Source: Bacteroidia bacterium
GTDB taxonomy: Bacteria; Bacteroidota; Bacteroidia; SpSt-205
Length of the DNA stretch: 64,000 nucleotides
Reading direction: 5' to 3'
Assembly (NCBI GenBank): GCA_025062295.1
Contig: JANXAJ010000003.1
Coordinates: forward strand, 16,099 to 80,098
The notes beneath the pieces were generated by a model. The model searched no databases and was not told the DNA's origin. It saw nothing but the letters and a program-made list of their open reading frames with translations. Below are positions 1 through 64,000 of this stretch, in pieces. Numbering within the stretch: position 1 is the stretch's first letter; every line of letters begins with the position of its first letter. A program made the translations under genes and the position numbers.

Positions 1-1185
1 TCTTTAGTGCTTTTGGCGCTACCCATGGGGCTTCTCATGGCAGGACTTATGACGATGGGCAATCTGGGGGAACGGCTAGAGATTACTGCTCTCCTAACAG
101 CTGGAGTGCCTTTTATTCGTATCCTCTCTCCGCTACTCTGGAGCGGCTGCGGAAGCATCCTCCTCGCCGCCATTCTCTCATGGTATCTCATTCCTCAAGC
201 CAACATAAAGCTTTATACTCTACTTTATGACATGGAACAGGCCAAGCCAGCTTTAGCCCTCAAGCCTGGCTTCTTCAATCGGTGGATAGATGGCTATGCT
301 ATACGGATTGGGCGCATTCTGGGAGAGTCTCACCTTCGCGACATTCTTATCTACGAGTATGCTCCAGATGGAAGTATAGAGCGAACGATTGTAGCCGATT
401 CGGGAATCTCTTTCATAGAGAAAGAATGGCTCTTCCTAAGGTTTGTCTTATATGGGGGCTGTCAGGTGGAGACAATCCTCAAACCTCAACACTCACCAGC
501 TTGGAGTGAAAGCTGTTTTGATAGCTTAGAGCTGCGCTTAGATATTTCCGGATTAGGTTTGCGCCGGTCAGATGAAAAGCTCTTTGCTGGACACCAGTAT
601 ATGCTTCCAATCGGTGCTCTGAGAAAAGCAGTGGATAGCTTGAGACGCACCTGCCGTCAGACTGAAGAAGAGATATATGCCGCCCTCAAGGTAAGTTTTC
701 CTTCCCCTCGCCAAGGTACTGCTGAAGTCCCTAAGGGTATTCAATCTACTTCTTTTTCTTATGAGGCGGAAAATCTTCTGCGTCGCGACCGAAGCTTGGC
801 TGAATATCATGCTCAGAGGCTAAGACAGCTTCATGAGACTCTCTGGCGATATGAGCTTGAGTGGTGGTATAAATTTGCCTACCCCTTAGCTACGATTGTT
901 TTTCTTGTCCTGGGGGCTACTTTAGGGGGAGTCATTCGGAAAGGGGGATTAGGAATGCCTCTTGTGGTCTCTACGGCTTTGTTCATACTATTCTACATTT
1001 TGAATGCCCAAGGCAAAAAGCTTGCGCGAGAGGGAGTCCTGCTGCCTATTATTGGCGCTTTCTTACCCCTTCTCGTGATTATACCTGTTGCACTTTATCT
1101 CCTGCTTTTAGTCACTACAGAAGCCCGATGGCTCTATTTAGATTTTTGGCGCAAAAAGATAAGACAGTGGCGCGGGTCCTCGTAA
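1..1185 (+). CDS. LptF/LptG (YjgP/YjgQ) family LPS export permease, 5'-truncated by the window edge. The ORF track starts it at GTG 7, but the frame is open back to nt 1.
   Basis: Multi-TM protein with a large central soluble domain (IYEYAPDGSIER...) and C-terminal TM helices typical of LptF/G. There is no stop between nt 1 and 7. Confidence 0.65.
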   Translation, partial: SLVLLALPMGLLMAGLMTMGNLGERLEITALLTAGVPFIRILSPLLWSGCGSILLAAILSWYLIPQANIKLYTLLYDMEQAKPALALKPGFFNRWIDGYAIRIGRILGESHLRDILIYEYAPDGSIERTIVADSGISFIEKEWLFLRFVLYGGCQVETILKPQHSPAWSESCFDSLELRLDISGLGLRRSDEKLFAGHQYMLPIGALRKAVDSLRRTCRQTEEEIYAALKVSFPSPRQGTAEVPKGIQSTSFSYEAENLLRRDRSLAEYHAQRLRQLHETLWRYELEWWYKFAYPLATIVFLVLGATLGGVIRKGGLGMPLVVSTALFILFYILNAQGKKLAREGVLLPIIGAFLPLLVIIPVALYLLLLVTTEARWLYLDFWRKKIRQWRGSS

Positions 1186-2132
1186 TTCAGACGGCTTTTT
1201 TAGGAGATGCTTTACTGACCCTTCCTCTTATCCGACGTTTGCAAGAGGCATTTCCATCGGCAGAAGTTCATTGGCTTCTTCGCAAAGGGAACGAAGAACT
1301 ATTTGAGCAGCATCCGTGGAAGTTCCGACTTTGGACTTGGGATAAAAGCTGGCGTGATTTTCTTCGTTTATACCGAGAGCTTTCACAGCTTGAGTGGGAG
1401 GGGATTATCGTAGTTCAACGCTTTTTTAGGATGGGACTGCTTGGATGGCTGTTAAAGGCTCGGTGGCGCATCGCTTATGATAAAAGCCCTTTGAGCTTTC
1501 TCTACACTCATGCTGTGCCCCACGAAGTGAGGGAAGGGGTTCACGAGACGACTCGGGTTTTAGCTCTTCTTCGTCCGCTGGGTTTCTCTCCCACACTTCC
1601 TCCTCCGCCATGGCTTTTTCCTTCTGAGTTACCCTTCTTCAAGAAGCCTTACATTGTAGTGGCTCCTGCTTCCCGTTGGGCAACGAAGGAAGCCCCACTG
1701 GAGTATTGGGCTCGCTTCCTTCAGCAGGTACCCCTGACCTATCATGTATATCTTACAGCCGATGCTTCGCAGTGGGCTAAGCTGGAGAAGCTGACTGCTT
1801 TTCATCCTAAAGTGGAAAATGTGGCAGGCAAACTGTCTCTCCGAGAGGTGGCAGCCCTAGTAGCTGGAGCCGAACGGCTCTACACGGTAGATAGTGCGCT
1901 TACTCACTTTGGCTCTGCCCTGAATGTGCCCACAACGACCATATACTGCTCAACCCTCCCAGCGTTCGGGTTTGGGCCACTCGCCCCTGGAAGTGAAGTA
2001 GTAGAAACTCCGCTACCCCTTGCATGCCGCCCCTGCGGCATCCACGGACGACGAACCTGTCCCCTAAGCCATTTCCAGTGCGGGCATACCCTTCCTTTAC
2101 CGCAGATGAGGGAAAAGTATCCTCTCAGATAG
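1128..2132 (+). CDS. Glycosyltransferase family 9 (ADP-heptose:LPS heptosyltransferase)
   Basis: N-terminus VLVIQTAFLGDALLTLPLIRRLQEAFP matches the GT9 heptosyltransferase start. An in-frame GTG at 1167 is an alternative start with less overlap of the upstream gene. Confidence 0.75.
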   Translation: MALFRFLAQKDKTVARVLVIQTAFLGDALLTLPLIRRLQEAFPSAEVHWLLRKGNEELFEQHPWKFRLWTWDKSWRDFLRLYRELSQLEWEGIIVVQRFFRMGLLGWLLKARWRIAYDKSPLSFLYTHAVPHEVREGVHETTRVLALLRPLGFSPTLPPPPWLFPSELPFFKKPYIVVAPASRWATKEAPLEYWARFLQQVPLTYHVYLTADASQWAKLEKLTAFHPKVENVAGKLSLREVAALVAGAERLYTVDSALTHFGSALNVPTTTIYCSTLPAFGFGPLAPGSEVVETPLPLACRPCGIHGRRTCPLSHFQCGHTLPLPQMREKYPLR

Positions 2133-2323
2133 CTTTCCAAATAGAGACTTGCTTATGTCCCAAAAGGAGAGAGCTACCCGCCGGCGTGGGCTCACCAGCT
2201 ATTCAGAGTCCTGCATGCTCTTATCTCACGCATTTAGGTATAACCATCACCGCTCAGATAAAATTTACCCTGCGTAGAATCGGAGGCAAGTCTCTAAGTT
2301 ACTTTAGCCTTTGTAGTTTGCTT

Positions 2324-5300
2324 CTATTCCTCTTGATAGGTAATAATAAGGTTATCTCCTGGTCTGATAGCATCAGAAGAGAGTCGGTTAAGCATGCGAA
2401 GCTGCTCTACCGAGACATTATACTTTTCAGCAATTGAGAAGAGAGTTTCCCCCCCTTGCACCTCATGGATACGAGCGCGAGGGAGCTTCTTATGAGAAGG
2501 AATTTCAGATGTGATTCTAGGATCCTCTAAGAAGAAGCGACGCCGCTCGGCTCCTGTGAGGAGGCGAAGGTTTTGCTCATAGGCAAAATCAATCAGGGCC
2601 TGCTTATCAGGAAGGAGAGGATAAAGTAGGACTGCACCTTTTGCCCCTGGCACGACCAGCAGCTTTCCATCTGGGCTAAAAGCTGGCTTGAAATAAATGT
2701 GAAGAGGGAAAGGATACTCTGTCAGTTGAAGGAAGGAGCGACCACTCCAAAGCCGCGCCCGCTGATCGGTACCAATAGAGAGAATATGAAGTCCTGTTGG
2801 ACTCCACTGGACCGCATAAGGAATGCCCTTATGCCCATGGAGGGTACTCAGAAGCCGTCCAGTGGGAACCTCCCATACACGAAGGGTAGAATCAACCCCA
2901 GCAGTAACAACTTTCGTACCGTCGGGACTGAAAGCCGCAGCTTTGAGAGCTCCCCGATGCCCTTGCAGTCGGGCCATGAAACGTCCATCCCAGCTCCAGA
3001 GAGAAGCTGTCCCATCCTCGCTCAGAGCTAAAATAGCCTGTTCATCTGGCGAAAGGAGGACTTGGGAAATCGGCCCATCATGAGCCTGTAGTCGGGTCTG
3101 ATTCAGCTCGGATATTGATGGAAACAGATACAAAACCCCTCCTTGAGTACTTATCACAGCGCGCTTGCCGTCACGAGTTAGAGCCCCGTGCAATACTTCA
3201 CTCTCCACTCTGAGAGTATGAAGAAGGGTCCCTGAGGAGCCCTGCCAGAGCCGAGCCGTCTTGTCCAAAGAAGTGGTCAGAACTACACTACCATCTGAAG
3301 ATAAAGCAACATGAGTCAGATTATCTCTATGACCCCACAACCGAGCTGTGCTCTGACCCTTACTCAAGTCCCACACCCGAGCTGAGAAATCCTCTGCTAA
3401 GGAAACTAAGAATCGGAGATCCTGAGAAAAATATACTTTCTCCACAATATGGGTGTGTCCCTTGAGCACTTCTTGAGAAGCACCTGTCTGGACATCCCAC
3501 ACCCGAATGGTTTTATCCCAGCTGGCAGTAGCCAAGCTTTTGCCATCTGGACTAAAAACAGCATACACTACGCGATTCTTGTGCCCGATGAATCGTTTCA
3601 GAGGCTTAGGGTAGAGAAGAGCGTGAAGGGCGTAGTAGAGAGCCGCTTCCGCTTCTTCTACATAAGGTCTTTCCTCAGGAGCACCGATAGTACGGGGGAG
3701 GGCTTCCATAGCAAGCCGAGCCCCAATCTCGGGCTTACCCTGCCTAGTTTGATCCTCTGAGAGAGCCGCTAAGAAGAGAGACTGAAGGATTAGAGCCTTA
3801 TTGCGCTGGATAACAGCAAGTTTAGTTTGATATTCCGCTTGATGACGATCGTGCTCTGCATTGATGCGAGCAGCATCGGCAAGCCGAGTCTGATTTTCAG
3901 CAATCCGCTGCTGGATGAGAGCCCGCTCACGTTCAAGCTCGGCTATTCGGCGCTGAGTCTCAGCCACTTGACGCTGCTTCTCTGCATTCAACCTCTCTGC
4001 CTGAGCAATGCGTAACGCATTCTCTGCTAAAAGCTTTTGTTGAAGGGCAATAAGCCGCTCTCTTTCAGCAACAAGCTGTTGATAGCGGGCTTCGGCAGCG
4101 TTTTTTTCAGCAAGCATTCGCTGCTCTTGGGCAATCTGAGCTTGACGACGAGCTTCAGCTGCATTCTTCTCCGCTAAGAGCCGCTGAGTCTGAGCATAAT
4201 AAAGTGCTATCAAACTCAGAAGGAAAAGAATTGTAATCACCGCCAGAGCCAAGAGCAGAAGGCGCCGATTCCTCTCTATGCGAGCCTTACTTCTGGCAAG
4301 GTAAAGCTCAATCGCATCTCGTAGCGCAATCGCCTGAGTGAGAGGCTCCACATCAGGAACAAACTCCTCAGGAGGAATATAGCGGCGCATCCAAGCCGGA
4401 TTCGGGCGCCGCTCATAGTACCATTCAGAGAAATACTGATATGCCCCTCCACTCAGAAGCAGCCGAACATTCTGTTGGGCAGCAAGCCAACGCTGCACTT
4501 GAAACTTGAGTTCCCTAAAGATCCGAACGCTCTGCGCCTCTGACTCTGCCCACCGAATGAGCCGATCCCAATTCCGAATAAGAGCCTCATGGGAAATAGT
4601 CAGAGTATCTGTAGGACTGAGCTCATAGGAGGCTCCCTCCAGAAGGATAGGCTGAAGAAAGCTGACTTGCGGGAAGCGAAATAGCGCTGCCACCCGTGCT
4701 ACCACTGCTGAAGTGATTCCTTGCATGCCCAGAATGTCTGTAATCTGCTGAAGGGTAAGTCGTGCCCGAACCGCTCGCCCTTCATCAATCCGAGTGAGTG
4801 AGACAAAAAGAGTCTGAGCAATCACCTGAAGAAGCTCCAAGGAAAGCGCCTCTCCATACTGCTTCTCATATAAAACATCAAGATGGGAATAAAGCCATTC
4901 TGCGTGAAAGTTAAGTACATTCCGAAGTTTTGGGCTCTCGTAGAGGTCTTTCTCCACCTGGGGGAGGCTTGCAAGATACTTCTCAAAAAGAGGGCGGTCT
5001 TGTTCAGAGAGTTTATTAGCGCTGAGTCCACCTACCATAGCGTAATGGAGGAGGTCCAAGGGCTCCTTGCCTTCCTGAGCGGCATGCCAGATTCGATGAA
5101 GTACATGCTGAAGCACAGGTAGTTGATCAATCCCATCTCCTAAGTCATTCAGAAGGCGCTGAGTGAGTCGGGGAGTGATGCGTTCTCCATTCAGTTCCAC
5201 CGGTTTCTCTATCACCGCCTGAAACTCCTCCCGACTCAGGCGAGGGACAAAATAGGTGCTCTCTCCAATCAGCTCAGCAAAACCATGAAAGGCCACACAC

Positions 5301-6853
5301 TGACCAATGAAGTCAGAACGCATGGTGAAAATCACCCAAATCGGCAGATTATCGCGCTGGGCAATGCGAATCGTTTCAGAGAGCACATTCACCGTGATCT
5401 GCGCAAGAGGAGAAGCAACTCCAGCCGAGTAATTCTCCTCATTCGTGAAAAACTCCTCAAACTGATCCACTAAAACAAGGAGGTTCTGACCTTCTCGCAG
5501 GCGAAGAAGCTTTTCCTCATCTGGAAGCCGCAAGAAATCTGGAGCTGTTGGGTCTATGTAAGCCTGGGACTCTTTATACAACTCTACAAGGGCAGAAAAG
5601 CCGTAAGATAGACGAGTTTCTACTCGTCCAACATCACTATAGCCAAGAGCGCTGGCAAGGGCACTCGCTAAGTTTGTAAGGGGTTGCTTTTCGGGACGAA
5701 AAGCTGCAATAGCCCACCCTGGATAGGGAGCTGACATGAGATTGGCTCGAAGGGCTGGCAGTACGCCAGCAAAGACCAACGAAGACTTCCCGTCCCCCGA
5801 AGAGCCTGTTATCATGATGAACTTTTTCTCCCTCAGTTGTTCTAAAATTTTACTAATGTGCCGCTCACGCCCATGGAAAAAGACTGCCTCTTTTTCTTCA
5901 AAAGGACGCAGACCAATGTAAGGACAAAGGTGGGGTGTATCTGGCCAGACAGAAGTGCTTCGGGCTTCAGCCAGAGCAGTCGTTATTTCCTCCTCCAAAT
6001 TTTCAGGCTCTGTAAGGCGAAGACGAATATTAGGCACTTGGATAGAAAGATGACGATTCCGCACAGGGGTTGGCAATCCTAAAAGAAGCATAGGGGTTGG
6101 TCGGCTTAGCCCGCCGCCTGCCTTCCAGATCTGCTGTGCAAGGGAGACGGCCCAGTCTCCTGCCCGATGAAAAAAGAGGACTAAAAGCTGACTCTGCTGA
6201 TAAAGACGAAGAGCTTCTGCAGTATCAGCTTCTGCTACTTCTGGCCGAAAAGAGAGAGATTGCAGGCGATAGCGTTGTGAAAGTGTCTCTACTAAGGAGA
6301 AGCAGCTCGCTGCATCTCGTACGTTGTGAATAAACCCGATTTCATACTGCTTGACCGCTTGTCGAGCTTCTACGGCTTCACTGAGAAAAGCTCGGACCTC
6401 ACCAACTAAAAGAGGTAAGCTTGAGGTACGGGTGAGCATTACCCGCTCTGTCAGGGTATTCTCAACATGAGTCAGAAGCTCTTGCACCTCCACATCATAC
6501 AGCGCAGTCTCATCCAATGGTGCCCAAATCAGCAGTCTGAAGGTCGGAGAGACTTGCTGAAGTAGCGCATCATATTGGCGCCGCAGCAGAAGCGACCCAT
6601 CAGGAAGAATAGGTCCTTTAGTAGTGCCAATAATCAAGAAAGCCGCATCATAGCGCTGCCCCACTTGTGAAAGAACTATCGGATTATACTCTCCACCCAC
6701 TTCCACCTCATAGCCCGCATTCTTGAGCATAATGCTGAGCACCTCTCGGCGGGTAGAATCGGCTTCAGCCGTCCATCCCACCCATATGGAAAGGACCCTG
6801 ACCCCTTCCCCAGAAGAAGGAGCAGTTACAACAGCCTGCATATGATTAGACAA
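2324..6853 (-). CDS. 1509-aa multidomain protein: duplicated N-terminal alpha/beta domains, STAND-type P-loop NTPase, one TM helix, coiled coil, WD40 beta-propeller and C-terminal LysM
   Basis: PYIGLRPFEEKEAVFFHGRE motif precedes Walker A (ITGSSGDGKSS) and Walker B (LLVLVDQFEEFF). Hydrophobic segment LLLLALAVITILFLLSLIALYY follows. Next comes an A/E/R/Q-rich heptad region (LAEKNAAEARRQAQIAQEQRM...), then at least 8 WD40 units (GH..V..V.FSPDG...S.D.T.R.W). A LysM (GETLFSIAEKYNVSVEQLRMLNRLSSDAIRPGDNLII) sits at the C-terminus. Confidence 0.8.
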   Translation of the reverse strand: MSNHMQAVVTAPSSGEGVRVLSIWVGWTAEADSTRREVLSIMLKNAGYEVEVGGEYNPIVLSQVGQRYDAAFLIIGTTKGPILPDGSLLLRRQYDALLQQVSPTFRLLIWAPLDETALYDVEVQELLTHVENTLTERVMLTRTSSLPLLVGEVRAFLSEAVEARQAVKQYEIGFIHNVRDAASCFSLVETLSQRYRLQSLSFRPEVAEADTAEALRLYQQSQLLVLFFHRAGDWAVSLAQQIWKAGGGLSRPTPMLLLGLPTPVRNRHLSIQVPNIRLRLTEPENLEEEITTALAEARSTSVWPDTPHLCPYIGLRPFEEKEAVFFHGRERHISKILEQLREKKFIMITGSSGDGKSSLVFAGVLPALRANLMSAPYPGWAIAAFRPEKQPLTNLASALASALGYSDVGRVETRLSYGFSALVELYKESQAYIDPTAPDFLRLPDEEKLLRLREGQNLLVLVDQFEEFFTNEENYSAGVASPLAQITVNVLSETIRIAQRDNLPIWVIFTMRSDFIGQCVAFHGFAELIGESTYFVPRLSREEFQAVIEKPVELNGERITPRLTQRLLNDLGDGIDQLPVLQHVLHRIWHAAQEGKEPLDLLHYAMVGGLSANKLSEQDRPLFEKYLASLPQVEKDLYESPKLRNVLNFHAEWLYSHLDVLYEKQYGEALSLELLQVIAQTLFVSLTRIDEGRAVRARLTLQQITDILGMQGITSAVVARVAALFRFPQVSFLQPILLEGASYELSPTDTLTISHEALIRNWDRLIRWAESEAQSVRIFRELKFQVQRWLAAQQNVRLLLSGGAYQYFSEWYYERRPNPAWMRRYIPPEEFVPDVEPLTQAIALRDAIELYLARSKARIERNRRLLLLALAVITILFLLSLIALYYAQTQRLLAEKNAAEARRQAQIAQEQRMLAEKNAAEARYQQLVAERERLIALQQKLLAENALRIAQAERLNAEKQRQVAETQRRIAELERERALIQQRIAENQTRLADAARINAEHDRHQAEYQTKLAVIQRNKALILQSLFLAALSEDQTRQGKPEIGARLAMEALPRTIGAPEERPYVEEAEAALYYALHALLYPKPLKRFIGHKNRVVYAVFSPDGKSLATASWDKTIRVWDVQTGASQEVLKGHTHIVEKVYFSQDLRFLVSLAEDFSARVWDLSKGQSTARLWGHRDNLTHVALSSDGSVVLTTSLDKTARLWQGSSGTLLHTLRVESEVLHGALTRDGKRAVISTQGGVLYLFPSISELNQTRLQAHDGPISQVLLSPDEQAILALSEDGTASLWSWDGRFMARLQGHRGALKAAAFSPDGTKVVTAGVDSTLRVWEVPTGRLLSTLHGHKGIPYAVQWSPTGLHILSIGTDQRARLWSGRSFLQLTEYPFPLHIYFKPAFSPDGKLLVVPGAKGAVLLYPLLPDKQALIDFAYEQNLRLLTGAERRRFFLEDPRITSEIPSHKKLPRARIHEVQGGETLFSIAEKYNVSVEQLRMLNRLSSDAIRPGDNLIITYQEE
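3830..4210. repeat. Imperfect in-frame tandem repeats encoding the coiled-coil segment of the 1509-aa protein
   Basis: Repeated DNA blocks such as gcattcttctccgctaagagccgctg and gcgtttttttcagcaagcattcgctg. At protein level there are two 21-aa units (LAEKNAAEAR...) followed by degenerate heptads. Confidence 0.4.
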
Positions 6854-6984
6854 ATATACAGAAAAAGCCTTTGGAGCAGTCCAGAAGGAGGCAAAGACTC
6901 TTCTTCCAGAGAGGGAAATGCGAAGAGCTCAGTTGGAATTCAAACCTATGGAAAATTGCAGGGGGCATCCTTTACTTTTGCAGC

Positions 6985-8367
6985 GTGCCATCTATAGCAG
7001 AAATTTACGCCTCTCCACCAATAGGTCAGCTTCTCAAAGTAGAAGGATGGATTCGCACACGCCGAACGACTCGAACTGTGAGCTTCGTAGAGCTGCAAGA
7101 TGGCTCCACACTCAAAGCCCTCCAACTGGTCCTATCCCATGAAAAGATCTCCTTAGACCGAATAGAAGCTACCCTTCATACAGGTGCCAGCATAGCTGTA
7201 TGGGGCATTCTTCGCAGCACGCCTGATCGTCCTCAGCCCTTTGAGATAGAAGTGGAAGACTTTATCCTCTACGGAGAGGCTGACCCTACTACTTATCCCC
7301 TCCAGAAAAAAGCTCATTCCTTAGAATTTCTGAGAGAGATCAGCCATTTGCGTCCTCGCACACGCACTTTTCAAGCTATTTTTCGTATTCGCAGCGGGCT
7401 CTCTTTTGCCATTCATCAGTATTTCCAAGAACGAGGATTCGTATATGTCCATACGCCGATTTTGACGCCCTCTGACTGTGAGGGCGGGGGTCAGCTCTTT
7501 CAGGTAACCACGCTGGCCTTGGAGGCTCTCCCTCGTCATCCTGACGGTCGGATTGCATATGAAAAGGACTTCTTCGGACGACCAGCTTATCTCACCGTCA
7601 GCGGTCAATTAGAGGGAGAAATGTTGTCCATGGGACTTGGCAAAATCTATACTTTCGGGCCTACCTTCCGTGCTGAACCTTCTCATACCCCTCGGCATTT
7701 AGCTGAATTTTGGATGATTGAACCTGAAATGGCATTCTATGACCTTGACATGACAATGGACTTAGCAGAGGACTTTCTCCAATTTCTCACTAAAGCAATT
7801 CTTCAAAGACATAGAGAAGAACTGGAGTTCCTAAGAGAGCACTACGAAGAAAAGCTCATCCATGAGCTTGAGAAGGTGGCAGAGAGCCGTTTCATCCGCC
7901 TCTCATACACAGAAGCTATAGATATCCTGAATAAAAGTGGGAAATCCTTTCAGTTTCCTACGAGCTGGGGCAGTGATCTTCAAGCTGAGCATGAGCGCTA
8001 CTTAGTAGAGGAGTATGCGGGGCAGCCAGTCATCGTTTATAACTATCCAAAAGAGATCAAGGCATTCTATATGCGTCAAAACGATGATGGACGCACTGTA
8101 GCTGCTTTTGATGTGCTTTTCCCTCGGATTGGAGAAGTGATTGGAGGATCTCAGCGGGAGGAACGCTACGAACAGCTCCTTCGGCGCATGGAGGAAAGGG
8201 GTATGGACCCCTTCCCTTATCAGAACTACTTAGACATTCGGCGCTATGGCAGCGTGCCTCACAGCGGATTCGGACTGGGCCTGGAACGATTTCTCCTTTT
8301 TCTTACTGGAATGACCAATGTCCGAGATGTAATCCCTTTTTTCCGTTCAGCTGGCCAGATGGCCTAA
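6985..8367 (+). CDS. asnS: Asparaginyl-tRNA synthetase
   Basis: Class II aaRS motifs FRAEPSHTPRHLAEFWMIEPE and GGSQREERYE. The ORF track starts at 6871, but the N-terminus aligning to AsnS (PSIAEIYASPPIGQLLKVEGWIRTRR) begins at in-frame GTG 6985. Confidence 0.85.
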   Translation: MPSIAEIYASPPIGQLLKVEGWIRTRRTTRTVSFVELQDGSTLKALQLVLSHEKISLDRIEATLHTGASIAVWGILRSTPDRPQPFEIEVEDFILYGEADPTTYPLQKKAHSLEFLREISHLRPRTRTFQAIFRIRSGLSFAIHQYFQERGFVYVHTPILTPSDCEGGGQLFQVTTLALEALPRHPDGRIAYEKDFFGRPAYLTVSGQLEGEMLSMGLGKIYTFGPTFRAEPSHTPRHLAEFWMIEPEMAFYDLDMTMDLAEDFLQFLTKAILQRHREELEFLREHYEEKLIHELEKVAESRFIRLSYTEAIDILNKSGKSFQFPTSWGSDLQAEHERYLVEEYAGQPVIVYNYPKEIKAFYMRQNDDGRTVAAFDVLFPRIGEVIGGSQREERYEQLLRRMEERGMDPFPYQNYLDIRRYGSVPHSGFGLGLERFLLFLTGMTNVRDVIPFFRSAGQMA

Positions 8368-8538
8368 TCCTCTTTTCCCCCGAGGTCTCTTGAAGGTCCA
8401 CCCTTTGCTGCCTTCCCTTACACATAAGATACTCACTCCTCGCTCAGAAACGCCTCCCTCTCCCTCTTCTCATCACTAAAAAGAAGCCCCCCTTGGGGCG
8501 CGCCAAAGGACAGAAAGGGCATATTACAAGCTAAACTT

Positions 8539-9057
8539 TTAGGTGGGCTGAAGCTGACGCTTTTGAACGAAAGCAGAAAGAATATCACCGTAGCTGGGAT
8601 GACGACTGGCCAGAAACTGAACTCCAAGGAGGACAGCCCCTTGAGCATCATAAGGACGAGTGAAACTTACAGGGTAGCCACGCACCGTCTCAAATATGGT
8701 TTCCAAATAGGTCTCTGGAGCACTCTCATTAGGACATGGCATAATAATGAGAGGCTGCTGTATAGTTACAGAAGCAACAATAACGGGAAGCAAATAGGCA
8801 CTGCGTCCAGCTGCCCATACACAAACACTTGCACCTAAATTTTCTATCACTGAACGCAGGGCACCTATCGTTGGGTGGATCGGCAGAACCTCCTCACGAT
8901 AAAATATTCCCATTTGGGAGAGAATGGAACGAGCTTCCTCTAGCGCGTTAGAGCTTTCAAAAGCCTCTCTAAGCAGGACAATCTCTGAGCGGCTCATGGA
9001 GCAAAGATAGAGGTTTTCTAATGTACTTTTGAGGGATGAGGGGTGCGCGCTTGCCAC
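8539..9057 (-). CDS. Hypothetical protein, possibly an alpha/beta (LUD-like) fold; function unknown
   Basis: Intact 172-aa ORF divergent from ftsX. I recognise no diagnostic motif with certainty. Confidence 0.35.
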   Translation of the reverse strand: MASAHPSSLKSTLENLYLCSMSRSEIVLLREAFESSNALEEARSILSQMGIFYREEVLPIHPTIGALRSVIENLGASVCVWAAGRSAYLLPVIVASVTIQQPLIIMPCPNESAPETYLETIFETVRGYPVSFTRPYDAQGAVLLGVQFLASRHPSYGDILSAFVQKRQLQPT

Positions 9058-9887
9058 TTACTCATTCCCTTATCAGCCTCATGCTCTCTTTATTCGTTTT
9101 AGGAATCTATGGTCTTTTCCTGCTGGCGGGGCAGCTTGTCTTAGAGCAAGCTCGGTCAGGGTTGGAGTACCGAATTCATCTCTACGCTCCTATCTCAGCA
9201 GAGCAGGTGGAAGCCGTGCTTCGGTGGCTGCGAAGTCAGCCCCTCGTCCGTGAGGCTCGATACGTCTCTCCGGAGGAAGCTATGAAAGGCTTTGCCCAAG
9301 TGGCAGGAGAAGAGTTCGTCCAAGCTATGGAAGGCTTCAATCCATTCCCTCCTACCTTTCAAGTCAGCTTCCATGGCGAACTCGTGACCGCCGACAGCGT
9401 CTTAATTTTTTCCCAGCGAGTCTTAGAATGGGAAATCGTGAAAGAAGTAGATTATCCCCGCCGTCTCTTAGAGGTATTGGAAAAACGAGCTCAGATTCTC
9501 AGATGGGTAGGTCTGCTTATTGGCACGCTTATTGTCATCATCGTCTTCCTCCTCATATTCCATAATGTGCGACTGGCTATATTTGCACGGCGCTTAGAGA
9601 TCCGAACCATGGAACTCGTTGGAGCCACCCGAGCATTCATCCAGCGCCCTTTCCTCTTAGTAGGTCTATTTCAAGGGCTTCTGGGGTCTATTCTAGCTAT
9701 TATCCTCCTGCATATTGGGCTTCTTCTTATACATTCTTTTCTTTTGCCTCTGGACTTCCTGCTTCAGGATTGGCGCTTAGGAGTCCTATATGGAGGGCTG
9801 ATTATTTTTGGAATCCTTGTTGGATATGCGGCCAGCCGCTTAGCTATCCAGCGGTTTTTAAACCAGACTTTAGAAAGGCTTATATGA
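9036..9887 (+). CDS. ftsX: Cell division permease FtsX
   Basis: Four-TM topology with a large periplasmic loop between TM1 and TM2. Typical FtsX C-terminal TM cluster and length of about 283 aa. Confidence 0.8.
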   Translation: MRGARLPLTHSLISLMLSLFVLGIYGLFLLAGQLVLEQARSGLEYRIHLYAPISAEQVEAVLRWLRSQPLVREARYVSPEEAMKGFAQVAGEEFVQAMEGFNPFPPTFQVSFHGELVTADSVLIFSQRVLEWEIVKEVDYPRRLLEVLEKRAQILRWVGLLIGTLIVIIVFLLIFHNVRLAIFARRLEIRTMELVGATRAFIQRPFLLVGLFQGLLGSILAIILLHIGLLLIHSFLLPLDFLLQDWRLGVLYGGLIIFGILVGYAASRLAIQRFLNQTLERLI

Positions 9888-10138
9888 GCAGAAAGCAGCA
9901 TACAGAATCATCCTCTCGGAAGTTTCCTTCTAAAAGCCCCACGCCCGATATGCCCTTTCATCGGGGCAACTACCGCTGGCTTATGGGAGGCATCCTCCTC
10001 CTTTTGATGGGCTACAGTGGGCTTCTCATTCCTAATGAATTTGTAGATAGCAAACAGTTCTCCATCTCTTTGTATGTAGCACCTTGGCTTATACTTGGCG
10101 GATTTTTAGCTCTTATCTACGCTATTCTCAAAAAATGA
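9884..10138 (+). CDS. Small membrane protein (DUF3098-like) conserved between ftsX and uppP in Bacteroidetes
   Basis: 84 aa from ATG 9884, with two TM helices (WLMGGILLLLMGYSGLL, VAPWLILGGFLALIYAIL). Stop overlaps the uppP start (ATGA). Confidence 0.55.
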   Translation: MSRKQHTESSSRKFPSKSPTPDMPFHRGNYRWLMGGILLLLMGYSGLLIPNEFVDSKQFSISLYVAPWLILGGFLALIYAILKK

Positions 10139-10896
10139 GCTGGTGGGAGGCAGTTCTCTTAGCTGTAGTGGAGGGGCTCACAGAATTCCTTCCTATTTCC
10201 TCTACTGGCCATTTGATTCTTCTGAGTGCATGGCTGGGACGGGCAAAAGAAGCCTTCGTTCAGGATTATGAGATTATTATTCAGGGAGGGGCTATTTTGG
10301 CAGTACTTTTCCACAGCTACCGAAGGCTCTATCAGTGGCGACTCTATCTTCTTTTGTTAGCGGCTTTCTGCCCCACTGCCTTTATTGGTGTATTGACCAA
10401 AGAGTACATAGAAGGACTTTTAGGTTCGCCGGCGGTCGTAGCCATCAATCTCATCTTGGGGGGTGTGATACTGATCCAGATGGATCGATGGTTCTTGCAG
10501 GCTCATCGGCCTATAGAATCGTTAAAGATGTGGGAGGCAGGCGTAATAGGTCTTATTCAAGCTTTGAGCTTAATGCCTGGCATCTCTCGAGCAGCTGCCG
10601 CTCTCTTTGGGGGACGACTGGTTGGGCTTTCTCAGAGCGATGCTGCCGAATTCTCTTTTCTCTTGGCAGTGCCTACGCTGACCGCTGCTTCAGCCTATAA
10701 GGCATACAAAAGCCCCGTGGCTCTTTCCCCCGAGACTCTTCCTCTGCTCGGAATCGGAATAGTGGTAGCCTTTGGAGTAGCTACTTTTGCTATGCAATTT
10801 TTGATTACCCTCTGGCGACGATATGGGCTTTTGCCTTTCGGAGTCTATAGGATAATACTGGGTAGTGGAGTCCTTATATGGGTGAGCTTATCTTAG
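10135..10896 (+). CDS. uppP: Undecaprenyl-diphosphatase (UppP/BacA)
   Basis: MSWWEAVLLAVVEGLTEFLPISSTGHLIL is the canonical UppP N-terminus. The second motif PGISRAAAAL is present. Confidence 0.85.
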   Translation: MSWWEAVLLAVVEGLTEFLPISSTGHLILLSAWLGRAKEAFVQDYEIIIQGGAILAVLFHSYRRLYQWRLYLLLLAAFCPTAFIGVLTKEYIEGLLGSPAVVAINLILGGVILIQMDRWFLQAHRPIESLKMWEAGVIGLIQALSLMPGISRAAAALFGGRLVGLSQSDAAEFSFLLAVPTLTAASAYKAYKSPVALSPETLPLLGIGIVVAFGVATFAMQFLITLWRRYGLLPFGVYRIILGSGVLIWVSLS

Positions 10897-11522
10897 TGGA
10901 TAAGCCGTACGGTTGGAGTTCCTTTACAGTGGTAGAGTGGGTCAAGCGCCACTTTCGCGTGCGAAAAGCGGGACATGCAGGAACCCTGGATCCACTTGCC
11001 ACAGGACTCCTTTTAGTAGCTACCGATGAAGCTACACGAGAAATCCCTATCTACCAAGGATGGAGTAAGGAGTATTATGCATTAGTGATTTTAGGGTATC
11101 GGAGCCTTTCAGATGATGCGGAATATCCTCCTGAAAAAGGGGCTGATCCTCGCCCTCTCTCCTTAGGAGAGAGAAGAGACCTCCTTGAGCGCTTCATTGG
11201 ATGTATTTTACAGCGTCCGCCTGTTTTTTCTGCTGTAAAGGTGAAGGGACAACGGGCGTATATGCTGGCTCGACAAGGACAATTGCCTCTTCTCTTTCCC
11301 CGCCCCGTAGAGATTCACGACATAGAAGAGGTACATTATGAAGCCCCTTATCGTTGGCTTCTTCGGATAGAATGCGGAAAAGGGGTATATATCCGTGCTC
11401 TTGCTCGTGACATTGGTGAAGCTACGGGATGGGGAGCGTACTTGGGAGCGCTGCGTCGCACTCGGATCGGGACTCATCTCGTCTCTAAAGCCCTTCAACC
11501 CGATGGTTACTTACTACAATAA
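10878..11522 (+). CDS. truB: tRNA pseudouridine(55) synthase TruB
   Basis: LVDKPYGWSSF...GHAGTLDPLATGLLLVATDEATR contains the catalytic Asp motif of TruB. Confidence 0.85.
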   Translation: MGELILVDKPYGWSSFTVVEWVKRHFRVRKAGHAGTLDPLATGLLLVATDEATREIPIYQGWSKEYYALVILGYRSLSDDAEYPPEKGADPRPLSLGERRDLLERFIGCILQRPPVFSAVKVKGQRAYMLARQGQLPLLFPRPVEIHDIEEVHYEAPYRWLLRIECGKGVYIRALARDIGEATGWGAYLGALRRTRIGTHLVSKALQPDGYLLQ

Positions 11523-12435
11523 GGAACGCGGTCCAAAAGGAGGTATCCTCACTATGGGCACCTTTGACGGCGTCCATCACGGGCACCGACGCATCCTTCA
11601 CTCAACCAGAGCATGGGCAGACCGCTTATGCACTTTCGCAGAAGCATGGATCTTTCATCCCCATCCTCGTACAGTGCTTAGAAACGAGCAAGTACCTCTC
11701 ATTACAAGCATAGAAGAGCGGATCGCTTTGCTTCATCATGAAGGAATACAGGTGACTCGGGTCATTTCCTTTACCTCAGCAGTAGCTTATCTATCAGCGG
11801 AAGCCTTCATTCAAGAGTGGATTAAAGCTGTGGCTAATCCCCAAGGCATCGTCCTGGGGCATGATCACCGATTCGGTCGTAATAGGGAAGGAAATGCCAA
11901 CCTTCTTATCCAGAAAGGGATTCCCATTCACCAAGAACAAGCTGAGCAGAGGGAAGGACGAGCTATCAGTAGCTCATGGATACGAGAGCTGATTCAAACA
12001 GGGAAGATGGAAAAAGTTCATAACCTTTTAGGATATCCATTCACGGTTCGGGGGACAGTGCATCCCGGTAAAGGTGAAGCTCGCACTCTTGCCGTTCCTA
12101 CCGCCAATCTCTCTTACCCTCCTGAGAAACCATGCCCTCCTTTCGGAGTGTATGTGGGATGGGCTGCCCTCCATGAGATTCAGCCCCTCCCTGTCTCTCA
12201 GGGCATCCCAGCTCTCCTCTACCTTTCCCCTGCACGGGAATTAGAGGTCCATCTCTTAGAAGGACATTATTCTAATCTGTATGGAACCTCTATTGCTGTA
12301 GGATTCTTAGCATATATGCGTCCTCATATTCCTTTCAGTTCTATTGAGGAAATCAGTGAAAAGATCCAAGAAGACCTCCATAAGGCCCATTCCTACTTTG
12401 CAGAACTAAGACCCAGTGCGCGGCAGCTTGAATAA
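11503..12435 (+). CDS. ribF: Bifunctional riboflavin kinase/FMN adenylyltransferase
   Basis: GTFDGVHHGH nucleotidyltransferase motif near the N-terminus and a C-terminal riboflavin kinase domain. Start chosen at ATG 11503 (MVTYYNKERG...) rather than track start 11395. Confidence 0.85.
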   Translation: MVTYYNKERGPKGGILTMGTFDGVHHGHRRILHSTRAWADRLCTFAEAWIFHPHPRTVLRNEQVPLITSIEERIALLHHEGIQVTRVISFTSAVAYLSAEAFIQEWIKAVANPQGIVLGHDHRFGRNREGNANLLIQKGIPIHQEQAEQREGRAISSSWIRELIQTGKMEKVHNLLGYPFTVRGTVHPGKGEARTLAVPTANLSYPPEKPCPPFGVYVGWAALHEIQPLPVSQGIPALLYLSPARELEVHLLEGHYSNLYGTSIAVGFLAYMRPHIPFSSIEEISEKIQEDLHKAHSYFAELRPSARQLE

Positions 12436-12510
12436 AACCCTCATAAGGAGAGAGCAATACTGAAAATCCCTCTGGAAGCTCTCTTCTCAGAGAGAGGTAT
12501 AATTTTGTAG

Positions 12511-14469
12511 GTGATGAGGTGGTGGTGCTATTTTCTCGTAGGAGCCTTTCTCTGGTCACAGCCCCAAAAGGCAGAGAAGCATCTACGCCGAGGTGGGGAG
12601 CTGATGGAGATGGAAGACTTTGCTACAGCCCTCGGAGAGTATGAAGCAGCCTTAAGGTATAATCCTTACAGCGCTGAGGCTTATGCAAATGGCGCTTACT
12701 GTGCATGGCGAATTCATCAAAATACTAAAGCCGTTGAATACTTCAAGAAAGCAGAGCAAATGGGAGTCAATTTGACTCCTCGGCTGGCTCTGGCTTATGC
12801 AGATGCTCTTCAGCGGACTGGACAACCAGCTAAAGCGCGCCCTATTATTGAGCGATTGATTGACCAGACTCGTCCAACTGACCCTCTCTATGAGAGACTC
12901 CGCTTGACTCTCCATCATCTCAAAAATGCAGAACGGTATGTAGAAAAACCCTTGAAGGTAACCATTCAAAATCTGGGCGGAGTCATTAACTCACCCCAAC
13001 CCGACTATGCCCCTGTTATTTCCGCAGATGAGAGCATTCTTTTTTTCACCTCTCGGCGAGCTGGCTCCACAGGCGGTAAAATAGCGACAGACGGTCTTCC
13101 TTACGAGGATATTTATGTGAGTGAGAAAGACCCAAATGGACAATGGAAATTACCCCGAAACGCGGGTGCGCCACTCAACACCCCTACTCATGATGCTTGT
13201 ATTGCCCTTTCAGCAGATGGACAGACCCTTTTTCTATTCAATTCAGAGAATGGAGGGGATATTTTCATAAGCCAACTGCGTGGAACAAAATGGACGAGTC
13301 CCAAGAACATAGGCCCCCCTATCAACTCTAAATACTGGGAGCCGTCAGTTTGTCTTTCTGCTGATGAAAGGACGCTTTTCTTCGTCTCCGATAGGCCAGG
13401 GGGGATGGGGGGACGCGACATTTACATGTGTCGCCGCCTGCCTAATCGGAAGTGGGGCCCTCCCATTAACCTCGGACCGCCCGTGAATACTCCCTACGAT
13501 GAAGATGGTCCCTTCTTTCACCCTGATGGAAAGACCCTATTTTACTCCTCAAACGGACCTAATTCTATTGGCGGCTTCGACATCTTCCGAACAGAGCTGC
13601 GAGCCGACAGTACGTGGGCTCCACCCATCAACTTGGGATATCCCATCAATACCCCTGGAGATGAGATTTACTTCGTTCTCTCCGCCAGTGGGCTTCATGG
13701 CTACTATGCCAGCGAGCGAGAGGACTCCTATGGGGAGAAAGACATCTATCTCATAGATTTCTCCACCCTTCAAGAGCCCGTGGCTGAGAAGCCAGCCGAA
13801 GAAGAGCTCCAAGTTTCCTCTGAACCGACCCCCTCTCCCTCGTTTCGTCCTAATCTGACTCTAGTCTCAGGCATCATTTACGATGCTCAAACCCAAAAGC
13901 CATTAGAAGCTACCATCACTATCATAGATAATCTCAAAGGAGACACTGTCGCCACACTTATCTCAAATGCAGCCACGGGGAAGTACCTGATCTCCCTTCC
14001 AGCGGGACGTAACTACGGCATCGCCGTAACCGCTGAAGGTTACGCCTTCCATTCTGAAAATTTCGTTGTGGAAGAAGCTCACGGCTACCGAGAGGTGCGG
14101 AAAGATATAGGCCTAGAAAAATACAAGAGCGGCACAGTGATTATCCTTCGCAATATCTTCTTTGACTTTGACAAGGCTACGCTTCGTCCCGAATCCAAAG
14201 CAGAGCTGGAACGGGTCTATCAAATGCTAAAAGAAAATCCCACTATGCGCATCCGAATCGCTGGACATACCGATAGTATGGGCTCGGATGAATACAATCA
14301 ACGATTATCCGAGAATCGGGCCCGAGCAGTGTATGAGTATCTGCTGAACCGAGGAATCCCCGCTGACCGACTCTCCTATGCGGGATATGGAGAGAGCCGC
14401 CCCATAGATACAAATGACACCGAAGAAGGACGACAGAAAAATCGCCGAGTAGAAATAGAAATCTTATAA
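12511..14469 (+). CDS. Outer-membrane associated TPR / PD40 (TolB-like) beta-propeller / OmpA-domain protein
   Basis: N-terminal signal peptide and TPR, then repeated PD40-type units (..DG.TLFF.S.R.GG.GG.DIY). C-terminal OmpA/MotB peptidoglycan-binding domain (FDFDKATLRPES...NRRVEIEIL). Confidence 0.75.
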   Translation: MMRWWCYFLVGAFLWSQPQKAEKHLRRGGELMEMEDFATALGEYEAALRYNPYSAEAYANGAYCAWRIHQNTKAVEYFKKAEQMGVNLTPRLALAYADALQRTGQPAKARPIIERLIDQTRPTDPLYERLRLTLHHLKNAERYVEKPLKVTIQNLGGVINSPQPDYAPVISADESILFFTSRRAGSTGGKIATDGLPYEDIYVSEKDPNGQWKLPRNAGAPLNTPTHDACIALSADGQTLFLFNSENGGDIFISQLRGTKWTSPKNIGPPINSKYWEPSVCLSADERTLFFVSDRPGGMGGRDIYMCRRLPNRKWGPPINLGPPVNTPYDEDGPFFHPDGKTLFYSSNGPNSIGGFDIFRTELRADSTWAPPINLGYPINTPGDEIYFVLSASGLHGYYASEREDSYGEKDIYLIDFSTLQEPVAEKPAEEELQVSSEPTPSPSFRPNLTLVSGIIYDAQTQKPLEATITIIDNLKGDTVATLISNAATGKYLISLPAGRNYGIAVTAEGYAFHSENFVVEEAHGYREVRKDIGLEKYKSGTVIILRNIFFDFDKATLRPESKAELERVYQMLKENPTMRIRIAGHTDSMGSDEYNQRLSENRARAVYEYLLNRGIPADRLSYAGYGESRPIDTNDTEEGRQKNRRVEIEIL

Positions 14470-14647
14470 TATCAGCATGGAGCCCTTAGAAGCTCATGAA
14501 AAAGTCTTTACTGTCAAACGATTGATAGCTTCCCTTCTCTATAACCCCGCGCTTGGTGGTCTAATCTCTTTGCAGTAGCATAGGGGGCACGCCCCGCGTC
14601 CAGTATATGAGGTCTATGTAGGACGTGCTAAAGTTTTATTCCAATCC

Positions 14648-15718
14648 CTACTCACCTTCGGCTATTTCCTCAAGGGGCGTAGCTGCTACTTGAAGGACAT
14701 CGCTTTGAAGGAGAAGGGGACGAATCTGCTTCTCTAGCTCTGTCATCAATTCTGGATGATCCTTGAGAAAGATGCGAAGATTTTCTCTCCCTTGGGCTAA
14801 CTTCTGGCCGGCGTAGCTAAACCAGGAGCCTGCTTTCTGAATGATCCCTAATTGAACTCCCAGGTCTATAATTTCACCTACCCGTGAGATACCCTCCCCG
14901 TATAGAATATCAAATTCCGCCATTTTGAAAGGAGGAGCCACTTTATTCTTGACCACCTTCACTCGGACGCGATGTCCTATGACGTCTGTACCTTCTTTGA
15001 TAGCTGCAATCCGACGCACATCCAGACGCACAGAAGAATAGAATTTGAGAGCATTTCCCCCTGTGGTTGTCTCTGTAGGACCGTACATTGCCATAGCCCC
15101 AATCTTTTCCCGAAGCTGGTTGATGAAAATAGCAATGCAGCGCGTCCGAGAGATACTAGCTGTGAGTTTCCTCAGGGCTTGAGACATAAGGCGAGCTTGT
15201 AGGCCCATTTTGGCATCTCCCATTTCCCCCTCCAGCTCAGCTTTAGGCACAAGAGCAGCTACAGAGTCTATAACGACAACATCTATCGCTCCAGAACGAA
15301 TGAGTGAATCAGCAATCTCCAAGGCCTGCTCCCCATAGTCAGGCTGAGAAATAATGAGCGCGTGAGTGTCTATACCCAGCTTTTGAGCATAGACTGGGTC
15401 AAAAGCATGCTCCGCATCAATAAACGCGGCTATCCCTCCCTGTTTATTTGCTTCAGCAATCACATGAAGAGCAATCGTCGTTTTGCCAGAGGCTTCAGGG
15501 CCATATATCTCTGTAATGCGTCCCCGAGGCAACCCCCCCACTCCTAAGGCTGCATCCAAAGCCAATGACCCCGTAGAAATCACCTCTACGCCTTGATCCG
15601 ACCGTTCGTCCAGCTTCATTACAGTGCCTTTACCATATTCTTTCTCCAGCTTCTGAAGGGTCGCCTGAAGAAGTCTCTGACGCTCTTCCGAAGGAGCAGC
15701 CTTCCTCTCTGGTATCAT
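14648..15718 (-). CDS. recA: Recombinase RecA
   Basis: GPEASGKTT Walker [15 protein letters not shown] and the rest of the sequence are RecA across the full length. Confidence 0.95.
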
Positions 15719-15803
15719 ACCTCATCCAAAGGTAAAAACTTCCTTCAGTCCTAATATGGACTCTTTTCTGAAATTTTCCTATTTTTGTGGCAAGGGAGGG
15801 TTT

Positions 15804-18509
15804 ATGAATTCCATTCTGAGAATCACTCTTGCAGTAAGCTGGTGGGCTTTTGCCCAAGAAGAACGACTTACACGCAGCTTAATTTCAGCCGAGCGCCGAC
15901 CTACCCTTATCCGAAAGGAAGAAACAGTGCTAATTCAAGGGCGCGTTCGGGATAAAGAAACAGGAGAGCCCTTAATTGGCGCTGTTGTACGCCTTCAGAA
16001 TTCAGAGAAAGGAAGCCTGACCCAATTAGATGGGAGCTTCTCCCTCTCACTCAGACCAGAGGAGGCCTCTCCTGATGCAATTCTTTCCATCACTTACATT
16101 GGCTATGAAGAGAAAAGCCTCTCACTAAAAGAACTAGAAGCAGGGGGCGAGGTACAGCTAATGCCTCTCGGAGTCTCAGTTAAAGAGATTCTCATCTTGT
16201 CCTCCGTGGCGAACTCTCTTCTGACCCCACTCAACTTCACTCGTTTAGAATCTAAGCAAATCCTTGAGCTGCGAGGCTCCCAGGAGCTGACCGAAAGCAT
16301 GCGTTTCTCGCCTTCAGTGTATGCCTCACGAGAAGGCGGTGGATGGGGCGACTCTCGCATCAACATCAGAGGTTTTGAACAAGAGAATATCGCTGTTCAA
16401 ATCAATGGAATTCCCGTCAATGACATGGAAAATTCTCGCGTCTATTGGTCAAACTGGCTTGGTCTGTCTGAGGTGTTAGAAGAAGTCCAGGTGCAGAAAG
16501 GTCTGGGAAATGCCCGAATTGTACTGCCCTCCATCGGTGGCACGCTCAATCTACGCACTATTCCTCCGCAAGCAGACCGCCGCTTTATCCTCACCAGCGA
16601 GGCTTCAAATGTCTATACCTCTCGGTTAGGATTAATCTACCACTCGGGCATGAGCTCAACCGGATGGGCGGTAACCTTGGCAGGAAACCGAGCAGTGGGG
16701 CCAGGCTATATTCCTGGAACAGACTTCAGTTCTTGGACCTACTACCTCGCTATTTCAAAGCAAGTTGGCGAACGGCATCGGTTTCTCCTGCAAGGCTTCG
16801 GGGCACCTCAGTGGCACTATCAGCGCTTTCGTTACCTTACTTGGCGGGACATAGATACCCTCTATCGTTCACCCTTTCATAACTATGACTATGGATACTT
16901 AGACGGACAGCGCTATAGTAACCTTCGCAACTTTTATCATAAGCCTCTGGTTAGCTTGAGTCACTTCTGGACTCTATCAGACAAGGTCAATCTACTGAGC
17001 GCGGCTTATGCTTCATTTGGGCGAGGGGGCGGCTCTGGCATCCTAAATATTCGACGGGAGTGGGACTCGCGACAATCCACTTACTCCTTGCCTTTCCGTC
17101 CCGATGGGCTAATCGATTGGGAGAAGGTCCGACAAGACAACCGTAGCCGACCAGATACCTTCATCCGAGCCAACGGAGACACCCTTATCGGCTATGCTGC
17201 CAATCTCATTCATCGGAATTCTATCAATTCGCACAATTGGTATGGGCTTGTCTCTGCGCTCAACCTCAATATAGGAAGGCTGGAAATCAATTCAGGCATA
17301 GACCTACGCTACTATGTAGCTTATCATTACAGAGAAATTACTAATCTCTTCGGGGCTGACTTCTGGATAGACACTTTTGACGTTCGTCGGGGTGAAAGCA
17401 TGAAGGTTATTATTCGGGACACAGCTCGGACCCTACGTCACGCAAGAATTACCCGAGTGGGCGATCGAGTAAACTACGATTATGACTCCTTCATCGGATG
17501 GGTGGGCGGCTTCTCAGAGATAAAGTATCAAGGTGGACCGCTTGCCGCCACTCTTGTCTTAGCAGCTGCTAATACTACCTACCAACGGCGAGAGAACTTC
17601 CGCTACCGTCCAGAGGAACGAGCCTTGCTCTCCCCTACGATTGGCATCTTCTCTTACACTGCCAAAGGAGGGGTCGGCCTACGACTTTTGGAAAACAGCT
17701 TGTTGTATGTAAGCGGAGGCTATTTTACACGTCCACCATTTTTCCAGTTTGTTTTTATCAATGACCGAGCGGGAAATGAAATTGCTCAGAACTATGATGT
17801 AGAGAAGGTTCTACAGGCAGAAGGGGGGTTCCGCTGGCAAAGCAGCCTATTTTCAGCACAACTTGCTGCGTATTGGATCCGCTGGAAAGATAAAGTACTC
17901 ATGTCCCCCCCTATTCCTCTCCCTGATGGAAGCTTTACACAAGTGCGCCTGAATGGACTCTCTGCCCTGCATAGAGGAATAGAAGTAGAGATGGGAGCAC
18001 AGCCCCTTTCTTGGCTGAGAGTTTCATTTATCGGAAACATTGGTGATTGGAGATGGGAAAAAGACATATTTGGTATTGTCCGCGACAATAATCAGCAGAT
18101 TGTTGATACCATTCAGCTTTTTGTAGAGGGACTCCGAGTGGGCAGTGCCCCTCAGACTCAATTAGGAGGCATTCTTCGGCTGGCACCTCTGCCGAATCTC
18201 TACTTGAGTCTCAACTACTTCTACTATGACCGATTCTGGGCTGCTTTTGATCCTGAGGGACGCACTAACCCAAACGACCGAGCCCAACCTTGGCGTCTAC
18301 CCGCATATGGTCTCTTAGATGCAGCCGCTGGGTATGAAGTAGCAGTAAGCAGTGAGATGCGAATTCGCCTCTTCGGCAACATTCATAACCTACTCAACAC
18401 CCGTTATATCGTTACAGCCTTAGATGGACCTACTCATGACCGAAGAACCGCTCGCTTCTTCTACGGCTTCGGGCGAACATGGAATATAGGACTGAGCTTT
18501 CTATGGTAG
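15804..18509 (+). CDS. TonB-dependent outer-membrane receptor with N-terminal carboxypeptidase-regulatory-like domain
   Basis: Signal peptide MNSILRITLAVSWWAFAQ. Cna-B/CarbopepD_reg-like segment (VLIQGRVRDKETGEPLIGAVV), plug, and a C-terminal barrel ending in an aromatic residue (..GLSFLW). Confidence 0.8.
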   Translation: MNSILRITLAVSWWAFAQEERLTRSLISAERRPTLIRKEETVLIQGRVRDKETGEPLIGAVVRLQNSEKGSLTQLDGSFSLSLRPEEASPDAILSITYIGYEEKSLSLKELEAGGEVQLMPLGVSVKEILILSSVANSLLTPLNFTRLESKQILELRGSQELTESMRFSPSVYASREGGGWGDSRINIRGFEQENIAVQINGIPVNDMENSRVYWSNWLGLSEVLEEVQVQKGLGNARIVLPSIGGTLNLRTIPPQADRRFILTSEASNVYTSRLGLIYHSGMSSTGWAVTLAGNRAVGPGYIPGTDFSSWTYYLAISKQVGERHRFLLQGFGAPQWHYQRFRYLTWRDIDTLYRSPFHNYDYGYLDGQRYSNLRNFYHKPLVSLSHFWTLSDKVNLLSAAYASFGRGGGSGILNIRREWDSRQSTYSLPFRPDGLIDWEKVRQDNRSRPDTFIRANGDTLIGYAANLIHRNSINSHNWYGLVSALNLNIGRLEINSGIDLRYYVAYHYREITNLFGADFWIDTFDVRRGESMKVIIRDTARTLRHARITRVGDRVNYDYDSFIGWVGGFSEIKYQGGPLAATLVLAAANTTYQRRENFRYRPEERALLSPTIGIFSYTAKGGVGLRLLENSLLYVSGGYFTRPPFFQFVFINDRAGNEIAQNYDVEKVLQAEGGFRWQSSLFSAQLAAYWIRWKDKVLMSPPIPLPDGSFTQVRLNGLSALHRGIEVEMGAQPLSWLRVSFIGNIGDWRWEKDIFGIVRDNNQQIVDTIQLFVEGLRVGSAPQTQLGGILRLAPLPNLYLSLNYFYYDRFWAAFDPEGRTNPNDRAQPWRLPAYGLLDAAAGYEVAVSSEMRIRLFGNIHNLLNTRYIVTALDGPTHDRRTARFFYGFGRTWNIGLSFLW

Positions 18510-18736
18510 GTCTCTAAGCTCCCTTATAGCACAGAAGTCCTTCCTCAAGCTAAAGGTCGTAGGGGATTTCCAAGGCATTTGGGGTTGATGCTCACACTTG
18601 CCCGCATAGTACAAACGACACACACCTAAGGAGAGAAATAACTACTCTCATAAGCATAGATTCTTTGGTTTCTCCTGAATCGTACCTTCGCTCAGATAAA
18701 ATCTCCTTGGCAAAATAGTAAGCAATTCCTTGAGAC

Positions 18737-19588
18737 ATGCCCTCTAATCAAGCAAAGAGCCTTCCCTCTCTTTACCCCGAAGGAGCACCCCCTCGCCGTT
18801 CGCTATTTTTTGCGAGCGATTTGCATGCAGGTGCCCCCTCGCGTCAAGCTAGTGAAACTCGTGAGAGACACTTTATCCAGTGGCTTGAAAGACATGCACC
18901 CGAAGCTGCTGCCTTTTATTTGCTGGGCGACATATGGGACTTCTGGTTTGAGTATCGACACGCAGTACCAAAAGGACATACGAGACTGCTTGCGGCCTTA
19001 GCCGAGGTCGTAGAAGCAGCCATTCCTATCTATTTCCAAGTAGGCAATCATGACTGCTGGCTTACTGACTACCTTACCCAAGAAATCGGATTGAAGCGCT
19101 TATCAGACCCTTTCAGAGCCACTTGGCAAGGCATGCTTTACTTCCTCTCGCATGGACATCGGATCGGTCCTATACCATGGACAGATAAACTAGCTTACAC
19201 TCTGATGGAAAGTCGCCTGCTTCAGAAGCTATACCGATGGCTTCACCCTGATATCGGCTTGTACATAGGACGCTTTCTCTCGGGACGCAGCCGACAAGCG
19301 CACCTCCCCATGGATGACATAGACCTAGGCGAAAAAGAATACCTCCGTCTCTTCGTAAAAGCAGAACAAAGAAAGGCACCAGCTGACTGGTATATCTTCG
19401 GACACCGACACTTAGCGCTAGTTGAGCGGATCGGCTCTAGTTATATAGTCCTGCTGGGCGATTGGATTCGCCGATATACTTTTCTCAAGCTTCAGGAAGG
19501 CTCCTGGGGGCTCTATACCTATAGCTTGCATCATGAGATTCTACCTCTGATTGAGGGTTCTATCCTCCACCTCCGTAAGGAGGCATAA
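18737..19588 (+). CDS. lpxH: UDP-2,3-diacylglucosamine diphosphatase (LpxH-family calcineurin-like phosphoesterase)
   Basis: DLH...GD.WDFW...GNHD metallophosphoesterase motifs in the LpxH arrangement. Confidence 0.7.
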   Translation: MPSNQAKSLPSLYPEGAPPRRSLFFASDLHAGAPSRQASETRERHFIQWLERHAPEAAAFYLLGDIWDFWFEYRHAVPKGHTRLLAALAEVVEAAIPIYFQVGNHDCWLTDYLTQEIGLKRLSDPFRATWQGMLYFLSHGHRIGPIPWTDKLAYTLMESRLLQKLYRWLHPDIGLYIGRFLSGRSRQAHLPMDDIDLGEKEYLRLFVKAEQRKAPADWYIFGHRHLALVERIGSSYIVLLGDWIRRYTFLKLQEGSWGLYTYSLHHEILPLIEGSILHLRKEA

Positions 19589-19676
19589 CTTTCTGCATAG
19601 GAGGAAATAGCTCCTCATCTTGAGCTTTTTAGGCGAGACACTCTTACCTCGGTAGAGGAATCTTTACTTTTGTCTG

Positions 19677-20255
19677 ATGAAAATCTACACCAAAACAGGG
19701 GATAAGGGAGAGACAGGGCTTTTGGGAGGGGGGCGAGTCTCAAAGGCAGATCCTCGAATAGAAGCCTACGGCACCATAGACGAGCTAAATGCAATGATCG
19801 GACTCCTGGCTCAATACGTACCGGCAGAGGAAAAGGATAGTCTCCGACGCATCCAATCTTCCCTCTTCACGATAGGCTCTCATTTAGCAGCGGGACGCGC
19901 AGAGAAGCCTGTACCTCTTCCTATACTGGAACCCTCAGAGATAGAATGGCTGGAAAACGACATAGATAGACGAACTGGAGAGATTCCGCCCTTGAGACAT
20001 TTTATCCTCCCCGGGAGCTGTGAGCCCGAAGCTTATGCTCAAGTCGCTCGGACAATATGCCGTCGAGCAGAACGACGACTTGTAGCTTTGTATTTGAGCG
20101 AACCGGGAGAGACCATCTTCCTTCAGTATCTCAATCGGCTTAGCGATTGGCTCTTCATTTTTGGGCGTTACTTGAGCTGGCGGCTTGGAGTAGAGGAGAT
20201 CCCATGGAAGCCTGCGAAGGTCAGGCAGGACCCTTCGCAGACTGCTTCTTCATAA
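19677..20255 (+). CDS. ATP:cob(I)alamin adenosyltransferase (PduO-type)
   Basis: MKIYTKTGDKGETGL N-terminus is characteristic of PduO/MMAB-type adenosyltransferases. Confidence 0.8.
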   Translation: MKIYTKTGDKGETGLLGGGRVSKADPRIEAYGTIDELNAMIGLLAQYVPAEEKDSLRRIQSSLFTIGSHLAAGRAEKPVPLPILEPSEIEWLENDIDRRTGEIPPLRHFILPGSCEPEAYAQVARTICRRAERRLVALYLSEPGETIFLQYLNRLSDWLFIFGRYLSWRLGVEEIPWKPAKVRQDPSQTASS

Positions 20256-20285
20256 TAGTCATCATATAATAGATGTCTTGCATTA

Positions 20286-20822
20286 CTATTGCCGCCGATA
20301 TATCCCCCGAAAGCTCACCTCCACCTCAGTGGCAATTTTCTCCCATAGCATCCGAGGAACTTTAATCTTATAATCTGCTGGACGAACAAAAAATCGTCCC
20401 GTCAGAACCAGTTGCTGATCTTTTCGTACCTCATAGAGTCCTGACACAATCTCTTCCCTTTGAACCCCATGGATCTCCATTATTCCTCTTGCACTCACAG
20501 CATAAGTCCCCTCCTGTGTATAAGGAAAAGGAGCTACTAACTTCCCTCGGAAAAAGGCATATGGATACCGGTCAGTCTCTAAATAGCTTTCATTGAAGTG
20601 CTCTTCCATAAGCTTATTTGGGAAAGAAAAGTTGCGCACCTTCACTCGTACATACACAGAATCGGTGGCGAAATCAACCCAACTTGTACAACCTGTCCGA
20701 TTTTCCGCAGCTATCTTCTCCAATGGAGCATCGGAATAGAAGGAAATGATCAGGGTATCTGTAACATAGCGCTGCCCCCATGCATATAAAGTGAAAAACA
20801 AGAGTATGCTAACTTGCCTCAT
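20286..20822 (-). CDS. YceI-like periplasmic polyisoprenoid-binding protein
   Basis: Signal peptide at ATG 20822 (MRQVSILLFFTLYAWGQ). YceI-like length and beta-rich sequence. The track start at 20912 would overlap the upstream gene. Confidence 0.6.
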   Translation of the reverse strand: MRQVSILLFFTLYAWGQRYVTDTLIISFYSDAPLEKIAAENRTGCTSWVDFATDSVYVRVKVRNFSFPNKLMEEHFNESYLETDRYPYAFFRGKLVAPFPYTQEGTYAVSARGIMEIHGVQREEIVSGLYEVRKDQQLVLTGRFFVRPADYKIKVPRMLWEKIATEVEVSFRGIYRRQ

Positions 20823-21642
20823 CCTGCTCAGGCATTTGGAAAGAGAAAATCCTTGAGATATTGAAGCCCAAGCGCAGGAGAGGGCGACGAGTAAAAAGAA
20901 CCTGATTTTCACTCAATCCATCTGCACTAGTGATTCCTATTTGAAAGACATGACCGCCTGTCTCCACTTCTATTCCTGCACTCCATGGGAAGCGGTAATC
21001 GGGAAGGAGACTCGGCTGCCAAAGAGGAAAGGCTCCTTCTCCAAAAATCGTAAAGCGAGCAGCAATCTTGAATCGAGCCCCTCCCATTATCCATCCCCAT
21101 GTATTGGGAAGCTCCGTTGCTAAAGCCACATTTTGATGAAGAAGCATCCCTCCTATCATTAGCGAAAATCGCCTAGAGAATTTCCGAGCCAGCAGAAGCT
21201 GATGAAGGTACTCCCATCTGTCATCCCAGCGCCGATAGCGAAGAGGGTCTTTCCTTTCTGTAAGGAAAGCCATACTAATCACGGTGAGAGAGAAAGGAAT
21301 GCCCTTAGGCTCAGTCTGACGGAGAAGGCGCCCCTTGAAATAGCCATTCCACCACTTTCCCGCTCCAGTCCTTTCTACTCCGAACTCTGCCCACCGAAAA
21401 AATGAGTACCCAAAGCTCAGCCGAACAGTTGCGCCTGCATCTATTCCGAAAAAGTTTTCATATCCTTGAGTCAAGTCACCAAAACGATGGGCAACCCGAA
21501 ACTCAAAGTGATGAGGAGCTAAAGTTTCTGTAGTGTGGAAGTTATAGAGGCGTGTGCCTTTGAATGTAGCGAGGACAGGATATTGCTCTTCTTGCCCCCG
21601 CAAGGTTATAACACCTATGCTCCAGAGAAAGAGGATTCTCAT
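20809..21642 (-). CDS. Secreted hypothetical protein, probably an outer-membrane beta-barrel
   Basis: Signal peptide from ATG 21642 (MRILFLWSIGVITLRGQ). Alternating hydrophobic beta-strand pattern, aromatic-rich, ends in F..-type residues. The track ORF extends to 21744. Confidence 0.4.
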   Translation of the reverse strand: MRILFLWSIGVITLRGQEEQYPVLATFKGTRLYNFHTTETLAPHHFEFRVAHRFGDLTQGYENFFGIDAGATVRLSFGYSFFRWAEFGVERTGAGKWWNGYFKGRLLRQTEPKGIPFSLTVISMAFLTERKDPLRYRRWDDRWEYLHQLLLARKFSRRFSLMIGGMLLHQNVALATELPNTWGWIMGGARFKIAARFTIFGEGAFPLWQPSLLPDYRFPWSAGIEVETGGHVFQIGITSADGLSENQVLFTRRPLLRLGFNISRIFSFQMPEQDEAS

Positions 21643-21983
21643 TGAGGATAGCCTAACTCTATCCACCTTCGCAGGTGGGCGAGGGTACAGTCGTCCAAGC
21701 GCCCAGTCGGCGGCATAGAGCCATTTTCCATGACTTGGTACCATTTTCCCGTTTCTGCTGAGCGGCGCACCTCCTGATAGGAGTCCAGTCGCACCCCTGC
21801 TGAGGGATTAGAGCCTCCATGACAGCTTGTGCAGTGGCGGCGCATCGCCTCAGCTACATATCTCCCATACGTGACCATCATCGTGTCCAAACCAGCACAA
21901 GCAGAGGTAGGAGCCACAGGTTTCTCTCTTTTGCAATCTAACAAAAGCAAGCCCAAAGCCAGCCCTAAAATCTTCCTCCCCAT
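21639..21983 (-). CDS. Small mono-heme c-type cytochrome lipoprotein with a PSCyt1-like (Planctomycete cytochrome C) domain
   Basis: Lipoprotein signal MGRKILGLALGLLLLDC. Single CTSCHGG heme site followed by ...GSMPPTGRL..C.LAHLRRWIELG, resembling the PSCyt1 pattern CxxCHG...MPP...L..WI..GA. Confidence 0.5.
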   Translation of the reverse strand: MGRKILGLALGLLLLDCKREKPVAPTSACAGLDTMMVTYGRYVAEAMRRHCTSCHGGSNPSAGVRLDSYQEVRRSAETGKWYQVMENGSMPPTGRLDDCTLAHLRRWIELGYPQ

Positions 21984-22011
21984 CCTCTGTATAAGAAACA
22001 AAACTCCTTCC

Positions 22012-23505
22012 TCAGCCTTCCTCGTCCTGAAAGAGCTTGAGGAGCTGATTACCTGTAGGCTTGCCCTTGACTGCAGTCCAGTAAGCATCTTTAGCAGCAG
22101 TGAGGCTGACATGCCAATCAACAAGGGGAGGCGGATAACCTAAGGACCTGCGAATCTCTGGCTCAGGCATATAAACCCTTGGTGCAGATAAAGACCGAAG
22201 CTCAGGCACCCAGAGACGGATGAAGCTGCCCTCCGGATCATAGAGCTTTGCCTGTCGGACAGGGTCAAACCAACGGAACCCTCGTCCATCTGTCCCCACA
22301 CCTGCTTGATAGAGCCAGTTGCCCCAGTTGCTATATACATCATAGTCTATGAGCTGCACTTCAAAGTAGCTGGCTCCCCATCGCCAATCTATGAAGAGGT
22401 TTTTAGTGAGGAAGCTGGCTACGATTTGTCGAGCTCTATTGGAGGTCCAGCCAGTCGCTTTGAGTTCTCTCATCGCTGCATCAATAATGGGATAGCCTGT
22501 GTTTCCCTCTATCCATGCCTGAAAAAGCTGCATGTCATGGCGCCAAGGCAGCTTGAGGTTGCGGAGCCCACCTACTGCAAATAGGCGACATCCCCAACGG
22601 GCACTAAGCCAACGAAAATATTCTCGCCATAAAAGTTCAAAGAAGAGCCAATAAGTGGAGTCATTTGCTCCATGCCTTTTCTCTGCTTCTCGCAGACGCT
22701 CACAGATCCATCGAGGCGACAGACAGCCCACCGCCAGCCACGGCGAGAGATGGCTGCTGAAATCGCTGCCCCAAAAGCCATTTCTAGTTTCTTTATAGGT
22801 AAAAAGAGCCCTTTCAAAATAGGCTTCCACTCGAGCCTGCCCTGCTCGCTCTCCCCCTTTGAAGGGAAAACTTTTTTCATGCAGAGGAGGAAGAGCTGAG
22901 AGTCTTTGCCGAAGGATCTTAGCAGTCTCTTCAATTGGCTGACTCGCTGGAGGGAGAGAGGGAGAAGGAAGTGGAGGCTTCACACGAGCTGTCCGCTCCA
23001 CGAGCTGACGAAACCGAGTGAAAAGCATCGGTAGGGAGTCCAAAGGGAAAGGAAGCTGGTGGGTTTCATAAAGGGAATTCCCCTCATGCAGGATAAGAGG
23101 AATCCCTTTTGCTTCCAGAGCGCAAGCAGTAGCACTCTGATAGCTGATCTCCTCAGGGGCCCATTCCCGATGAGCATAGACTATAGAGACTCCCTGCGAG
23201 GCGGCCCATACAGGAAGAACCTCCTGCGGCTCTCCTTCTAAAAGGGTGAGCGGTACCCGTTCAGCTAAATCCAATAATGACTCTAAAATAAAACGCTCCC
23301 GAGCAGGACTCAGCCGACGATTAAACCCTAAAGATTGAGAGGGATAAGAATACTTACCCCATCCAGCGACAGGAGGACCCCACACATAAACAAATTCTAC
23401 CCGAGCTGGTCGGCGCTCCAGTGCAGCCTGCAGAGCAGGATGATCATGCAGACGAAGATCATTCAAAAGCCAAATGGCAACCTTCTCTCCCATAGCTTCA
23501 TTCAT
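22012..23505 (-). CDS. Cryptochrome DASH / DNA photolyase family protein
   Basis: Photolyase N-terminal alpha/beta domain and FAD-binding domain (WREYF, GWTSNRARQIVASFL, DYDVYSNWGNWLYQAG). Confidence 0.85.
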   Translation of the reverse strand: MNEAMGEKVAIWLLNDLRLHDHPALQAALERRPARVEFVYVWGPPVAGWGKYSYPSQSLGFNRRLSPARERFILESLLDLAERVPLTLLEGEPQEVLPVWAASQGVSIVYAHREWAPEEISYQSATACALEAKGIPLILHEGNSLYETHQLPFPLDSLPMLFTRFRQLVERTARVKPPLPSPSLPPASQPIEETAKILRQRLSALPPLHEKSFPFKGGERAGQARVEAYFERALFTYKETRNGFWGSDFSSHLSPWLAVGCLSPRWICERLREAEKRHGANDSTYWLFFELLWREYFRWLSARWGCRLFAVGGLRNLKLPWRHDMQLFQAWIEGNTGYPIIDAAMRELKATGWTSNRARQIVASFLTKNLFIDWRWGASYFEVQLIDYDVYSNWGNWLYQAGVGTDGRGFRWFDPVRQAKLYDPEGSFIRLWVPELRSLSAPRVYMPEPEIRRSLGYPPPLVDWHVSLTAAKDAYWTAVKGKPTGNQLLKLFQDEEG

Positions 23506-24085
23506 CCGTTAACGAATCCTCCTCTAAAAATGTACCGCTCAGCTCCTCCTCCGCATCTCCTCCAGAGGGAAGGAGCTCTTCCTCAGGAAGGATTTCCTCC
23601 TCTGTTATGTCTACAGAGGGTAGAGGGGGCACATTTGGAAAAGGCTCTGAGAGAGGAAGAAGCTCAGCAGGAAGAGGGGGTGAAGAAGAGGGCTTTTTAG
23701 CCAAGAGTGCATTGTGATAGGCACGAACCTGAGCCACACTTGTATGGGGAGGGGCTAAGAGATACACTCTGGCACTGCTCCACAAGCGAGCAGGAGTGCG
23801 AGGATGCTGAACAAGAAAAAGGTAAAACCCCGCTCGTGGAATGCTAATCTCCGTTTGGTGGGGCAACCCCTTCTGGGGAAAAAGGCGGCCTCGGTTGACC
23901 ACGCCCAGAGCGTTTCGAACAATCAGTATAAAAGTATCCTGCCGCCACTGCTCAGGCGCTATGTACCGAATGACAAGCCTTCCCGCAGGTAAAACCGTGT
24001 CTCGCCCCGTAGGTCCGATAAGAAGCCGCTGCCCTAACGCAGAACTAATAGCAAGAAAGAAAACCCATCTCAAGAAGACCTCCAC
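23498..24085 (-). CDS. Hypothetical secreted protein with Pro-rich linker and acidic C-terminal tail
   Basis: Signal peptide VFFLAISSALGQ. C-terminus PSVDITEEEILPEEELLPSGGDAEEELSGTFLEEDSLTDE. Overlaps cryptochrome start by 8 nt. Confidence 0.4.
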   Translation of the reverse strand: MEVFLRWVFFLAISSALGQRLLIGPTGRDTVLPAGRLVIRYIAPEQWRQDTFILIVRNALGVVNRGRLFPQKGLPHQTEISIPRAGFYLFLVQHPRTPARLWSSARVYLLAPPHTSVAQVRAYHNALLAKKPSSSPPLPAELLPLSEPFPNVPPLPSVDITEEEILPEEELLPSGGDAEEELSGTFLEEDSLTDE

Positions 24086-24621
24086 TTAATAGAGCAGCCT
24101 AACGCAGGATATTGAGGTTCAGGCGCTGGCTTCCCGCTCAGAAGGGACTCCAAAGCCTCGCGAAGCTCCTCACGAGTAACACTGGAAGGGTCTTTCCAAT
24201 TGTCATCCAAACGCCCATGATAATACAGCCGATGATTGGAATCATATGCGAAAAATTCTGGCGTGCAAGCTGCTTTGAACGATTTCGCCACCTCTTGGGT
24301 CTCATCAAAAAGAATCGGAAAAGGATAATTCTTTTCATGAATTCGTCTGCATAAAGCTTCGGGAGAGTCCTCATCAGGATAAAGGGTGGGGTCATTTGAA
24401 GCGATCCCTATCCATGCAATCCCCTTTGGAATAAATTCTCGAGCTAAAGCCAGCATACGCTCTTCTACTGCCCTTACATACGGGCAATGACCACAGGTGA
24501 ATACAATCACTACTGGCTTCTGATGAAACATATCACTCTCTATATATTCCCCACAGACGCCCATGAGCTTGAACTTAGGCATAGGTGTGCCTAACGCCAC
24601 ATTCTCCATAAAGGTTGGCAT
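24070..24621 (-). CDS. Thioredoxin-fold thiol-disulfide oxidoreductase (CGHC active site)
   Basis: VVIVFTCGHCPYV thioredoxin-like CxxC motif. About 180 aa. Confidence 0.65.
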   Translation of the reverse strand: MPTFMENVALGTPMPKFKLMGVCGEYIESDMFHQKPVVIVFTCGHCPYVRAVEERMLALAREFIPKGIAWIGIASNDPTLYPDEDSPEALCRRIHEKNYPFPILFDETQEVAKSFKAACTPEFFAYDSNHRLYYHGRLDDNWKDPSSVTREELREALESLLSGKPAPEPQYPALGCSIKWRSS

Positions 24622-24680
24622 GCTTCAAAGATAGCACAAAATAGGGCACTTCATTTCTCGAAATACGTTTATTTGTCTGT

Positions 24681-26483
24681 GTGGACATAGAAGCAGCTAA
24701 GGAGACCCTTCCTGATGCGCCTGGCGTGTATAAGTTTCTCAACACGAGAGGGGAGGTGATTTATGTAGGGAAAGCACGCAATTTGCGTCGTCGGGTCCTG
24801 AGCTACTTTAGCCGAGCCGAAGACCCTAAATGCGACTATAAAACGAGAAATCTTGTACGGCATATCGCTCAAGTGGAGTGGATCCTCACAGATACTGAAT
24901 GGGACGCCCTCCTTTTAGAGAATAATCTCATCAAATACTACAATCCTCGCTTCAATGTCCTTCTCAAGGATGGCAAGACTTATCCCTACCTCTGCATCAC
25001 AGCAGAATCCTATCCTCGTCTGCTTTTTCTTCGGCAAAAAGTGTATCCAGATGCAAAATATTATGGACCCTTTCCTGGGGGAGGAATGCTACGGTCTCTG
25101 ATGGAGCTCTTTCAGACGCTATATCGGCTGCGGGATTGCGACCTCAAGCTCACGCCTGAAGGAGTAGCGGCAGGACGGTTTCGGGCATGTGTCAAGTACT
25201 ATATTGGCAATTGCGCTGCCCCATGTATTGGGAAGCAGAGCCATTCAGCTTATTTAGAGGCAGTGCAGGAGATTCAGCGGCTCTTAGAGGGGGAATGGGA
25301 ACTGGTCTTAGCAGAAATAGATCGGCAGCGTCAGCAAGCAGTAGAGACACTGGAATTTGAGAGGGCTCATGAGCTTAAGAAGCGATTAGAGCAGCTTCGA
25401 GCTTATCAGCAGCGCAGCCTCATTGCCGATGCAGCTCTCGGAGATATAGAAGTCTTGAGCTTCGTTACAGGGGTCAAGATAAGTGTAGTTCATCATCTTC
25501 GTGTGCAAAAAGGGAGAGTGGTGGCAAGCCACACCTGGCAGTTCCCTACACGAGACTGGGAGGAGACTCCCTACGAAGTCTTAGAACGGATTATCGGGGA
25601 AATCGCAGCAGATCACCCCCACCCACCTCATCAGATCCTCTTAGATGGATGGCCTTCTGACAAAGCTCTACCTGAATGGCATAATTTCACTTTCCTTTTT
25701 CCAGAAGAAAGCTCGGCGCTCACAGCCCTGGCTGTCTTCTGTCGGAAAACAGCTCTTTCTATTGTTGAACAGAAAAATGCTTTTCTCACTGAAAAAACCT
25801 CCAAACAAGAGGCTACGCTTCAAGAGTTAGCTGCGCTTCTCAAGCTCCCTAAATTCCCCTTGCGGATAGAGTGCATAGATAATTCTCATATTCAGGGAAG
25901 CCATATGGTCTCTGGGGTAGCGGTATTTATTCGAGGAGAGCCTCGCCGAAGTGAATATCGACGATACATTCATGAGAATCTCTCTGAAGGAAATGACTTT
26001 GAAGCGATTCGGGCAGTTATTCGCCGCAGGTATGAGAAACGGCTCCGAGCAGGCATGCCACTGCCGGACCTCCTCTTGATTGACGGGGGGAAGGGCCAGC
26101 TTGCTGCGGCTTGCGAAGCCATGCAGGAAATTGGTTTGAATGTTCCCGTTTTCGCCTTAGCCAAAAAGAAAGAGGAAATTTTCAGTCCCGATCGCAAATC
26201 TCCTCTATTCATAGATAAGCGCAGTCCCGTCCTGAGACTCTTGCAGCGCATCCGAGATGAGAGCCATGAGACAGCAGTGGGGTTTCACCGGCAGCGACGG
26301 GATGCAGCAGCTTTGCGTACGCTCCTTCTTTCAGTCCCTGGTATTGGCACAAAGTGCGCTGAAAAACTTCTGACCGAATTTGGCTCTCTTGAGCGGCTAC
26401 GCACCGCCTCTTTAGAGGACCTATGTCGTATCTTAGGCAAACGCCGAGGAGAAAGTCTCCATTCTTTTTTGCAGCATGTCTAA
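24681..26483 (+). CDS. uvrC: Excinuclease ABC subunit C
   Basis: GIY-YIG N-terminus (GVYKFLNTRGEVIYVGKARNLRRR), UvrBC-interaction region and C-terminal HhH. Confidence 0.9.
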   Translation: MDIEAAKETLPDAPGVYKFLNTRGEVIYVGKARNLRRRVLSYFSRAEDPKCDYKTRNLVRHIAQVEWILTDTEWDALLLENNLIKYYNPRFNVLLKDGKTYPYLCITAESYPRLLFLRQKVYPDAKYYGPFPGGGMLRSLMELFQTLYRLRDCDLKLTPEGVAAGRFRACVKYYIGNCAAPCIGKQSHSAYLEAVQEIQRLLEGEWELVLAEIDRQRQQAVETLEFERAHELKKRLEQLRAYQQRSLIADAALGDIEVLSFVTGVKISVVHHLRVQKGRVVASHTWQFPTRDWEETPYEVLERIIGEIAADHPHPPHQILLDGWPSDKALPEWHNFTFLFPEESSALTALAVFCRKTALSIVEQKNAFLTEKTSKQEATLQELAALLKLPKFPLRIECIDNSHIQGSHMVSGVAVFIRGEPRRSEYRRYIHENLSEGNDFEAIRAVIRRRYEKRLRAGMPLPDLLLIDGGKGQLAAACEAMQEIGLNVPVFALAKKKEEIFSPDRKSPLFIDKRSPVLRLLQRIRDESHETAVGFHRQRRDAAALRTLLLSVPGIGTKCAEKLLTEFGSLERLRTASLEDLCRILGKRRGESLHSFLQHV

Positions 26484-26754
26484 GTCTATTGGCGAACTGC
26501 TGGAGAGCTTCTTTTCAGGGAAACTCCCTCAGAAGGCGCCTCTGGAGGCTCGGGTATGGGAGGCGTGGCAGCGTATCGTTGGCCCAGACTTGGCAAAGCA
26601 TACAGCAAGCATCCGAATTAGGGGCAAAAAGTGCATCGTCCAAATCCGAGAGCCGCTTCTTCGGATGGAAGTTCAGTACCGCGCTCCCCTTCTATTAGAG
26701 CTTCTTCATGCGGCGGGCTTTCCTGAAATTGAGAGAATACAGGTTTCCTCATAG
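26476..26754 (+). CDS. DUF721-like small protein
   Basis: 92 aa with W..IVG......T....I..G.L.V pattern typical of DUF721. Overlaps uvrC stop by 8 nt. Confidence 0.5.
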   Translation: MSKSIGELLESFFSGKLPQKAPLEARVWEAWQRIVGPDLAKHTASIRIRGKKCIVQIREPLLRMEVQYRAPLLLELLHAAGFPEIERIQVSS

Positions 26755-27159
26755 AAAGAGGGTATAGACCAGCTCCCCTGTGGCATCTTGGTCTGCAAGT
26801 GGGCGAAAGCCTGCCTTTTCAAAAAAGGAGCGAGCCGTCGTGTTTTTCACATGCACAGCGGCGCGCACCTCTCTGGTTCGGGCGCTACGCCGCAGAGCTT
26901 CTATGACTGCATTTAGGAGCTTTTTTCCATACCCACATCGCTGATACTCTGCATCTATTGCTATCCTGGCTATCCACACAAGTGGAGGCCGCCCCACTAC
27001 CTCCGCTATACCAATAAGCTTCTCATCCAGCCAGAGACCCCAGCGCTGAATCCCTCTCTCTCGAATAGAAGGTTTTGCTAAGAACTGCCGCTGCTCTTCC
27101 AAGAGACGAAGAGGAAACTCTTCCCCTACTAAATCGCCCAAAGCACGAACGCTCAGCAT
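26749..27159 (-). CDS. GNAT family N-acetyltransferase
   Basis: Acetyl-CoA binding motif QRCGYGKKLL. Confidence 0.7.
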   Translation of the reverse strand: MLSVRALGDLVGEEFPLRLLEEQRQFLAKPSIRERGIQRWGLWLDEKLIGIAEVVGRPPLVWIARIAIDAEYQRCGYGKKLLNAVIEALRRSARTREVRAAVHVKNTTARSFFEKAGFRPLADQDATGELVYTLFL

Positions 27160-27187
27160 TACCTCTTCTCCTCTTTAGCATAGAGAC

Positions 27188-29779
27188 TCATTTCTGGGAG
27201 AGGGGAAGGAAGTCCATGAGCTGCTGGAGAGAAACAAAGGAGGGCTTTAGCTTACCGGTAGCTATTTTGGGTTGACCACCGCCACGTCCGCCCATCACAG
27301 AAAGAATGCGAGACAGGATGGTTTGAGCTTCAGCGGGTGCTGCCACGCCTATTTCCGCCCCATCCGCTTTGGACCAAACGACAATAAAGGTAGCCATCGG
27401 TCGCAAATGCTGAAGAGCCTGAAGAAAATCCCGAAGAAGGGTGCCCTGAGGCAATTCAACTTCTACAACATACGCCTCTTTCTCTCCCCACTTAGAGAGA
27501 AGATTATGGGCATATAAGCGAATCCATTCTTTTTCTCGGGATTCCCATTCAGCTTTTTCTACCAAAAGCTTTTCCACGGCTCGGAGGGGCTGGCTTGGCA
27601 CTTTGAGAAGGGCAGATAAACGCTGCATTTCAGCCATGTGTGCCTCTACCCAGTGAAGGTAAGCATCCCCTGTAATCGCCTCTATGCGCCGAATCCCAGC
27701 CGCACTCGCACTTTCACTCAAAATCTTGAAGTAGCGCAACTCCAAAGTATTGCTGACATGAGTCCCACCACACAGCTCCCGAGAGAATTTACCCCCAAAT
27801 TCAATCATGCGCACCCGCTCACCATATTTCTCGCCAAAAAAAGCCAAAGCTCCCTTGGCTATTGCCTCCTCGTATGGCACATCCCGATATTCTCGTCGGG
27901 GCAGAGCCGCCGCAATCTTATCATTGACAAGCCTTTCTACGAGCATGATTTCTTCGGATGTAAGCTTCTGGGGATGAGTAAAGTCAAAGCGAAGTCGGTC
28001 TGGCCCTACAAATGAACCACTTTGACGAACGTGAGAGCCAAGGATTTGCCTAAGAGCTGCATGTAGTAGATGTGTCGCCGTGTGGTGCTGAGAAGCTCCC
28101 CGACGCCGACTAATGTCCACTACTGCGTGCCATTCACCTTCTGGATTTTCGGGCAGCTTTGAGAGAACATGGATAATACTCTCCTGCTCACGATACACAT
28201 GAACTACTTCCAGCTGGTCCTGACTTCGCCGAAGATATCCTGTATCGCTAACTTGTCCTCCACCCTCTGGATAGAAAGGCGTTTTATCCAGGATCACATG
28301 ATACTGTTTCCCTTTTGCCCCTTCTACCTGCCGCATACGAATGATCCGCACCCGAGCCTCATAAGTGTCATATCCTACAAAGACAGACTCTCTCCCCTCT
28401 TCCACTTCTAACCAGTCCCCCACACTTCGATAAGTGGCTTGACGACTACGAGCTTTCTGCAGGGAGAGAGCTCGGTGATAACCTTCCAAATCTATGGAGA
28501 GACCCTTTTCTTTAGCAATGAGGTTGGTCAGGTCCACGGGAAATCCATAAGTGTCATAGAGTTCAAATACTACCTCTCCAGGCAGAACCTTTTCTGAGGA
28601 ATGGGCAAGAAAATGCTCTAATCGAGCCATTCCGCGCCCTAGGGTACGCAGAAAGCTCTCTTCCTCTCCAGCGATCACCTTCTGTATGGTCTCAACCTGA
28701 GCTTTCACCTCAGGAAAAGCCTCAGCATACACCTCAGCTAAAACGGGAACTAGCTCGTGGAGAAAAGGCTCATTTTTATTGAGCAACTGATAACTATAGC
28801 GAAGGGCTCGGCGAAGGAGTCGTCGCAGGATATATCCAGCACCTACATTACTCGGGAGCTGTCCATCCGCAATAGCAAAGCTCAGCGCCCGAATATGGTC
28901 ACACACAACGCGAATAGCTACATCTATTTGTCCGCCTTGTCCATACCGCTGACCAGTCCGCTGCTCTACAGCGGCACGCAAAGTCTGAAAAATATCTATG
29001 TCATATGTAGAGGTTACCCCCTGCAAAACCATTCCTAAACGCTCAAGTCCCATCCCTGTATCTACGCTCTGAAATGGAAGTACTTCCAAGCTTCCATCGG
29101 CGCGCCGATGATATTGAATAAAGACGAGATTCCAGAGTTCAATTACATGAGGATTGCCTGTATTGAGAAGAGAAGCAGCACTTCCCTCGGCATCAGGCCG
29201 AAGGTCTATGTGGATCTCTGTGCAAGGACCACAAGGACCCGTCTCCCCCATCTCCCAAAAGTTGTCCTTTCGTCCAAAAAATCGGATACGCTCCGACGGC
29301 ACATATCGCTGCCAGTACCGAAAGGTATCTTCATCCCGAGGAAGCTCCCATTCCTCATCCCCACCGAAAACAGTGATGTAAAGCCTCTCAGCAGGGATAC
29401 CATATACCTCAGTCAAAAGCTCCCATGCCCATTCTATGGCTTCCGCTTTGAAGTAATCCCCAAAAGACCAATTCCCTAACATCTCAAAGAAAGTATGGTG
29501 ATAAGTATCGTGTCCTACCTCTTCTAAATCATTATGCTTGCCAGAGACCCGAAGGCACTTCTGAGTATTGGCTACACGAGGAGCGGGTGGCTCTTTGAAA
29601 CCCATGAATACTTCCTTGAAAGGATTCATGCCAGCATTCACGAAAAAGAGAGTGGGGTCGTTTTTACTTACTAAGGGGGCAGAAGGGACAATTAAATGAC
29701 CTTTACTCTTGAAAAAATCTAAAAAGGTTTTTCGCACCTGAGTTGTGCTCCACATGGAAGCAAAGTTATCAAAGGGCAA
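27188..29779 (-). CDS. alaS: Alanyl-tRNA synthetase
   Basis: N-terminus WSTTQVRKTFLDFFKSKGH and the HxxxH/CxxxH zinc editing-domain motifs. 863 aa. Confidence 0.9.
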   Translation of the reverse strand: MPFDNFASMWSTTQVRKTFLDFFKSKGHLIVPSAPLVSKNDPTLFFVNAGMNPFKEVFMGFKEPPAPRVANTQKCLRVSGKHNDLEEVGHDTYHHTFFEMLGNWSFGDYFKAEAIEWAWELLTEVYGIPAERLYITVFGGDEEWELPRDEDTFRYWQRYVPSERIRFFGRKDNFWEMGETGPCGPCTEIHIDLRPDAEGSAASLLNTGNPHVIELWNLVFIQYHRRADGSLEVLPFQSVDTGMGLERLGMVLQGVTSTYDIDIFQTLRAAVEQRTGQRYGQGGQIDVAIRVVCDHIRALSFAIADGQLPSNVGAGYILRRLLRRALRYSYQLLNKNEPFLHELVPVLAEVYAEAFPEVKAQVETIQKVIAGEEESFLRTLGRGMARLEHFLAHSSEKVLPGEVVFELYDTYGFPVDLTNLIAKEKGLSIDLEGYHRALSLQKARSRQATYRSVGDWLEVEEGRESVFVGYDTYEARVRIIRMRQVEGAKGKQYHVILDKTPFYPEGGGQVSDTGYLRRSQDQLEVVHVYREQESIIHVLSKLPENPEGEWHAVVDISRRRGASQHHTATHLLHAALRQILGSHVRQSGSFVGPDRLRFDFTHPQKLTSEEIMLVERLVNDKIAAALPRREYRDVPYEEAIAKGALAFFGEKYGERVRMIEFGGKFSRELCGGTHVSNTLELRYFKILSESASAAGIRRIEAITGDAYLHWVEAHMAEMQRLSALLKVPSQPLRAVEKLLVEKAEWESREKEWIRLYAHNLLSKWGEKEAYVVEVELPQGTLLRDFLQALQHLRPMATFIVVWSKADGAEIGVAAPAEAQTILSRILSVMGGRGGGQPKIATGKLKPSFVSLQQLMDFLPLSQK

Positions 29780-29812
29780 ATATCAACCCCCTTTGCATAT
29801 ATTTGTGGCGGC

Positions 29813-31825
29813 ATGCGACAGTATGCACTTCTCTGGAGTGCTGGGCTGGCTACTTTGCTCGCACAGACTGCTAAGGTCCGAAAGCTTCTTGCTGAAGCTG
29901 ATCAGGAGTACTACGTCTATCGCAACCCCGAAAAAGCTGCTGAATTGTACCAAAAAGTACTAGCCCAAGACCCAAATAATCAATATGCAGCTTATCGCCT
30001 TGCCCGCTGCTACTGGTACACTAATGAGACAGAGAAAGCGATAGAGGGATATCAAAAAGCCCTCTCAATGAATGCGGAGGCAAATGACACGATTTATTTA
30101 GATTTAGGGATTGCTCAAAAGAAAGCGGGGCGATATGCAGAAGCCCGAGAATCTTTCAATGAGTTTCTTCGGCGGCATAAAGCCCAGGATATTCTGCGAA
30201 AGCAAGCGGAAGTGGAGCTGGAGGGATGCCGATTGGCTGAGCGCCTCCTGGCAGAGCAGCCAGATTATGAGCTAAGGGCTCTCTCCGCTCTCAACTCTCA
30301 ATCCAGCGACTATGCCCCCTCTCTCTTCGTAGTAAAAGGTGATACCTTTATCATCTTCACAAGCCACCGAACAGGCGGTCAAGGCACAGCTCGCTTCTCA
30401 GAATATGGAGAGGCTTCCTACTCAGACCTCTGGGTCGCTCAGATGAAAAGTGATACTCTTTTCATGGGACGAATGGTAGGCAAAGTTCAAAATTTGGGCA
30501 AGAAAGTGAATACTGCCGCTAATGATGGAGGAGCTGTTATCTCACCCGACGGACTTGTTATGTACTACAGCATCTGCGGGGAGGGTAAGTACCGAAAGAT
30601 ATGGGGATGTAGCATTTATCAAAGCACCTATGACCCTCAGAAAAAAGAGTGGGGACCCTTTGAAAAAATAGAAGCTTTGTCAGGAAAGAGGGAAGTCGTA
30701 GTCAATTCCCGAGGAAAGAAGAAACTTGTTCCTACTTATGATGCCCAGCCCACGCTGACCCCGGACGGCAATATCATGTATTTTATCTCCGATAGGGATG
30801 GAGGTCTGGGAGGCACTGACATTTGGTATGCTCAAAAAGTAGGTAACGAGTGGAGTGCTCCCGTTCATGCAGGCAAGATTATCAATACGCCTTTCAATGA
30901 GATTTACCCTCATGTCGGACGAGATGGCAAAACGCTATATTTCGCCTCAGATGGACATCCAGGACTAGGAGGCTATGACATATTTAGAGCAGAGGGGCGT
31001 TTAGCTGCATGGCAATCCGTCCAAAATCTGGGAGCTCCCATCAACTCCTCTTATGATGATTTCTCTCTCTACTGGGTCCGACAGGATACTCTGGGTTTCC
31101 TCGCCTCTAACCGCCCAGGGGGGAAGGGAAGAGATGACATTTACGTAGTGAAGCGTATCCCTCGTATCAAGATTGAATTGGCTGTACAGGGCACAGTTCG
31201 GGACGGTTCCACTAAACTTCCTATTCCTTTCGCTACAGTTACTCTTTATGAAATTAAGGGAGATCGCTTGCTCCCTTTAGATACTTTCAATACAGATCAA
31301 AGTGCCCGATATCGCTTTACTTTAGAGCCGGGTAAAGACTATCGGTTGATTGGAAATGCGCCTGAGTACCTTGCAAATGAAGTAAGTGTCTCAACAAGAG
31401 ATGCCACTAAGTCCATGGAACTGGAAGCAGATATAGATATCTATTTGGATCGCATAGAAATCGCTCGTCCGATTGTACTTCAGAACATTTATTTTGACTT
31501 TGATAAGTATGATATTCGCCCAGATGCAGCGACTGAGCTAGACCGATTGGCAGTGCTTCTGCAGAATAATCCATTCTTACGCATCTTGATAGGGGCTCAT
31601 ACAGATACGAATGGCAGTGAAAAGTACAATTTAGTACTCTCTGAAAATCGGGCTAAATCCGTGGTCAAATATCTAACAGAGAAGGGGATTAATCCTCAGC
31701 GTCTGACAGCAATTGGATATGGGGAATCTCAGCCCCTGATTTATCCTGAACTTTCGGATGCGGATGAGCAAGCGAATCGCCGAGCAGAGTTTCGAATTTT
31801 GAGCCTGGACTTTGCAGAGAAATGA
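29813..31825 (+). CDS. Outer-membrane associated TPR / PD40 / OmpA-domain protein (paralog of 12511-14469)
   Basis: Same architecture as the 12511-14469 gene. C-terminal OmpA domain (FDFDKYDIRPDA...NRRAEFRIL). Confidence 0.75.
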   Translation: MRQYALLWSAGLATLLAQTAKVRKLLAEADQEYYVYRNPEKAAELYQKVLAQDPNNQYAAYRLARCYWYTNETEKAIEGYQKALSMNAEANDTIYLDLGIAQKKAGRYAEARESFNEFLRRHKAQDILRKQAEVELEGCRLAERLLAEQPDYELRALSALNSQSSDYAPSLFVVKGDTFIIFTSHRTGGQGTARFSEYGEASYSDLWVAQMKSDTLFMGRMVGKVQNLGKKVNTAANDGGAVISPDGLVMYYSICGEGKYRKIWGCSIYQSTYDPQKKEWGPFEKIEALSGKREVVVNSRGKKKLVPTYDAQPTLTPDGNIMYFISDRDGGLGGTDIWYAQKVGNEWSAPVHAGKIINTPFNEIYPHVGRDGKTLYFASDGHPGLGGYDIFRAEGRLAAWQSVQNLGAPINSSYDDFSLYWVRQDTLGFLASNRPGGKGRDDIYVVKRIPRIKIELAVQGTVRDGSTKLPIPFATVTLYEIKGDRLLPLDTFNTDQSARYRFTLEPGKDYRLIGNAPEYLANEVSVSTRDATKSMELEADIDIYLDRIEIARPIVLQNIYFDFDKYDIRPDAATELDRLAVLLQNNPFLRILIGAHTDTNGSEKYNLVLSENRAKSVVKYLTEKGINPQRLTAIGYGESQPLIYPELSDADEQANRRAEFRILSLDFAEK

Positions 31826-31836
31826 GTATATTCTAA

Positions 31837-32136
31837 GGGGGGTGAGGGCGCCTGCGCCGAAGGTTATCCTTCGGAGGAAAGTCCGGGCGTCGGGAGCAAA
31901 GCTGCTTTCCGAAAGGAAAGACTACAGCTCGCAAGGGCTGTAGATGGATAGGGCCACAGAAAATATACCGCCCCTCTTTGGGGTAAGGGTGAAAAGGGAC
32001 GGTAAGAGCGTCCCGAAGGCAACCCCCAGCTGACGCAAGGCTAAGCAGCCAGCGATGACCGCTCCCAGAGCTGGCGGGTAAGCCGCTTAGAGAAATGCAG
32101 GCGTAGAAACAGAACCCGGCTTACCACTCACCCCCT
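31837..32136 (+). ncRNA. rnpB: RNase P RNA (bacterial type A, compact)
   Basis: P4 strand GGAGGAAAGTCCGGGC. GGTAAGGGTGAAAAGGGACGGTAAGAGCGTCCCG matches GGUAAGGGUGAAAGGGUGCGGUAAGAGCGCACC. ACAGAACCCGGCTTAC 3' P4 strand. P1 pairing GGGGTGAG / CTCACCCC closes the molecule. Confidence 0.8.
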
Positions 32137-32232
32137 CTTCCTTTTCCATGAATGCTCAACCCGTGTCGCACGAGAAAAAAATACTCCTCTTCCCTTGTGG
32201 GACTTTTCCTTAGACTGAAACTCAGTAAAACT

Positions 32233-33432
32233 CTACACCACCGACTGTATTCCTAAGCGATGAGCCACACGGGCAAAAGCTGCTATCGCTTGATCTATAT
32301 GCTCATCAGTGTGAGCAGCGCTCAGCTGAACCCTAATTCGAGCTTGTCCCTTCGGAACAACAGGATAGGAAAATCCAATCACATAAATCCCCTCCTGCAG
32401 GAGGGCATCTGCCATACGATGAGCAAGTACTGCATCATAAAGCATAATCGGAACAATTGGATGATCTCCGGGTTTGAGCGTGAATCCCGCGGCTGCCATA
32501 CCTGCTCGGAATCGGCGAGCATTTGCCTCTAGCCGATCCCTCAGCTCTGTCGTCTCTGAGAGCCACGAGAAAATCTCTATAGCTGTAGCCACTATCACAG
32601 GACTCAAGGAGTTAGAAAAAAGATAGGGACGGGAACGCTGACGCAGGAGTTCTATAAGGGGGGCGGGACCTGCTACGAATCCTCCCATCGCACCTCCTAA
32701 AGCTTTGCCCAAAGTCCCTGTAATCACCAGCCGAGGAGAGCCCAAGATTCCAAACTTCTCAGGAGTACCGCGCCCTGTCTGCCCAACAAAACCCATGGCA
32801 TGAGAGTCATCAACTACGAGAAGAGCGTCATATCGCTGCCCTAGCTCCATGAGCTTATCTAAGGGGGCATAGTCTCCATCCATAGAAAATACTCCATCAG
32901 TAACTACGACCCTAAATCGTGCCGACTGAGCTTCCTTGAGTTTAGCTTCCAGATCTTCCAGATCTAAATGCCTATACACATATCGCCGAGCTTTAGAGAG
33001 ACGAATACCATCTATGATGCTGGCATGATTGAGTTCATCTGAGAGAATAGCATCCTCAGGACCGAAAAAAGGCTCAAATATACCCCCATTTGCATCAAAG
33101 CAAGCTGCATACAGAATAGCATCTTCACAATGCAAAAACCGAGCAATTGTCTGCTCCAGCTCCCTATGAATTGTCTGAGTGCCGCAGATAAATCGCACCG
33201 ACGCCATTCCGTATCCCCATCGGTCAAGCGCTCGGTGAGCCGCTTCTATTACCCGAGGATGAGCAGCTAAGCCAAGATAGTTATTGGCGCAAAAGTTAAT
33301 CACTTTTCTTCCATCTGCCAGAGTAATTTCTACACCTTGGGGAGAAGCTATAAGTCTCTCCTCTTTATACAAGCCAGCGGCTCGGATAGCTTCTATTTCC
33401 TTTTTTGCCCACTCTAAAAGTCCCAATCCCAT
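32233..33432 (-). CDS. kbl: Glycine C-acetyltransferase (2-amino-3-ketobutyrate CoA ligase)
   Basis: Near full-length collinearity with E. coli Kbl (MASVRFICGTQ, SDELNHASIIDG, DDSHAMGFVG, TGTLGKALGG, YPVVPKGQARIRVQLSAAHT). Confidence 0.85.
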   Translation of the reverse strand: MGLGLLEWAKKEIEAIRAAGLYKEERLIASPQGVEITLADGRKVINFCANNYLGLAAHPRVIEAAHRALDRWGYGMASVRFICGTQTIHRELEQTIARFLHCEDAILYAACFDANGGIFEPFFGPEDAILSDELNHASIIDGIRLSKARRYVYRHLDLEDLEAKLKEAQSARFRVVVTDGVFSMDGDYAPLDKLMELGQRYDALLVVDDSHAMGFVGQTGRGTPEKFGILGSPRLVITGTLGKALGGAMGGFVAGPAPLIELLRQRSRPYLFSNSLSPVIVATAIEIFSWLSETTELRDRLEANARRFRAGMAAAGFTLKPGDHPIVPIMLYDAVLAHRMADALLQEGIYVIGFSYPVVPKGQARIRVQLSAAHTDEHIDQAIAAFARVAHRLGIQSVV

Positions 33433-33480
33433 AAAGCGAAGATACAGAGAAGGGGGTTATATTAGCTTATCTTTGTCCTC

Positions 33481-34995
33481 GTGGATACCCTTCTCCCGCT
33501 TTTACTTTCCCTTAGCCATGTAGTAGTGTATCCTACGGGCGCCTTGTACCGCTACACTGGGATAATCTCTGCCCGCAAAGGATGGACTACTTTTATATGG
33601 ACAGAATTGCCCCCCACCACCGATCCTCAGAGCCTGCGGGTCTCTTTATCAGGCTCCGCAAAAGGATTTATCGCTCAAACAGCTATAGAACCTTTCACCC
33701 CCCAAAAAATGGACTTGCCCGAAGATGTGAAATATCTTCGTCGAAAAGTGGATTCTTTAGAGAATTTGTTCTCAAAAGCTCAAAATCGGCTCACCATTCT
33801 CAGCCTTCAAGAGAAGACTCTCTCAGACAATATTCAGTTAGGAGGAGAGGAAGGTACGACCTGTCCCGAAGAGGTAGAGAGGTATCTCCTTCTCATAGAG
33901 AAAAAGCTTTCTCAGATTTTAGAGGAGCGATTCTCGATAGAGAGGCGACGGGCAGTTATAGCAGAGAGCCTTGAGCGGTACAAGAAGGCTTATGAAGCGC
34001 GGCTGGGGGGGTTAGAGAGCCAGCGAGCTGTCTTAGTCATGAGCTATTGGGCGCCAGAGCCAGAGGTCGTGCCAATCCGAGTAGAACTCAGCGGACCCAG
34101 TGCAAGTTGGAGCTTGACCTATCGGGTGCGAGCTTTTCCTGGTCAAGGACAAGTGATTTTTCAGCGGTGGGCAGCTGTTCAGAATCGCTCCGGTGAAGAT
34201 TGGGGACCCGTTCAGGTTACTCTTTCCACTGCCATTCCCTGGCTCTCTTCTCAAATGCCGCCTTTCTCCCCTTGGTATGTGGATATTGCTTCCCCTCCTC
34301 AACCGACTGCAGAGAGAAAAGCGTTTCTTCTCCAAGAAGAAGGTGCCGCCGAAGAAAAAGCAGATGCGAACCCTGTCTTTCTCTCCGAGCAGACGCTCTC
34401 TCGTACTTACGAAATAGGGCTTCAACGCATTCCAGCTGGCGAACGCATGGCTCGTTTTCTGCTAAAAGCAGACACACTTTCAGCAATTTTCCGATTCTTT
34501 GTGAATGCACCCGCCGAAGAAGCGGCATACTTGCGTGCAGGCTTGAAATTAGAAAGCCTCTTTCTTTGGGAAAAAGCCCCAGCCGTGATTGAAGTAGATG
34601 GGACAGAGGTAGGACATAGTGTATGGCCGCCCTCTTTTTCGGAGGACACAGTCTGGCTAGATATGGGCAAATCTGCTCAAGTGCAAGTCAGCCGAACCGA
34701 AATCCAGAATCGCCGTGAAGAGCGTTCATTCGGCACCATTCATCACCTCTTCGAATACAAACTGCGCCTTACTCATACCTATCCCAAACCTATTCCTCTT
34801 ACCCTCTGGGATCACTTGCCAGTGAGTCGCCACTCCGACATTAAGGTAGAACCGATAGAGTTAGGGGGAGCCTTGCTTGAAGCGGACAAAGGCCTACTAA
34901 GATGGGAGCTGAATCTGGAGCCAAATCAGGCTTGGGAGCGATCCTTTCGTTTCGTTGTGAAGTACCCTCGCCAGAGACCTATTAGCGGCTTGTGA
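33481..34995 (+). CDS. Hypothetical 504-aa protein (possibly DUF4139/DUF4140-like), translationally coupled to the downstream gene
   Basis: Intact ORF with a coiled-coil segment near the N-terminus. Stop overlaps the next start (ATGA). Confidence 0.4.
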
Positions 34996-36548
34996 ATCAG
35001 TCTGTTGCCCTTCTGGGAGTTGGAAGATGGGGTGCTAAACTGCTTCGCCTCCTCGTAGAGCGGCAAGCAGTGAGGTGGGTATGGACTCGCTCGCTAGAAA
35101 AGCATGCTGATCTTCAGTCTCTCTACCCGGAGCTTATATGGACAAGTCAAATAGAAGACCTATGGCGCGAGCCAGCATGTAAAGCGGTAGTTATTGCTAC
35201 TCCTGCTTCTACTCATCCCTCTCTTATAGAAGAGGCCCTCCAAGCAGGCAAAGATGTCTTCTGTGAGAAGCCTCTCGCCTTTTCCTCGCAGCAGCTTCAG
35301 CACCTGATAGAAATAGCAGAGACAAAAAAACAGCTTTTGATGGGCGGCCATGTCCTTCACTACCATCCCGCTATCCAGAGCCTGCGAAGACTGCTCCAAC
35401 AAGGCACGCTCGGAAAGCTACTCTCTTTTCGAGCTGAACGCGCAAGCCTGGGTAGATTCCCCCTCGCTGAAGATGCTCTATGGGGCCTGGCTATTCATGA
35501 CATCGCCCTTCTCTTTTACCTCATAGGAGAAGCACCAATCCAAAGTCACATTCAAGCACAGATTTCCCTTTCTCATGAAGCAGAAAGCGTCTGGATTTAT
35601 CTTCAGTATAAGTCTGGTATAAAGGGGGACATATTTGCGAGCTGGCTCTACCCTGAGCGAAAGCGCAAGCTTACTTTGATCGGCACGGAAGGAATGGTAG
35701 TCTTCTCTGAAGAAGGCACGCAACCCACTCTCCTCCTTTATAGACACCGAATTCAGTGGGAGCGGGGGCAGCACCCCCTTCTTCTCCCAGCCGAAGGAGC
35801 TGAACCTATTCCTTTTCCAGCCGAAGAGCCTTTGGCTAAAGAAATAGATCACTTTTTAGAGTGTCTTTCTACCCGACAGGAGCCTCTTACAAGTGCCCGC
35901 TCACTCCTCGCAGCTACTGCCTTAGCTGAGCGCCTCCACCGCCAACTCAAGCCAGAGCCTCAATCTATCCTCCCCTACTTCGTCCACCCCACCGCTATAG
36001 TAGATGAAGAGGTAGAGATAGGAGAAGGTACGCGAGTATGGCACTTTAGTCATATCCTAAAAGGAAGCCGAATAGGTAAAAATTGTGTGCTGGGACAGAA
36101 TGTAGTCGTCGGACCGTATGTCAAGGTGGGAAACAACTGCAAAATCCAGAATAATGTATCGCTATACTATGGTGTTGAGTTAGAGGATGGAGTGCTTTGT
36201 GGTCCTTCCTGCGTCTTCACAAATGATAAGTATCCACGCGCTTTCATAGAGCGTCGAAACGAATTTCTACAGACGAGAGTTCGTCGTGGAGCTACGATTG
36301 GGGCAAATGCCACCATCATGTGCGGAATCACGATTGGACGCTTTGCAATGGTAGGAGCTGGTGCAGTTGTTTTATACGATGTGCCAGACTATGCCCTTGT
36401 AGTTGGTAATCCCGCTCGTCAGGTTGGATGGGTCTGTGAGTGTGGAGAGACCCTCCAAGAAGTGAGCCCAGACCATCTATACTACTGTAGTCGGTGCGAT
36501 TTGAGCTATCAACGCACCTTGAAAGGACTGGAAAAGGTCTCCTCCTGA
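34992..36548 (+). CDS. Fusion protein: N-terminal Gfo/Idh/MocA NAD(P)-oxidoreductase and C-terminal left-handed beta-helix (hexapeptide) N-acetyltransferase (WbpB-WbpD / PglD-like)
   Basis: Rossmann LLGVGRWG and EKPLA motif in the N-terminal half. Hexapeptide repeats ([61 protein letters not shown]) in the C-terminal half. Confidence 0.7.
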
Positions 36549-36723
36549 TTCTTCTCAGCGTCAGAAAGCTTCTATTAGCGTAGAAAGAGAATAGGAGAGC
36601 ATACTTATCCGTCTCGCCGAGTCTGCCCGAGGAAAAGCTGCATTTGCTATGACAACCCACCTCTACTCCTTTTCCTGTGCTTGAAAACAAGAAAAGCGAG
36701 CATTTTCCCCTGTCCCTTGCGCT

Positions 36724-38991
36724 CTACCGAAGGAGAGGTACCTTTTGAGTCCCTTCTGGGGTCTGAATGAGATAGAAGCCAAAAGGCAGCGGAATCCCTA
36801 TCTCCTCTTGAGGGAGTAATTTGCCCTTCTTCTGCAAGCGCCCTAAAAGGTCATAGACTGCATAATTACCACTGACCTGGGAAGCATTTTTTACATATAT
36901 CATTCCACTCTCTGACCTAACGCTCCAAAGTGAAGGAGGAGCAGCTATACCTATAGAGGCAGGAACCGTTCTTTTTCTCCCCAGAGCATATTCTCCTGGC
37001 AAGAGAGAATCGGCTATGATGCGTCCTCTTTTGTCTGTCAAGCTGCTACCCGGTTCTATAGTGTAGAAGCGCCATTCTTGCCAAGAAGCTCCTGCATAAG
37101 GGCGCCAGTAGAGAGCCAAAGAATCTTCCCCAAAGTTCAGCCATCCATAGTCCAAATAGGCTCCACTTCCCGCATCACTTCCATTATACGGAAAGAAAGC
37201 TCTCATAGCAACCGTAGAATCCCATAACCCATCTATTTGATAATACCGGGAAAGGGAGAGAGGGACTTCGCCCGCATCGTAGGCCCCTACCCAATGATGA
37301 GCCACATGAACCCAGACTGAATCGGTGGCAGGCAGTCCGACAGGGCGTAGAGTAAGATAGACACCGCTCAGGAAGGTATTTCCAGTGTTTTTGAGCCATC
37401 GGACAGCATGGGTAGAAGCATCGCTCACCTCGCCATTTGGAGAGAGGATAACTAAGCGTGGTTCAAAAGGGCAAAACACAACCGCCCGTCCGCTTGAGTT
37501 TCCGTCAGTAAAAAACTGTCCATAGAGAGTATCGCTCGGGCCTATTCCTCTCATGAAGAGAGTGAGGCGAGTAGGGGTGCGATAAGTAGGCTTGTCCCGT
37601 AGAGACCGCCGCCATACCACCCAAATGCTATCCAGTCCCTGGCGTCCGAAAGAATCTATGCGAAAATGAACTTCCCCCGGTTGACGCAGCCAATCATCAA
37701 AAAAGTCTTGGAGAGCGATCCCTGTGCTATCTTCTAAGACTCGCTGAAGGCTGTCCAGAGTTGTCAGACTATGCTTATAGCGAGTGGTATATGCCCGCAG
37801 CCCGCGGAAGTATAAGCTGTCTCCTATTTGATGACGCAGCGTATGAAGCACCGTGGCCCCCTTCTGGTAGGTAGCTATACCATAAGTATGCTCAAGGGGA
37901 ATCTGCGAAAGAGGAAATAATCCTTCTTCCCACTTGAGAAGGCGAAGAGTTCCTTCCAAGAACTCTCGGATGTGCTGATAGTAGCGATCTTTTCCAAAGA
38001 AGAGCTCATAGAAAAGAGCTTCTCCGTGAGTGGCGAACCCTTCTTTCAGAAATATTTGCTGCTCACTACTGCCCGTAACGGAATTGCCAAACCACTCATG
38101 ACAGAGTTCATGAGCCCAGAGCCAGTCATACTGGTTCGTATTTGCTATGATAACATTAGGATAGACGATGTGGGTGGAGTGCTCCATCGCCAAGGTGGTA
38201 ACCCCGGTTCCAACGAATCCGATTCGTCGATGAGGATAGGGACCGAATTTAATCTCCCAATCTCTAAGCAGAGACTTGAGGCGCTGAAAGGTTACATAGA
38301 CCCCTGCGCTGTCTTGACGACGCACCCAATACTGGATAGGGATGGTATCACCTACAGCTCGGATAAAAGTATCAGGAGCTAACACATATTCACCGACTGC
38401 GACTCCTGCCAGGTAAGCAGGAAGGGGATGGGGGACGTGCCAGTGCCATCGTCTCCACCCTATGCCGGCTATAGTAATGCTATCCAAAAGTCCATTCGCT
38501 GTGCCTGCTAAAGCCTCAGGCACTCGGAGATGAAAGCGATAAAAAGCTTTATGTCCAAATGTATCTACACATGGATGCCACGCTCGCCCAAAACTATGGG
38601 GAACATAGGCAAATGAGACTCCTACATTATATACTCCTCGGCTATCCCAGTAGAGCCCCCCTCTGCCTTGAGGATCGGAGAGCCCTTGTCCTCGGTAAAA
38701 AACTACAAGGGTCTCAGGTGAGCCAATTCCAGAGGGTAAAGAAATCTCTAAAAGACTATCATTATACGAAAAAGGAAGGGGTCCAAGTCGCCAGCAAACG
38801 GAGTCTATTGTATAACCTTGGAGGGTAAGTTGTAAGGATGAAGCCCCTTGAGCCTCTATCACAATCCCTGCCCGCCACTGCCACCACCGAGCCGAAAAGT
38901 CCACTGAGTCCAGCCACAAATCATACCCCACCACTCGTAGTCCCTGAGCCCATACAAGGCTTTCTGCAAGTATAATAAGGCTTAGTCGCAT
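36724..38991 (-). CDS. Secreted M1-family (aminopeptidase N-like) zinc metallopeptidase with T9SS C-terminal sorting domain
   Basis: Signal peptide. HELCHEWFGN ... E gluzincin motif. C-terminal about 70 aa (YAVYDLLGRLQKKGKLL...FYLIQTPEGTQKVPLLR) resembles the Por secretion tail. Confidence 0.75.
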   Translation of the reverse strand: MRLSLIILAESLVWAQGLRVVGYDLWLDSVDFSARWWQWRAGIVIEAQGASSLQLTLQGYTIDSVCWRLGPLPFSYNDSLLEISLPSGIGSPETLVVFYRGQGLSDPQGRGGLYWDSRGVYNVGVSFAYVPHSFGRAWHPCVDTFGHKAFYRFHLRVPEALAGTANGLLDSITIAGIGWRRWHWHVPHPLPAYLAGVAVGEYVLAPDTFIRAVGDTIPIQYWVRRQDSAGVYVTFQRLKSLLRDWEIKFGPYPHRRIGFVGTGVTTLAMEHSTHIVYPNVIIANTNQYDWLWAHELCHEWFGNSVTGSSEQQIFLKEGFATHGEALFYELFFGKDRYYQHIREFLEGTLRLLKWEEGLFPLSQIPLEHTYGIATYQKGATVLHTLRHQIGDSLYFRGLRAYTTRYKHSLTTLDSLQRVLEDSTGIALQDFFDDWLRQPGEVHFRIDSFGRQGLDSIWVVWRRSLRDKPTYRTPTRLTLFMRGIGPSDTLYGQFFTDGNSSGRAVVFCPFEPRLVILSPNGEVSDASTHAVRWLKNTGNTFLSGVYLTLRPVGLPATDSVWVHVAHHWVGAYDAGEVPLSLSRYYQIDGLWDSTVAMRAFFPYNGSDAGSGAYLDYGWLNFGEDSLALYWRPYAGASWQEWRFYTIEPGSSLTDKRGRIIADSLLPGEYALGRKRTVPASIGIAAPPSLWSVRSESGMIYVKNASQVSGNYAVYDLLGRLQKKGKLLPQEEIGIPLPFGFYLIQTPEGTQKVPLLR

Positions 38992-39109
38992 CTTACAAAA
39001 GTAAGCAGGGATATCCCAGACCTATCAAGCATGCCCCTTATAGAGAGGGAAATTCCTCAGCCTACGACAAAACGAAAGTGAGAATAAATTTTATGTACCT
39101 TAGGGAAGT

Positions 39110-39535
39110 ATGCCTATTCAGTATGGAAGCGCAGTTACTCTGCGATACACTCTATCAGACGAAACTGGATACATTTTGTATCAAGGGGATGAGCCTCTTC
39201 AATTTACGGTTGGAGCAGGAGACATCCTACCAGCTTTTGAAGCAGCACTGATAGGGGGAGAAGCAGGGGAAGTAAAGACATTCACTCTAACGCCAGAGCA
39301 AGCATTTGGTCCATATCAGCCTGAGTGGGTCTTTCGCCTGAGCCGACACCAACTGGAGGGATGTAGTGAAGAACCTATTTATCCTGGACAGGTGTTAATC
39401 CTCTCCACGCCAGAAGGAGACAGCGTGCAAGTACATGTACTAAGCGTAGATGAAGAAACGATCCAAGTGGATGCGAACCATCCCTTAGCAGGGAAGACGC
39501 TGACTTACACTGTGGAGATACTGAGAGTAGAGTAA
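39110..39535 (+). CDS. FKBP-type peptidyl-prolyl cis-trans isomerase (SlyD/FkpB-like)
   Basis: VTLRYTL....G...........P..F..G.G..LP.FE.AL.G...GE FKBP core. Confidence 0.8.
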   Translation: MPIQYGSAVTLRYTLSDETGYILYQGDEPLQFTVGAGDILPAFEAALIGGEAGEVKTFTLTPEQAFGPYQPEWVFRLSRHQLEGCSEEPIYPGQVLILSTPEGDSVQVHVLSVDEETIQVDANHPLAGKTLTYTVEILRVE

Positions 39536-39545
39536 AGGGAGGGGT

Positions 39546-40736
39546 ATGGCGGGGGGAGCAACCGCCACTTCAATCCAGCCGCAAGCGCAGGCGGAGCGCT
39601 TGCTAACTAAGCCAACTTCCTTGCGTATAGGTATTCCTCGGGAGCGCCATCTACAGGAGCGCCGCGTGCCTCTCATTCCCTCAGCCGTAGCCACTCTCAC
39701 AGCACGCGGTTATGAAGTACTTATTGAGCACCGAGCAGGCGAGTATGCTTCTTTTTCAGACAGAGAATATACAGAAGCAGGTGCTCTCGTGGTATATTCA
39801 CCCGAAGAAGTCTACGCTCAAGCTGAGTGTATTGTGAAGATCGCCCCACCCACGGAGCGAGAGCTGAATTTTCTCCGCCCCAAACAAATCCTCTTTTCCG
39901 CTGTGCATATGGGCTCTGTAAGACAAGAATATATCCGAGCCCTTTTGGACAAAAATGTAACAGCGATTGGATACGAGTTTCTGCAAGCGAAAGATGGCAG
40001 CCTACCTATTATGCGGATGATGAGCGAGATAGCAGGATATGCAGCGATTCAGATTGCGGCGGGACTTTTGGCTCAGCAGGGGCAAGCGACCTTATTAGGG
40101 GGAATAACGGGGATTCCCCCCGCTCGGGTTCTGATTTTAGGAGCGGGTACAGTCGCTCTCAATGCCGCCCGAGCTGCCCTTGGCTTTGGCTGCTCCGTTA
40201 CCGTCTTAGATGAGGAGGTGTATCGCTTGCAGCGGCTCAAAGCCGCACTCGGTCATCCAATTTCAACAGGACTCATCCAGCCTGAGTTGCTTCGTGAGCT
40301 CCTGCCTCAAACAGACGTCCTTATTGGTGCCCTCTACCGAAAAGGCGCTCCCGCTCATCTCGTTGTAACTGCTGATATGGTCTCTACGATGGCAGAAGGG
40401 AGCGTCATCATAGACGTAGCGATTGATCAAGGCGGAAACATAGAAACCAGTGTTCAGACCACTCATGACCTACCTACTTTCGTCAAGTATGGAGTAATTC
40501 ATTACTGCGTTCCCAATATTCCCTCTCGGGTCCCACGCACAGCCTCTATTGCTTTTAGTAATGTCCTCCTGCCTCTGCTTCTGCGCCTGAGCGAGTACGG
40601 AGGTATCCGTTCTCTCCTAGCTGCAGGGCATATGCTAAAAACAGGTGTTTATACCTATGGACGACACTTGACGAATCATACGCTCGCTCGCCTCCTTCAA
40701 ATGGAATCTCTGGATGTGGAACTCCTGGTGATATAG
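39546..40736 (+). CDS. ald: Alanine dehydrogenase
   Basis: AlaDH/PNT N- and C-domains, GxGxxG (ILGAGTVALNAARAA), HYCVPNIPSRVPRTAS. In-frame TTG at 39621 (MRIGIPRE...) matches the canonical AlaDH N-terminus better than ATG 39546. Confidence 0.8.
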   Translation: MAGGATATSIQPQAQAERLLTKPTSLRIGIPRERHLQERRVPLIPSAVATLTARGYEVLIEHRAGEYASFSDREYTEAGALVVYSPEEVYAQAECIVKIAPPTERELNFLRPKQILFSAVHMGSVRQEYIRALLDKNVTAIGYEFLQAKDGSLPIMRMMSEIAGYAAIQIAAGLLAQQGQATLLGGITGIPPARVLILGAGTVALNAARAALGFGCSVTVLDEEVYRLQRLKAALGHPISTGLIQPELLRELLPQTDVLIGALYRKGAPAHLVVTADMVSTMAEGSVIIDVAIDQGGNIETSVQTTHDLPTFVKYGVIHYCVPNIPSRVPRTASIAFSNVLLPLLLRLSEYGGIRSLLAAGHMLKTGVYTYGRHLTNHTLARLLQMESLDVELLVI

Positions 40737-40842
40737 CCTTCGGGTAGTCCTGGCTCATCCTGTGCTAATACCGCCCCTAACTCTGCTAGCTGAACTCTTC
40801 TGCAGCGGTTGGACTCTCCTGAGGAGTTATCTTTAGGGAAGC

Positions 40843-42198
40843 ATGACACAAGCAAGGCTATTTATTATCCTATGGTTAGGGGTTTATCTCTGCGTCACCT
40901 TTTTCTACTCCTATAAGCACGCTATACAGATGGGTTATGGATTTCCAATCGTACAGTCCTATGATGCAGAGTATGAGTATATCGGTGCCACTGTATATCT
41001 CTTCAAGCAGGGACGCTACTGGACAGACTGCCGTATGCCTGGTTTTGCAATTATCTATTCTTTATTTTATGCTCCGACTCGCTCTGAGAGATTTGCGAAT
41101 TTGGCCTATGTTCTTCTTTGTTTCGGAACTCTTCTCCTCTCCATAGGAATAAGCCTGTTGTATGTCCTCAGAAGGACTCAGCAGGTATGGATTCTTCATT
41201 GCATAGGTTTTTTGTGGGCAACGAATCCCATCGTTCATCGCTGGCCGTGGGTAGAGACTGATGCCATGGCGATAGGCACCTTTTCCCTTGGTCTTTTAGC
41301 GCTCTTCAGAGCCCACTATCTACTCAGCGGCTTGCTTTTGGCCCTGACTATTTTTCTCAGGCCGATTACAGGAGTCATACTTCCCTTCGTTGGACTTCGC
41401 ATATGGGCCGAGAGAGGATTTCCTTTGCCTTGGCAGTGGCTTTCCTTCAGAGCAATCTGGATTACTTTCCTTCCTTTTCTCCTTATGGAGAGTGCTTGGA
41501 TCATGAGAAACTATTATCACTACGCAGACCTAAGACCTTTTCATGGCACTCGTACCATCTTCAATGAGCCGTGTCACGATACCCCTGCTCGAGAGGGCTA
41601 CCCCCTCCTTATTCGTTTAGGAATGGCAACAGATAACACTCTCTCCAACCTTTTTGCTCATGGAAGGGGGGTAGATAGCAGCATATTCATGACTTTTGTC
41701 CCTCAAAAATACCTCTCATCCGAAAGCCTTAAACTTCTCCAGAGTATTATCAGCAAGCAAGCAGTGCCTGATTCCCAGAAAAGTTGTGAATACCTCTTAG
41801 AGATAGAAATAGCCCAACGCACTTTGGCTTGCCAAATAGCGATTCCTCCACATGTTAGAATTTACAATCGCCTTCGGCATGCTTTCTTAGGAGATATTGC
41901 CCATCTTCATCAAGAAACCTCTTTTCTGAATATGCTCTTATACGCCTGGCATCATCCTCTTCATACCCTTAGCGCAGTCGCTTTTGTCGGACTTCACTTA
42001 GCCTTTATGTGGCTCCTACTGAGGGTAATTTTAGGTTTATCCTCTTGGATTAGTCTAGTTACAGCCTCTCTTGGTTTTTGTCCGATGTGGGCTCATTTAG
42101 CGATAGGTATAGTGGATCATCGGTATTTGACGACGTATGTGCCTATCGCTGCACTCACTCTTATAGTAGGATGGCAGAGCAGCAAGCCAAGAAGGTAA
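40843..42198 (+). CDS. Polytopic integral membrane protein, possibly GT-C type glycosyltransferase
   Basis: At least 10 predicted TM helices and 451 aa. No firm motif recognised. Confidence 0.4.
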   Translation: MTQARLFIILWLGVYLCVTFFYSYKHAIQMGYGFPIVQSYDAEYEYIGATVYLFKQGRYWTDCRMPGFAIIYSLFYAPTRSERFANLAYVLLCFGTLLLSIGISLLYVLRRTQQVWILHCIGFLWATNPIVHRWPWVETDAMAIGTFSLGLLALFRAHYLLSGLLLALTIFLRPITGVILPFVGLRIWAERGFPLPWQWLSFRAIWITFLPFLLMESAWIMRNYYHYADLRPFHGTRTIFNEPCHDTPAREGYPLLIRLGMATDNTLSNLFAHGRGVDSSIFMTFVPQKYLSSESLKLLQSIISKQAVPDSQKSCEYLLEIEIAQRTLACQIAIPPHVRIYNRLRHAFLGDIAHLHQETSFLNMLLYAWHHPLHTLSAVAFVGLHLAFMWLLLRVILGLSSWISLVTASLGFCPMWAHLAIGIVDHRYLTTYVPIAALTLIVGWQSSKPRR

Positions 42199-42213
42199 CT
42201 TACCTTTGGAGCG

Positions 42214-43008
42214 ATGGATGTCCTCATCCTCGGCGCCGGGACGATGGGTAGAGGCATAGCTGAGGTATTTGCGAGTAAAGGATTCCCCACATGGGTATAT
42301 GAACCTCACTCTCATGCCTACGAGAAAGCCCAAAAGCTTCTGAGTAGCAAAGGAGAACAGATCCATCTTTTGGATACTCTCCCTTCCTTCATCTCGCATG
42401 AAGTGGTGATTGAAGCTATTCCTGAGGAGCTAGAGCTGAAAAAGCAAGCCTTTATAGAGTTGGAATCCCGTCTTAGCCCAAGTACGGTCGTTGCCACAAA
42501 TACTTCCTCGCTCTCTGTGCATGCGTTAGCTCATGACCTTGGATATAAGGAACGCTTCTTAGGATGGCATTTTTTCAACCCTCCTACTCGGATGCCGCTG
42601 GTAGAGGTAATCCCTACCACTTTCACCGCCGGGGAAGTTGTAAGAAAGAGTATGGAGATTCTTAGACTCGTAGGGAAGACCCCGCTTCTGGCTCCTGATC
42701 TGCCTGGTTTTATTGTCAATCGGATTGCGCGTCCTTACTACATAGAGGCACTTCGTTTAGCCGAGCGAGGCGAGGCTTCACCTGAGGTCATAGACCAACT
42801 TCTGGAGGGAATAGGTTTTCGGATGGGGCCTTTTCGGCTCATGGACTTTATCGGGATAGATGTCAATCATGCTGTCACTTGCAAAGTATGGGAGGGACTC
42901 TGGCATCCGCCTCGCTTTCGTCCTTCTTGGCTTCAAGCCCAAAAAGTCGCAGCAGGTCATACAGGACGAAAAGCAGGACAAGGATTCTACGATTACAAGA
43001 AAGAGTAA
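42214..43008 (+). CDS. 3-hydroxyacyl-CoA / 3-hydroxybutyryl-CoA dehydrogenase
   Basis: N-terminal NAD-binding ILGAGTMGRGIA, 3HCDH N and C domains. 264 aa. Confidence 0.8.
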   Translation: MDVLILGAGTMGRGIAEVFASKGFPTWVYEPHSHAYEKAQKLLSSKGEQIHLLDTLPSFISHEVVIEAIPEELELKKQAFIELESRLSPSTVVATNTSSLSVHALAHDLGYKERFLGWHFFNPPTRMPLVEVIPTTFTAGEVVRKSMEILRLVGKTPLLAPDLPGFIVNRIARPYYIEALRLAERGEASPEVIDQLLEGIGFRMGPFRLMDFIGIDVNHAVTCKVWEGLWHPPRFRPSWLQAQKVAAGHTGRKAGQGFYDYKKE

Positions 43009-43076
43009 TGCGCCCGAAGACCTAAGATTATCCTTAGCCCCTTGGGGCTGACTCCTATTTAGAGCACTTGGGATGG

Positions 43077-43493
43077 TCAGAAGGGGAGGTCGTCTTCACC
43101 TGACAAGTCTGGTGGAAGGGGTTCCACCATCTCTGAAGGGGCGTCAGGGACCACCTTCTCAGGTTGATCAGGAAGGGTAGTATAGACAAGAACCCGAAGA
43201 TTTGTTACTCGGCATTCAAAGCTGACCCCAGGGGTGTTATCTTGACGGGTGTAAAGGCGGACCCCCGGCGTGCCTTCTACAAGAACCATAGTCCCCTTCT
43301 TCAGATGCTTGAGCACTTCAGTACTATCACCCGGATTGCGCCAATACGAGCATTCTATCCATTGTGTTTTCTCTTCGCCAGTAGGAAGGCGCTGAGAGTG
43401 AGCAATAGAAAACCGAATAATTTGACCTGAAGAAAGCGAGCGTAATTCAGCATCCCGTCCCAACCGCCCTACTGCAATGAGGCGTAGATACAT
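43077..43493 (-). CDS. ssb: Single-stranded DNA-binding protein
   Basis: OB-fold and acidic C-terminal tail ending DDLPF. Confidence 0.85.
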   Translation of the reverse strand: MYLRLIAVGRLGRDAELRSLSSGQIIRFSIAHSQRLPTGEEKTQWIECSYWRNPGDSTEVLKHLKKGTMVLVEGTPGVRLYTRQDNTPGVSFECRVTNLRVLVYTTLPDQPEKVVPDAPSEMVEPLPPDLSGEDDLPF

Positions 43494-43496
43494 AAG

Positions 43497-44387
43497 CTAA
43501 GGTAAAAGTACGTATTTCTGAGGATTGACTTTGACCCCTCGTTCTATCACCTCGTAATGGAGGTGTGGGGCTGTAGAGCGGCCTGTAGACCCCACGTAGC
43601 CGATTACCTGCCCCCGAAGGACCATTTCCCCAACTTGAGCAGTGGTACGAGAAAGGTGGGCATATTTCGTAACTATTCCATTGAGGTGATCTATTTCTAC
43701 TTGGATCCCATATCCACTTCCCTCCCACCCTGCAGAGATAACCTTCCCAGCGGCTGCAGCGCGTACCGGTGCTCCAAAGGGGGCATCAATATCTATACCA
43801 TGGTGCATTTGCCATTCACCTGTGAAGGGATCGGTTCGGAAGCCAAACCCACTTGAAATAGGACCAACTGCAGGCAGAATGCAAGGGATACGAGTCAAGC
43901 GAGCATTCACTTCTTTGAATTGTCTTTCTAAGGACTGATACTCCATGTAGAGACGCTGACTTTGATAAAGGGAAGATTCCAAAGCGGTCGCGGGTGCGCC
44001 CCCCATACCCCCTTCCCACTCACTGGTAGAGAGCGGCGGCAAACCAAGCAGCGGACGATAGAACCGCTGAACTCGTTCATAAAGCTGCTGCCGACGAGCC
44101 TCCCAACGCCGAACTTGGAGAAGGAGTTGAGCTTGATAAGCCTGAAGCTGACTCGTTTTCTTTTCTATCTGAGATACAAAATAGCGCTCCCAGAAAGAAT
44201 AGGTTAAGGGAACCGAGCCTCCTCCAACCAGAAGTCCCCAAAAGAAAATCCGAGGAATGACCTGCAGCGTCCGTTGAAACGACCATCTCACTCGCCTATA
44301 ACTCAGTGTGCGTTCATCCCATTCGAAGCGAGAGAATAAGTCAGTCATCTGCCCCAGCCAGTTGAATTTGATGCAAAGATACGACAA
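43497..44387 (-). CDS. M23 family metallopeptidase
   Basis: HHGIDIDAP...G.V...G..G.GYG..V.I.H.NG..T.YAHL...TGRSTAPHLHYEV is the LytM/M23 catalytic signature. Confidence 0.8.
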   Translation of the reverse strand: MSYLCIKFNWLGQMTDLFSRFEWDERTLSYRRVRWSFQRTLQVIPRIFFWGLLVGGGSVPLTYSFWERYFVSQIEKKTSQLQAYQAQLLLQVRRWEARRQQLYERVQRFYRPLLGLPPLSTSEWEGGMGGAPATALESSLYQSQRLYMEYQSLERQFKEVNARLTRIPCILPAVGPISSGFGFRTDPFTGEWQMHHGIDIDAPFGAPVRAAAAGKVISAGWEGSGYGIQVEIDHLNGIVTKYAHLSRTTAQVGEMVLRGQVIGYVGSTGRSTAPHLHYEVIERGVKVNPQKYVLLP

Positions 44388-44416
44388 AAACCGCGCAAAT
44401 AGTTTGAGAGTAGATT

Positions 44417-44450
44417 ACACTTGTAGATAGAGGGTGGATTTGTACCTTTG
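44417..44450 (+). promoter_or_regulatory. Candidate Bacteroidetes sigma-A promoter (-33 TTG / -7 TAccTTTG) upstream of the tRNA pair
   Basis: cTTG at 44421-44424 and TACCTTTG at 44443-44450, 19 bp apart. The second element ends 8 nt before tRNA-Val. Confidence 0.35.
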
Positions 44451-44458
44451 CAAGGGGG

Positions 44459-44532
44459 GGGAACTTAGCTCAGGGGTTTAGAGCGCCTGCCTTACAAGCA
44501 GGAGGTCGGTGGTTCGAATCCACCAGTTCCCA
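44459..44532 (+). tRNA. tRNA-Val (anticodon TAC)
   Basis: Cloverleaf: acceptor GGGAACT/AGTTCCC, D-arm GCTC..GAGC, anticodon loop CTTACAA, T-arm GGTGG TTCGAAT CCACC. CCA is not encoded. Confidence 0.85.
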
Positions 44533-44533
44533 C

Positions 44534-44605
44534 GCCATCTTAGCTCAGCGGTAGAGCAGCTGATTCGTAATCAGCAGGTCGGCGGTTCGAATCCGCCAGA
44601 TGGCT
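44534..44605 (+). tRNA. tRNA-Thr (anticodon CGT)
   Basis: Acceptor GCCATCT/AGATGGC, anticodon loop TTCGTAA, T-arm GGCGG TTCGAAT CCGCC. Separated from tRNA-Val by 1 nt. Confidence 0.85.
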
Positions 44606-44606
44606 C

Positions 44607-46274
44607 GTGCGGTGGGGTTGGCCCCTCCTGAGTCTTGGGGTGGCTCTCTATCTCTCATGTCAAGGTTTTCAAAACTCCCCCCCGATTGAAACGAGGTATG
44701 TCGGAGATTCGGTCTGTCAGCAGTGTCATGCAGAGGTCAGCCGCGCTTACCGTTCTACTTGGAAAGCCCGCTCCCTTATACCCATTACCGCTGACTTGCC
44801 TCGCATGGAAGACTTCTCTCAGCCGGCTGTGTATGATCCCTGGAAAGACTTCTATTATAGAGCCGTTTGGGAATCTGACTCCCTTTTCCTGTATGAGTAT
44901 CGGCTAAGCGGCAAAGAGACAGTGTATGTGCGTCGGGAGCGGCTAGATTTCGTGATTGGGTCAGGACATCAGACACGTTCTTACCTTCTTTGGCGAAATG
45001 GCTTTCTATATCAAGCCCCTCTCACCTGGTATGAAGGCACTCGACGATGGGGACTCTCACCAGGGTATACAGAGGGCAAAAATAGCCGATGGAGCCGAGA
45101 AATTCAGCCAAATTGTTTGGCTTGTCATGCCAGCGGCTGGATAGCGGTTCCTTGGACACACAATCGTTACTACCGCATAGGTGGAGCCATAGGATGTGAA
45201 TCCTGTCACGGACCAGGAAGCACTCATGTCAAAAATCCATTTGATACTACCTACTTCTGGCGGCGATGGACGCCGAATCAACAGATGGATGCATGTAACC
45301 GTTGCCATTTAGAGGGAATAGCGATAGAGCGACAAGGAGGATGGGAACCAGGAAAAGCGCTTGCAGCGCACTGGTCAGTGTTTCTACCTGAGCGGGGAGA
45401 GCTCGGACGTTTTGGTATTGCTTCTCATAGCGAACGGCTCATGCGCTCTGCCTGCTATCAAAAAGGAGGAGCCACCTGCATGACTTGCCATCACCCCCAT
45501 CCAACATCTCCCCCTCCCTCCTACAATAACCAGTGCTTGAGCTGTCATACCCGTGGCTGTCAAAATCCTCGTCATCCCTCTGATCAGTGTGTGAGCTGCC
45601 ATATGCCGAAAGGAGAATCCAGCGACGTTCCTCATACTCGCTTCACTGATCACTACATTCGAGTAGTCAGGTCAGAAGCTCAAGCACCCCAAGAGGCTAT
45701 ACGACTCCTGTGTGCCGTGGGATGTAGCTCAGACCCAGCACTTTTAGGCGAAGCTTATCTTAAGTGGTATGTAGAGGTGAAAAACGAGCCTTGGGTGCTG
45801 GATACGGCGCTTCGGCTACTAGCGGGAGGGGAACGGCCAGCCTCGTATGCTCAGGCTCTCCTCCTGAAAGGAAAACCAAATGAAGCCCTCTCTTTTGCCC
45901 AAAAAGCTCTTAGACAGGATACTACGCTGCATCTTTTAGAGCTGTATGGATACCTTCTTGAGCTGACAGGTCAGACTGAGAAGGCTCTTGAGGTTTGGAA
46001 AAGGCTCCGAGCACGAGCTCCGGCTTATCCCGATGCTGCTTTTCGGTATGTGATTTTGAGTTATGTACTAGGAAAGTTTTCTGCAGAAGAAACCTATCAG
46101 AGCCTTCAGACTCTGGTGAAGGAGCAACCTTGGAATGCCCAGTTCCACTATAATGCAGCTGTCCTTGCAGCTCAGCTTGGGCGATATTCGGAAGCCAAGC
46201 AGCATCTCCATGCAGCCCTCCAAGCTGACCCTGACTACACACCTGCTCGTGAAGCGCTAAGGCGCCTACCCTAA
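44607..46274 (+). CDS. Hepta-heme c-type cytochrome fused to C-terminal TPR repeats; probable lipoprotein or secreted
   Basis: Seven CxxCH motifs (CQQCH, CLACH, CESCH, CNRCH, CMTCH, CLSCH, CVSCH) in the first 370 aa. TPR-like helical repeats at the C-terminus. N-terminus MRWGWPLLSLGVALYLSC. Only possible start is GTG 44607. Confidence 0.7.
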   Translation: MRWGWPLLSLGVALYLSCQGFQNSPPIETRYVGDSVCQQCHAEVSRAYRSTWKARSLIPITADLPRMEDFSQPAVYDPWKDFYYRAVWESDSLFLYEYRLSGKETVYVRRERLDFVIGSGHQTRSYLLWRNGFLYQAPLTWYEGTRRWGLSPGYTEGKNSRWSREIQPNCLACHASGWIAVPWTHNRYYRIGGAIGCESCHGPGSTHVKNPFDTTYFWRRWTPNQQMDACNRCHLEGIAIERQGGWEPGKALAAHWSVFLPERGELGRFGIASHSERLMRSACYQKGGATCMTCHHPHPTSPPPSYNNQCLSCHTRGCQNPRHPSDQCVSCHMPKGESSDVPHTRFTDHYIRVVRSEAQAPQEAIRLLCAVGCSSDPALLGEAYLKWYVEVKNEPWVLDTALRLLAGGERPASYAQALLLKGKPNEALSFAQKALRQDTTLHLLELYGYLLELTGQTEKALEVWKRLRARAPAYPDAAFRYVILSYVLGKFSAEETYQSLQTLVKEQPWNAQFHYNAAVLAAQLGRYSEAKQHLHAALQADPDYTPAREALRRLP

Positions 46275-46301
46275 AGCCTCAATCTGTGTACCTTCGTTTC
46301 T

Positions 46302-47699
46302 GTGGAGCGATATGATGTCATTGTAATCGGAAGCGGCCCTGGCGGCTACGTAGCTGCCCTTCGCGCGAGTCAGCTCGGACTCTCTACCGCCCTAATAGAG
46401 CGATATCCTACACTCGGTGGCACCTGCCTAAATGTAGGATGTATTCCTTCTAAAGCTCTGTTAGACTCCTCTGAAAAGTATGACGAGGCCCGAAGATACT
46501 TCAAAGAACATGGAATCCTCATAGATCAAATCCAACTGAATTGGGAAACAATGCTAGCTCGCAAAACCCAAGTAGTTAAGCAAACTATCAGTGGCATTGA
46601 ATATCTTATGAAGAAAAATAAAGTTAGTGTCTTTCATGGGCATGGACGCTTTGTGTCAGCAAATGAGGTAACTATAGATGGGGGACCAAAGTTGTACGGA
46701 AGAAATATTATTATTGCCACTGGCTCTAAGCCAGCGCAGCTCCCTAATCTACCAATTGATAAGAAGCGAATCATTACCTCTACGGAAGCCCTTAGCTTAG
46801 CTGAGGTGCCAAAACGGCTTGCTATTGTCGGTGGGGGAGTCATTGGTGTAGAAATGGCTTCGATATATGGACGACTTGGAAGTCAGATTACAGTGATAGA
46901 ATACACAGATAGGCTTTTGCCCGGAATGGATACCGATGCAAGCGAAGAGACTCGCCGAATCTTGATTGGAGAGTACGGCGCTCGTCTTCTTTTGGGGCAC
47001 ATAGCAGAGTCAGCCGAAGTGGGAGAAGGGGAAGTTCGGCTTACAGTCAGGCCCAGAGAGGGAGGAGACCCTCTCATGATAGAAGCAGAATACGTCTTAG
47101 TGGCGGTGGGACGTCGTCCTTATACAGAGGGGCTTGAGCTAGAAAAAGCTGGACTTGCGACCGATGAACGAGGACGCATCCCTGTAAATGAACACCTTCA
47201 GACACTTGTGCCTCATATTTACGCAATTGGAGATGTGATTCAAGGGCCGATGCTTGCTCATAAAGCCTCGGAGGATGGAATTTATGTAGCTGAACGGATA
47301 GCTGGACGCAAGCCTCATTTAGACTACTTGCAGGTTCCCACAGTAGTGTATATCTGGCCTGAAATCGCTAGCGTTGGATACACTGAGGAGATGCTGAGAC
47401 AGGCTGGTCGCACCTATCGGGTGGGTAAGTTTCCCTACAGAGCCCTTGGACGAGCGCGAGCGGCTCATGAGACCCGTGGATTTGTCAAGGTGATAGCAGA
47501 TGCTCGGACCGACCAGCTGCTGGGCATGCATATTGTAGGAGCTCGAGCCGCTGATCTGATTGCCGTAGGGGTCGCCGGACTCGCCTATGGCGCTTCAGCA
47601 GAGGATCTCTTCCGATTACCCTTAGCCCATCCTACTTTTAGCGAAGCCCTTAAGGAAGCGGCCCTTGCTGCCAGTGAAGGAGCCGCTTTACACTTGTAG
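46302..47699 (+). CDS. lpd: Dihydrolipoyl dehydrogenase
   Basis: YDVIVIGSGPGGYVAA FAD motif, redox disulfide GGTCLNVGCIPSK and C-terminal dimerisation domain. Confidence 0.9.
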   Translation: MERYDVIVIGSGPGGYVAALRASQLGLSTALIERYPTLGGTCLNVGCIPSKALLDSSEKYDEARRYFKEHGILIDQIQLNWETMLARKTQVVKQTISGIEYLMKKNKVSVFHGHGRFVSANEVTIDGGPKLYGRNIIIATGSKPAQLPNLPIDKKRIITSTEALSLAEVPKRLAIVGGGVIGVEMASIYGRLGSQITVIEYTDRLLPGMDTDASEETRRILIGEYGARLLLGHIAESAEVGEGEVRLTVRPREGGDPLMIEAEYVLVAVGRRPYTEGLELEKAGLATDERGRIPVNEHLQTLVPHIYAIGDVIQGPMLAHKASEDGIYVAERIAGRKPHLDYLQVPTVVYIWPEIASVGYTEEMLRQAGRTYRVGKFPYRALGRARAAHETRGFVKVIADARTDQLLGMHIVGARAADLIAVGVAGLAYGASAEDLFRLPLAHPTFSEALKEAALAASEGAALHL

Positions 47700-47708
47700 C
47701 TTAGAGAT

Positions 47709-48884
47709 ATGCTTCGCTCTCTTTTCGCTATCCCTCGCATAGACAAGAAACGAGAATGGGTGTACTTCTGCGGACATTCCTTAGGGGTACAACCTCGTTC
47801 TGCTCCGAGCTATGTTCGCCGAGTCTTAGAGGAATGGTCATGGGAAGGGGTAGGGGCCTACTTCTCTAAGCGAGCACAGTGGGTAGACTATGCAGATCGC
47901 CTTCGCTCTAAGTTAGGACCCCTTGTCGGAAGCTCGCCACCTTCCATTGCCATTGCCCATACTCTTACTACAAATCTTCACCTCTTATTAGCAAGCTTTT
48001 ATCGTCCTACGCCCCATCGCTATTTTATTCTGACTGAAAAGTCTCCCTTTCCCTCTGACCGCTATGCCCTTCAAAGTTGGGCCGAATTCTACGGCTACCC
48101 CGATGCTGTGATTGAACTTCCTACGCTCACTCCTACTACAGAAGAAGTAAGAGCAGTGATTCTTTCTATTGGGGAAAGGTTAGCAGGGGTCTGGATGAGT
48201 GGGGTTCATTATTTGACGGGTCAAGCATTTGATATTCCTAATATCACTGCGGCTGCTCATGAGGTGGGAGCGTGGGCGGGATGGGACCTTGCTCACGCCG
48301 TAGGGAATATCCCCCTTGCCTTAGAAGCATGGGAAGTAGATTTTGCTGTATGGTGTAGCTATAAGTATCTAAATGCGGGACCAGGGGCTGTGGGCGGACT
48401 CTACATCCATCCGAAGTATCATACTCGGGGTCCTCAATTCGCAGGGTGGTGGGGCAATCGCAGAGAGACCCGATTCCTTATGAGAGAGCGGTTTGACCCT
48501 GAACCAGATGCCCGAGCATGGGTCCAGAGTAATCCCTCCCCACTCCTTCTGGCTGCCTTAGAGGCGAGTTTAGATGTATTTGCTCAGATAGACCTTCCGA
48601 CCTATTATCAAGAGGTTCAGAGAATTCATCAATACCTCAGAAACCGCTTGACAGAAATCCCTCATGTGGAGATTCTCACCCCCGCCGACTCTCATGGAGC
48701 CCAAGTGTCTTTTTGTCTTCACTTGTCTGATCCAAAGCAGTCGTTTGAGAGGCTTCTGATGAAGGGATTTTTTGTAGATTGGCGAGAACCGAATGTGATT
48801 CGGGCTGCACCCGTTGCCCTTTACAATCTTCCCGATGAAGTGGAGGCTTTTACTGCGGCTGTGGCAGAGCTGGCTACTGACTAA
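47709..48884 (+). CDS. kynU: Kynureninase
   Basis: PLP-dependent class V fold with kynureninase-like N-terminus (VYFCGHSLGVQP...EEW) and length. Confidence 0.7.
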   Translation: MLRSLFAIPRIDKKREWVYFCGHSLGVQPRSAPSYVRRVLEEWSWEGVGAYFSKRAQWVDYADRLRSKLGPLVGSSPPSIAIAHTLTTNLHLLLASFYRPTPHRYFILTEKSPFPSDRYALQSWAEFYGYPDAVIELPTLTPTTEEVRAVILSIGERLAGVWMSGVHYLTGQAFDIPNITAAAHEVGAWAGWDLAHAVGNIPLALEAWEVDFAVWCSYKYLNAGPGAVGGLYIHPKYHTRGPQFAGWWGNRRETRFLMRERFDPEPDARAWVQSNPSPLLLAALEASLDVFAQIDLPTYYQEVQRIHQYLRNRLTEIPHVEILTPADSHGAQVSFCLHLSDPKQSFERLLMKGFFVDWREPNVIRAAPVALYNLPDEVEAFTAAVAELATD

Positions 48885-48888
48885 GGCT

Positions 48889-50598
48889 ATGCAGGCTGAG
48901 CCGACTCGTTATCGTCTCCGGTGGGACACTCCTCCCCGCTACACTTACATAGTAGAGATAGAAGCCACTCCAGCGAAAGGCAGATATACTGATTTTGCAT
49001 TACCAGCCTGGCGTCCCGGACGCTATATCATTCAAAACTATGCAGCCGCGGTTTCTCATTTCACAGCTTATGATGAGCAAGGACAACCCCTCTCATGGTT
49101 TAAGGTTACCAAAGACCTTTGGCGAGTCCAGAATCCCAGCCGAGGCTCCCTTAGGGTTTCATATCGCTTTCATGCTCGTCAGATAGATGCAGGTTCAAGC
49201 TATCTCTCAGAATCGCTGGTCTATTTCAATCCCATTAATCTCTTGATGTATCTCCCTGACAGAATAGAATCACCGTGTGAGCTTCAGCTTCCCACCCTGC
49301 CGAAAGATTGGGAGATTGCGACGGCTCTCCCACGCACTCCTAATGGGCATTTCTTTGCAAAAAGCTACCATGAGTTAGCGGATTCTCCCTTCCTGAGCGC
49401 CCCTACCCTTCGCAGTGAAAAAATGACCTGCATGGGCGCCACCATCCATGTTCATTTCTGTGGTAGGATGGGTGCCTCCGATCTCTCCGGCTTCCTCCAA
49501 GACCTGTGCAAGATTATTCAGACCCAGACCCACATTTGGGGCAGCCTCCCCCTCTCCGAATATCACTTCATCTATCTTCTGGTCCCATTTCAGATTCGAC
49601 ATGCCGTAGAACATGAATTCAGTGCGATGTTTGTCCTTCCAGAAGAGGGAGCTTCTTCTGAAGAAAGTCTTAGAAGCTTTTTAGGGATTTCAGCGCACGA
49701 ATTTTTTCACATATGGAATGTCAAGCGGCTGCGACCAGCGGCTCTCCTACCCTACCGATATGAGAGAGAAGCCTATACGAGCTTACACTGGCTTACAGAA
49801 GGCATTACAGATTACTATGCTAGCGTTACGCTCGTCCGAGCTGGACTCATGTCTCCCAGCGAGTATTGGAAGCGGCTCAGTGCAGAATTGACCCAGATAG
49901 AAAATACCATTGCTTATCAGCTCTTCTCCCCGAGTGAAATGAGTATAGACAGCTGGCTAGCCACTTCTCCCTATCGCCCAGCCATCTATGAGGGGTCATT
50001 TTATGCAGCGGGCAAACGGATAGGATTTCTCTTAGATATGATTCTGAGACGAGAAACTCAAGGAAAAGTATCCTTAGACTCTCTCCTACGATACCTGTAT
50101 CAGACCTACTACCTTCGGGGAAAAGGCATACCCGAGGATGGAGTGGAAAAAGCAGCAATTCTATTAGCAGGACCTGTAATGAAAGAGTTTTTTAGACGAT
50201 ATGTGAATGGGCGAGACTCTCCTGACTATGAGTCGCTTCTGAAAGGACTGCCGCTGGGAGTAAGATACCGCCGAACCCCATACTCGGGACTCGCTCAGAT
50301 AGGTATCGTGCGAACCCGCCGAGAGACGAGAGGACTCCTAATAGAGCAAGTCCTGCCAGGCAGCCTTTCAGATAATGCAGGAATTGAGGCAGGAGACCTT
50401 CTCTTGACTATCGGCCCTCATAAGGCTAATGAATTACCCTCTGATTTCTGGGAAAGGCTTTCCGATGGGGAAGCCATTCTTCTGAGTGTGAATAGGGATG
50501 GCTCTGCTGCGGATATCATTATCCCTTATCAGCGACGACTTCTCAGTCAGAAGACAGAAATAGAAATCTTTCCTACTCAGAAAGATTTTCACCCGTAA
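48889..50598 (+). CDS. M61-like metallopeptidase with C-terminal PDZ domain
   Basis: HEFFHIWNVKRLRP HExxH motif and a C-terminal PDZ (GLLIEQVLPGSLSDNAGIEAGDLLLTIG). Start chosen at ATG 48889. Confidence 0.65.
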   Translation: MQAEPTRYRLRWDTPPRYTYIVEIEATPAKGRYTDFALPAWRPGRYIIQNYAAAVSHFTAYDEQGQPLSWFKVTKDLWRVQNPSRGSLRVSYRFHARQIDAGSSYLSESLVYFNPINLLMYLPDRIESPCELQLPTLPKDWEIATALPRTPNGHFFAKSYHELADSPFLSAPTLRSEKMTCMGATIHVHFCGRMGASDLSGFLQDLCKIIQTQTHIWGSLPLSEYHFIYLLVPFQIRHAVEHEFSAMFVLPEEGASSEESLRSFLGISAHEFFHIWNVKRLRPAALLPYRYEREAYTSLHWLTEGITDYYASVTLVRAGLMSPSEYWKRLSAELTQIENTIAYQLFSPSEMSIDSWLATSPYRPAIYEGSFYAAGKRIGFLLDMILRRETQGKVSLDSLLRYLYQTYYLRGKGIPEDGVEKAAILLAGPVMKEFFRRYVNGRDSPDYESLLKGLPLGVRYRRTPYSGLAQIGIVRTRRETRGLLIEQVLPGSLSDNAGIEAGDLLLTIGPHKANELPSDFWERLSDGEAILLSVNRDGSAADIIIPYQRRLLSQKTEIEIFPTQKDFHP

Positions 50599-50600
50599 GT

Positions 50601-51194
50601 ATGGCTGAATTTGATGACCGATGGACTCTCTTTTTGGACCGAGACGGTGTGATTAACGTAGAAAGAGTGGGCGGTTATGTACTGAGATGGGCTGATTTTG
50701 AGTTTTTGCCAGGTGTAGAAGCAGCGCTGAAGGTACTCAAGAGCATTTTCGGACGAATCATCGTAGTAACAAATCAGCGGGGAGTAGGTAAAGGACTCAT
50801 GACGCATGAGGAGCTCCAAGCGATCCATCAGCAGATGCGGGCTCACATTGAGGCAGCAGGAGGACGAATAGATGCTATTTATGCCTGCACAGATGCAGAA
50901 GATGAAAGTCCCTGCCGAAAGCCAAATATCGGTATGGCTCTTCAAGCCAAGCGAGACTTTCCTGAGATTGACTTCAAATATTCTATCATGGTCGGCAATA
51001 CAGAGAGCGATATGTACTTCGGTCGAGCTCTGGGCATGCGTACCATCTGGATTGCCTCTCGGAAGCCTTCGCCAGAGCCGCCCTATTTAGCAGAGGCGGT
51101 CTATGCCTCTTTATGGGAATGGACGCAAGCGCTTGAGCGGGGGCAATCCAAGTTTTCTCTTCCAAAATCCGCGAGCTACAGCATAAAAGACTAA
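50601..51194 (+). CDS. gmhB: D-glycero-D-manno-heptose 1,7-bisphosphate phosphatase (HAD-IIIA)
   Basis: LFLDRDGVIN HAD motif I, VVTNQ motif II and the CxC-less GmhB pattern. C-terminal about 40 aa overlap the convergent GT2 gene. Confidence 0.7.
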   Translation: MAEFDDRWTLFLDRDGVINVERVGGYVLRWADFEFLPGVEAALKVLKSIFGRIIVVTNQRGVGKGLMTHEELQAIHQQMRAHIEAAGGRIDAIYACTDAEDESPCRKPNIGMALQAKRDFPEIDFKYSIMVGNTESDMYFGRALGMRTIWIASRKPSPEPPYLAEAVYASLWEWTQALERGQSKFSLPKSASYSIKD

Positions 51195-52079
51195 GTACCG
51201 AACCAGCCAACGCTGAATGAAAGCAGGCTTCCCCTCCACCTTCTGAAGAATCCACCGAGCTATGAATGGCTGCATGAATAGCTGGAGCAAGAAGCGTCGG
51301 CTGCTCTGGTAAAGCCATTTGCCCCCAAAAAGCTCATCCCTGCTTGAAGGATGCTTCTGATGAAGGTAAGGTAGGTTATGCTGAGCCATATCGTAGAGTC
51401 GTATAAGGGCTTCCGATAGGCTTTGCTGAACTCGACTCCATACCGTAGCAGCCGCTATATACCGAAACCTCATCCCTGCTGCAGCAAGGCGATAGCCAAA
51501 CTCTACATCGCCCAAGCCGTATCGCTTTATATTAGGGTCCATGCCTCCTATGCGTCTCATGACCTCTGCGGGCATAAAGGCATTGATTGTAATAAAGTGG
51601 CGAGGACCTGCCATCTGACTGGCACGCACCTGCTCTCTCCAGCGAAGATATATCACCCAAGGATGCGGATTATCCTCTGAAAAGTAAAGTATCCTCCCCA
51701 ACAGCACTTCAGAAGGAAGGGGCTGAACTGCAAAGAACGCCTCCAGCCAAGTAGGCAAAGGAAGACTGTCAGAATCCAAAAAAGCTACCCATTCATGCCG
51801 CTCCAAATAGGGAAGGATGAGATTCCGAGTAGCATTTCGTCCATGATTGCGCCCATCTCCATGCTGCAGCATCACTACATTAGGATGGGAAACTTGCTGA
51901 AGGTACTGCTGGGTTCCATCCGTTGAGCCATCCACACATACATATGCTGTAAAATCTTGATAGGTTTGCTGAGTAAGGGCAGCTAAGCAAAGTCGCAGCT
52001 CCGAAAGATTATTGTAAGTAGGAATGACGACAGCTACTCGGCTCACTGGTGCAAAGTAGCGTTGTATTTTTGGGAGCAT
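51111..52079 (-). CDS. Glycosyltransferase family 2
   Basis: VAVVIPTYNN and CVDGSTDGT (DxD) motifs. Confidence 0.75.
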   Translation of the reverse strand: MLPKIQRYFAPVSRVAVVIPTYNNLSELRLCLAALTQQTYQDFTAYVCVDGSTDGTQQYLQQVSHPNVVMLQHGDGRNHGRNATRNLILPYLERHEWVAFLDSDSLPLPTWLEAFFAVQPLPSEVLLGRILYFSEDNPHPWVIYLRWREQVRASQMAGPRHFITINAFMPAEVMRRIGGMDPNIKRYGLGDVEFGYRLAAAGMRFRYIAAATVWSRVQQSLSEALIRLYDMAQHNLPYLHQKHPSSRDELFGGKWLYQSSRRFLLQLFMQPFIARWILQKVEGKPAFIQRWLVRYLVFYAVARGFWKRKLGLPPLKRLRPFP

Positions 52080-53139
52080 GTGGAGGCATATAGTTGTGGG
52101 GAGTTTTCTATTCTCAGCTTGTGCTCAGCCACCTCTTCCCGAGGGAGCGCCTCCTTCCCTCCGCTATTCTCAGGAGAAGCATTTAGGTCGTATTCGTCAG
52201 CTCACCTTCGGCGGCAACAACGCGGAGGGCTACTTTGATCCTACAGGTCAGCGCATTGTCTTTCAGAGCGACTGGGTAGAAATCAATCCACAAGGATGCG
52301 ATCAAGTTTTTCTAATGGAACTCACCGATGACCCCCCTCGGTATCGCCGCATTTCTACTGGGAGAGGACGCACCACCTGCAGCTTTTTCTTACCCGATGG
52401 GCGGATTATCTACGCTTCTACTCACCTTCAGGGAGACAGTTGCCCGACCCCTCCTGCTTATAAGGGACGGTATGTATGGCCCCTCTACGAGTATGATCTC
52501 TATATTTATGACCCTCGTACAGATTCACTGACAGCCTTTTTACCTGCAAAAGGATACGATGCTGAAGCGGTCGTTTCGCCAAATGGACGCTACTTACTCT
52601 TTACTTCTCAGCGGGGAGGTGATTTAGACCTGTGGTTGTATGACTTTGAGACACAGACGCTGCGCCAACTTACGAACGAGATAGGGTACGACGGGGGGGG
52701 CTTCTTTGGACCTGACTCTAAGACGATTGTATGGCGCGCTAGTCGTCCAAAAGGACCCCAGACAGACATCTACCGCACTCTTTTAGCCCAAGGAATGGTA
52801 GAGCCGACCGAAATGCAAATCTTCATCATGCATATAGACAGCCTCATACCTCGTCAGGTTACCACGCTGCCAGGGGCTAACTGGGCTCCTTACTTTCATC
52901 CAAGCGGAAAGAAGATTATTTTTTCAAGCAATCATCACTCCCTTCGCACGGGCGGTCGCACTTTCAACTTATTCATGATAAATGTGGATGGTACAGGGTT
53001 AGAGCAAATTACTTTTGATCCTCAATTTGATGCCTTTCCCATGTTCTCTCCTGATGGAAAAAAGCTGATTTGGGCAAGCAATCGGGGAGGACATCGTCCA
53101 AGAGAGACGAATCTCTTCATCGCCGACTGGATTGAGTAA
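52078..53139 (+). CDS. PD40 / TolB-like beta-propeller lipoprotein
   Basis: N-terminal lipoprotein-like signal (VVGSFLFSAC). Repeated FSPDG/SP.G..L.F.S.R PD40 units. Confidence 0.6.
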   Translation: MWRHIVVGSFLFSACAQPPLPEGAPPSLRYSQEKHLGRIRQLTFGGNNAEGYFDPTGQRIVFQSDWVEINPQGCDQVFLMELTDDPPRYRRISTGRGRTTCSFFLPDGRIIYASTHLQGDSCPTPPAYKGRYVWPLYEYDLYIYDPRTDSLTAFLPAKGYDAEAVVSPNGRYLLFTSQRGGDLDLWLYDFETQTLRQLTNEIGYDGGGFFGPDSKTIVWRASRPKGPQTDIYRTLLAQGMVEPTEMQIFIMHIDSLIPRQVTTLPGANWAPYFHPSGKKIIFSSNHHSLRTGGRTFNLFMINVDGTGLEQITFDPQFDAFPMFSPDGKKLIWASNRGGHRPRETNLFIADWIE

Positions 53140-54020
53140 TGGGTCTTCGACTGCTTGGAAGCTGTATAGGACTTTCCCTTCTGACGAGTAGTACGAAGCT
53201 GAATCTTCTTTGGAGCTTCCCAGTAGGGGAAAAGGTAGATACCCCTGCTTTTGCTCAGCTTCTGCTACCGCCTGTCAAGATTGTAGGCAGTAGCCTTCAG
53301 CGGGTGCGGCATGCGCTGGCCTTGCACTCGGGACGGAGCTACCCTGGGTGGGCACGAGAAATAGCTCGCCAATGGCAAGGCCTACCTTATGGTAGTGGGG
53401 GCAAAGGACTCGGTCCTCAAGAGCTTCTCCTCAACTTAGAGCAAATGGACTGTATGACTGCCGTAGAGAATCTAATGGCGCTTCATTTGACCCATCAGCA
53501 CCAGACCTCTTCCATTCAGGACTTCATTCGCTTCCTTTCAGAGGTGCGATACCAAGCTCTGCCTCCCTGCCGATGGGAAGATCGATATCATTATCTTACT
53601 CATGCATTCATAGAATGGGAAGAGAAAGGCTGGGGAAGCTGGCTCCCATTTGGTTCTCCAGAAAGCCGAGAGGTTTTTTATATCACCAAACATCGGAAAA
53701 ACTACTCTGGCTTCTCAGACTGGCACTTCATCAAGGCTATAGAGGCTCGCCTCTCCTCTCATCCCAGGTATTGCATCTCTTCAGAAAGGATTGGAGAATG
53801 GCTTCCATTTCTTCAGGATGGCGACTTGATTGCGTTTGTCTCTTCAGAAGAGGGACTTGATGTGTCGCATGTAGGGGTATTTTTTTGGGAGAAAGACCGG
53901 CCTACATTTGCTCATGCTTCCTTGAGAGCAAAAAAGTGGGTCTACGGGGAAGATCTCTGTGCTTATTTAGATAGGAGAAAGAGCAAAATTAAAGGTATTT
54001 GCGTCTTTCGTCCCTTCTGA
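53139..54020 (+). CDS. Hypothetical protein, possibly DUF1460 (NlpC/P60-like amidase fold)
   Basis: Intact ORF, 1-nt overlap with upstream stop. Candidate Cys (LEQMDCMTAVENL) and His residues. Confidence 0.4.
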   Translation: MGLRLLGSCIGLSLLTSSTKLNLLWSFPVGEKVDTPAFAQLLLPPVKIVGSSLQRVRHALALHSGRSYPGWAREIARQWQGLPYGSGGKGLGPQELLLNLEQMDCMTAVENLMALHLTHQHQTSSIQDFIRFLSEVRYQALPPCRWEDRYHYLTHAFIEWEEKGWGSWLPFGSPESREVFYITKHRKNYSGFSDWHFIKAIEARLSSHPRYCISSERIGEWLPFLQDGDLIAFVSSEEGLDVSHVGVFFWEKDRPTFAHASLRAKKWVYGEDLCAYLDRRKSKIKGICVFRPF

Positions 54021-54892
54021 TGCAGAGGTATGCATTGATGGTCTCCTACGATGGCACACGCTATTCTGGATGGCAGCGACAGCCGGCAATTCCTTCTGTA
54101 GCTGGTACGATAGAAGGTGTACTTGAACGGCTGCTTGGGAGGGCTGTACGATTGACTGGGGCTGGACGAACAGATGCTGGGGTTCATGCCTACCAGCAAG
54201 TAGCTCACTGGGAGATCGATCGGCCTCTTCCCCACCCTTTTCTTCCTCGCTTGAATGCCCTCCTGCCGAGTGACATCCGAGCATTAGCTCTCTACCAAAC
54301 TGCTCCAGAGTTCCATGCCCGACATTCTGCTCAGAAGCGAACCTACCGCTACTACATCCACTGGGTGCCCAATCCCTTCAAACGTTCTTACAGTTTCTTT
54401 TTGCCCCAGCCCCTACCCCTTTCTCTTTTACGAGGAGCCGCAAGCCTCCTTGTGGGCACGCATGAGTTTTCAGCTTTCACCAGAGACCTAAAAAGTCAGA
54501 CAAGACTTGATTGCCATATCTTTCACACCACATGGGAGCAAGCGGAGGAAGGCTCCGCTTTTTTTGAGATTCAGGCAAATAGATTTCTTCGGGGAATGGT
54601 ACGAGCGCTGGTAGGAGCCCAGATTCGGCTCGCACAAGGCAAATTGAAGTGGGAGACTTTCCTATCTGCCCTTACACAAGGAGATCGAAGATGGGGCATG
54701 TATCTTGCCCCCCCTCAGGGACTTTTCTTATGGAGAGTAGAATATCCCCCCAATCTCTTATATTTGCTGGAAGGGTATGACTCCTTCTGGACTGCGACAG
54801 GTACAGCGTCAGCTTATTCGCCAGAACCAACGCCAAATCCAACTGGCTCGTCTCTTAGAGGTACCAGCGGAGGAGCTGGAGAAATACATTAG
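53999..54892 (+). CDS. truA: tRNA pseudouridine(38-40) synthase TruA (with about 45-aa C-terminal extension)
   Basis: LMVSYDGTRYSGWQRQP and GAGRTDAGVHA catalytic Asp motif. Confidence 0.8.
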   Translation: MRLSSLLMQRYALMVSYDGTRYSGWQRQPAIPSVAGTIEGVLERLLGRAVRLTGAGRTDAGVHAYQQVAHWEIDRPLPHPFLPRLNALLPSDIRALALYQTAPEFHARHSAQKRTYRYYIHWVPNPFKRSYSFFLPQPLPLSLLRGAASLLVGTHEFSAFTRDLKSQTRLDCHIFHTTWEQAEEGSAFFEIQANRFLRGMVRALVGAQIRLAQGKLKWETFLSALTQGDRRWGMYLAPPQGLFLWRVEYPPNLLYLLEGYDSFWTATGTASAYSPEPTPNPTGSSLRGTSGGAGEIH

Positions 54893-56210
54893 CCAAGAAG
54901 TTGAAAAAAACGACGCCCTGGAAGTAGAACTTTCTCTCCCTGAGGCCCCGATTATCATACGCAATAGCTTCATTCCCTCCTCTTCAGAGTCAGATCAGAC
55001 AGAATCGCCCGAGCCATCTCCTGCGCCTCTTTCCGCTGACGATTCCGAAGACTATTATGGACCCTACAACTTCAGTCCTGCACGCACTCTATACGAGTCG
55101 CTTCTTGAGCAGCTCTCGGCATTAGAGCTAAACGAGAGAGAGCGCAAGATTGCTGAATATCTCATTGGTAATCTTGATGAACGGGGTTATCTCTCTGAAT
55201 CTCTTAGCAAGCTTTCGCGACTCTTTTCTCTCAGTCTGAATGAGGGGTTTGCTGTCTCTGAAGCAGAAATGGAAGCGGTTCTTCAGAAGCTTCAAGGTTT
55301 AGACCCTCCTGGCATCGGGGCTCGCTCGCTTCAAGAGGCTCTTTACCTTCAAGCTCGCGCGCTTCCCTCGGATGAACCATTGAAGCCTTATCTTCTTCGC
55401 CTTCTCAAGGAAGATTTTCACTTATTTTCTCAGCGGAAGTTTGAGAAGCTGCGCAGTAAGTATGGACTCTCTGAGTCTGAATGGAATGCTTTGATAGAGA
55501 GACTGCGGAGCTTTTCACTCTCACCCGGCGCTGCTTTTTCTGAGGAGACAGCACCACAGGTTCAGCCGGACTTTGTCCTACACATTGAAGCGGATGGAAC
55601 TTTGAAGGTTGAGTTAGTTCAGTGGCATACCCCTCGCCTGCGCATCAATCCTGCATATAAGCGCCTCCTCCATCAGTATTCTCAAAGAAAGGCAGAGGGA
55701 GAAGCAGCAGAAGCGCTTCGCTATCTCAAAGAGCGAGTAGAAAAAGCTGAGCGATTCATTGAGCTGCTGCGGCAACGGGAATACACCCTTCTTCACACAG
55801 CAGAAGAAATAGTACGACAGCAGCGGGCTTTCTTCCTGAGCGGGTGTGATGAGCGGCACTTACGCCCCCTCGTCTTACGAGAAGTGGCTCAAGCCGTAAA
55901 AGTAGATATTTCTACAGTAAGCCGAGTTGTCAATAGTAAGTATATAGAAACCCCATGCGGTATCTATCCTCTCAAGTACTTCTTCTCGGAGGGACTCACT
56001 GCTCGAGATGGGAAGAAAGTCTCAAACAAAGCCGTTAAGCGCCTCCTTCAGGACTTAATTGCCCAAGAGCCGCATGAAAAGCCCTACTCAGATGAAAAGT
56101 TAGTGGAGCTCCTTCAGGAACGGGGCATCTCTATCAAACGGCGTACAGTGGCAAAATACCGAGAGCAATTAGGCATCCCCTCAGCACGCGAGCGGAAATC
56201 CATCGTATAA
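54777..56210 (+). CDS. rpoN: RNA polymerase sigma-54 factor
   Basis: Gln/Leu-rich region I at the N-terminus. C-terminal RpoN box RRTVAKYRE and HTH. Confidence 0.8.
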   Translation: MTPSGLRQVQRQLIRQNQRQIQLARLLEVPAEELEKYISQEVEKNDALEVELSLPEAPIIIRNSFIPSSSESDQTESPEPSPAPLSADDSEDYYGPYNFSPARTLYESLLEQLSALELNERERKIAEYLIGNLDERGYLSESLSKLSRLFSLSLNEGFAVSEAEMEAVLQKLQGLDPPGIGARSLQEALYLQARALPSDEPLKPYLLRLLKEDFHLFSQRKFEKLRSKYGLSESEWNALIERLRSFSLSPGAAFSEETAPQVQPDFVLHIEADGTLKVELVQWHTPRLRINPAYKRLLHQYSQRKAEGEAAEALRYLKERVEKAERFIELLRQREYTLLHTAEEIVRQQRAFFLSGCDERHLRPLVLREVAQAVKVDISTVSRVVNSKYIETPCGIYPLKYFFSEGLTARDGKKVSNKAVKRLLQDLIAQEPHEKPYSDEKLVELLQERGISIKRRTVAKYREQLGIPSARERKSIV

Positions 56211-56219
56211 CTTTGTACC

Positions 56220-56645
56220 ATGGCGGCTACTTCTATACCGAAGCGAACCCTGTTGCTTGGGCGATCCTCAGAATGTGATGTAATCCTCAATCATCCAGAG
56301 GTGTCTGGACGACATGCCCTTCTCACCATACTCCCTGATGGCAAAGTAGAAGTAAGAGATGTCGGTTCTACGAATGGAACCTTCATCAATGGACAGCGAG
56401 TAATGACTGGCATTCTTCAGACAGGGGATAAACTGACGTTGGGGACCTACGCTGTAGACTGGGAAGAGATTCTGAAAAATCCACCTCCTCCTACGAGCGG
56501 AAGTGGTAGTGCCACTCGCATCACCCGCATCCGCTATAGCTCAAAGGGCCTTCCTCAGACCTTCTTGTGGGTCGCTGTAGCCATCTTAGTTGTATTAGGC
56601 ATTCTCTGGTTTTTTGTACGCCCATGGGTCTTTCAGCCGAAGTGA
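56220..56645 (+). CDS. FHA-domain protein with C-terminal transmembrane anchor
   Basis: FHA core LLLGRSSECDVILNHPEVSGRHALL...STNGTFINGQRV. C-terminal TM FLWVAVAILVVLGILWFFV. Confidence 0.7.
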   Translation: MAATSIPKRTLLLGRSSECDVILNHPEVSGRHALLTILPDGKVEVRDVGSTNGTFINGQRVMTGILQTGDKLTLGTYAVDWEEILKNPPPPTSGSGSATRITRIRYSSKGLPQTFLWVAVAILVVLGILWFFVRPWVFQPK

Positions 56646-58021
56646 ATCCTGCCTCACTTTCCGCTGAGGAGCTGTGGCAGCGGTGCTTGGAAGTGATCCA
56701 GAATAATTTCGGCTCCAATCCAGCTCCCATCCGCACTTTTCTCAGCGCCGTCCATCCCCTCTCCCTGAATGAGGGTGTCCTGACCCTGCGGGTACCGAGC
56801 CAGTTTTTCTACGAGTATATCGAAGAGCATTTTTCTCGGCTCATCGTACGAACCCTCCGTCGTTTGCTGGGTCCTCAAGCTCGATTAGAGTATCATGTCA
56901 TGACAGCAGCAGAAGCAGCACCTATGCGCCTTCCTTCTCAAGAGCTTCCTCCACCCACTGTCTTTCCAGGTTTGCGAACTGGACAGCCCTTCCCCACCAA
57001 CCTAAATCCCAAATATACCTTTGAAAACTTCATAGAAGGAGAATGCAATCGTCTGGCTCGCAGCGCTGGCATGACCGTAGCTCAAAGGCCCGGTCAAACT
57101 GCCTTTAATCCTCTCTTTATCTATGGAGAGGTCGGACAGGGAAAGACTCATCTCGCTCATGCTATAGGAAATTATGCTCGTCTTCTGCATCCTGAAAAGG
57201 TGCTCCTTTACTTGACTTCAGAGCGTTTTACTCAAGAATACACCGAGGCAGTACGCAATAAAAAAGTAAGCGATTTTTTACAGCGCCTTCAATCTATAGA
57301 CCTCCTGATTGTAGATGATATTCAGTTTTTAGTGGGCAAGCCTGCTACTCAGGACATGTTTTTCCACATTTTCAATCACCTTCATCAGAAAAGCCGCCAG
57401 ATCGTAATCACAGCGGATACCCCTCCTTCCGAACTGCGAGGAATGGAGGAGCGAATCATTTCTCGTTTTGCATGGGGCCTTGCTGCCCCTCTTTATCCAC
57501 CTGATTATGAGACCCGCTTAGCTATCCTCCGATTCAAGCTTCGCCAGGAGGGAATAGATATTCCTGAAGACATCTTAGTTTATTTAGCCGAGAATGTTCA
57601 AAGCCACGTGCGAGACTTAGAGGGAGTGGTAATTCAATTACTGGCAGAGACTTCTATCCGAAGACGAGAGCTCTCTCTGAATTTAGCCCGAGAGATTGTG
57701 AGCCGCTTCAAGCCAATGCGCCATCGCGCGATAACAGTAGAGAACATTCTGAAAGTAGTTTCTAATTATTTTAAGATTCATGTCGACGAACTCACAGGAA
57801 AATCCCGACGAAAAGAAGTAGCCTATGCCCGCCATCTGGCTGTGTATCTGGCTCGGAAGCATACCCGTCATGCTTTGAAAGCTCTCGGGGAATATTTCGG
57901 TGGGCGAGACCATTCTACGATCCTCCATAGTTGTCAATGGGTCCAAGAAATGCTTCACCTCAATCAAGAGCTCAACAGGCATGTTCAAGACTTGGAACGC
58001 ATCCTTCTTAGAGCATCTTAG
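56624..58021 (+). CDS. dnaA: Chromosomal replication initiator DnaA
   Basis: AAA+ Walker A GEVGQGKTHL. Domain IV signature KSRRKEVAYARHLAVYLARK. Confidence 0.9.
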   Translation: MGLSAEVNPASLSAEELWQRCLEVIQNNFGSNPAPIRTFLSAVHPLSLNEGVLTLRVPSQFFYEYIEEHFSRLIVRTLRRLLGPQARLEYHVMTAAEAAPMRLPSQELPPPTVFPGLRTGQPFPTNLNPKYTFENFIEGECNRLARSAGMTVAQRPGQTAFNPLFIYGEVGQGKTHLAHAIGNYARLLHPEKVLLYLTSERFTQEYTEAVRNKKVSDFLQRLQSIDLLIVDDIQFLVGKPATQDMFFHIFNHLHQKSRQIVITADTPPSELRGMEERIISRFAWGLAAPLYPPDYETRLAILRFKLRQEGIDIPEDILVYLAENVQSHVRDLEGVVIQLLAETSIRRRELSLNLAREIVSRFKPMRHRAITVENILKVVSNYFKIHVDELTGKSRRKEVAYARHLAVYLARKHTRHALKALGEYFGGRDHSTILHSCQWVQEMLHLNQELNRHVQDLERILLRAS

Positions 58022-58463
58022 AGGATTTGGGAAGATAGAGGCCAAGCCTTTTGGCTATCACCTTCATCTGAGCGAGCCTCTCCGCTGGAGGGAAGTTGCT
58101 TTGATCTTAAAAGAAGAGGGGGAGGTAGAGTATTTCGTAGCCCTCACGGCTACGCATAAACCCCCTCTGATACAGCTCCGCTATGATCTGCGAAGCCTTC
58201 TGAATCTGATAGACATATCTGTATCGTTTCTGATACCAGAGACCGAAGCTGTGCCTTCAGTCGCTGACATATGGAAAGCAGCCGAATGGCAAGAGCGAGA
58301 AGCGTATGACCTCGTAGGCGTGAGGTTTGAAGGTCATCCTAATCTCAAGCGCCTCCTTCTCCCAGAAGATTGGGTAGGACATCCCCTTCGGCAGGACTAC
58401 GAATTTCCCTCTGCGTATAGGGAAGTGCCTCTTCTGTATCAACCGCCTGATGCCTCGGTTTGA
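57981..58463 (+). CDS. Stand-alone NuoC-like (respiratory complex I 30 kDa subunit family) protein
   Basis: Diagnostic NuoC segment ERE.YDL.G..FEGHPNLKRLLLPEDWVGHPLRQDY. Start uncertain: ATG 57981 overlaps the dnaA end by 41 nt. Confidence 0.55.
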   Translation: MFKTWNASFLEHLRGFGKIEAKPFGYHLHLSEPLRWREVALILKEEGEVEYFVALTATHKPPLIQLRYDLRSLLNLIDISVSFLIPETEAVPSVADIWKAAEWQEREAYDLVGVRFEGHPNLKRLLLPEDWVGHPLRQDYEFPSAYREVPLLYQPPDASV

Positions 58464-59208
58464 CCAACATTTTCTTCGGACAGAGGGATACGCAAGGCGC
58501 ATTGCTGCAGCTGTTTCCCCTCTCTCAGATGAGACTATTTTAGAAGTAGGACCAGGCACCGGAGCTTTGACAAGGTACCTTCTACAAAAAGGGCACCCAT
58601 ACATTGGCATAGAAATAGACAAGAGCTGTATAAACCAGCTTGCCCTTCTGGAGGGGCCTGCCCCTATCCGCTGGATTTGTCAAGACTTTCTACGGGTAGA
58701 GCTTCCCCAACAGCCTTTGTACTTTGTAAGCAATTTACCCTATAGCATTACAGGACCCACCCTTTTTCGGATATTAGAGCATCGTTTCTGGATTCGGGAG
58801 GGGGTAATAATGCTGCAAGCAGAAGTAGCTCAGCGATTGTACGCCTCTCCAAATAGCTCAGCTTATGGACGAGTCAGTGTGCTTTTTCAGAGCGTCTATG
58901 AAACTCGGCGTCTTTTTCAGGTGCCTAAGGGAGCTTTTTCACCTCCGCCTCGCGTTGAGAGTGAGGTAGTTAAATTCACAAGAAAGGCAAAGATTCCATT
59001 AGAGGCATGGGAGAGCTTTGCCGAGGTGGTAAGGCAGGCATTTCGTCAGCCGCGTCAGACTTTAGCTCGCAATCTTCGTTCGGCTTGCCTCCCCTGCCCT
59101 GCTCACCAAGCCACCCGCCGCCCCCATCAGCTGAGCGTAGAAGAGTATATTGCCCTTTGGCAAATCGCTATTCAGAAGGGAGAAATACCCACTTCCAAGA
59201 CTGCTTAG
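58450..59208 (+). CDS. rsmA: 16S rRNA (adenine1518/1519-N6)-dimethyltransferase
   Basis: FDQHFL and SAM-binding LEVGPGTGALT motifs. Confidence 0.85.
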   Translation: MPRFDQHFLRTEGYARRIAAAVSPLSDETILEVGPGTGALTRYLLQKGHPYIGIEIDKSCINQLALLEGPAPIRWICQDFLRVELPQQPLYFVSNLPYSITGPTLFRILEHRFWIREGVIMLQAEVAQRLYASPNSSAYGRVSVLFQSVYETRRLFQVPKGAFSPPPRVESEVVKFTRKAKIPLEAWESFAEVVRQAFRQPRQTLARNLRSACLPCPAHQATRRPHQLSVEEYIALWQIAIQKGEIPTSKTA

Positions 59209-59211
59209 ACC

Positions 59212-59628
59212 TTGCTTTCGGCAAAAAGCCATGTGTATGAGCGATACTTCTCTGAGGAGCAGCTGCCTCAAGTCGTGAGTGAGCTGCAGCAGTGGGCTCC
59301 AAACATTTCTCGTTGGCTTCTGTATGGACCAATGGGAGTGGGGAAAACCGCTCTGGTTCGAGCATGGATTGGAGAGCAGGTAGCTAGCCCCACCTTCACC
59401 TACATCAATCACTATTCTCATGCTGTACATGTAGATTTATACCGATTTCCCGCTGGGTCCCCTTCCCGATGGGCAGATGTATATACTCTCTTGGAAGAAG
59501 CACCCCTAATCTTTGTTGAATGGGCAGAAAAATTACCTGAACCACCACCCCTGCCTTGGGCAGAGGTGCATCTATCTTTTACTCCTACTGGCCATAGGTA
59601 TTTACGAGCTCTCATCCGGGACAACTAA
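59212..59628 (+). CDS. tsaE: tRNA t6A biosynthesis ATPase TsaE
   Basis: P-loop LYGPMGVGKT and TsaE length. Confidence 0.75.
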   Translation: MLSAKSHVYERYFSEEQLPQVVSELQQWAPNISRWLLYGPMGVGKTALVRAWIGEQVASPTFTYINHYSHAVHVDLYRFPAGSPSRWADVYTLLEEAPLIFVEWAEKLPEPPPLPWAEVHLSFTPTGHRYLRALIRDN

Positions 59629-60459
59629 GGGTATATTATCTATGAGTCTTACGCCCTCTACATAAGCTGCGATGAGGGCGCGCAGCTTGAGGGATTGGCG
59701 CAGATGCTCAATAGGCTGAAGAGAATACTCATCCACAATAGCCAAATATTCCAGCTTAATCTCAGGATAGTTTTCGCTCAAGTAGGCGCGCCCTTCTGCG
59801 AGAAGGTCTTGGGCAAGGGGGCATGTGGGTACAAGCGTTTGGATATACTGCAATGTCTTGTAAAGTGCTACCGCTTGAGCGCGTCCTCGAGGAGAGAGGT
59901 AAGTATTCCGAGAGCTCATCGCTAATCCATCCGGCTCCCGAACTGTAGGCACCCGCACCACTTCAATCGGGAAAAAAAGCTCCTCTACCATCTTTTCCAC
60001 GATTCGGAGCTGTTGAAAATCTTTTTCTCCGAAATAGGCGCGGGTAGGAGCTGTCAGGTGAAAAAGCTTTGTAAGTACCAGCACCACCCCATCAAAGTGC
60101 CCCAGCCGATAGCCTCCGCACCAGAGACGACTCAGTCGGGTGAGAGTAATATATACCTCATCCTCCAAGCTATACATCTCCTCCTCAGAAGGCACAAAAA
60201 CAGCCGATACCCCTAAGTTCCTAAGAAGGCGAAGGTCGGTCTCCAAAGTGCGAGGATAGCGATGGTAATCTTCATTTGGGCCAAATTGCCGAGGATTGAC
60301 GAAAATGCTTACGATCGTCCAAGGATTATCAGCAAGGCTTTGACGCACAAGGGATAGATGTCCTTCATGAAGGGCACCCATGGTAGGAACAAAGCCGACG
60401 GCTCCATGAACCTTGGCTCGCCAGCTTCTAAGCGCTGCCCGTGTCTCCAGCACTTCCAT
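59602..60459 (-). CDS. panC: Pantoate--beta-alanine ligase
   Basis: FVPTMGALHEGHLSL HIGH-type motif, PanC throughout. Start set at ATG 60459 (MEVLETR...). Confidence 0.85.
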   Translation of the reverse strand: MEVLETRAALRSWRAKVHGAVGFVPTMGALHEGHLSLVRQSLADNPWTIVSIFVNPRQFGPNEDYHRYPRTLETDLRLLRNLGVSAVFVPSEEEMYSLEDEVYITLTRLSRLWCGGYRLGHFDGVVLVLTKLFHLTAPTRAYFGEKDFQQLRIVEKMVEELFFPIEVVRVPTVREPDGLAMSSRNTYLSPRGRAQAVALYKTLQYIQTLVPTCPLAQDLLAEGRAYLSENYPEIKLEYLAIVDEYSLQPIEHLRQSLKLRALIAAYVEGVRLIDNIPLVVPDESS

Positions 60460-61708
60460 AGTATAGTCGATTAAGATAAGCAGCAATCACGAGGTCTCCA
60501 TACACATTTACCGTAGTCCGCATCATATCCAATAGACGATCTATCCCATAAATGAGCGCAATAGCAGCTGAGGGCACCCCGAAAGTTGGTAATACCCCTG
60601 CTAAAAGAGGCAAAGAACCACCGGGAACGCCTGCCGCTCCAATAGCTATGAGAATCGCCAAGGCTATAACGAGCGCCTGTTCAGGAAGGCTAAGAGGCAC
60701 TCCAAACACCTGCATCAGAAAAAGTAAAGTAACCCCTTCATACAAGGCTGTTCCATTTTGATTGACGGTGGCCCCTAATGTCAAAATAAATTGAGCTACA
60801 GGTGAGGCGATCCCTAAGCGTTCCACCGCTACCTTCAGGGAGGTGGGAAGCGTGGCATTGCTACTGGCGGAAGAAAACGCCATCAAGAGAGCCGGAGCAC
60901 TGCCGCGCAGCGTTTTGAGCGGAGAGACTTGAGCCCCTACCCTCAGAAAAATGCTATAGACCCCTAGCCCATGGATCAGAAGACCTACAGCCACAGTCCC
61001 TGCATATGCCCCCAAAATCAGAAAAAACTCCCATCCCAGACTCAAGACAGCCTGAAAAATGAGAGCTGCTATCCCAAACGGTGCTATCCATCGCATAATC
61101 AGAAAGAGAAGCCATGCACTGGCTCGGTAAAGAAGCTCTAAAAGGTGATATAAAGGCTGGGTCTGCTCAGCTGGAAGTTTAGCAAGTGCTATGCCCATCA
61201 GGATTGTAAAGCTTACCACTGCTAACAGCCCTCCTTGCTGACCAGAAGTAAAAGCCATAGCCATCTCATGGAGAGGATTTTTGGGAAGGAGAGTCAGAAA
61301 AAATTCAGGTGTAAGGGCTTTAGGCTGAAGAGAGCTGCTACCGAAGCGCTCAAATAGAAGCGTTCGGGCTTGGGGAGAGAGAAGAGCCCCTGGAAGCATC
61401 AGATTTGCTAATACCAATCCAATCAATGCTGCTATAGCTGTCAGCGTCAGCACCGTCCATAGTGTATGAAATCCGATCCGCCCCATTACCCCTGTTTCAG
61501 TGAGTCGCTGAATCCCTAAAAGAAGCATTGGTAGAGTCAGAGGAAGGATCAACATGAATATGCCACGCAAGAAGACCTCACCAATCAAGTGAGCACCAGA
61601 GAGAAGCGGCTTCACAGGAAAGTTGAAGATTTGAAACACAAGAGCCAGACCCAGCCCGATAGAAAAGCCTAAGAGGAGGCGAAAGGAGAGGATTTTATCG
61701 GCGCTCAC
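60428..61708 (-). CDS. Dicarboxylate/amino acid:cation symporter (DAACS, GltP-like)
   Basis: SSASSNATLP and NVNQNGTALYE-like reentrant-loop motifs. Confidence 0.8.
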   Translation of the reverse strand: MSADKILSFRLLLGFSIGLGLALVFQIFNFPVKPLLSGAHLIGEVFLRGIFMLILPLTLPMLLLGIQRLTETGVMGRIGFHTLWTVLTLTAIAALIGLVLANLMLPGALLSPQARTLLFERFGSSSLQPKALTPEFFLTLLPKNPLHEMAMAFTSGQQGGLLAVVSFTILMGIALAKLPAEQTQPLYHLLELLYRASAWLLFLIMRWIAPFGIAALIFQAVLSLGWEFFLILGAYAGTVAVGLLIHGLGVYSIFLRVGAQVSPLKTLRGSAPALLMAFSSASSNATLPTSLKVAVERLGIASPVAQFILTLGATVNQNGTALYEGVTLLFLMQVFGVPLSLPEQALVIALAILIAIGAAGVPGGSLPLLAGVLPTFGVPSAAIALIYGIDRLLDMMRTTVNVYGDLVIAAYLNRLYYGSAGDTGSA

Positions 61709-62081
61709 GCCAGCGTGGGGGGCGTTGAGGAAGGAGATGAGCTAAAGTTTGACCCACCGCGATACCCAGGCTCCCTAATATAAATCCGACTAGAGCAGTC
61801 AGCCCCCAGAGCCCTGCCCGACTCATCCCGAAAAGCATTCCTACTCGACTTGCCAAAACACCCTCATTAGGAAGATCATAAAAGAGGGCCGCAGCTAACC
61901 ACACTCCTGCCATCACTAAACCTCCAGCGAGTGCATAGCGCCACCCGCCCCGAAAGAAATAGCCCACTATTATCAAGACATATAGACTGCCGCTCCAGTG
62001 AGGAAGCCATATTGTAGCGAGCGTTCCTAACACCGCAACCGACCCCAGAAAAAGGAGAAAATCTTTACTTTGCACTTCCAT
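61695..62081 (-). CDS. Small hypothetical membrane protein
   Basis: 128 aa with 3-4 hydrophobic helices. Overlaps the transporter start by 14 nt. Confidence 0.35.
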   Translation of the reverse strand: MEVQSKDFLLFLGSVAVLGTLATIWLPHWSGSLYVLIIVGYFFRGGWRYALAGGLVMAGVWLAAALFYDLPNEGVLASRVGMLFGMSRAGLWGLTALVGFILGSLGIAVGQTLAHLLPQRPPRWRERR

Positions 62082-62120
62082 GGCAGGAGTGCCAGTAAAG
62101 GTAGGGTATTCTGTGCAACT

Positions 62121-63200
62121 ATGGAGCCCGTAAGGCTGACCCGAATACGTCGTCTATCTGAGCAGAGCAGTGCCTCCCTTGCGTTGACTGCCTACCTGCC
62201 CCTACCCCCTGAAAGTGCCACCCTTAGTCCCGAAACCCTTCAAAAATTGCGAGAAAAAGCTGAAAAAGCCATCCTCAAACACCCAGACCGTAAAGAAGCG
62301 GAGAGCTTTCGCACGAACTTGGACTATGCTCTCGGACAGATTACCGAAGCTTCGCCCCCTGGAACTTGGATTCTTGCTGCCACCCCCACTCTTGCTGAAG
62401 CTCTCTTCCTCCCTTTTGTCTGGAAGGAAGAGATTTTCATCGGCAAGTCTCTTAAGGTAGAGCCGGCGCTCTATGCTCTCTATCGCACTACCACTGTCTT
62501 CGTAGCCCTTGCATCTGAACATACAACTCGGTGGTTTGAGGGTATTGGCGACCGTTTATTTCCTATATCTCTCCCCCCCAGCGTCAAGGAAGCCCTCTCT
62601 CAGCTTCAAAAAGCCCGACAGCAGGTTCAAAATGCACCCGCTGATACCTCCCCTTATAGCGAACTTTTCACTCAGATGGCGCGCTCCGCTTATCATATGG
62701 CGCTAGTCAAGTATACAGAGATCCTGCGCTCCATAGTCCTTTTCTACCTTCATGAGGAGAATGTTCCAGTGATTCTCATGGGAGATGAATGGCTCCTGGA
62801 GGGGATCAGCAAGGATATGGAAGGAGAAAGAGCACTAACGCTTATCAGCGGAATCCCCGAAACTTCCTCCGTAGAAATCCTTCAAAGTCACGTTCAGCAG
62901 CACCTTCTTCATCAGCGTCAGGTTTTAGAGCAGATGTACTACCCCTTTTTAGCGTATTCTGAGGCACAGTCTCCTCAGGAAATTTGGACTTTGCTTCAAG
63001 ATTCGCTCCCTACTTCACCAGTGCTCTTCGTAGAAGAGGGATATTCTTTCTCAGCAAGTGAGCTCCTTGGGAAAAAGAAGGGCCTGCCCTCAGAAGATGG
63101 GGTAGACCTCCTTGTAGCACTTGTCCGAGAGAAAGGAGGGACAGTTCTCTTCCTTCCTTCTGGACGCCTGCCCCAACCCCTTATGCTACTGCTCCCATGA
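62121..63200 (+). CDS. Hypothetical 360-aa cytoplasmic protein of unknown function
   Basis: Intact ORF from ATG 62121. Stop overlaps the tpiA start (ATGA). Confidence 0.4.
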   Translation: MEPVRLTRIRRLSEQSSASLALTAYLPLPPESATLSPETLQKLREKAEKAILKHPDRKEAESFRTNLDYALGQITEASPPGTWILAATPTLAEALFLPFVWKEEIFIGKSLKVEPALYALYRTTTVFVALASEHTTRWFEGIGDRLFPISLPPSVKEALSQLQKARQQVQNAPADTSPYSELFTQMARSAYHMALVKYTEILRSIVLFYLHEENVPVILMGDEWLLEGISKDMEGERALTLISGIPETSSVEILQSHVQQHLLHQRQVLEQMYYPFLAYSEAQSPQEIWTLLQDSLPTSPVLFVEEGYSFSASELLGKKKGLPSEDGVDLLVALVREKGGTVLFLPSGRLPQPLMLLLP

Positions 63201-64000
63201 GAAGACTCTTAGCCGCAAACTGGAAAATGCATCTGTACCCCGAAGAAGCCATCTCGCTCCTTCAGGAAATTCGTTCCCTCTGGGAGAGAAATGGCTGGCA
63301 AACCCTTCCTACTGTTATTTTTCCACCTATTCTCTATCTACGGGAAGCAGTTTCCCTTCTCAGAGGGATGACCTTAGCTGTGGGTGCACAGAACGGCTAT
63401 CCAGGAGAATTTGGAGCTTTTACAGGCGAGGTCTCTATGGCTCAGATAGCCGCATGTGGAGCCAAATGGGTTTTAGTAGGACATTCTGAGCGGCGATATT
63501 ACTTTGGCGAGTCTCATGAACTGCTTCAGCAAAAGCTCAAAGATGCTCAACGGCGCGGATTATCAGTAATTTATTGTGTAGGTGAGACCTTATCTCAGCG
63601 AGAGGCAGGACAGACTTTTGATGTACTCTCTCAGCAGATAGAGGAAGTTCTTCAAGGTGAAATTCTATGGGAGAAGTTGGCTATCGCTTATGAGCCCGTC
63701 TGGGCTATTGGCACAGGCGTGCATGCCACTCCTGCTCAAGCTCAGGAAGCCCATGCCTTTATCCGCTCCCTCCTCCAAGCAAAAGGGGCTCCTGCTGCTT
63801 CTATGCCTATTCTTTATGGGGGCAGCCTCAAGCCAGAGAATGCATCAGAAATTTTCTCTCAGGCGGATGTAGACGGAGGGCTCGTAGGTGGCGCCAGTCT
63901 AAAGTCTGAAAGTTTCGCTGCTATTGCTGCCTGCCTCATCGCAGGAAAGGATCATACACAACTTGCAGGTAGTAGAGACCCCCAATCCGAGGCCCCCCTG
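63197..64000 (+). CDS. tpiA: Triosephosphate isomerase (3' end beyond window; missed by the ORF track because no stop is reached)
   Basis: Manual translation from ATG 63197 gives MRRLLAANWKMH..., VGHSERR, AYEPVWAIGTG and YGGSLK motifs. Confidence 0.85.
   Translation, partial: MRRLLAANWKMHLYPEEAISLLQEIRSLWERNGWQTLPTVIFPPILYLREAVSLLRGMTLAVGAQNGYPGEFGAFTGEVSMAQIAACGAKWVLVGHSERRYYFGESHELLQQKLKDAQRRGLSVIYCVGETLSQREAGQTFDVLSQQIEEVLQGEILWEKLAIAYEPVWAIGTGVHATPAQAQEAHAFIRSLLQAKGAPAASMPILYGGSLKPENASEIFSQADVDGGLVGGASLKSESFAAIAACLIAGKDHTQLAGSRDPQSEAPL

Follow-up and report, generated by a model that had tools for sequence, protein, structure and literature searches.

A predicted transmembrane nSTAND1 NTPase with a coiled-coil stalk, WD40 propeller and LysM domain from a large Bacteroidota family

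The analysed window, a 64 kb stretch of DNA from a Bacteroidia bacterium, has on its minus strand an ORF (2324..6853) coding a STAND NTPase that is very probably a single-pass inner membrane protein, with its amino terminus inside and its carboxyl terminus outside. The topology is deduced from hydrophobicity, conservation and domain identity. The protein is a member of a large uncharacterised family of Bacteroidota, and, judged from the gene order of related loci, it is a fusion of a conserved two- or three-gene system. The order TIR-like module, nSTAND1 NTPase and WD40 propeller is the tripartite order of STAND proteins, with a transmembrane helix and a stalk inserted before the sensor.

Architecture and predicted topology of the window protein

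The ORF codes 1509 amino acids when counted from the TTG codon at 6853 and ends with the stop codon at 2324-2326. The probable true start is the ATG at 6841 (1505 amino acids), since the amino termini of orthologs align at M5, four codons after the TTG, and the NCBI copy P0001 (1505 amino acids, 100% identical) also begins there. Residue numbers given here are those of the ORF, starting at TTG 6853. Features are all encoded in the minus strand.

The NTPase with its winged-helix and helical arm spans residues 311-836 (4346..5923), as delimited by Pfam and the AF2 model. The Pfam profile nSTAND1 (PF20703) scores 233.7 bits (cut-off 27.1; E 7e-69) over residues 311-611 plus a second stretch that is recovered when residues 612-860 are scanned separately. 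The lead-in PYIGLRPFEE..FFHGRE precedes the NTPase. This lead-in, the Walker A motif GSSGDGKS (residues 350-357; 5783-5806), the Walker B motif LVLVDQFEE (residues 458-466, including D463; 5453-5482) and the TMRSD motif (residues 510-514; 5312-5326) are invariant across 38 homologs, in line with the assignment to STAND NTPases made in the preliminary description from the lead-in, P-loop and Walker B. The sequence places the NTPase in the nSTAND1 type and not in the NACHT type; NACHT is absent both from the 25 best of 49 Pfam families matched (E up to 1) and from the scan of residues 612-860. When the NTPase sequence was compared with the PDB, nothing beyond P-loop noise from UvrA came back. 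Most of the NTPase has a pLDDT of 80-94 in the AF2 model, whose overall value is 83.9.

The sole hydrophobic segment of the protein, LLLLALAVITILFLLSLIALYYA, follows the NTPase at residues 865-887 (4193..4261) and is predicted to form a single transmembrane helix. Its Kyte-Doolittle 19-mer mean is 3.08, compared to 1.62 for the next best segment, and its approximate Hessa-scale sum is -5.7 kcal/mol, compared to +4.6. The 23 consecutive apolar or small residues include no charge and, apart from T874, S880 and the terminal YY, no polar residue. The helix follows a juxtamembrane stretch rich in K/R, SKARIERNRR, and is flanked by six K/R at its amino-terminal side and three at its carboxyl-terminal side, a bias that holds family-wide. 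No amino-terminal signal peptide was found in the window protein. In the AF2 model residues 837-1037 form one continuous 200-residue helix that includes the hydrophobic segment and does not pack it as a core helix.

This feature is not a peculiarity of the window protein. Of 120 database homologs, nearly all have exactly one hydrophobic peak, about 520 residues past the P-loop, and all complete genome-derived homologs feature one at the same post-NTPase position (about 160 complete relatives checked, plus Nostocales). The nSTAND1 proteins of Nostocales have the same single-helix layout after the NTPase. Position and hydrophobicity of the helix are kept across phyla while its sequence diverges. 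The clade had been described as normally soluble; the sequences compared indicate that in this nSTAND1 branch the membrane helix is the rule and not the exception.

The helix is followed by a predicted periplasmic coiled-coil stalk (residues 888-1037; 3743..4192). Residues 887-1026 are composed of 20 uninterrupted heptads of the pattern A-E-x-Q-R-x-[L/I]. Every seventh position between 887 and 1020 is an alanine, with a conservation of at least 82%. These ~140 residues correspond to a length of roughly 21 nm. The stalk has 197-200 amino acids in all orthologs, down to 41% identity. The stalk was modelled as a monomer, hence its low pLDDT of about 46-50. An antiparallel hairpin was considered for the stalk and set aside, the 20 heptads running without break, Gly or Pro and AF2 predicting one helix.

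A helical cap (residues 1038-1085; 3599..3742), modelled by AF2 as two helices with high pLDDT, connects the stalk to an eight-bladed WD40 beta-propeller (residues 1086-1412; 2618..3598). The Pfam WD40 profile matches six stretches (E 6.5e-47; 156.4 bits), while the AF2 model has 32 beta-strands that make eight blades with pLDDT above 90 and Foldseek matches it to eight-bladed propellers (target-normalised TM-score 0.89). WD40 propellers also dominate the Foldseek comparison of the large model with the PDB, where the NTPase and WD40 parts align loosely with Apaf-1. Orthologs are single-copy and conserved, and their propeller has no indels and diverges only slightly faster than the NTPase. A short helical linker in the AF2 model (residues 1413-1458; 2480..2617) leads to the carboxyl-terminal LysM (residues 1459-1509; 2327..2479). 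The Pfam match to LysM PF01476 covers residues 1463-1505 (45.3 bits, cut-off 20.9; 8.6e-12) and AF2 gives the segment a beta-alpha-alpha-beta (E-H-H-E) fold. NCBIfam yields only LysM-bearing families, which match no more than the last 50 residues. By its identity the domain is a putative cell-wall-binding one. It is absent in the more distant orthologs P0024-P0026.

The inside-to-outside topology is thus deduced from the conserved single helix, its continuity in the AF2 model, the LysM domain and a paralog, P0038, in which periplasmic GldM D2-D4 domains come after the same helix. The parts announced in the preliminary description, namely one strongly hydrophobic helix after the NTPase, a repetitive coiled coil, at least eight WD40 blades and a LysM, are those found here. 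Its placement of the NTPase in the cytoplasm and of coiled coil, WD40 and LysM outside gains good in silico support from hydrophobicity, the K/R bias, AF2, LysM and the GldM paralog. Three observations that could have undone it went the other way: AF2 puts the hydrophobic segment in an unpacked helix and not in a buried core, the LysM score is more than twice its cut-off, and the relatives, although numerous, are uncharacterised and do not form a commonly annotated family of known cytosolic function.

The N-terminal module, the family and its partner genes

The ~300 amino-terminal residues are predicted to fold as two tandem TIR/flavodoxin-like domains. Domain 1 (residues 22-164; 6362..6790) is a DUF4062-like or TIR-like alpha/beta domain, and domain 2 (residues 170-299; 5957..6346) is a flavodoxin/TIR-like alpha/beta domain with invariant D180, D233-W234 and R265-N266. 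The TIR-like fold of DUF4062 and TIR-like NADases is thus predicted for this module. Neither this region nor its version encoded by an upstream gene in relatives had been noticed in the preliminary description. A Pfam scan of the first 309 residues of the window protein gave no match, including to DUF4062 (PF13271). DUF4062 or TIR_2 matches are seen for the module in orthologs, with PF13271 found at E below 0.1 in 5 out of 17 of them and scoring 35.9 bits for P0023 (cut-off 24.7). A profile of the ortholog modules has the DUF4062 domain of KpSwz as its best solved relative, at a marginal E of 0.004.

In that marginal alignment the position of the catalytic glutamate (KpSwz E97, TEP1 E1008) is taken in the window protein by an arginine, R91, with no glutamate within one residue at either side. 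The same column has a glutamate in P0025 and P0026 and in 51 of the ~180 module sequences with a residue there (about 29%). By this alignment the module of the window protein lacks the glutamate needed for DUF4062 catalysis, and it is more likely a scaffold or adaptor than an NADase.

At least 482 relatives, mostly of Bacteroidota, were confirmed in GTDB species genomes, a number at odds with the rarity implied when the layout was reported as unfamiliar. Most relatives have no effector domain in the NTPase polypeptide and their P-loop lies at about residue 48. In about 50 loci the amino-terminal module is instead the product of the gene directly preceding that for nSTAND1-TM, as in one locus where a 16-bp gap separates the two genes (L086). 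The reading of the window protein as a fusion relies on this separate upstream gene. In many loci the separate module is fused to a TIR domain, or to Guanylate_cyc and TIR domains; the TIR of the partner genes is canonical, with a W-x-x-E motif, and the nucleotide cyclase is of class III. A second paralogous NTPase gene is often present. The locus had been viewed as a single-gene system. This holds for the window protein, which is a fusion, but not for relatives, which have the separate module gene, TIR or cyclase domains and often the second NTPase. The carboxyl-terminal 750 residues of 1350-amino-acid relatives have no Pfam match.

The STAND gene is bracketed by genes coding a GT9 heptosyltransferase (1128-2132, plus strand) and AsnRS (6871-8367, plus strand), as expected from the earlier report of convergent or divergent housekeeping genes on both sides. 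Envelope genes are abundant around it in the window (LptF/G, GT9, FtsX, BacA). Neither a second copy of the amino-terminal module nor a second nSTAND1 gene was found in the 64 kb. In each of the four contexts examined, the gene or its ortholog is surrounded by housekeeping genes; none is a defence island. Synteny of orthologs, including the envelope-gene neighbourhood, is not conserved among the contexts compared, so that the neighbours give no clue to function. Signalling genes coding PP2C, SiaC and HATPase proteins recur beside relatives, with PP2C and SiaC (partner-switch signalling) being recurrent neighbours of both the WD40-type and the GldM-type, and SLATT genes are found near some relatives. 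PADLOC assigns neither the NTPase nor the amino-terminal module nor the relatives to a known or candidate defence system, Avs and other anti-phage STAND systems included. Its output for the window protein consists of a WD40-driven match to HEAT-ARM_XIII (3.5e-8) and noise, and that for relatives and partners of a weak match of the partner cyclase domain to Pycsar PycC.

Proposed mechanism and alternative readings

Taken as a whole, a model of the window protein as an envelope or peptidoglycan receptor signalling from outside to inside is held with evenly balanced confidence. In the cytoplasm would lie the two-domain TIR-like (DUF4062-like) module and the nSTAND1 NTPase, whose Walker A, Walker B and TMRSD motifs are intact. 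A single helix emerging from the NTPase arm would span the membrane at residues 865-887 and run on as the 20 heptads, with the eight-bladed propeller and LysM at the far end. The stalk helices would associate in parallel into a coiled-coil oligomer with a fixed length of about 21 nm. It would keep the propeller as far out as the peptidoglycan or outer membrane, and LysM would bind glycan strands there. A change in ligand occupancy or in peptidoglycan state at the propeller and LysM may then move or cluster the rigid helices. The NTPase would thereby be able to exchange its nucleotide and oligomerise, and the amino-terminal modules would be brought together. The autoinhibition usual in STAND proteins, with the sensor packed on the NTPase, would not apply because membrane and stalk separate the two. 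Since the separate modules of relatives often bear a canonical TIR or class III nucleotide cyclase, the family probably has signalling by nucleotides or NAD+ cleavage as its output. Some features count against this model. WD40 propellers of the canonical type are usually cytoplasmic, and, with E. coli dimensions, a stalk of 21 nm and a propeller together seem long for the gap between inner membrane and peptidoglycan. The family also has features of conflict systems: the TIR domains, a cyclase weakly similar to PycC and nearby SLATT genes.

These last features would fit a dedicated abortive-infection sensor in which the periplasmic propeller and LysM detect a phage component or phage-made peptidoglycan damage. 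The STAND protein would oligomerise, and NAD+ would be depleted or a death signal made, either by its own TIR-like module or by a TIR protein recruited to it. Such a role is consistent with the definition of nSTAND1 within conflict systems (PMC8195603), with DUF4062 proteins being TIR-like NADases in phage defence (bioRxiv 10.64898/2026.05.01.722283) and with the suggestion that bacterial NACHT proteins bearing transmembrane segments sense periplasmic signals (10.1101/2022.07.19.500537). It is nevertheless considered doubtful: NTPase and module have no PADLOC model, the catalytic glutamate is missing in the window protein, by the marginal alignment, and the surroundings are of housekeeping type in each context examined. 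Orthologs look vertically conserved with a stable, indel-free sensor, and the recurrence of PP2C and SiaC beside WD40- and GldM-type relatives also argues against it. As the biological role, monitoring of the envelope or peptidoglycan state, with a signal passed from outside to inside, is preferred here to such a dedicated device.

Signal flow in the opposite direction is rated unlikely. A cytoplasmic, ATP-driven NTPase would control how a peptidoglycan-anchored scaffold spanning the periplasm is assembled or which state it adopts, making the protein an organiser or tether of the envelope like TolA, GldM/PorM or FimV/HubP and not a sensor. The strict, ruler-like stalk length, the LysM anchor, the GldM periplasmic domains fused in one paralog, the lack of an effector domain in the NTPase polypeptide of most relatives and the envelope genes around the window gene are compatible with this role. 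However, the conserved module and the TIR and cyclase partners point to a cytoplasmic signalling output, P0024-P0026 have no LysM to serve as anchor and the envelope-gene neighbourhood is not shared by orthologs. STAND NTPases, moreover, are said to be switches and not motors, a view attributed to Leipe et al. in 2004. Highly improbable is a fully cytosolic protein of the TEP1, NWD1 or Apaf-1 type, whose helix does not span the membrane and whose LysM is incidental or repurposed. Its canonical WD40 propeller has cytosolic proteins as nearest structures, Apaf-1 aligns over NTPase and WD40, and DUF4062-NACHT-WD40 is a known cytosolic architecture. Yet the uncharged 23-residue run and its hydrophobicity values, the preservation across phyla of hydrophobicity and position but not of sequence, the unpacked 200-residue helix of AF2 and the location of LysM (window protein) and GldM D2-D4 (paralog) after the helix all oppose it.

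Comparison with known systems and implications

The nSTAND1 clade (PF20703) was named by Kaur, Iyer, Burroughs and Aravind (eLife 2021; PMC8195603). The window protein shares with it an NTPase far above cut-off, the lead-in and Walker motifs and a WD40 repeat sensor, as in many members, but the published members have soluble conflict architectures with adaptor domains. No mention of a helix between NTPase and sensor, of LysM or of a conserved upstream module gene was found in that paper. A literature search did not find the nSTAND1-TM-WD40-LysM layout, only general remarks on STAND or conflict proteins bearing transmembrane segments. The DUF4062-NACHT-WD40 proteins TEP1, NWD1 and NWD2 have a TIR-like DUF4062-type domain, a STAND NTPase and WD40 in the same order. 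The window protein differs from them by its nSTAND1 NTPase, an extra alpha/beta domain after the DUF4062-like one and the transmembrane helix with 21 nm stalk between NTPase and propeller. The bacterial DUF4062 NADase Swarozyc (bioRxiv 10.64898/2026.05.01.722283) provides, as KpSwz, the nearest solved relative of the amino-terminal module, though its E97 is aligned, marginally, with an arginine of the window protein.

A STAND NTPase is combined with a membrane segment, and intramembrane or periplasmic sensing is proposed, also for bacterial NACHT proteins with carboxyl-terminal transmembrane segments (Kibby et al., 10.1101/2022.07.19.500537) and for the NACHT-TM-CLec targets of diversity-generating retroelements (PMC10907252). 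Those proteins usually have several transmembrane segments or a C-type-lectin sensor, without the periplasmic coiled-coil ruler, WD40 or LysM, and are mentioned in passing and uncharacterised. In the iSTAND ternary and GTPase-centric conflict systems (Kaur et al., eLife 2020; PMC7159879) a transmembrane segment is likewise followed by cell-wall-binding domains (PEGA, OmpA, PASTA, SH3), which was taken as action near the wall. There, however, these parts belong to vWA or GTPase components and not to a STAND NTPase, and LysM and WD40 are absent. TolA, GldM/PorM and FimV/HubP share the single membrane helix, amino-terminus-proximal in their case, followed by a long rigid periplasmic span; LysM is common to FimV/HubP and the window protein, and GldM D2-D4 is found in one paralog of the family. 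They have neither a cytoplasmic STAND NTPase nor a TIR-like module.

Toll-like receptors have a cytoplasmic TIR domain, and LysM ectodomains recognise peptidoglycan or chitin. The window family looks like a bacterial counterpart of such transmembrane immune or cell-wall receptors, by analogy with Toll-like receptors and the plant LysM receptor kinases (CERK1/NFR), which join an external repeat or LysM ectodomain through one helix to a cytoplasmic signalling domain. Homology of the whole proteins is not implied: the orientation is reversed in the window protein, with the amino terminus inside, an NTPase switch lies between TIR-like module and membrane, and the repeats are WD40 and not LRR. It is tentatively proposed that the Bacteroidota and cyanobacterial family comprises transmembrane NLR-like receptors that sense attack or damage to the cell wall before cytoplasmic entry. 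A periplasmic ectodomain (WD40 and LysM, GldM domains or an uncharacterised 750-residue domain) would be carried on a fixed-length coiled-coil ruler, and the STAND switch would act on TIR-like, TIR or cyclase outputs. If true, the family would correspond in bacteria to Toll-like receptors and LysM receptor kinases, and its activation would occur without the sensor packing against the NTPase.

To our knowledge, mechanistic models of STAND and NLR proteins all assume a repeat sensor folded back on the NTPase in one compartment. With sensor and NTPase split by the membrane and a ~21 nm rigid stalk, activation would have to differ, through helix movement or clustering. The conserved operon of two or three genes (a module gene, TIR and cyclase being optional, and one or two membrane NTPases) and its natural fusion, the window protein, offer two experimental handles. 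If the topology holds, they would give access to a large unstudied receptor family that couples peptidoglycan or outer-membrane events to TIR-like or cyclic-nucleotide outputs in Bacteroidota, a phylum important in gut, rumen, soil and water.

Gene organization and domains of the fused protein

The minus-strand ORF at 2324-6853, taken for a gene in the preliminary description, is real. It has 1509 codons if counted from TTG 6853, the numbering followed here, and its product has a database twin from a Bacteroidia MAG (P0001; 100% identical, 1505 aa) annotated as 'LysM peptidoglycan-binding domain-containing protein'. Four codons past the listed TTG (window 6841-6853) lies an ATG that is the start both of this NCBI entry and of every ortholog; since the alignments of all orthologs begin there, the true start is probably 6841. 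The divergent AsnRS ORF listed from 6871 likewise probably starts later than listed.

Pfam identifies in the protein an nSTAND1 NTPase (PF20703; 233.7 bits, cut-off 27.1), WD40 repeats (6.5e-47) and a LysM domain at residues 1463-1505 (45.3 bits, cut-off 20.9), while LysM-bearing families confined to the last 50 residues are the sole NCBIfam matches. The NTPase motifs quoted in the preliminary description are present and invariant across 38 homologs. Its assignment of NTPase, WD40 and LysM stands, including the identity of the C-terminal domain, but it overlooked an N-terminal module of ~300 residues with two tandem TIR-like (DUF4062-like) domains.

Housekeeping and envelope genes surround the window gene (LptF/G, GT9 heptosyltransferase, AsnRS, FtsX, BacA), the former as initially described, and base composition is unremarkable. 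The envelope-biogenesis genes code for the LptF/G permease, GT9 heptosyltransferase, FtsX and BacA/UppP (7-2132 and 9036-10896); their presence may be a coincidence because orthologs lack such a neighbourhood. A 172-aa ORF at 8539-9057(-), weakly matching AIR-carboxylase (PF00731), overlaps by its 5' end the start of the opposite-strand FtsX ORF by about 20 bases.

Membrane topology and the predicted ectodomain

The NTPase (residues 311-836) is followed by the hydrophobic segment LLLLALAVITILFLLSLIALYYA (residues 865-887). Its Kyte-Doolittle mean is 3.08 over 19 residues, the runner-up segment of the protein reaching 1.62, and its Hessa biological hydrophobicity sum is about -5.7 kcal/mol versus +4.6 for the next segment, both sums on the 2005 scale being approximate. 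Six K/R residues lie on its N-side and three on its C-side, and the protein has no N-terminal signal peptide. The position of the helix in homologs is the decisive, comparative argument for a predicted membrane span. Nearly all of the 120 listed homologs have exactly one hydrophobic peak ~520 residues past the P-loop, with quite different sequences and a K/R bias consistently on the N-side. The same single peak is found in all complete proteins rebuilt from 77 genome loci and in cyanobacterial nSTAND1 proteins (Nostoc, Anabaena, Richelia). In an AlphaFold2 model of residues 311-1509 built from a 38-sequence alignment (mean pLDDT 83.9), segment 865-887 is not a buried core helix; it lies unburied inside one unbroken helix of residues 837-1037.

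A single span places the NTPase and the C-terminal half on opposite membrane sides, and the requirement of the NTPase for cytoplasmic ATP sets an N-in/C-out orientation. The regions following the helix are of extracytoplasmic type, LysM in the window protein and the second, third and fourth domains of GldM in paralog P0038. In GldM itself these domains are periplasmic and come after a single N-terminal membrane helix. The conserved single peak, the K/R bias and the downstream LysM or GldM domains give good in silico support to the topology initially proposed, with the NTPase inside and the coiled coil, WD40 and LysM outside, which is very probably correct. The 622 predicted periplasmic residues (888-1509; window 2327-4192) are devoid of cysteine, while three cysteines occur in the 864 cytoplasmic residues.

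Directly past the span, 20 uninterrupted heptads A-E-x-Q-R-x-[L/I] position alanines at 887, 894 and onward to 1020, which are at least 82% conserved among 38 orthologs and paralogs though the region is only about 30% identical. Membrane and propeller are 197-200 residues apart in each of the 24 orthologs, the most divergent of which share 41% identity; for the WD40 paralogs of 1085 aa the spacing is 178-185 residues. Because the heptads are unbroken, the alanines conserved and the spacing constant across orthologs, this signature is that of an obligate coiled coil of predicted fixed length, a stalk whose 140 residues would measure about 21 nm. Its low pLDDT (about 46-50) is expected for an oligomeric coiled coil modelled as a monomer.

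Two capping helices lead from the stalk to a canonical eight-bladed WD40 propeller (32 strands, pLDDT >90), in agreement with the eight or more blades previously counted; Foldseek matched it to eight-bladed propellers with a target-normalised TM-score of 0.89. The propeller of the window clade is free of indels and its divergence only slightly outpaces that of the NTPase (71% versus 86% or 39% versus 54% identity, for example), so it is not a rapidly diversifying sensor. A short helical linker then precedes LysM. The most distant orthologs (P0024-P0026) lack this domain, which would thus serve as an accessory anchor rather than as the core of the sensor.

The N-terminal module and the membrane-STAND family

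A search with the module profile against 1.84 billion representative proteins matched 1025 of them at E <=0.001. The module occurs alone (about 290 aa), behind a TIR domain (about 530 aa), as Guanylate_cyc + TIR + module (about 705 aa) or as LRR + TIR + module. Profile search of neighbours found it at about 50 family loci in the gene immediately upstream of the one for the membrane NTPase (nSTAND1-TM), with E-values of about 1e-17 to 1e-83, mostly below 1e-35; at locus L086 16 bp separate the two genes. Paralogous membrane NTPases often occur as tandem pairs. In Rhodohalobacter mucosus a TIR+module gene is followed by two successive nSTAND1-TM genes. No second module or second NTPase gene lies within the 64 kb window. 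As its relatives carry the module immediately upstream, the window protein is the naturally fused version of a conserved system that otherwise has two or three genes, and not the unusual single-gene exception that it had been thought to be.

Many Bacteroidota have a three-gene operon (L090 6383-16112; L015, L017-L021, L024, L028, L039, L046). Its first gene encodes a product of about 530 aa (TIR+module) or about 705 aa (Guanylate_cyc+TIR+module). Two tandem paralogous nSTAND1-TM genes come next, the first typically for about 1350 aa and the second for about 1180-1250 aa; in L090 both products have 1351 aa. Each of these NTPases has a single membrane helix, and its C-terminal domain, helical and unrecognised, spans about 750 residues. 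Five tandem DUF5128 paralogs (L090 1-5886) precede the Rhodohalobacter mucosus operon.

As a 2026 preprint shows, DUF4062 domains are TIR-like NADases whose catalytic Glu is E97 in Klebsiella KpSwz and E1008 in human TEP1 (bioRxiv 10.64898/2026.05.01.722283). KpSwz is the best solved relative found with the ortholog module profile (E 0.004), and in this marginal alignment the Glu at its chain position 82, equated with E97 because the published construct begins at residue 16, aligns with R91 of the window protein. Among roughly 180 module sequences with a residue in this column, 51 have Glu (about 29%) and 37 Gln (about 21%); a nearly invariant Gln lies two residues further. Close orthologs have R, K or L, and the most distant P0025 and P0026 keep Glu. 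The module of the window protein is thus probably not an NADase, within the limits of this marginal alignment. Strong conservation across both its domains (Q93, W110, N132, D180, D233-W234, R265-N266) suggests that a binding or assembly function is kept.

When each GTDB species, represented by one genome, was scanned with a degenerate pattern, at least 482 relatives were confirmed among the 600 stretches listed. The 77 loci kept from the matches listed belong nearly all to Bacteroidota and close allies (Chitinophagales, Cytophagales, Sphingobacteriales, rumen Bacteroidales, Saprospiraceae, Hymenobacter, Balneolaceae, Chlorobi), with few Nostocales. In 101 proteins the membrane helix leads into a helical, unrecognised domain about 750-970 residues long, in 58, window clade included, into coiled coil and WD40, and in 2 into GldM D2-D4; one protein (L058) falls outside these three clusters. 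The window clade (module-NTPase-TM-stalk-WD40, LysM being optional) is found only in a set of Bacteroidia MAGs, single-copy and with variable neighbours that are always housekeeping genes. Behind the gene of ortholog P0010 lie genes for a GH3 + beta-lactamase fusion, HSP90 and an M23 peptidase with LysM (L001 10524-16041); these peptidoglycan-related neighbours are absent around the window gene. The cyanobacterial nSTAND1 proteins (L080, L081, L083 and L084, from Nostoc, Anabaena and Richelia; 1560-1800 aa) have an N-terminal TPR region and continue past the NTPase with a single hydrophobic helix, then a coiled coil and finally WD40 repeats, so the membrane-spanning layout is not confined to Bacteroidota.

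Relatives of the WD40 and GldM types repeatedly have as neighbours genes that encode PP2C phosphatases (SpoIIE), SiaC, DUF6272 or HATPase_c. Such partner-switch-type genes, TPR-SpoIIE included, lie at L086 2923-6574, L091 2931-3867 and 10388-11659, and L093 10781-11968. In L093 (7126-11968) a standalone module gene precedes the gene of P0038 (8001-10751; nSTAND1-TM + GldM domains 2-4) and a SpoIIE (PP2C) gene comes after it; the P0038 fusion hints at a link to the periplasmic apparatus of gliding or type IX secretion. SLATT genes, whose domains are predicted pore-forming conflict effectors, are near two loci: an LSDAT_prok-SLATT_1 gene adjoins a TIR+module gene (L085 4982-7771) and the Rhodohalobacter operon has a SLATT_1 gene in its vicinity (L090 18417-19928). 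PADLOC has no known model for the system.

Known systems and a possible role in envelope signalling

By score and motifs the window protein belongs to nSTAND1, and by available models not to NACHT or Avs. It shares its order of parts with TEP1 and NWD1 (DUF4062-STAND-WD40) but differs from them by NTPase clade, membrane span and the missing catalytic Glu. That certain NACHT proteins possess TM regions and might detect periplasmic signals has been stated briefly (10.1101/2022.07.19.500537; PMC10907252), and TM and wall-binding domains were noted on other conflict-system components (PMC7159879). The literature searched describes neither the nSTAND1-TM family nor its heptad ruler, nor the WD40/LysM and GldM ectodomains or the obligatory upstream module gene of the family. 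Toll-like receptors and the LysM receptor kinases of plants offer the closest functional analogies, though no more than analogies. nSTAND1-TM is a large, conserved and uncharacterised membrane-STAND system of which the window protein is a fused member.

The protein could be a parallel coiled-coil oligomer that would keep the propeller a constant distance away from the inner membrane while LysM grips peptidoglycan. Ligand binding, loss or change of the wall, or tension may act as trigger at the propeller or LysM. Since the sensor would be unable to touch the NTPase, the signal would pass via the rigid helix or by clustering, allowing the NTPase to exchange nucleotide and oligomerise, and gathering the N-terminal modules. 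Family outputs would be nucleotide-based, through TIR, cyclase and Glu-bearing DUF4062-like modules; the module of the window protein seems to lack catalytic activity and might serve to recruit or template partners.

The same architecture could serve a dedicated abortive-infection role, a doubtful reading at present, or an inside-out structural role, which is less probable still. A fully cytosolic protein, at odds with the N-in/C-out topology, is highly improbable. The favoured reading, held at about even confidence for the model as a whole, is that of an outside-in receptor which would serve in signalling or surveillance of the state of the envelope.

Follow-up and report, generated by a model that had tools for sequence, protein, structure and literature searches.

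The six genes described here probably form a composite operon specific to one clade and assembled from three blocks (A, B and C), which also occur separately and in other combinations. Block C, which encodes a small cytochrome c, a DUF5777 barrel and a YceI protein, is an evolutionarily conserved unit found throughout Bacteroidota and hitherto undescribed. The small clade in which the three blocks are joined is a hot-spring clade. Below, the window is the whole stretch of DNA that was analysed, 64,000 nucleotides of a Bacteroidia bacterium (contig JANXAJ010000003.1).

Organization of the six-gene block

A first-pass annotation of this DNA had placed six co-oriented, closely packed genes on the minus strand. 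The ORF coordinates and junctions bore this out, with the same limits, and positions 20286-24621 are filled by exactly six genes. The genes and their two neighbors are the following:

24621-24070, minus strand: Trx-like gene, block A gene 1; 183 aa, motif FTCGHCPY
24085-23498, minus strand: U195 gene, block A gene 2; 195 aa
23505-22012, minus strand: Cry-DASH gene, block B; 497 aa
22124-21639 (maximal ORF), minus strand: cytochrome c gene, block C gene 1; likely start M48 at 21983, giving 114 aa that begin with MGRKILGLALGLLLLDC and contain CTSCH
21744-20809 (maximal ORF, 311 aa), minus strand: DUF5777 gene, block C gene 2; likely start 21642, giving 277 aa
20912-20286 (maximal ORF), minus strand: YceI gene, block C gene 3; likely start 20822 (M31), giving 178 aa
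24681-26483, divergent: uvrC, one border of the block, 59-nt gap to the Trx-like gene
19677-20255, convergent: cobalamin adenosyltransferase gene, the other border

Since the block is bounded by the divergent uvrC and the convergent cobalamin adenosyltransferase gene, it comprises these six genes and no others. In gene order, the junctions measure -16, -8, +28, -4 and -14 nt, meaning that four out of five overlap and that the largest gap is 28 nt. The start of the DUF5777 gene overlaps the cytochrome c stop by 4 nt as ATGA, and the YceI gene overlaps the barrel gene by 14 nt. Read from 21642, the 277-aa form of DUF5777 agrees in full with the protein deposited at NCBI (P0001). Across the whole window, 30 of the 35 co-oriented neighboring ORF pairs are separated by 30 nt or less, and maximal ORFs cover about 98% of the sequence. 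Close spacing is the norm in this genome and is nothing special to these six genes.

Transcription signals

The six genes leave no space for intergenic promoters. Two candidate signals were located on the minus strand, one at each end of the block:

24626..24633, minus strand: candidate Bacteroidetes-type -7 element TATCTTTG (consensus TAnnTTTG), lying 5 nt ahead of the ATG of the Trx-like gene
20207..20248, minus strand: stem-loop, possible transcript end, about 40 nt past the YceI stop and inside the 3' end of the cobalamin adenosyltransferase gene

The element TATCTTTG sits in the 59-nt gap common to the Trx-like gene and the divergent uvrC, and is the sole full TAnnTTTG match on the minus strand between 20200 and 24760; as the motif occurs window-wide at 0.32 per kb per strand, it counts as a consensus match only. 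A sigma-70 scan was uninformative (5 sites against 5.3 expected). Scanning the minus strand for the full TAnnTTTG motif gave no match between the six genes, and no terminator-like hairpin was found in their short junctions. Judging from these signals, all six genes most likely share one transcript, started from a Bacteroidetes-type promoter in the 59-nt gap, with translation probably coupled at the overlapping junctions. Because this single predicted promoter would drive all six genes, the envelope cassette would be co-expressed with Cry-DASH in this genome. The stem-loop has a stem of about 14 bp and a fold of -27.5 kcal/mol; it is weak as a terminator, without a U tract and with a z-score of only -1.4 for the 101-nt fragment. 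The host organism is uncultured.

It is quite unlikely that the genes are only juxtaposed, with the cassette, and perhaps Cry-DASH, served by promoters of their own in upstream coding sequence, so that two or three transcription units would result. The Cry-DASH coding sequence does contain two shortened -7-like motifs (TAnTTTG), at 22821 and 22368, and the cassette of relatives is equally tight behind sufD and dapA, which an embedded promoter would ease. However, read-through from an upstream operon accounts equally for such varied contexts, and the lack of a full motif or hairpin between the genes, the gaps of 28 nt at most and the four overlaps, one of them ATGA, argue for a shared transcript.

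Protein families encoded by the three blocks

Profile searches agreed with every family call of the first-pass annotation. The Trx-like protein matched AhpC-TSA (PF00578, 57.2 bits, 2e-15) and Redoxin (PF08534, 46.5 bits, 4e-12) and carries the CGHC active-site motif at residues 43-46, which places it in the thioredoxin-fold AhpC-TSA/Redoxin group. Among solved structures it is nearest to 2ywi, 2cvb and 3u5r, all of them thioredoxin-like and uncharacterized. As its sequence has neither an N-terminal hydrophobic segment nor a signal peptide, we read it as a cytoplasmic, peroxiredoxin-like protein. U195, the 195-aa protein, had been described as secreted with an acidic tail, which held, and it matched no family in Pfam or NCBIfam. 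It starts with a signal peptide ending in ...ALG|Q, followed by a beta-sandwich of about 105 aa, a helix with RAYHNALL and a disordered tail that is first Pro-rich and then acidic. The AF2 model reached a pLDDT of 87-94 across residues 31-130 and gave only generic Ig-like matches in a Foldseek search. Homologues numbered 8 among 5.8 billion clusters and 10 among 1.84 billion representatives, and every named one came from this Bacteroidia lineage. U195 is thus modelled as a secreted orphan Ig-like protein.

For the block B protein, the TIGR02765 crypto_DASH model scored 436.4 bits against a cut-off of 317.05 (residues 9-436 on model positions 3-431 of 431), and both the DNA_photolyase (PF00875, 2.6e-27) and FAD_binding_7 (PF03441, 2.7e-59) domains were detected. 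The nearest solved structures are 6kii (4e-116), Synechocystis Cry-DASH 1np7 (1e-111) and Arabidopsis Cry3 2j4d (4e-98); the match to E. coli photolyase 1dnp (5e-52) is weaker than those to solved Cry-DASH proteins. Block B is thereby closer to solved Cry-DASH structures than to class I photolyases or the cryptochromes of animals and plants. These matches identify block B as a DASH-family cryptochrome, a predicted single-strand-DNA photolyase that would use FAD to repair cyclobutane dimers or would serve in light signalling.

The block C cytochrome carries CTSCH, a CxxCH heme-attachment motif, with an MPP motif further on. It scored 24.6 bits with PSCyt1 (cut-off 22) and 24.1 bits with Cytochrome_CBB3, under the cut-off of 27; the match is marginal, and homologues in 123 other loci bear the same domain. 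Its lipobox, LLLDC, is atypical, and a loose lipobox pattern fits 121 of 156 cytochrome homologues. It is read as a small mono-heme c-type cytochrome and a putative lipoprotein.

The 311-aa barrel was assigned to DUF5777 (PF19089, 200 bits over the full model, positions 1-247), with a signal peptide ending in ...LRG|QEE. The AF2 model (pLDDT 81, pTM 0.79) has 12 strands. Its top Foldseek matches are outer-membrane barrels throughout, the nearest solved folds being the 12-strand porins NanC, VhGalP and KdgM, together with FapF and the COG4313 channel. With TM-scores of 0.5-0.7 and about 10% identity, these matches speak to barrel size and not to function. DUF5777 is accordingly predicted to be an outer-membrane 12-strand beta-barrel. 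Many of the 41 positions that are invariant in the family hold Arg, Lys or His, and these residues resemble the basic tracks of the acidic-sugar porins KdgM and NanC. Despite KdgM and NanC being its best fold matches, no evidence of sugar transport by DUF5777 was found, and our search returned no literature on the family.

The third protein scored 34.7 bits with the YceI model (PF04264; cut-off 23.7; residues 80-202), which makes it a predicted periplasmic lipocalin, and its sequence reads as having the signal peptide MRQVSILLFFTLYAWG|Q (...AWG|QRY). Pairwise BLAST gave no similarity to E. coli YceI and phmmer no match to solved YceI structures, and it is therefore a distant member of the family. 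The polyisoprenoid/quinone ligands of YceI proteins are known from crystal structures of other members only (PMC9113575).

Conservation of the cytochrome c-DUF5777-YceI cassette

DUF5777 relatives numbered at least 594 in genomes and at least 575 in metagenomes (more than 1,100 detected together), and the gene neighborhood was surveyed at 160 Bacteroidota loci, 80 from genomes and 80 from metagenomes. DUF5777 had a same-strand cytochrome c homologue as its neighbor in 67/80 genome and 56/80 metagenome loci, and a same-strand YceI gene in 58/80 and 55/80. Where present, both were always on the strand of the barrel. A signal-peptidase-I site followed by Gln was found in 106 of 125 YceI proteins and 134 of 157 barrels, and the predicted export signals of block C fit an envelope location. 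In other lineages, extended cassettes include an added two- to three-heme cytochrome c, OB-fold membrane protein or Rieske protein. The cassette often lies behind genes for an ECF sigma factor and an anti-sigma-like protein, or beside histidine kinase/LytTR regulator genes. Neither a ChrR-type anti-sigma factor nor another known light regulator was seen beside it; the anti-sigma-like proteins scanned next to other-lineage cassettes matched RskA_C and outer-membrane barrel domains, not ChrR. Record titles indicate that the carriers are ordinary aerobic heterotrophs and no known metal oxidizers. Cultured carriers include Flectobacillus roseus, Runella defluvii and Emticicia.

These data also bear on whether cytochrome and barrel could form a small transport unit of the outer membrane, for electrons or else for a solute of anionic or hydrophobic nature, with YceI as periplasmic carrier and no quenching of lipid radicals. 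We hold this to be very unlikely, and it is just as hard to credit that the unit works like a split Cyc2-type cytochrome-porin or a substrate-specific channel of the KdgM/NanC type. Cyc2 is a fused cytochrome-porin. The resemblance of the 12-strand barrel to NanC, VhGalP and KdgM, which are specific channels, and to the COG4313 channel, its invariant Arg, Lys and His positions, the ATGA overlap that couples its gene to that of the cytochrome, the multi-heme cytochromes and Rieske protein of extended cassettes, and the presence of pstB near 8 loci, albeit on the opposite strand, are all in keeping with transport. In contrast, no cytochrome-barrel fusion was present among the 120 best DUF5777 relatives, the fold matches reflect barrel size, and the carriers are not known to oxidize metals.

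Linkage of Cry-DASH to the cassette in relatives

The three blocks are combined differently from one relative to another. A, B and C stand together only in the window and at locus L093, and B and C at L013. The genome whose DUF5777 protein is the closest one (72% identity) has A and B on one contig, without C (L007), and C on another, 27 nt behind sufD (L001). The Trx-like gene is paired with U195 by the same 16-nt overlap at L007, L093 and L094/L095; at L094/L095 block A is by itself, as is U195 at L096/L097. In sister genomes, C follows dapA (4-nt overlap) or an efflux operon (L002, L004). The neighbors of Cry-DASH in sister genomes are carotenoid genes (as at L008 and L011), a superoxide dismutase gene or a glyceraldehyde-3-phosphate dehydrogenase gene.

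Cry-DASH adjoins the cassette in the window, L093 and L013 only, that is, in three of the four genomes of one subclade. Neighbor-joining trees placed the genomes with joined B and C in a single subclade, with outgroups that do not have the adjacency. The upstream neighbors differ among them: uvrC, dnaN with a hexapeptide-repeat gene, or a NUDIX gene. Among the 160 cassette loci, a photolyase-family gene lay within 10 kb in six, belonging to three lineages. Leaving out the lineage of the window, two photolyase-family events remained in 1.76 Mb of flank, which by our estimate equals background gene density. No recurrence of Cry-DASH with the cassette in independent lineages above chance was found across the 160 loci. 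The idea that Cry-DASH and the exported proteins form a conserved module therefore fails the neighborhood check beyond a small subclade, the adjacency being confined to three genomes. It is likely that the coupling reflects a recent and contingent accretion of genes into one operon, in a genome that is very compact, rather than an obligate functional unit.

Two observations are counter-points to a contingent coupling. The Cry-DASH/cytochrome c junction, of 4-28 nt, was kept in three genomes amid differing flanks, and selection for linkage could be at work. Moreover, in an unrelated freshwater lineage, an extended cassette is immediately preceded by a CPD-photolyase-like class-I gene (L021, L026). 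This lineage is variable: the photolyase-family gene is absent from L022 and L107, and at L017 a two-component system lies in between.

The light-responsive envelope module put forward by the first-pass annotation stood as far as its gene calls, the single block and a plausible oxidative-stress/quinone theme are concerned, and fell on the conserved link to Cry-DASH. A dedicated module, in which Cry-DASH (for repair or as a photoreceptor), the peroxiredoxin-like Trx protein, cytochrome c, barrel and YceI jointly counter photo-oxidative damage or handle quinones or carotenoids, is unlikely. It would explain the shared strand of the six genes, their overlapping junctions and their single candidate promoter, the short Cry-DASH/cytochrome c junction retained with different flanks, and the independent CPD-photolyase adjacency at L021 and L026; sister Cry-DASH orthologues beside carotenoid and superoxide dismutase genes suggest travel with photoprotection genes, and YceI-cytochrome systems guard against lipid peroxidation (PMC9113575). 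However, Cry-DASH and the cassette stand apart in the genome whose DUF5777 is closest, outgroup genomes within the lineage do not show the linkage, 154 of the 160 loci have no photolyase-family gene nearby, and its presence varies even in the freshwater lineage. Unrelated housekeeping families are equally frequent near the cassette (DEAD-box helicase at 5 loci, pstB at 8, on the opposite strand), and no ChrR-type or other known light regulator accompanies it. Similarly, we find it improbable that block C is a phylum-wide protection against lipid radicals recruited, in the hot-spring clade, under the promoter of a Cry-DASH/peroxiredoxin-like operon as its photo-oxidative envelope arm, the link being adaptive.

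Possible function of the cassette

In Proteobacteria, the BcnA-LcoA pair, a YceI lipocalin with a cytochrome, is experimentally supported as acting against lipid peroxyl radicals, and lipid peroxidation is raised in BcnA/LcoA mutants (PMC9113575). By analogy, block C may do in Bacteroidota what YceI and cytochrome b561 do as a pair in Proteobacteria (BcnA-LcoA, E. coli YceI-YceJ), a proposal that we make tentatively and regard as rather doubtful. YceI would then be the periplasmic carrier of an isoprenoid quinone, the c-type cytochrome, as a putative lipoprotein, would hold the quinone reduced or hand its electron on, and the DUF5777 barrel would serve as an outer-membrane station or channel. 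Together, the three proteins would quench lipid-derived radicals in the envelope. This mechanism does not account for the invariant Arg, Lys and His of the barrel. Two further results speak against it: none of the loci has a b561 partner, and the YceI protein of the window resembles neither E. coli YceI in pairwise comparison nor any solved YceI structure by sequence.

If our conservative reading of a contingent coupling is right, it calls for caution: in very compact genomes, genes that overlap on one strand need not work as a module, and too much should not be read into the Cry-DASH link. The cytochrome c-DUF5777-YceI cassette becomes a candidate for quinone or lipid-radical handling in the periplasm and outer membrane of Bacteroidota, a question that was opened for YceI proteins recently and in Proteobacteria only.

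Comparison with known systems

Photolyase genes are grouped with envelope and lipid protection under one regulator in the sigmaE-ChrR system of Rhodobacter and in LitR/CarH-type light regulons. Unlike these, the present cluster has no ChrR-, LitR- or CarH-like regulator next to it, and its grouping is not conserved. Block B resembles the DASH cryptochromes Synechocystis Sll1629 (1NP7) and Arabidopsis Cry3 (2J4D) in its full-length TIGR02765 match and its two photolyase domains, but sits inside an operon-like block instead of alone. Cry-DASH proteins of this clade (about 490-497 aa) share 42-47% identity with cyanobacterial and planctomycete Cry-DASH and 39% with the 429-aa Mucilaginibacter Cry-DASH, which is hence more distant. 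The 12-strand specific porins KdgM/NanC and the COG4313 channels for hydrophobic molecules are similar in barrel size to DUF5777 and are its best Foldseek matches, whereas at about 10% identity DUF5777 has its own conserved 20-residue N-terminal segment (ATFKGTRLxNxHT) and invariant motifs (DFRxAHRFG, ETGGHVFQ).

The E. coli yceJ and yceI genes are adjacent, and BcnA-LcoA(-PsrA) of Burkholderia cenocepacia, E. coli yceJ-yceI and block C are alike in having the gene of a YceI lipocalin, secreted or periplasmic, beside a same-strand heme-protein gene. BcnA-LcoA and block C also share a linkage that is kept phylum-wide (PMC9113575). Block C occurs in Bacteroidota, a phylum unmentioned in PMC9113575. 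The heme partner of BcnA is a membrane cytochrome b561, and a search with E. coli YceJ through the window and all ORFs of the 160 cassette loci gave no relative; in block C, this place is held by the small c-type cytochrome, a putative lipoprotein. Finally, block C differs from BcnA-LcoA by an added constant member, the DUF5777 outer-membrane barrel.

A block of six minus-strand genes

ORF calling in the window gave six consecutive ORFs on the minus strand at 20286-24621, and profile searches bore out all the families named in the first-pass annotation.

The six genes of the block, from first to last
Trx-like, minus strand: 183 aa; AhpC-TSA/Redoxin thioredoxin-fold protein with CGHC; no signal peptide
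U195, start 24085, minus strand: 195 aa, secreted; no family match in the profile search
Cry-DASH, 22012-23505, minus strand: 497 aa; TIGR02765, 436 bits against a cut-off of 317
Small cytochrome c, start 21983, minus strand: 114 aa; one CTSCH; PSCyt1 barely above the cut-off
DUF5777, start 21642, minus strand: 277 aa; 200 bits; identical to a deposited NCBI protein
YceI, start 20822, minus strand: 178 aa; 34.7 bits against 23.7

The starts of the cytochrome c, DUF5777 and YceI genes were picked by their signal-peptide-like N-termini, their maximal ORFs being too long. With these starts the junctions measure -16, -8, +28, -4 (ATGA) and -14 nt, confirming that the six genes are co-oriented and tightly packed. 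A divergent uvrC borders the block on one side and a convergent cobalamin adenosyltransferase gene on the other. Such spacing is unexceptional for the window: of its 35 pairs of neighbouring ORFs on a shared strand, 30 are no more than 30 nt apart, and about 98% of its length falls within maximal ORFs. Horizontal transfer of the cluster was considered and set aside, composition showing no sign of it (GC even across the block, 0.45-0.53 throughout).

A scan for sigma-70 promoters and intrinsic terminators was dropped, as its counts were at the level of shuffled sequence and its consensus is unsuited to Bacteroidota. In its place we used TAnnTTTG, the Bacteroidetes -7 consensus of Bacteroides and Flavobacterium promoters, a scan that yields consensus matches only. 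Between 20200 and 24760 the minus strand has a single match, at 24633-24626, which lies 5 nt upstream of the first ATG. The terminator scan detected no terminator-like hairpins in the short junctions between the six genes, and a stem-loop without a U tract lies downstream of the YceI gene. The simplest reading is one six-gene transcript: a single promoter upstream of the Trx-like gene would drive all six genes, so that the last three would be co-expressed with Cry-DASH in the window's clade.

Properties of the individual proteins

The Trx-like protein resembles 2ywi and 2cvb, two uncharacterised thioredoxin-like proteins. Its gene overlaps that of U195 by 16 nt, and the same overlap was observed in four genomes (window 23498-24621; loci of relatives L007:5851-6971, L093:4237-5390 and L094:5465-6582), an odd but conserved pairing of a cytoplasmic protein with an exported one. 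U195 is predicted to consist of a signal peptide, a sandwich of Ig-like type, a helix with the conserved sequence RAYHNALL and an acidic, disordered tail; the helix is invariant and the tail variable. Searches of 5.8 billion clusters and of 1.84 billion representatives turned up 8 and 10 homologues, respectively. No function could be assigned to this orphan family with a generic Ig-like sandwich fold. Of the two proteins that the first-pass annotation had left to HMM assignment, the barrel found its family in DUF5777, whereas U195 matched none.

DUF5777 was modelled as a 12-strand barrel (AF2 model, pLDDT 81, pTM 0.79) whose nearest solved folds, at about 10% identity, are NanC, VhGalP, KdgM, FapF and the COG4313 channel. 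Across the family 41 positions are invariant, with Arg, Lys and His accounting for many, and a conserved segment at the N-terminus precedes the first strand. A Gln stands at +1 of the predicted signal-peptidase-I site in YceI (AWG|Q), DUF5777 (LRG|Q) and U195 (ALG|Q), which fits the 'Q-rule' (pyroglutamate) known for Bacteroidetes exported proteins. With a loose pattern, this Gln was found in 106 of 125 YceI and 134 of 157 DUF5777 homologues at the 160 loci surveyed below.

The best solved relatives of the Cry-DASH are 6kii, 1np7 and 2j4d. Outside its own clade it is closest to cyanobacterial and planctomycete Cry-DASH proteins of about 490 aa (42-47% identity), and it shares only 39% identity with the 429-aa Mucilaginibacter Cry-DASH (L079). 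These similarities hint at a possible acquisition from mat-dwelling cyanobacteria. One related assembly bears the label 'KatS3mg', which we take to denote a hot-spring MAG series.

Three blocks combine differently among close relatives

Relatives were examined through contigs encoding close homologues of the window proteins. Three blocks, namely Trx-like-U195 (block A), Cry-DASH (block B) and the cytochrome c-DUF5777-YceI cassette (block C), combine differently among them. The closest DUF5777 (72% identity) belongs to genome GCA_026414975.1, in which Trx, the U195 homologue U194 and Cry-DASH are followed by a glycosyltransferase gene (L007), and the cassette follows sufD on a different contig (L001). 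In other sister genomes the cassette was found behind dapA (L002) or behind an RND efflux operon (L004). As for Cry-DASH in such genomes, it shares a 4-nt overlap with a phytoene synthase and desaturase operon in L008, follows a divergent GAPDH gene in L010, and in L011 follows a divergent SOD gene with a carotenoid operon downstream. Trx with the homologue U193 occurs without blocks B and C in L094/L095, and the homologue U204 occurs alone in L096/L097. The window's gene order recurs in L093, a Logan contig, as Trx-U193-Cry-DASH-cytochrome c-DUF5777 up to the contig end, and in L013 without block A (Cry-DASH-cytochrome c-DUF5777-YceI).

In rough NJ trees, the window, L093, L013 and the L001/L007 genome fall in one subclade, and the outgroups are without the Cry-DASH-cassette adjacency, which makes a single gain and a single loss of the junction probable. 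The flanks differ in all three genomes that keep it (uvrC; dnaN and a hexapeptide-repeat gene; a NUDIX gene). A kept junction with differing flanks is what one transcription unit would be expected to leave, and this is the strongest point for the light-responsive envelope module that the first-pass annotation had proposed. Against that module, the association of Cry-DASH with the cassette is not conserved more widely among genomes, the adjacency being limited to one subclade and the two halves lying apart in GCA_026414975.1.

In sister genomes, the orthologous Cry-DASH heads a carotenoid operon or sits just upstream of it (L008:7001-13018; L011:7001-14584). This operon holds a phytoene synthase fused to a Caroten_synth domain and two phytoene-desaturase-like genes, and its pairing with Cry-DASH looks more obviously light-related than the window's. 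None of the carotenoid, PolX and SOD genes that flank Cry-DASH in relatives was found in the window. As to DNA repair, recA (14648-15718) lies 4.6 kb past the YceI end of the cluster. On the other side, uvrC runs divergently to the Trx-like gene and shares an 8-nt overlap with a small DciA gene (26476-26754), the two together spanning 24681-26754. In L007 the Trx-like gene comes after a PolX-like HHH/PHP gene, and an endonuclease III gene immediately precedes the cassette cytochromes in L016. Repair genes recur loosely around the blocks, which may be chance.

The cassette is conserved across Bacteroidota

Scans with a DUF5777 alignment yielded at least 594 relatives from a set with one genome per species and at least 575 from metagenomes. 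From each set 80 loci were kept, the titled ones being nearly all from Bacteroidota. Cultured carriers of the cassette include Flectobacillus roseus LMG 24501, Runella defluvii DSM 17976, Emticicia spp., Cytophaga aurantiaca DSM 3654 and Mucilaginibacter sp. BT774. ORFs were called in all 160 loci and searched with the window proteins, neighbour clustering being restricted to the 80 genome loci. On the same strand as DUF5777, a PSCyt1-like cytochrome c was found at 67/80 genome and 56/80 metagenome loci, and YceI at 58/80 and 55/80, the metagenome counts being lower bounds since many contigs are short. Block C is the conserved unit, and it encodes exported products. Other neighbours at the genome loci were an OB-fold tRNA_anti-like membrane protein (29/80), a Reg_prop/Y_Y_Y histidine kinase (12/80), an ECF sigma factor (11/80), often followed by anti-sigma-like proteins, a Rieske protein (9/80) and a LytTR-type regulator (8/80).

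In several Chitinophagaceae/Cytophagales genomes, the cassette lies directly behind the genes for an ECF sigma factor and for a membrane protein of anti-sigma-like type and is extended by OB-fold (tRNA_anti-like) and Rieske proteins (L064:4528-9293, L071:4953-9727, L060:7202-12209, L075:6923-12420, L085:6100-10804). This arrangement points to an inducible regulon of the extracytoplasmic-stress type.

Frequently two genes encode cassette cytochromes c, a shorter one (about 125 aa) and a longer one (220-340 aa) with additional heme motifs. Many of these cytochromes carry CxxxxCH or CxxxCH, replacing or besides CxxCH (L021:9098-9481, L017:9078-9464, L026:9091-9468 and other cassette loci); CxxxxCH is the only motif in 16 ORFs and CxxxCH in 10. 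Such motifs suggest a cytochrome family with unusual heme-attachment sites. In four lineages, the cassette is followed by a protein of about 280 aa that has a CxxCH-like motif and, at its C-terminus, a type-IX-secretion sorting domain (L022:11389-12228, with CTDCH; also L028, L046, L061); possibly this is a secreted heme protein with a link to the cassette.

Photolyase-family genes near the cassette

A photolyase-family gene was found within 10 kb of the cassette at 6 of the 160 loci. Cry-DASH is directly upstream in L013 and, in L079, 5 kb away past two large unrelated ORFs. At the other four (L017, L021, L026, L101) the gene is class-I CPD-photolyase-like; in L021 and L026 it sits immediately upstream of the cassette, and in L017 a two-component system lies in between. 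The raw enrichment (6 in 1.78 Mb) was rejected, as these loci represent only three lineages of 61-107 (the total varies with the identity threshold), one of them the lineage that raised the question. With that lineage left out for this reason, two events remain in 1.76 Mb of surveyed flank, or about one per Mb, which we estimate to be the chance level for a genome with a few photolyase genes. Unrelated housekeeping families occur near the cassette at similar rates, and two members of the freshwater lineage, L022 and L107, have no photolyase-family gene. Beside the ECF-sigma-bearing cassettes no ChrR-like light regulator was found; their neighbours are anti-sigma-like proteins of RskA_C or barrel-domain type, together with a CHRD protein, a PepSY-like protein and an endonuclease III.

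A possible variation on the YceI-cytochrome theme

Altogether, the proposed light-responsive module is partly supported: its gene identities are right, its organisation is operon-like and an oxidative-stress theme is plausible. Its neighbourhood conservation is not borne out, and by the conservation data the Cry-DASH-cassette join is neither needed nor general. The cluster is a clade-specific composite operon, and its noteworthy content is the envelope cassette. Literature searches returned nothing relevant on DUF5777, on YceI with photolyase and light, on YceI with cytochrome c in Flavobacterium or YceI in Bacteroidota, or on Cry-DASH gene neighbourhoods.

Among experimentally grounded systems, the one closest to the cassette is found in Proteobacteria, where a YceI lipocalin is paired with a cytochrome b561. 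In E. coli, yceJ and yceI are adjacent. In Burkholderia, bcnA, lcoA and psrA mutants build up lipid peroxidation products, and the model proposed is that the cytochrome re-reduces a quinone borne by the lipocalin (PMC9113575). We propose, with low confidence, that the cassette might work as this pair does, with the barrel as an outer-membrane station or channel. If so, joining it to a Cry-DASH/peroxiredoxin-like operon would be biologically sensible in a strongly illuminated habitat. No cytochrome b561 was found in the window or at any of the 160 cassette loci; where the proteobacterial pair has b561, the Bacteroidota cassette has a c-type cytochrome lipoprotein and a barrel. This phylum-wide, uncharacterised envelope cassette appears to vary the YceI-cytochrome theme in a new way.
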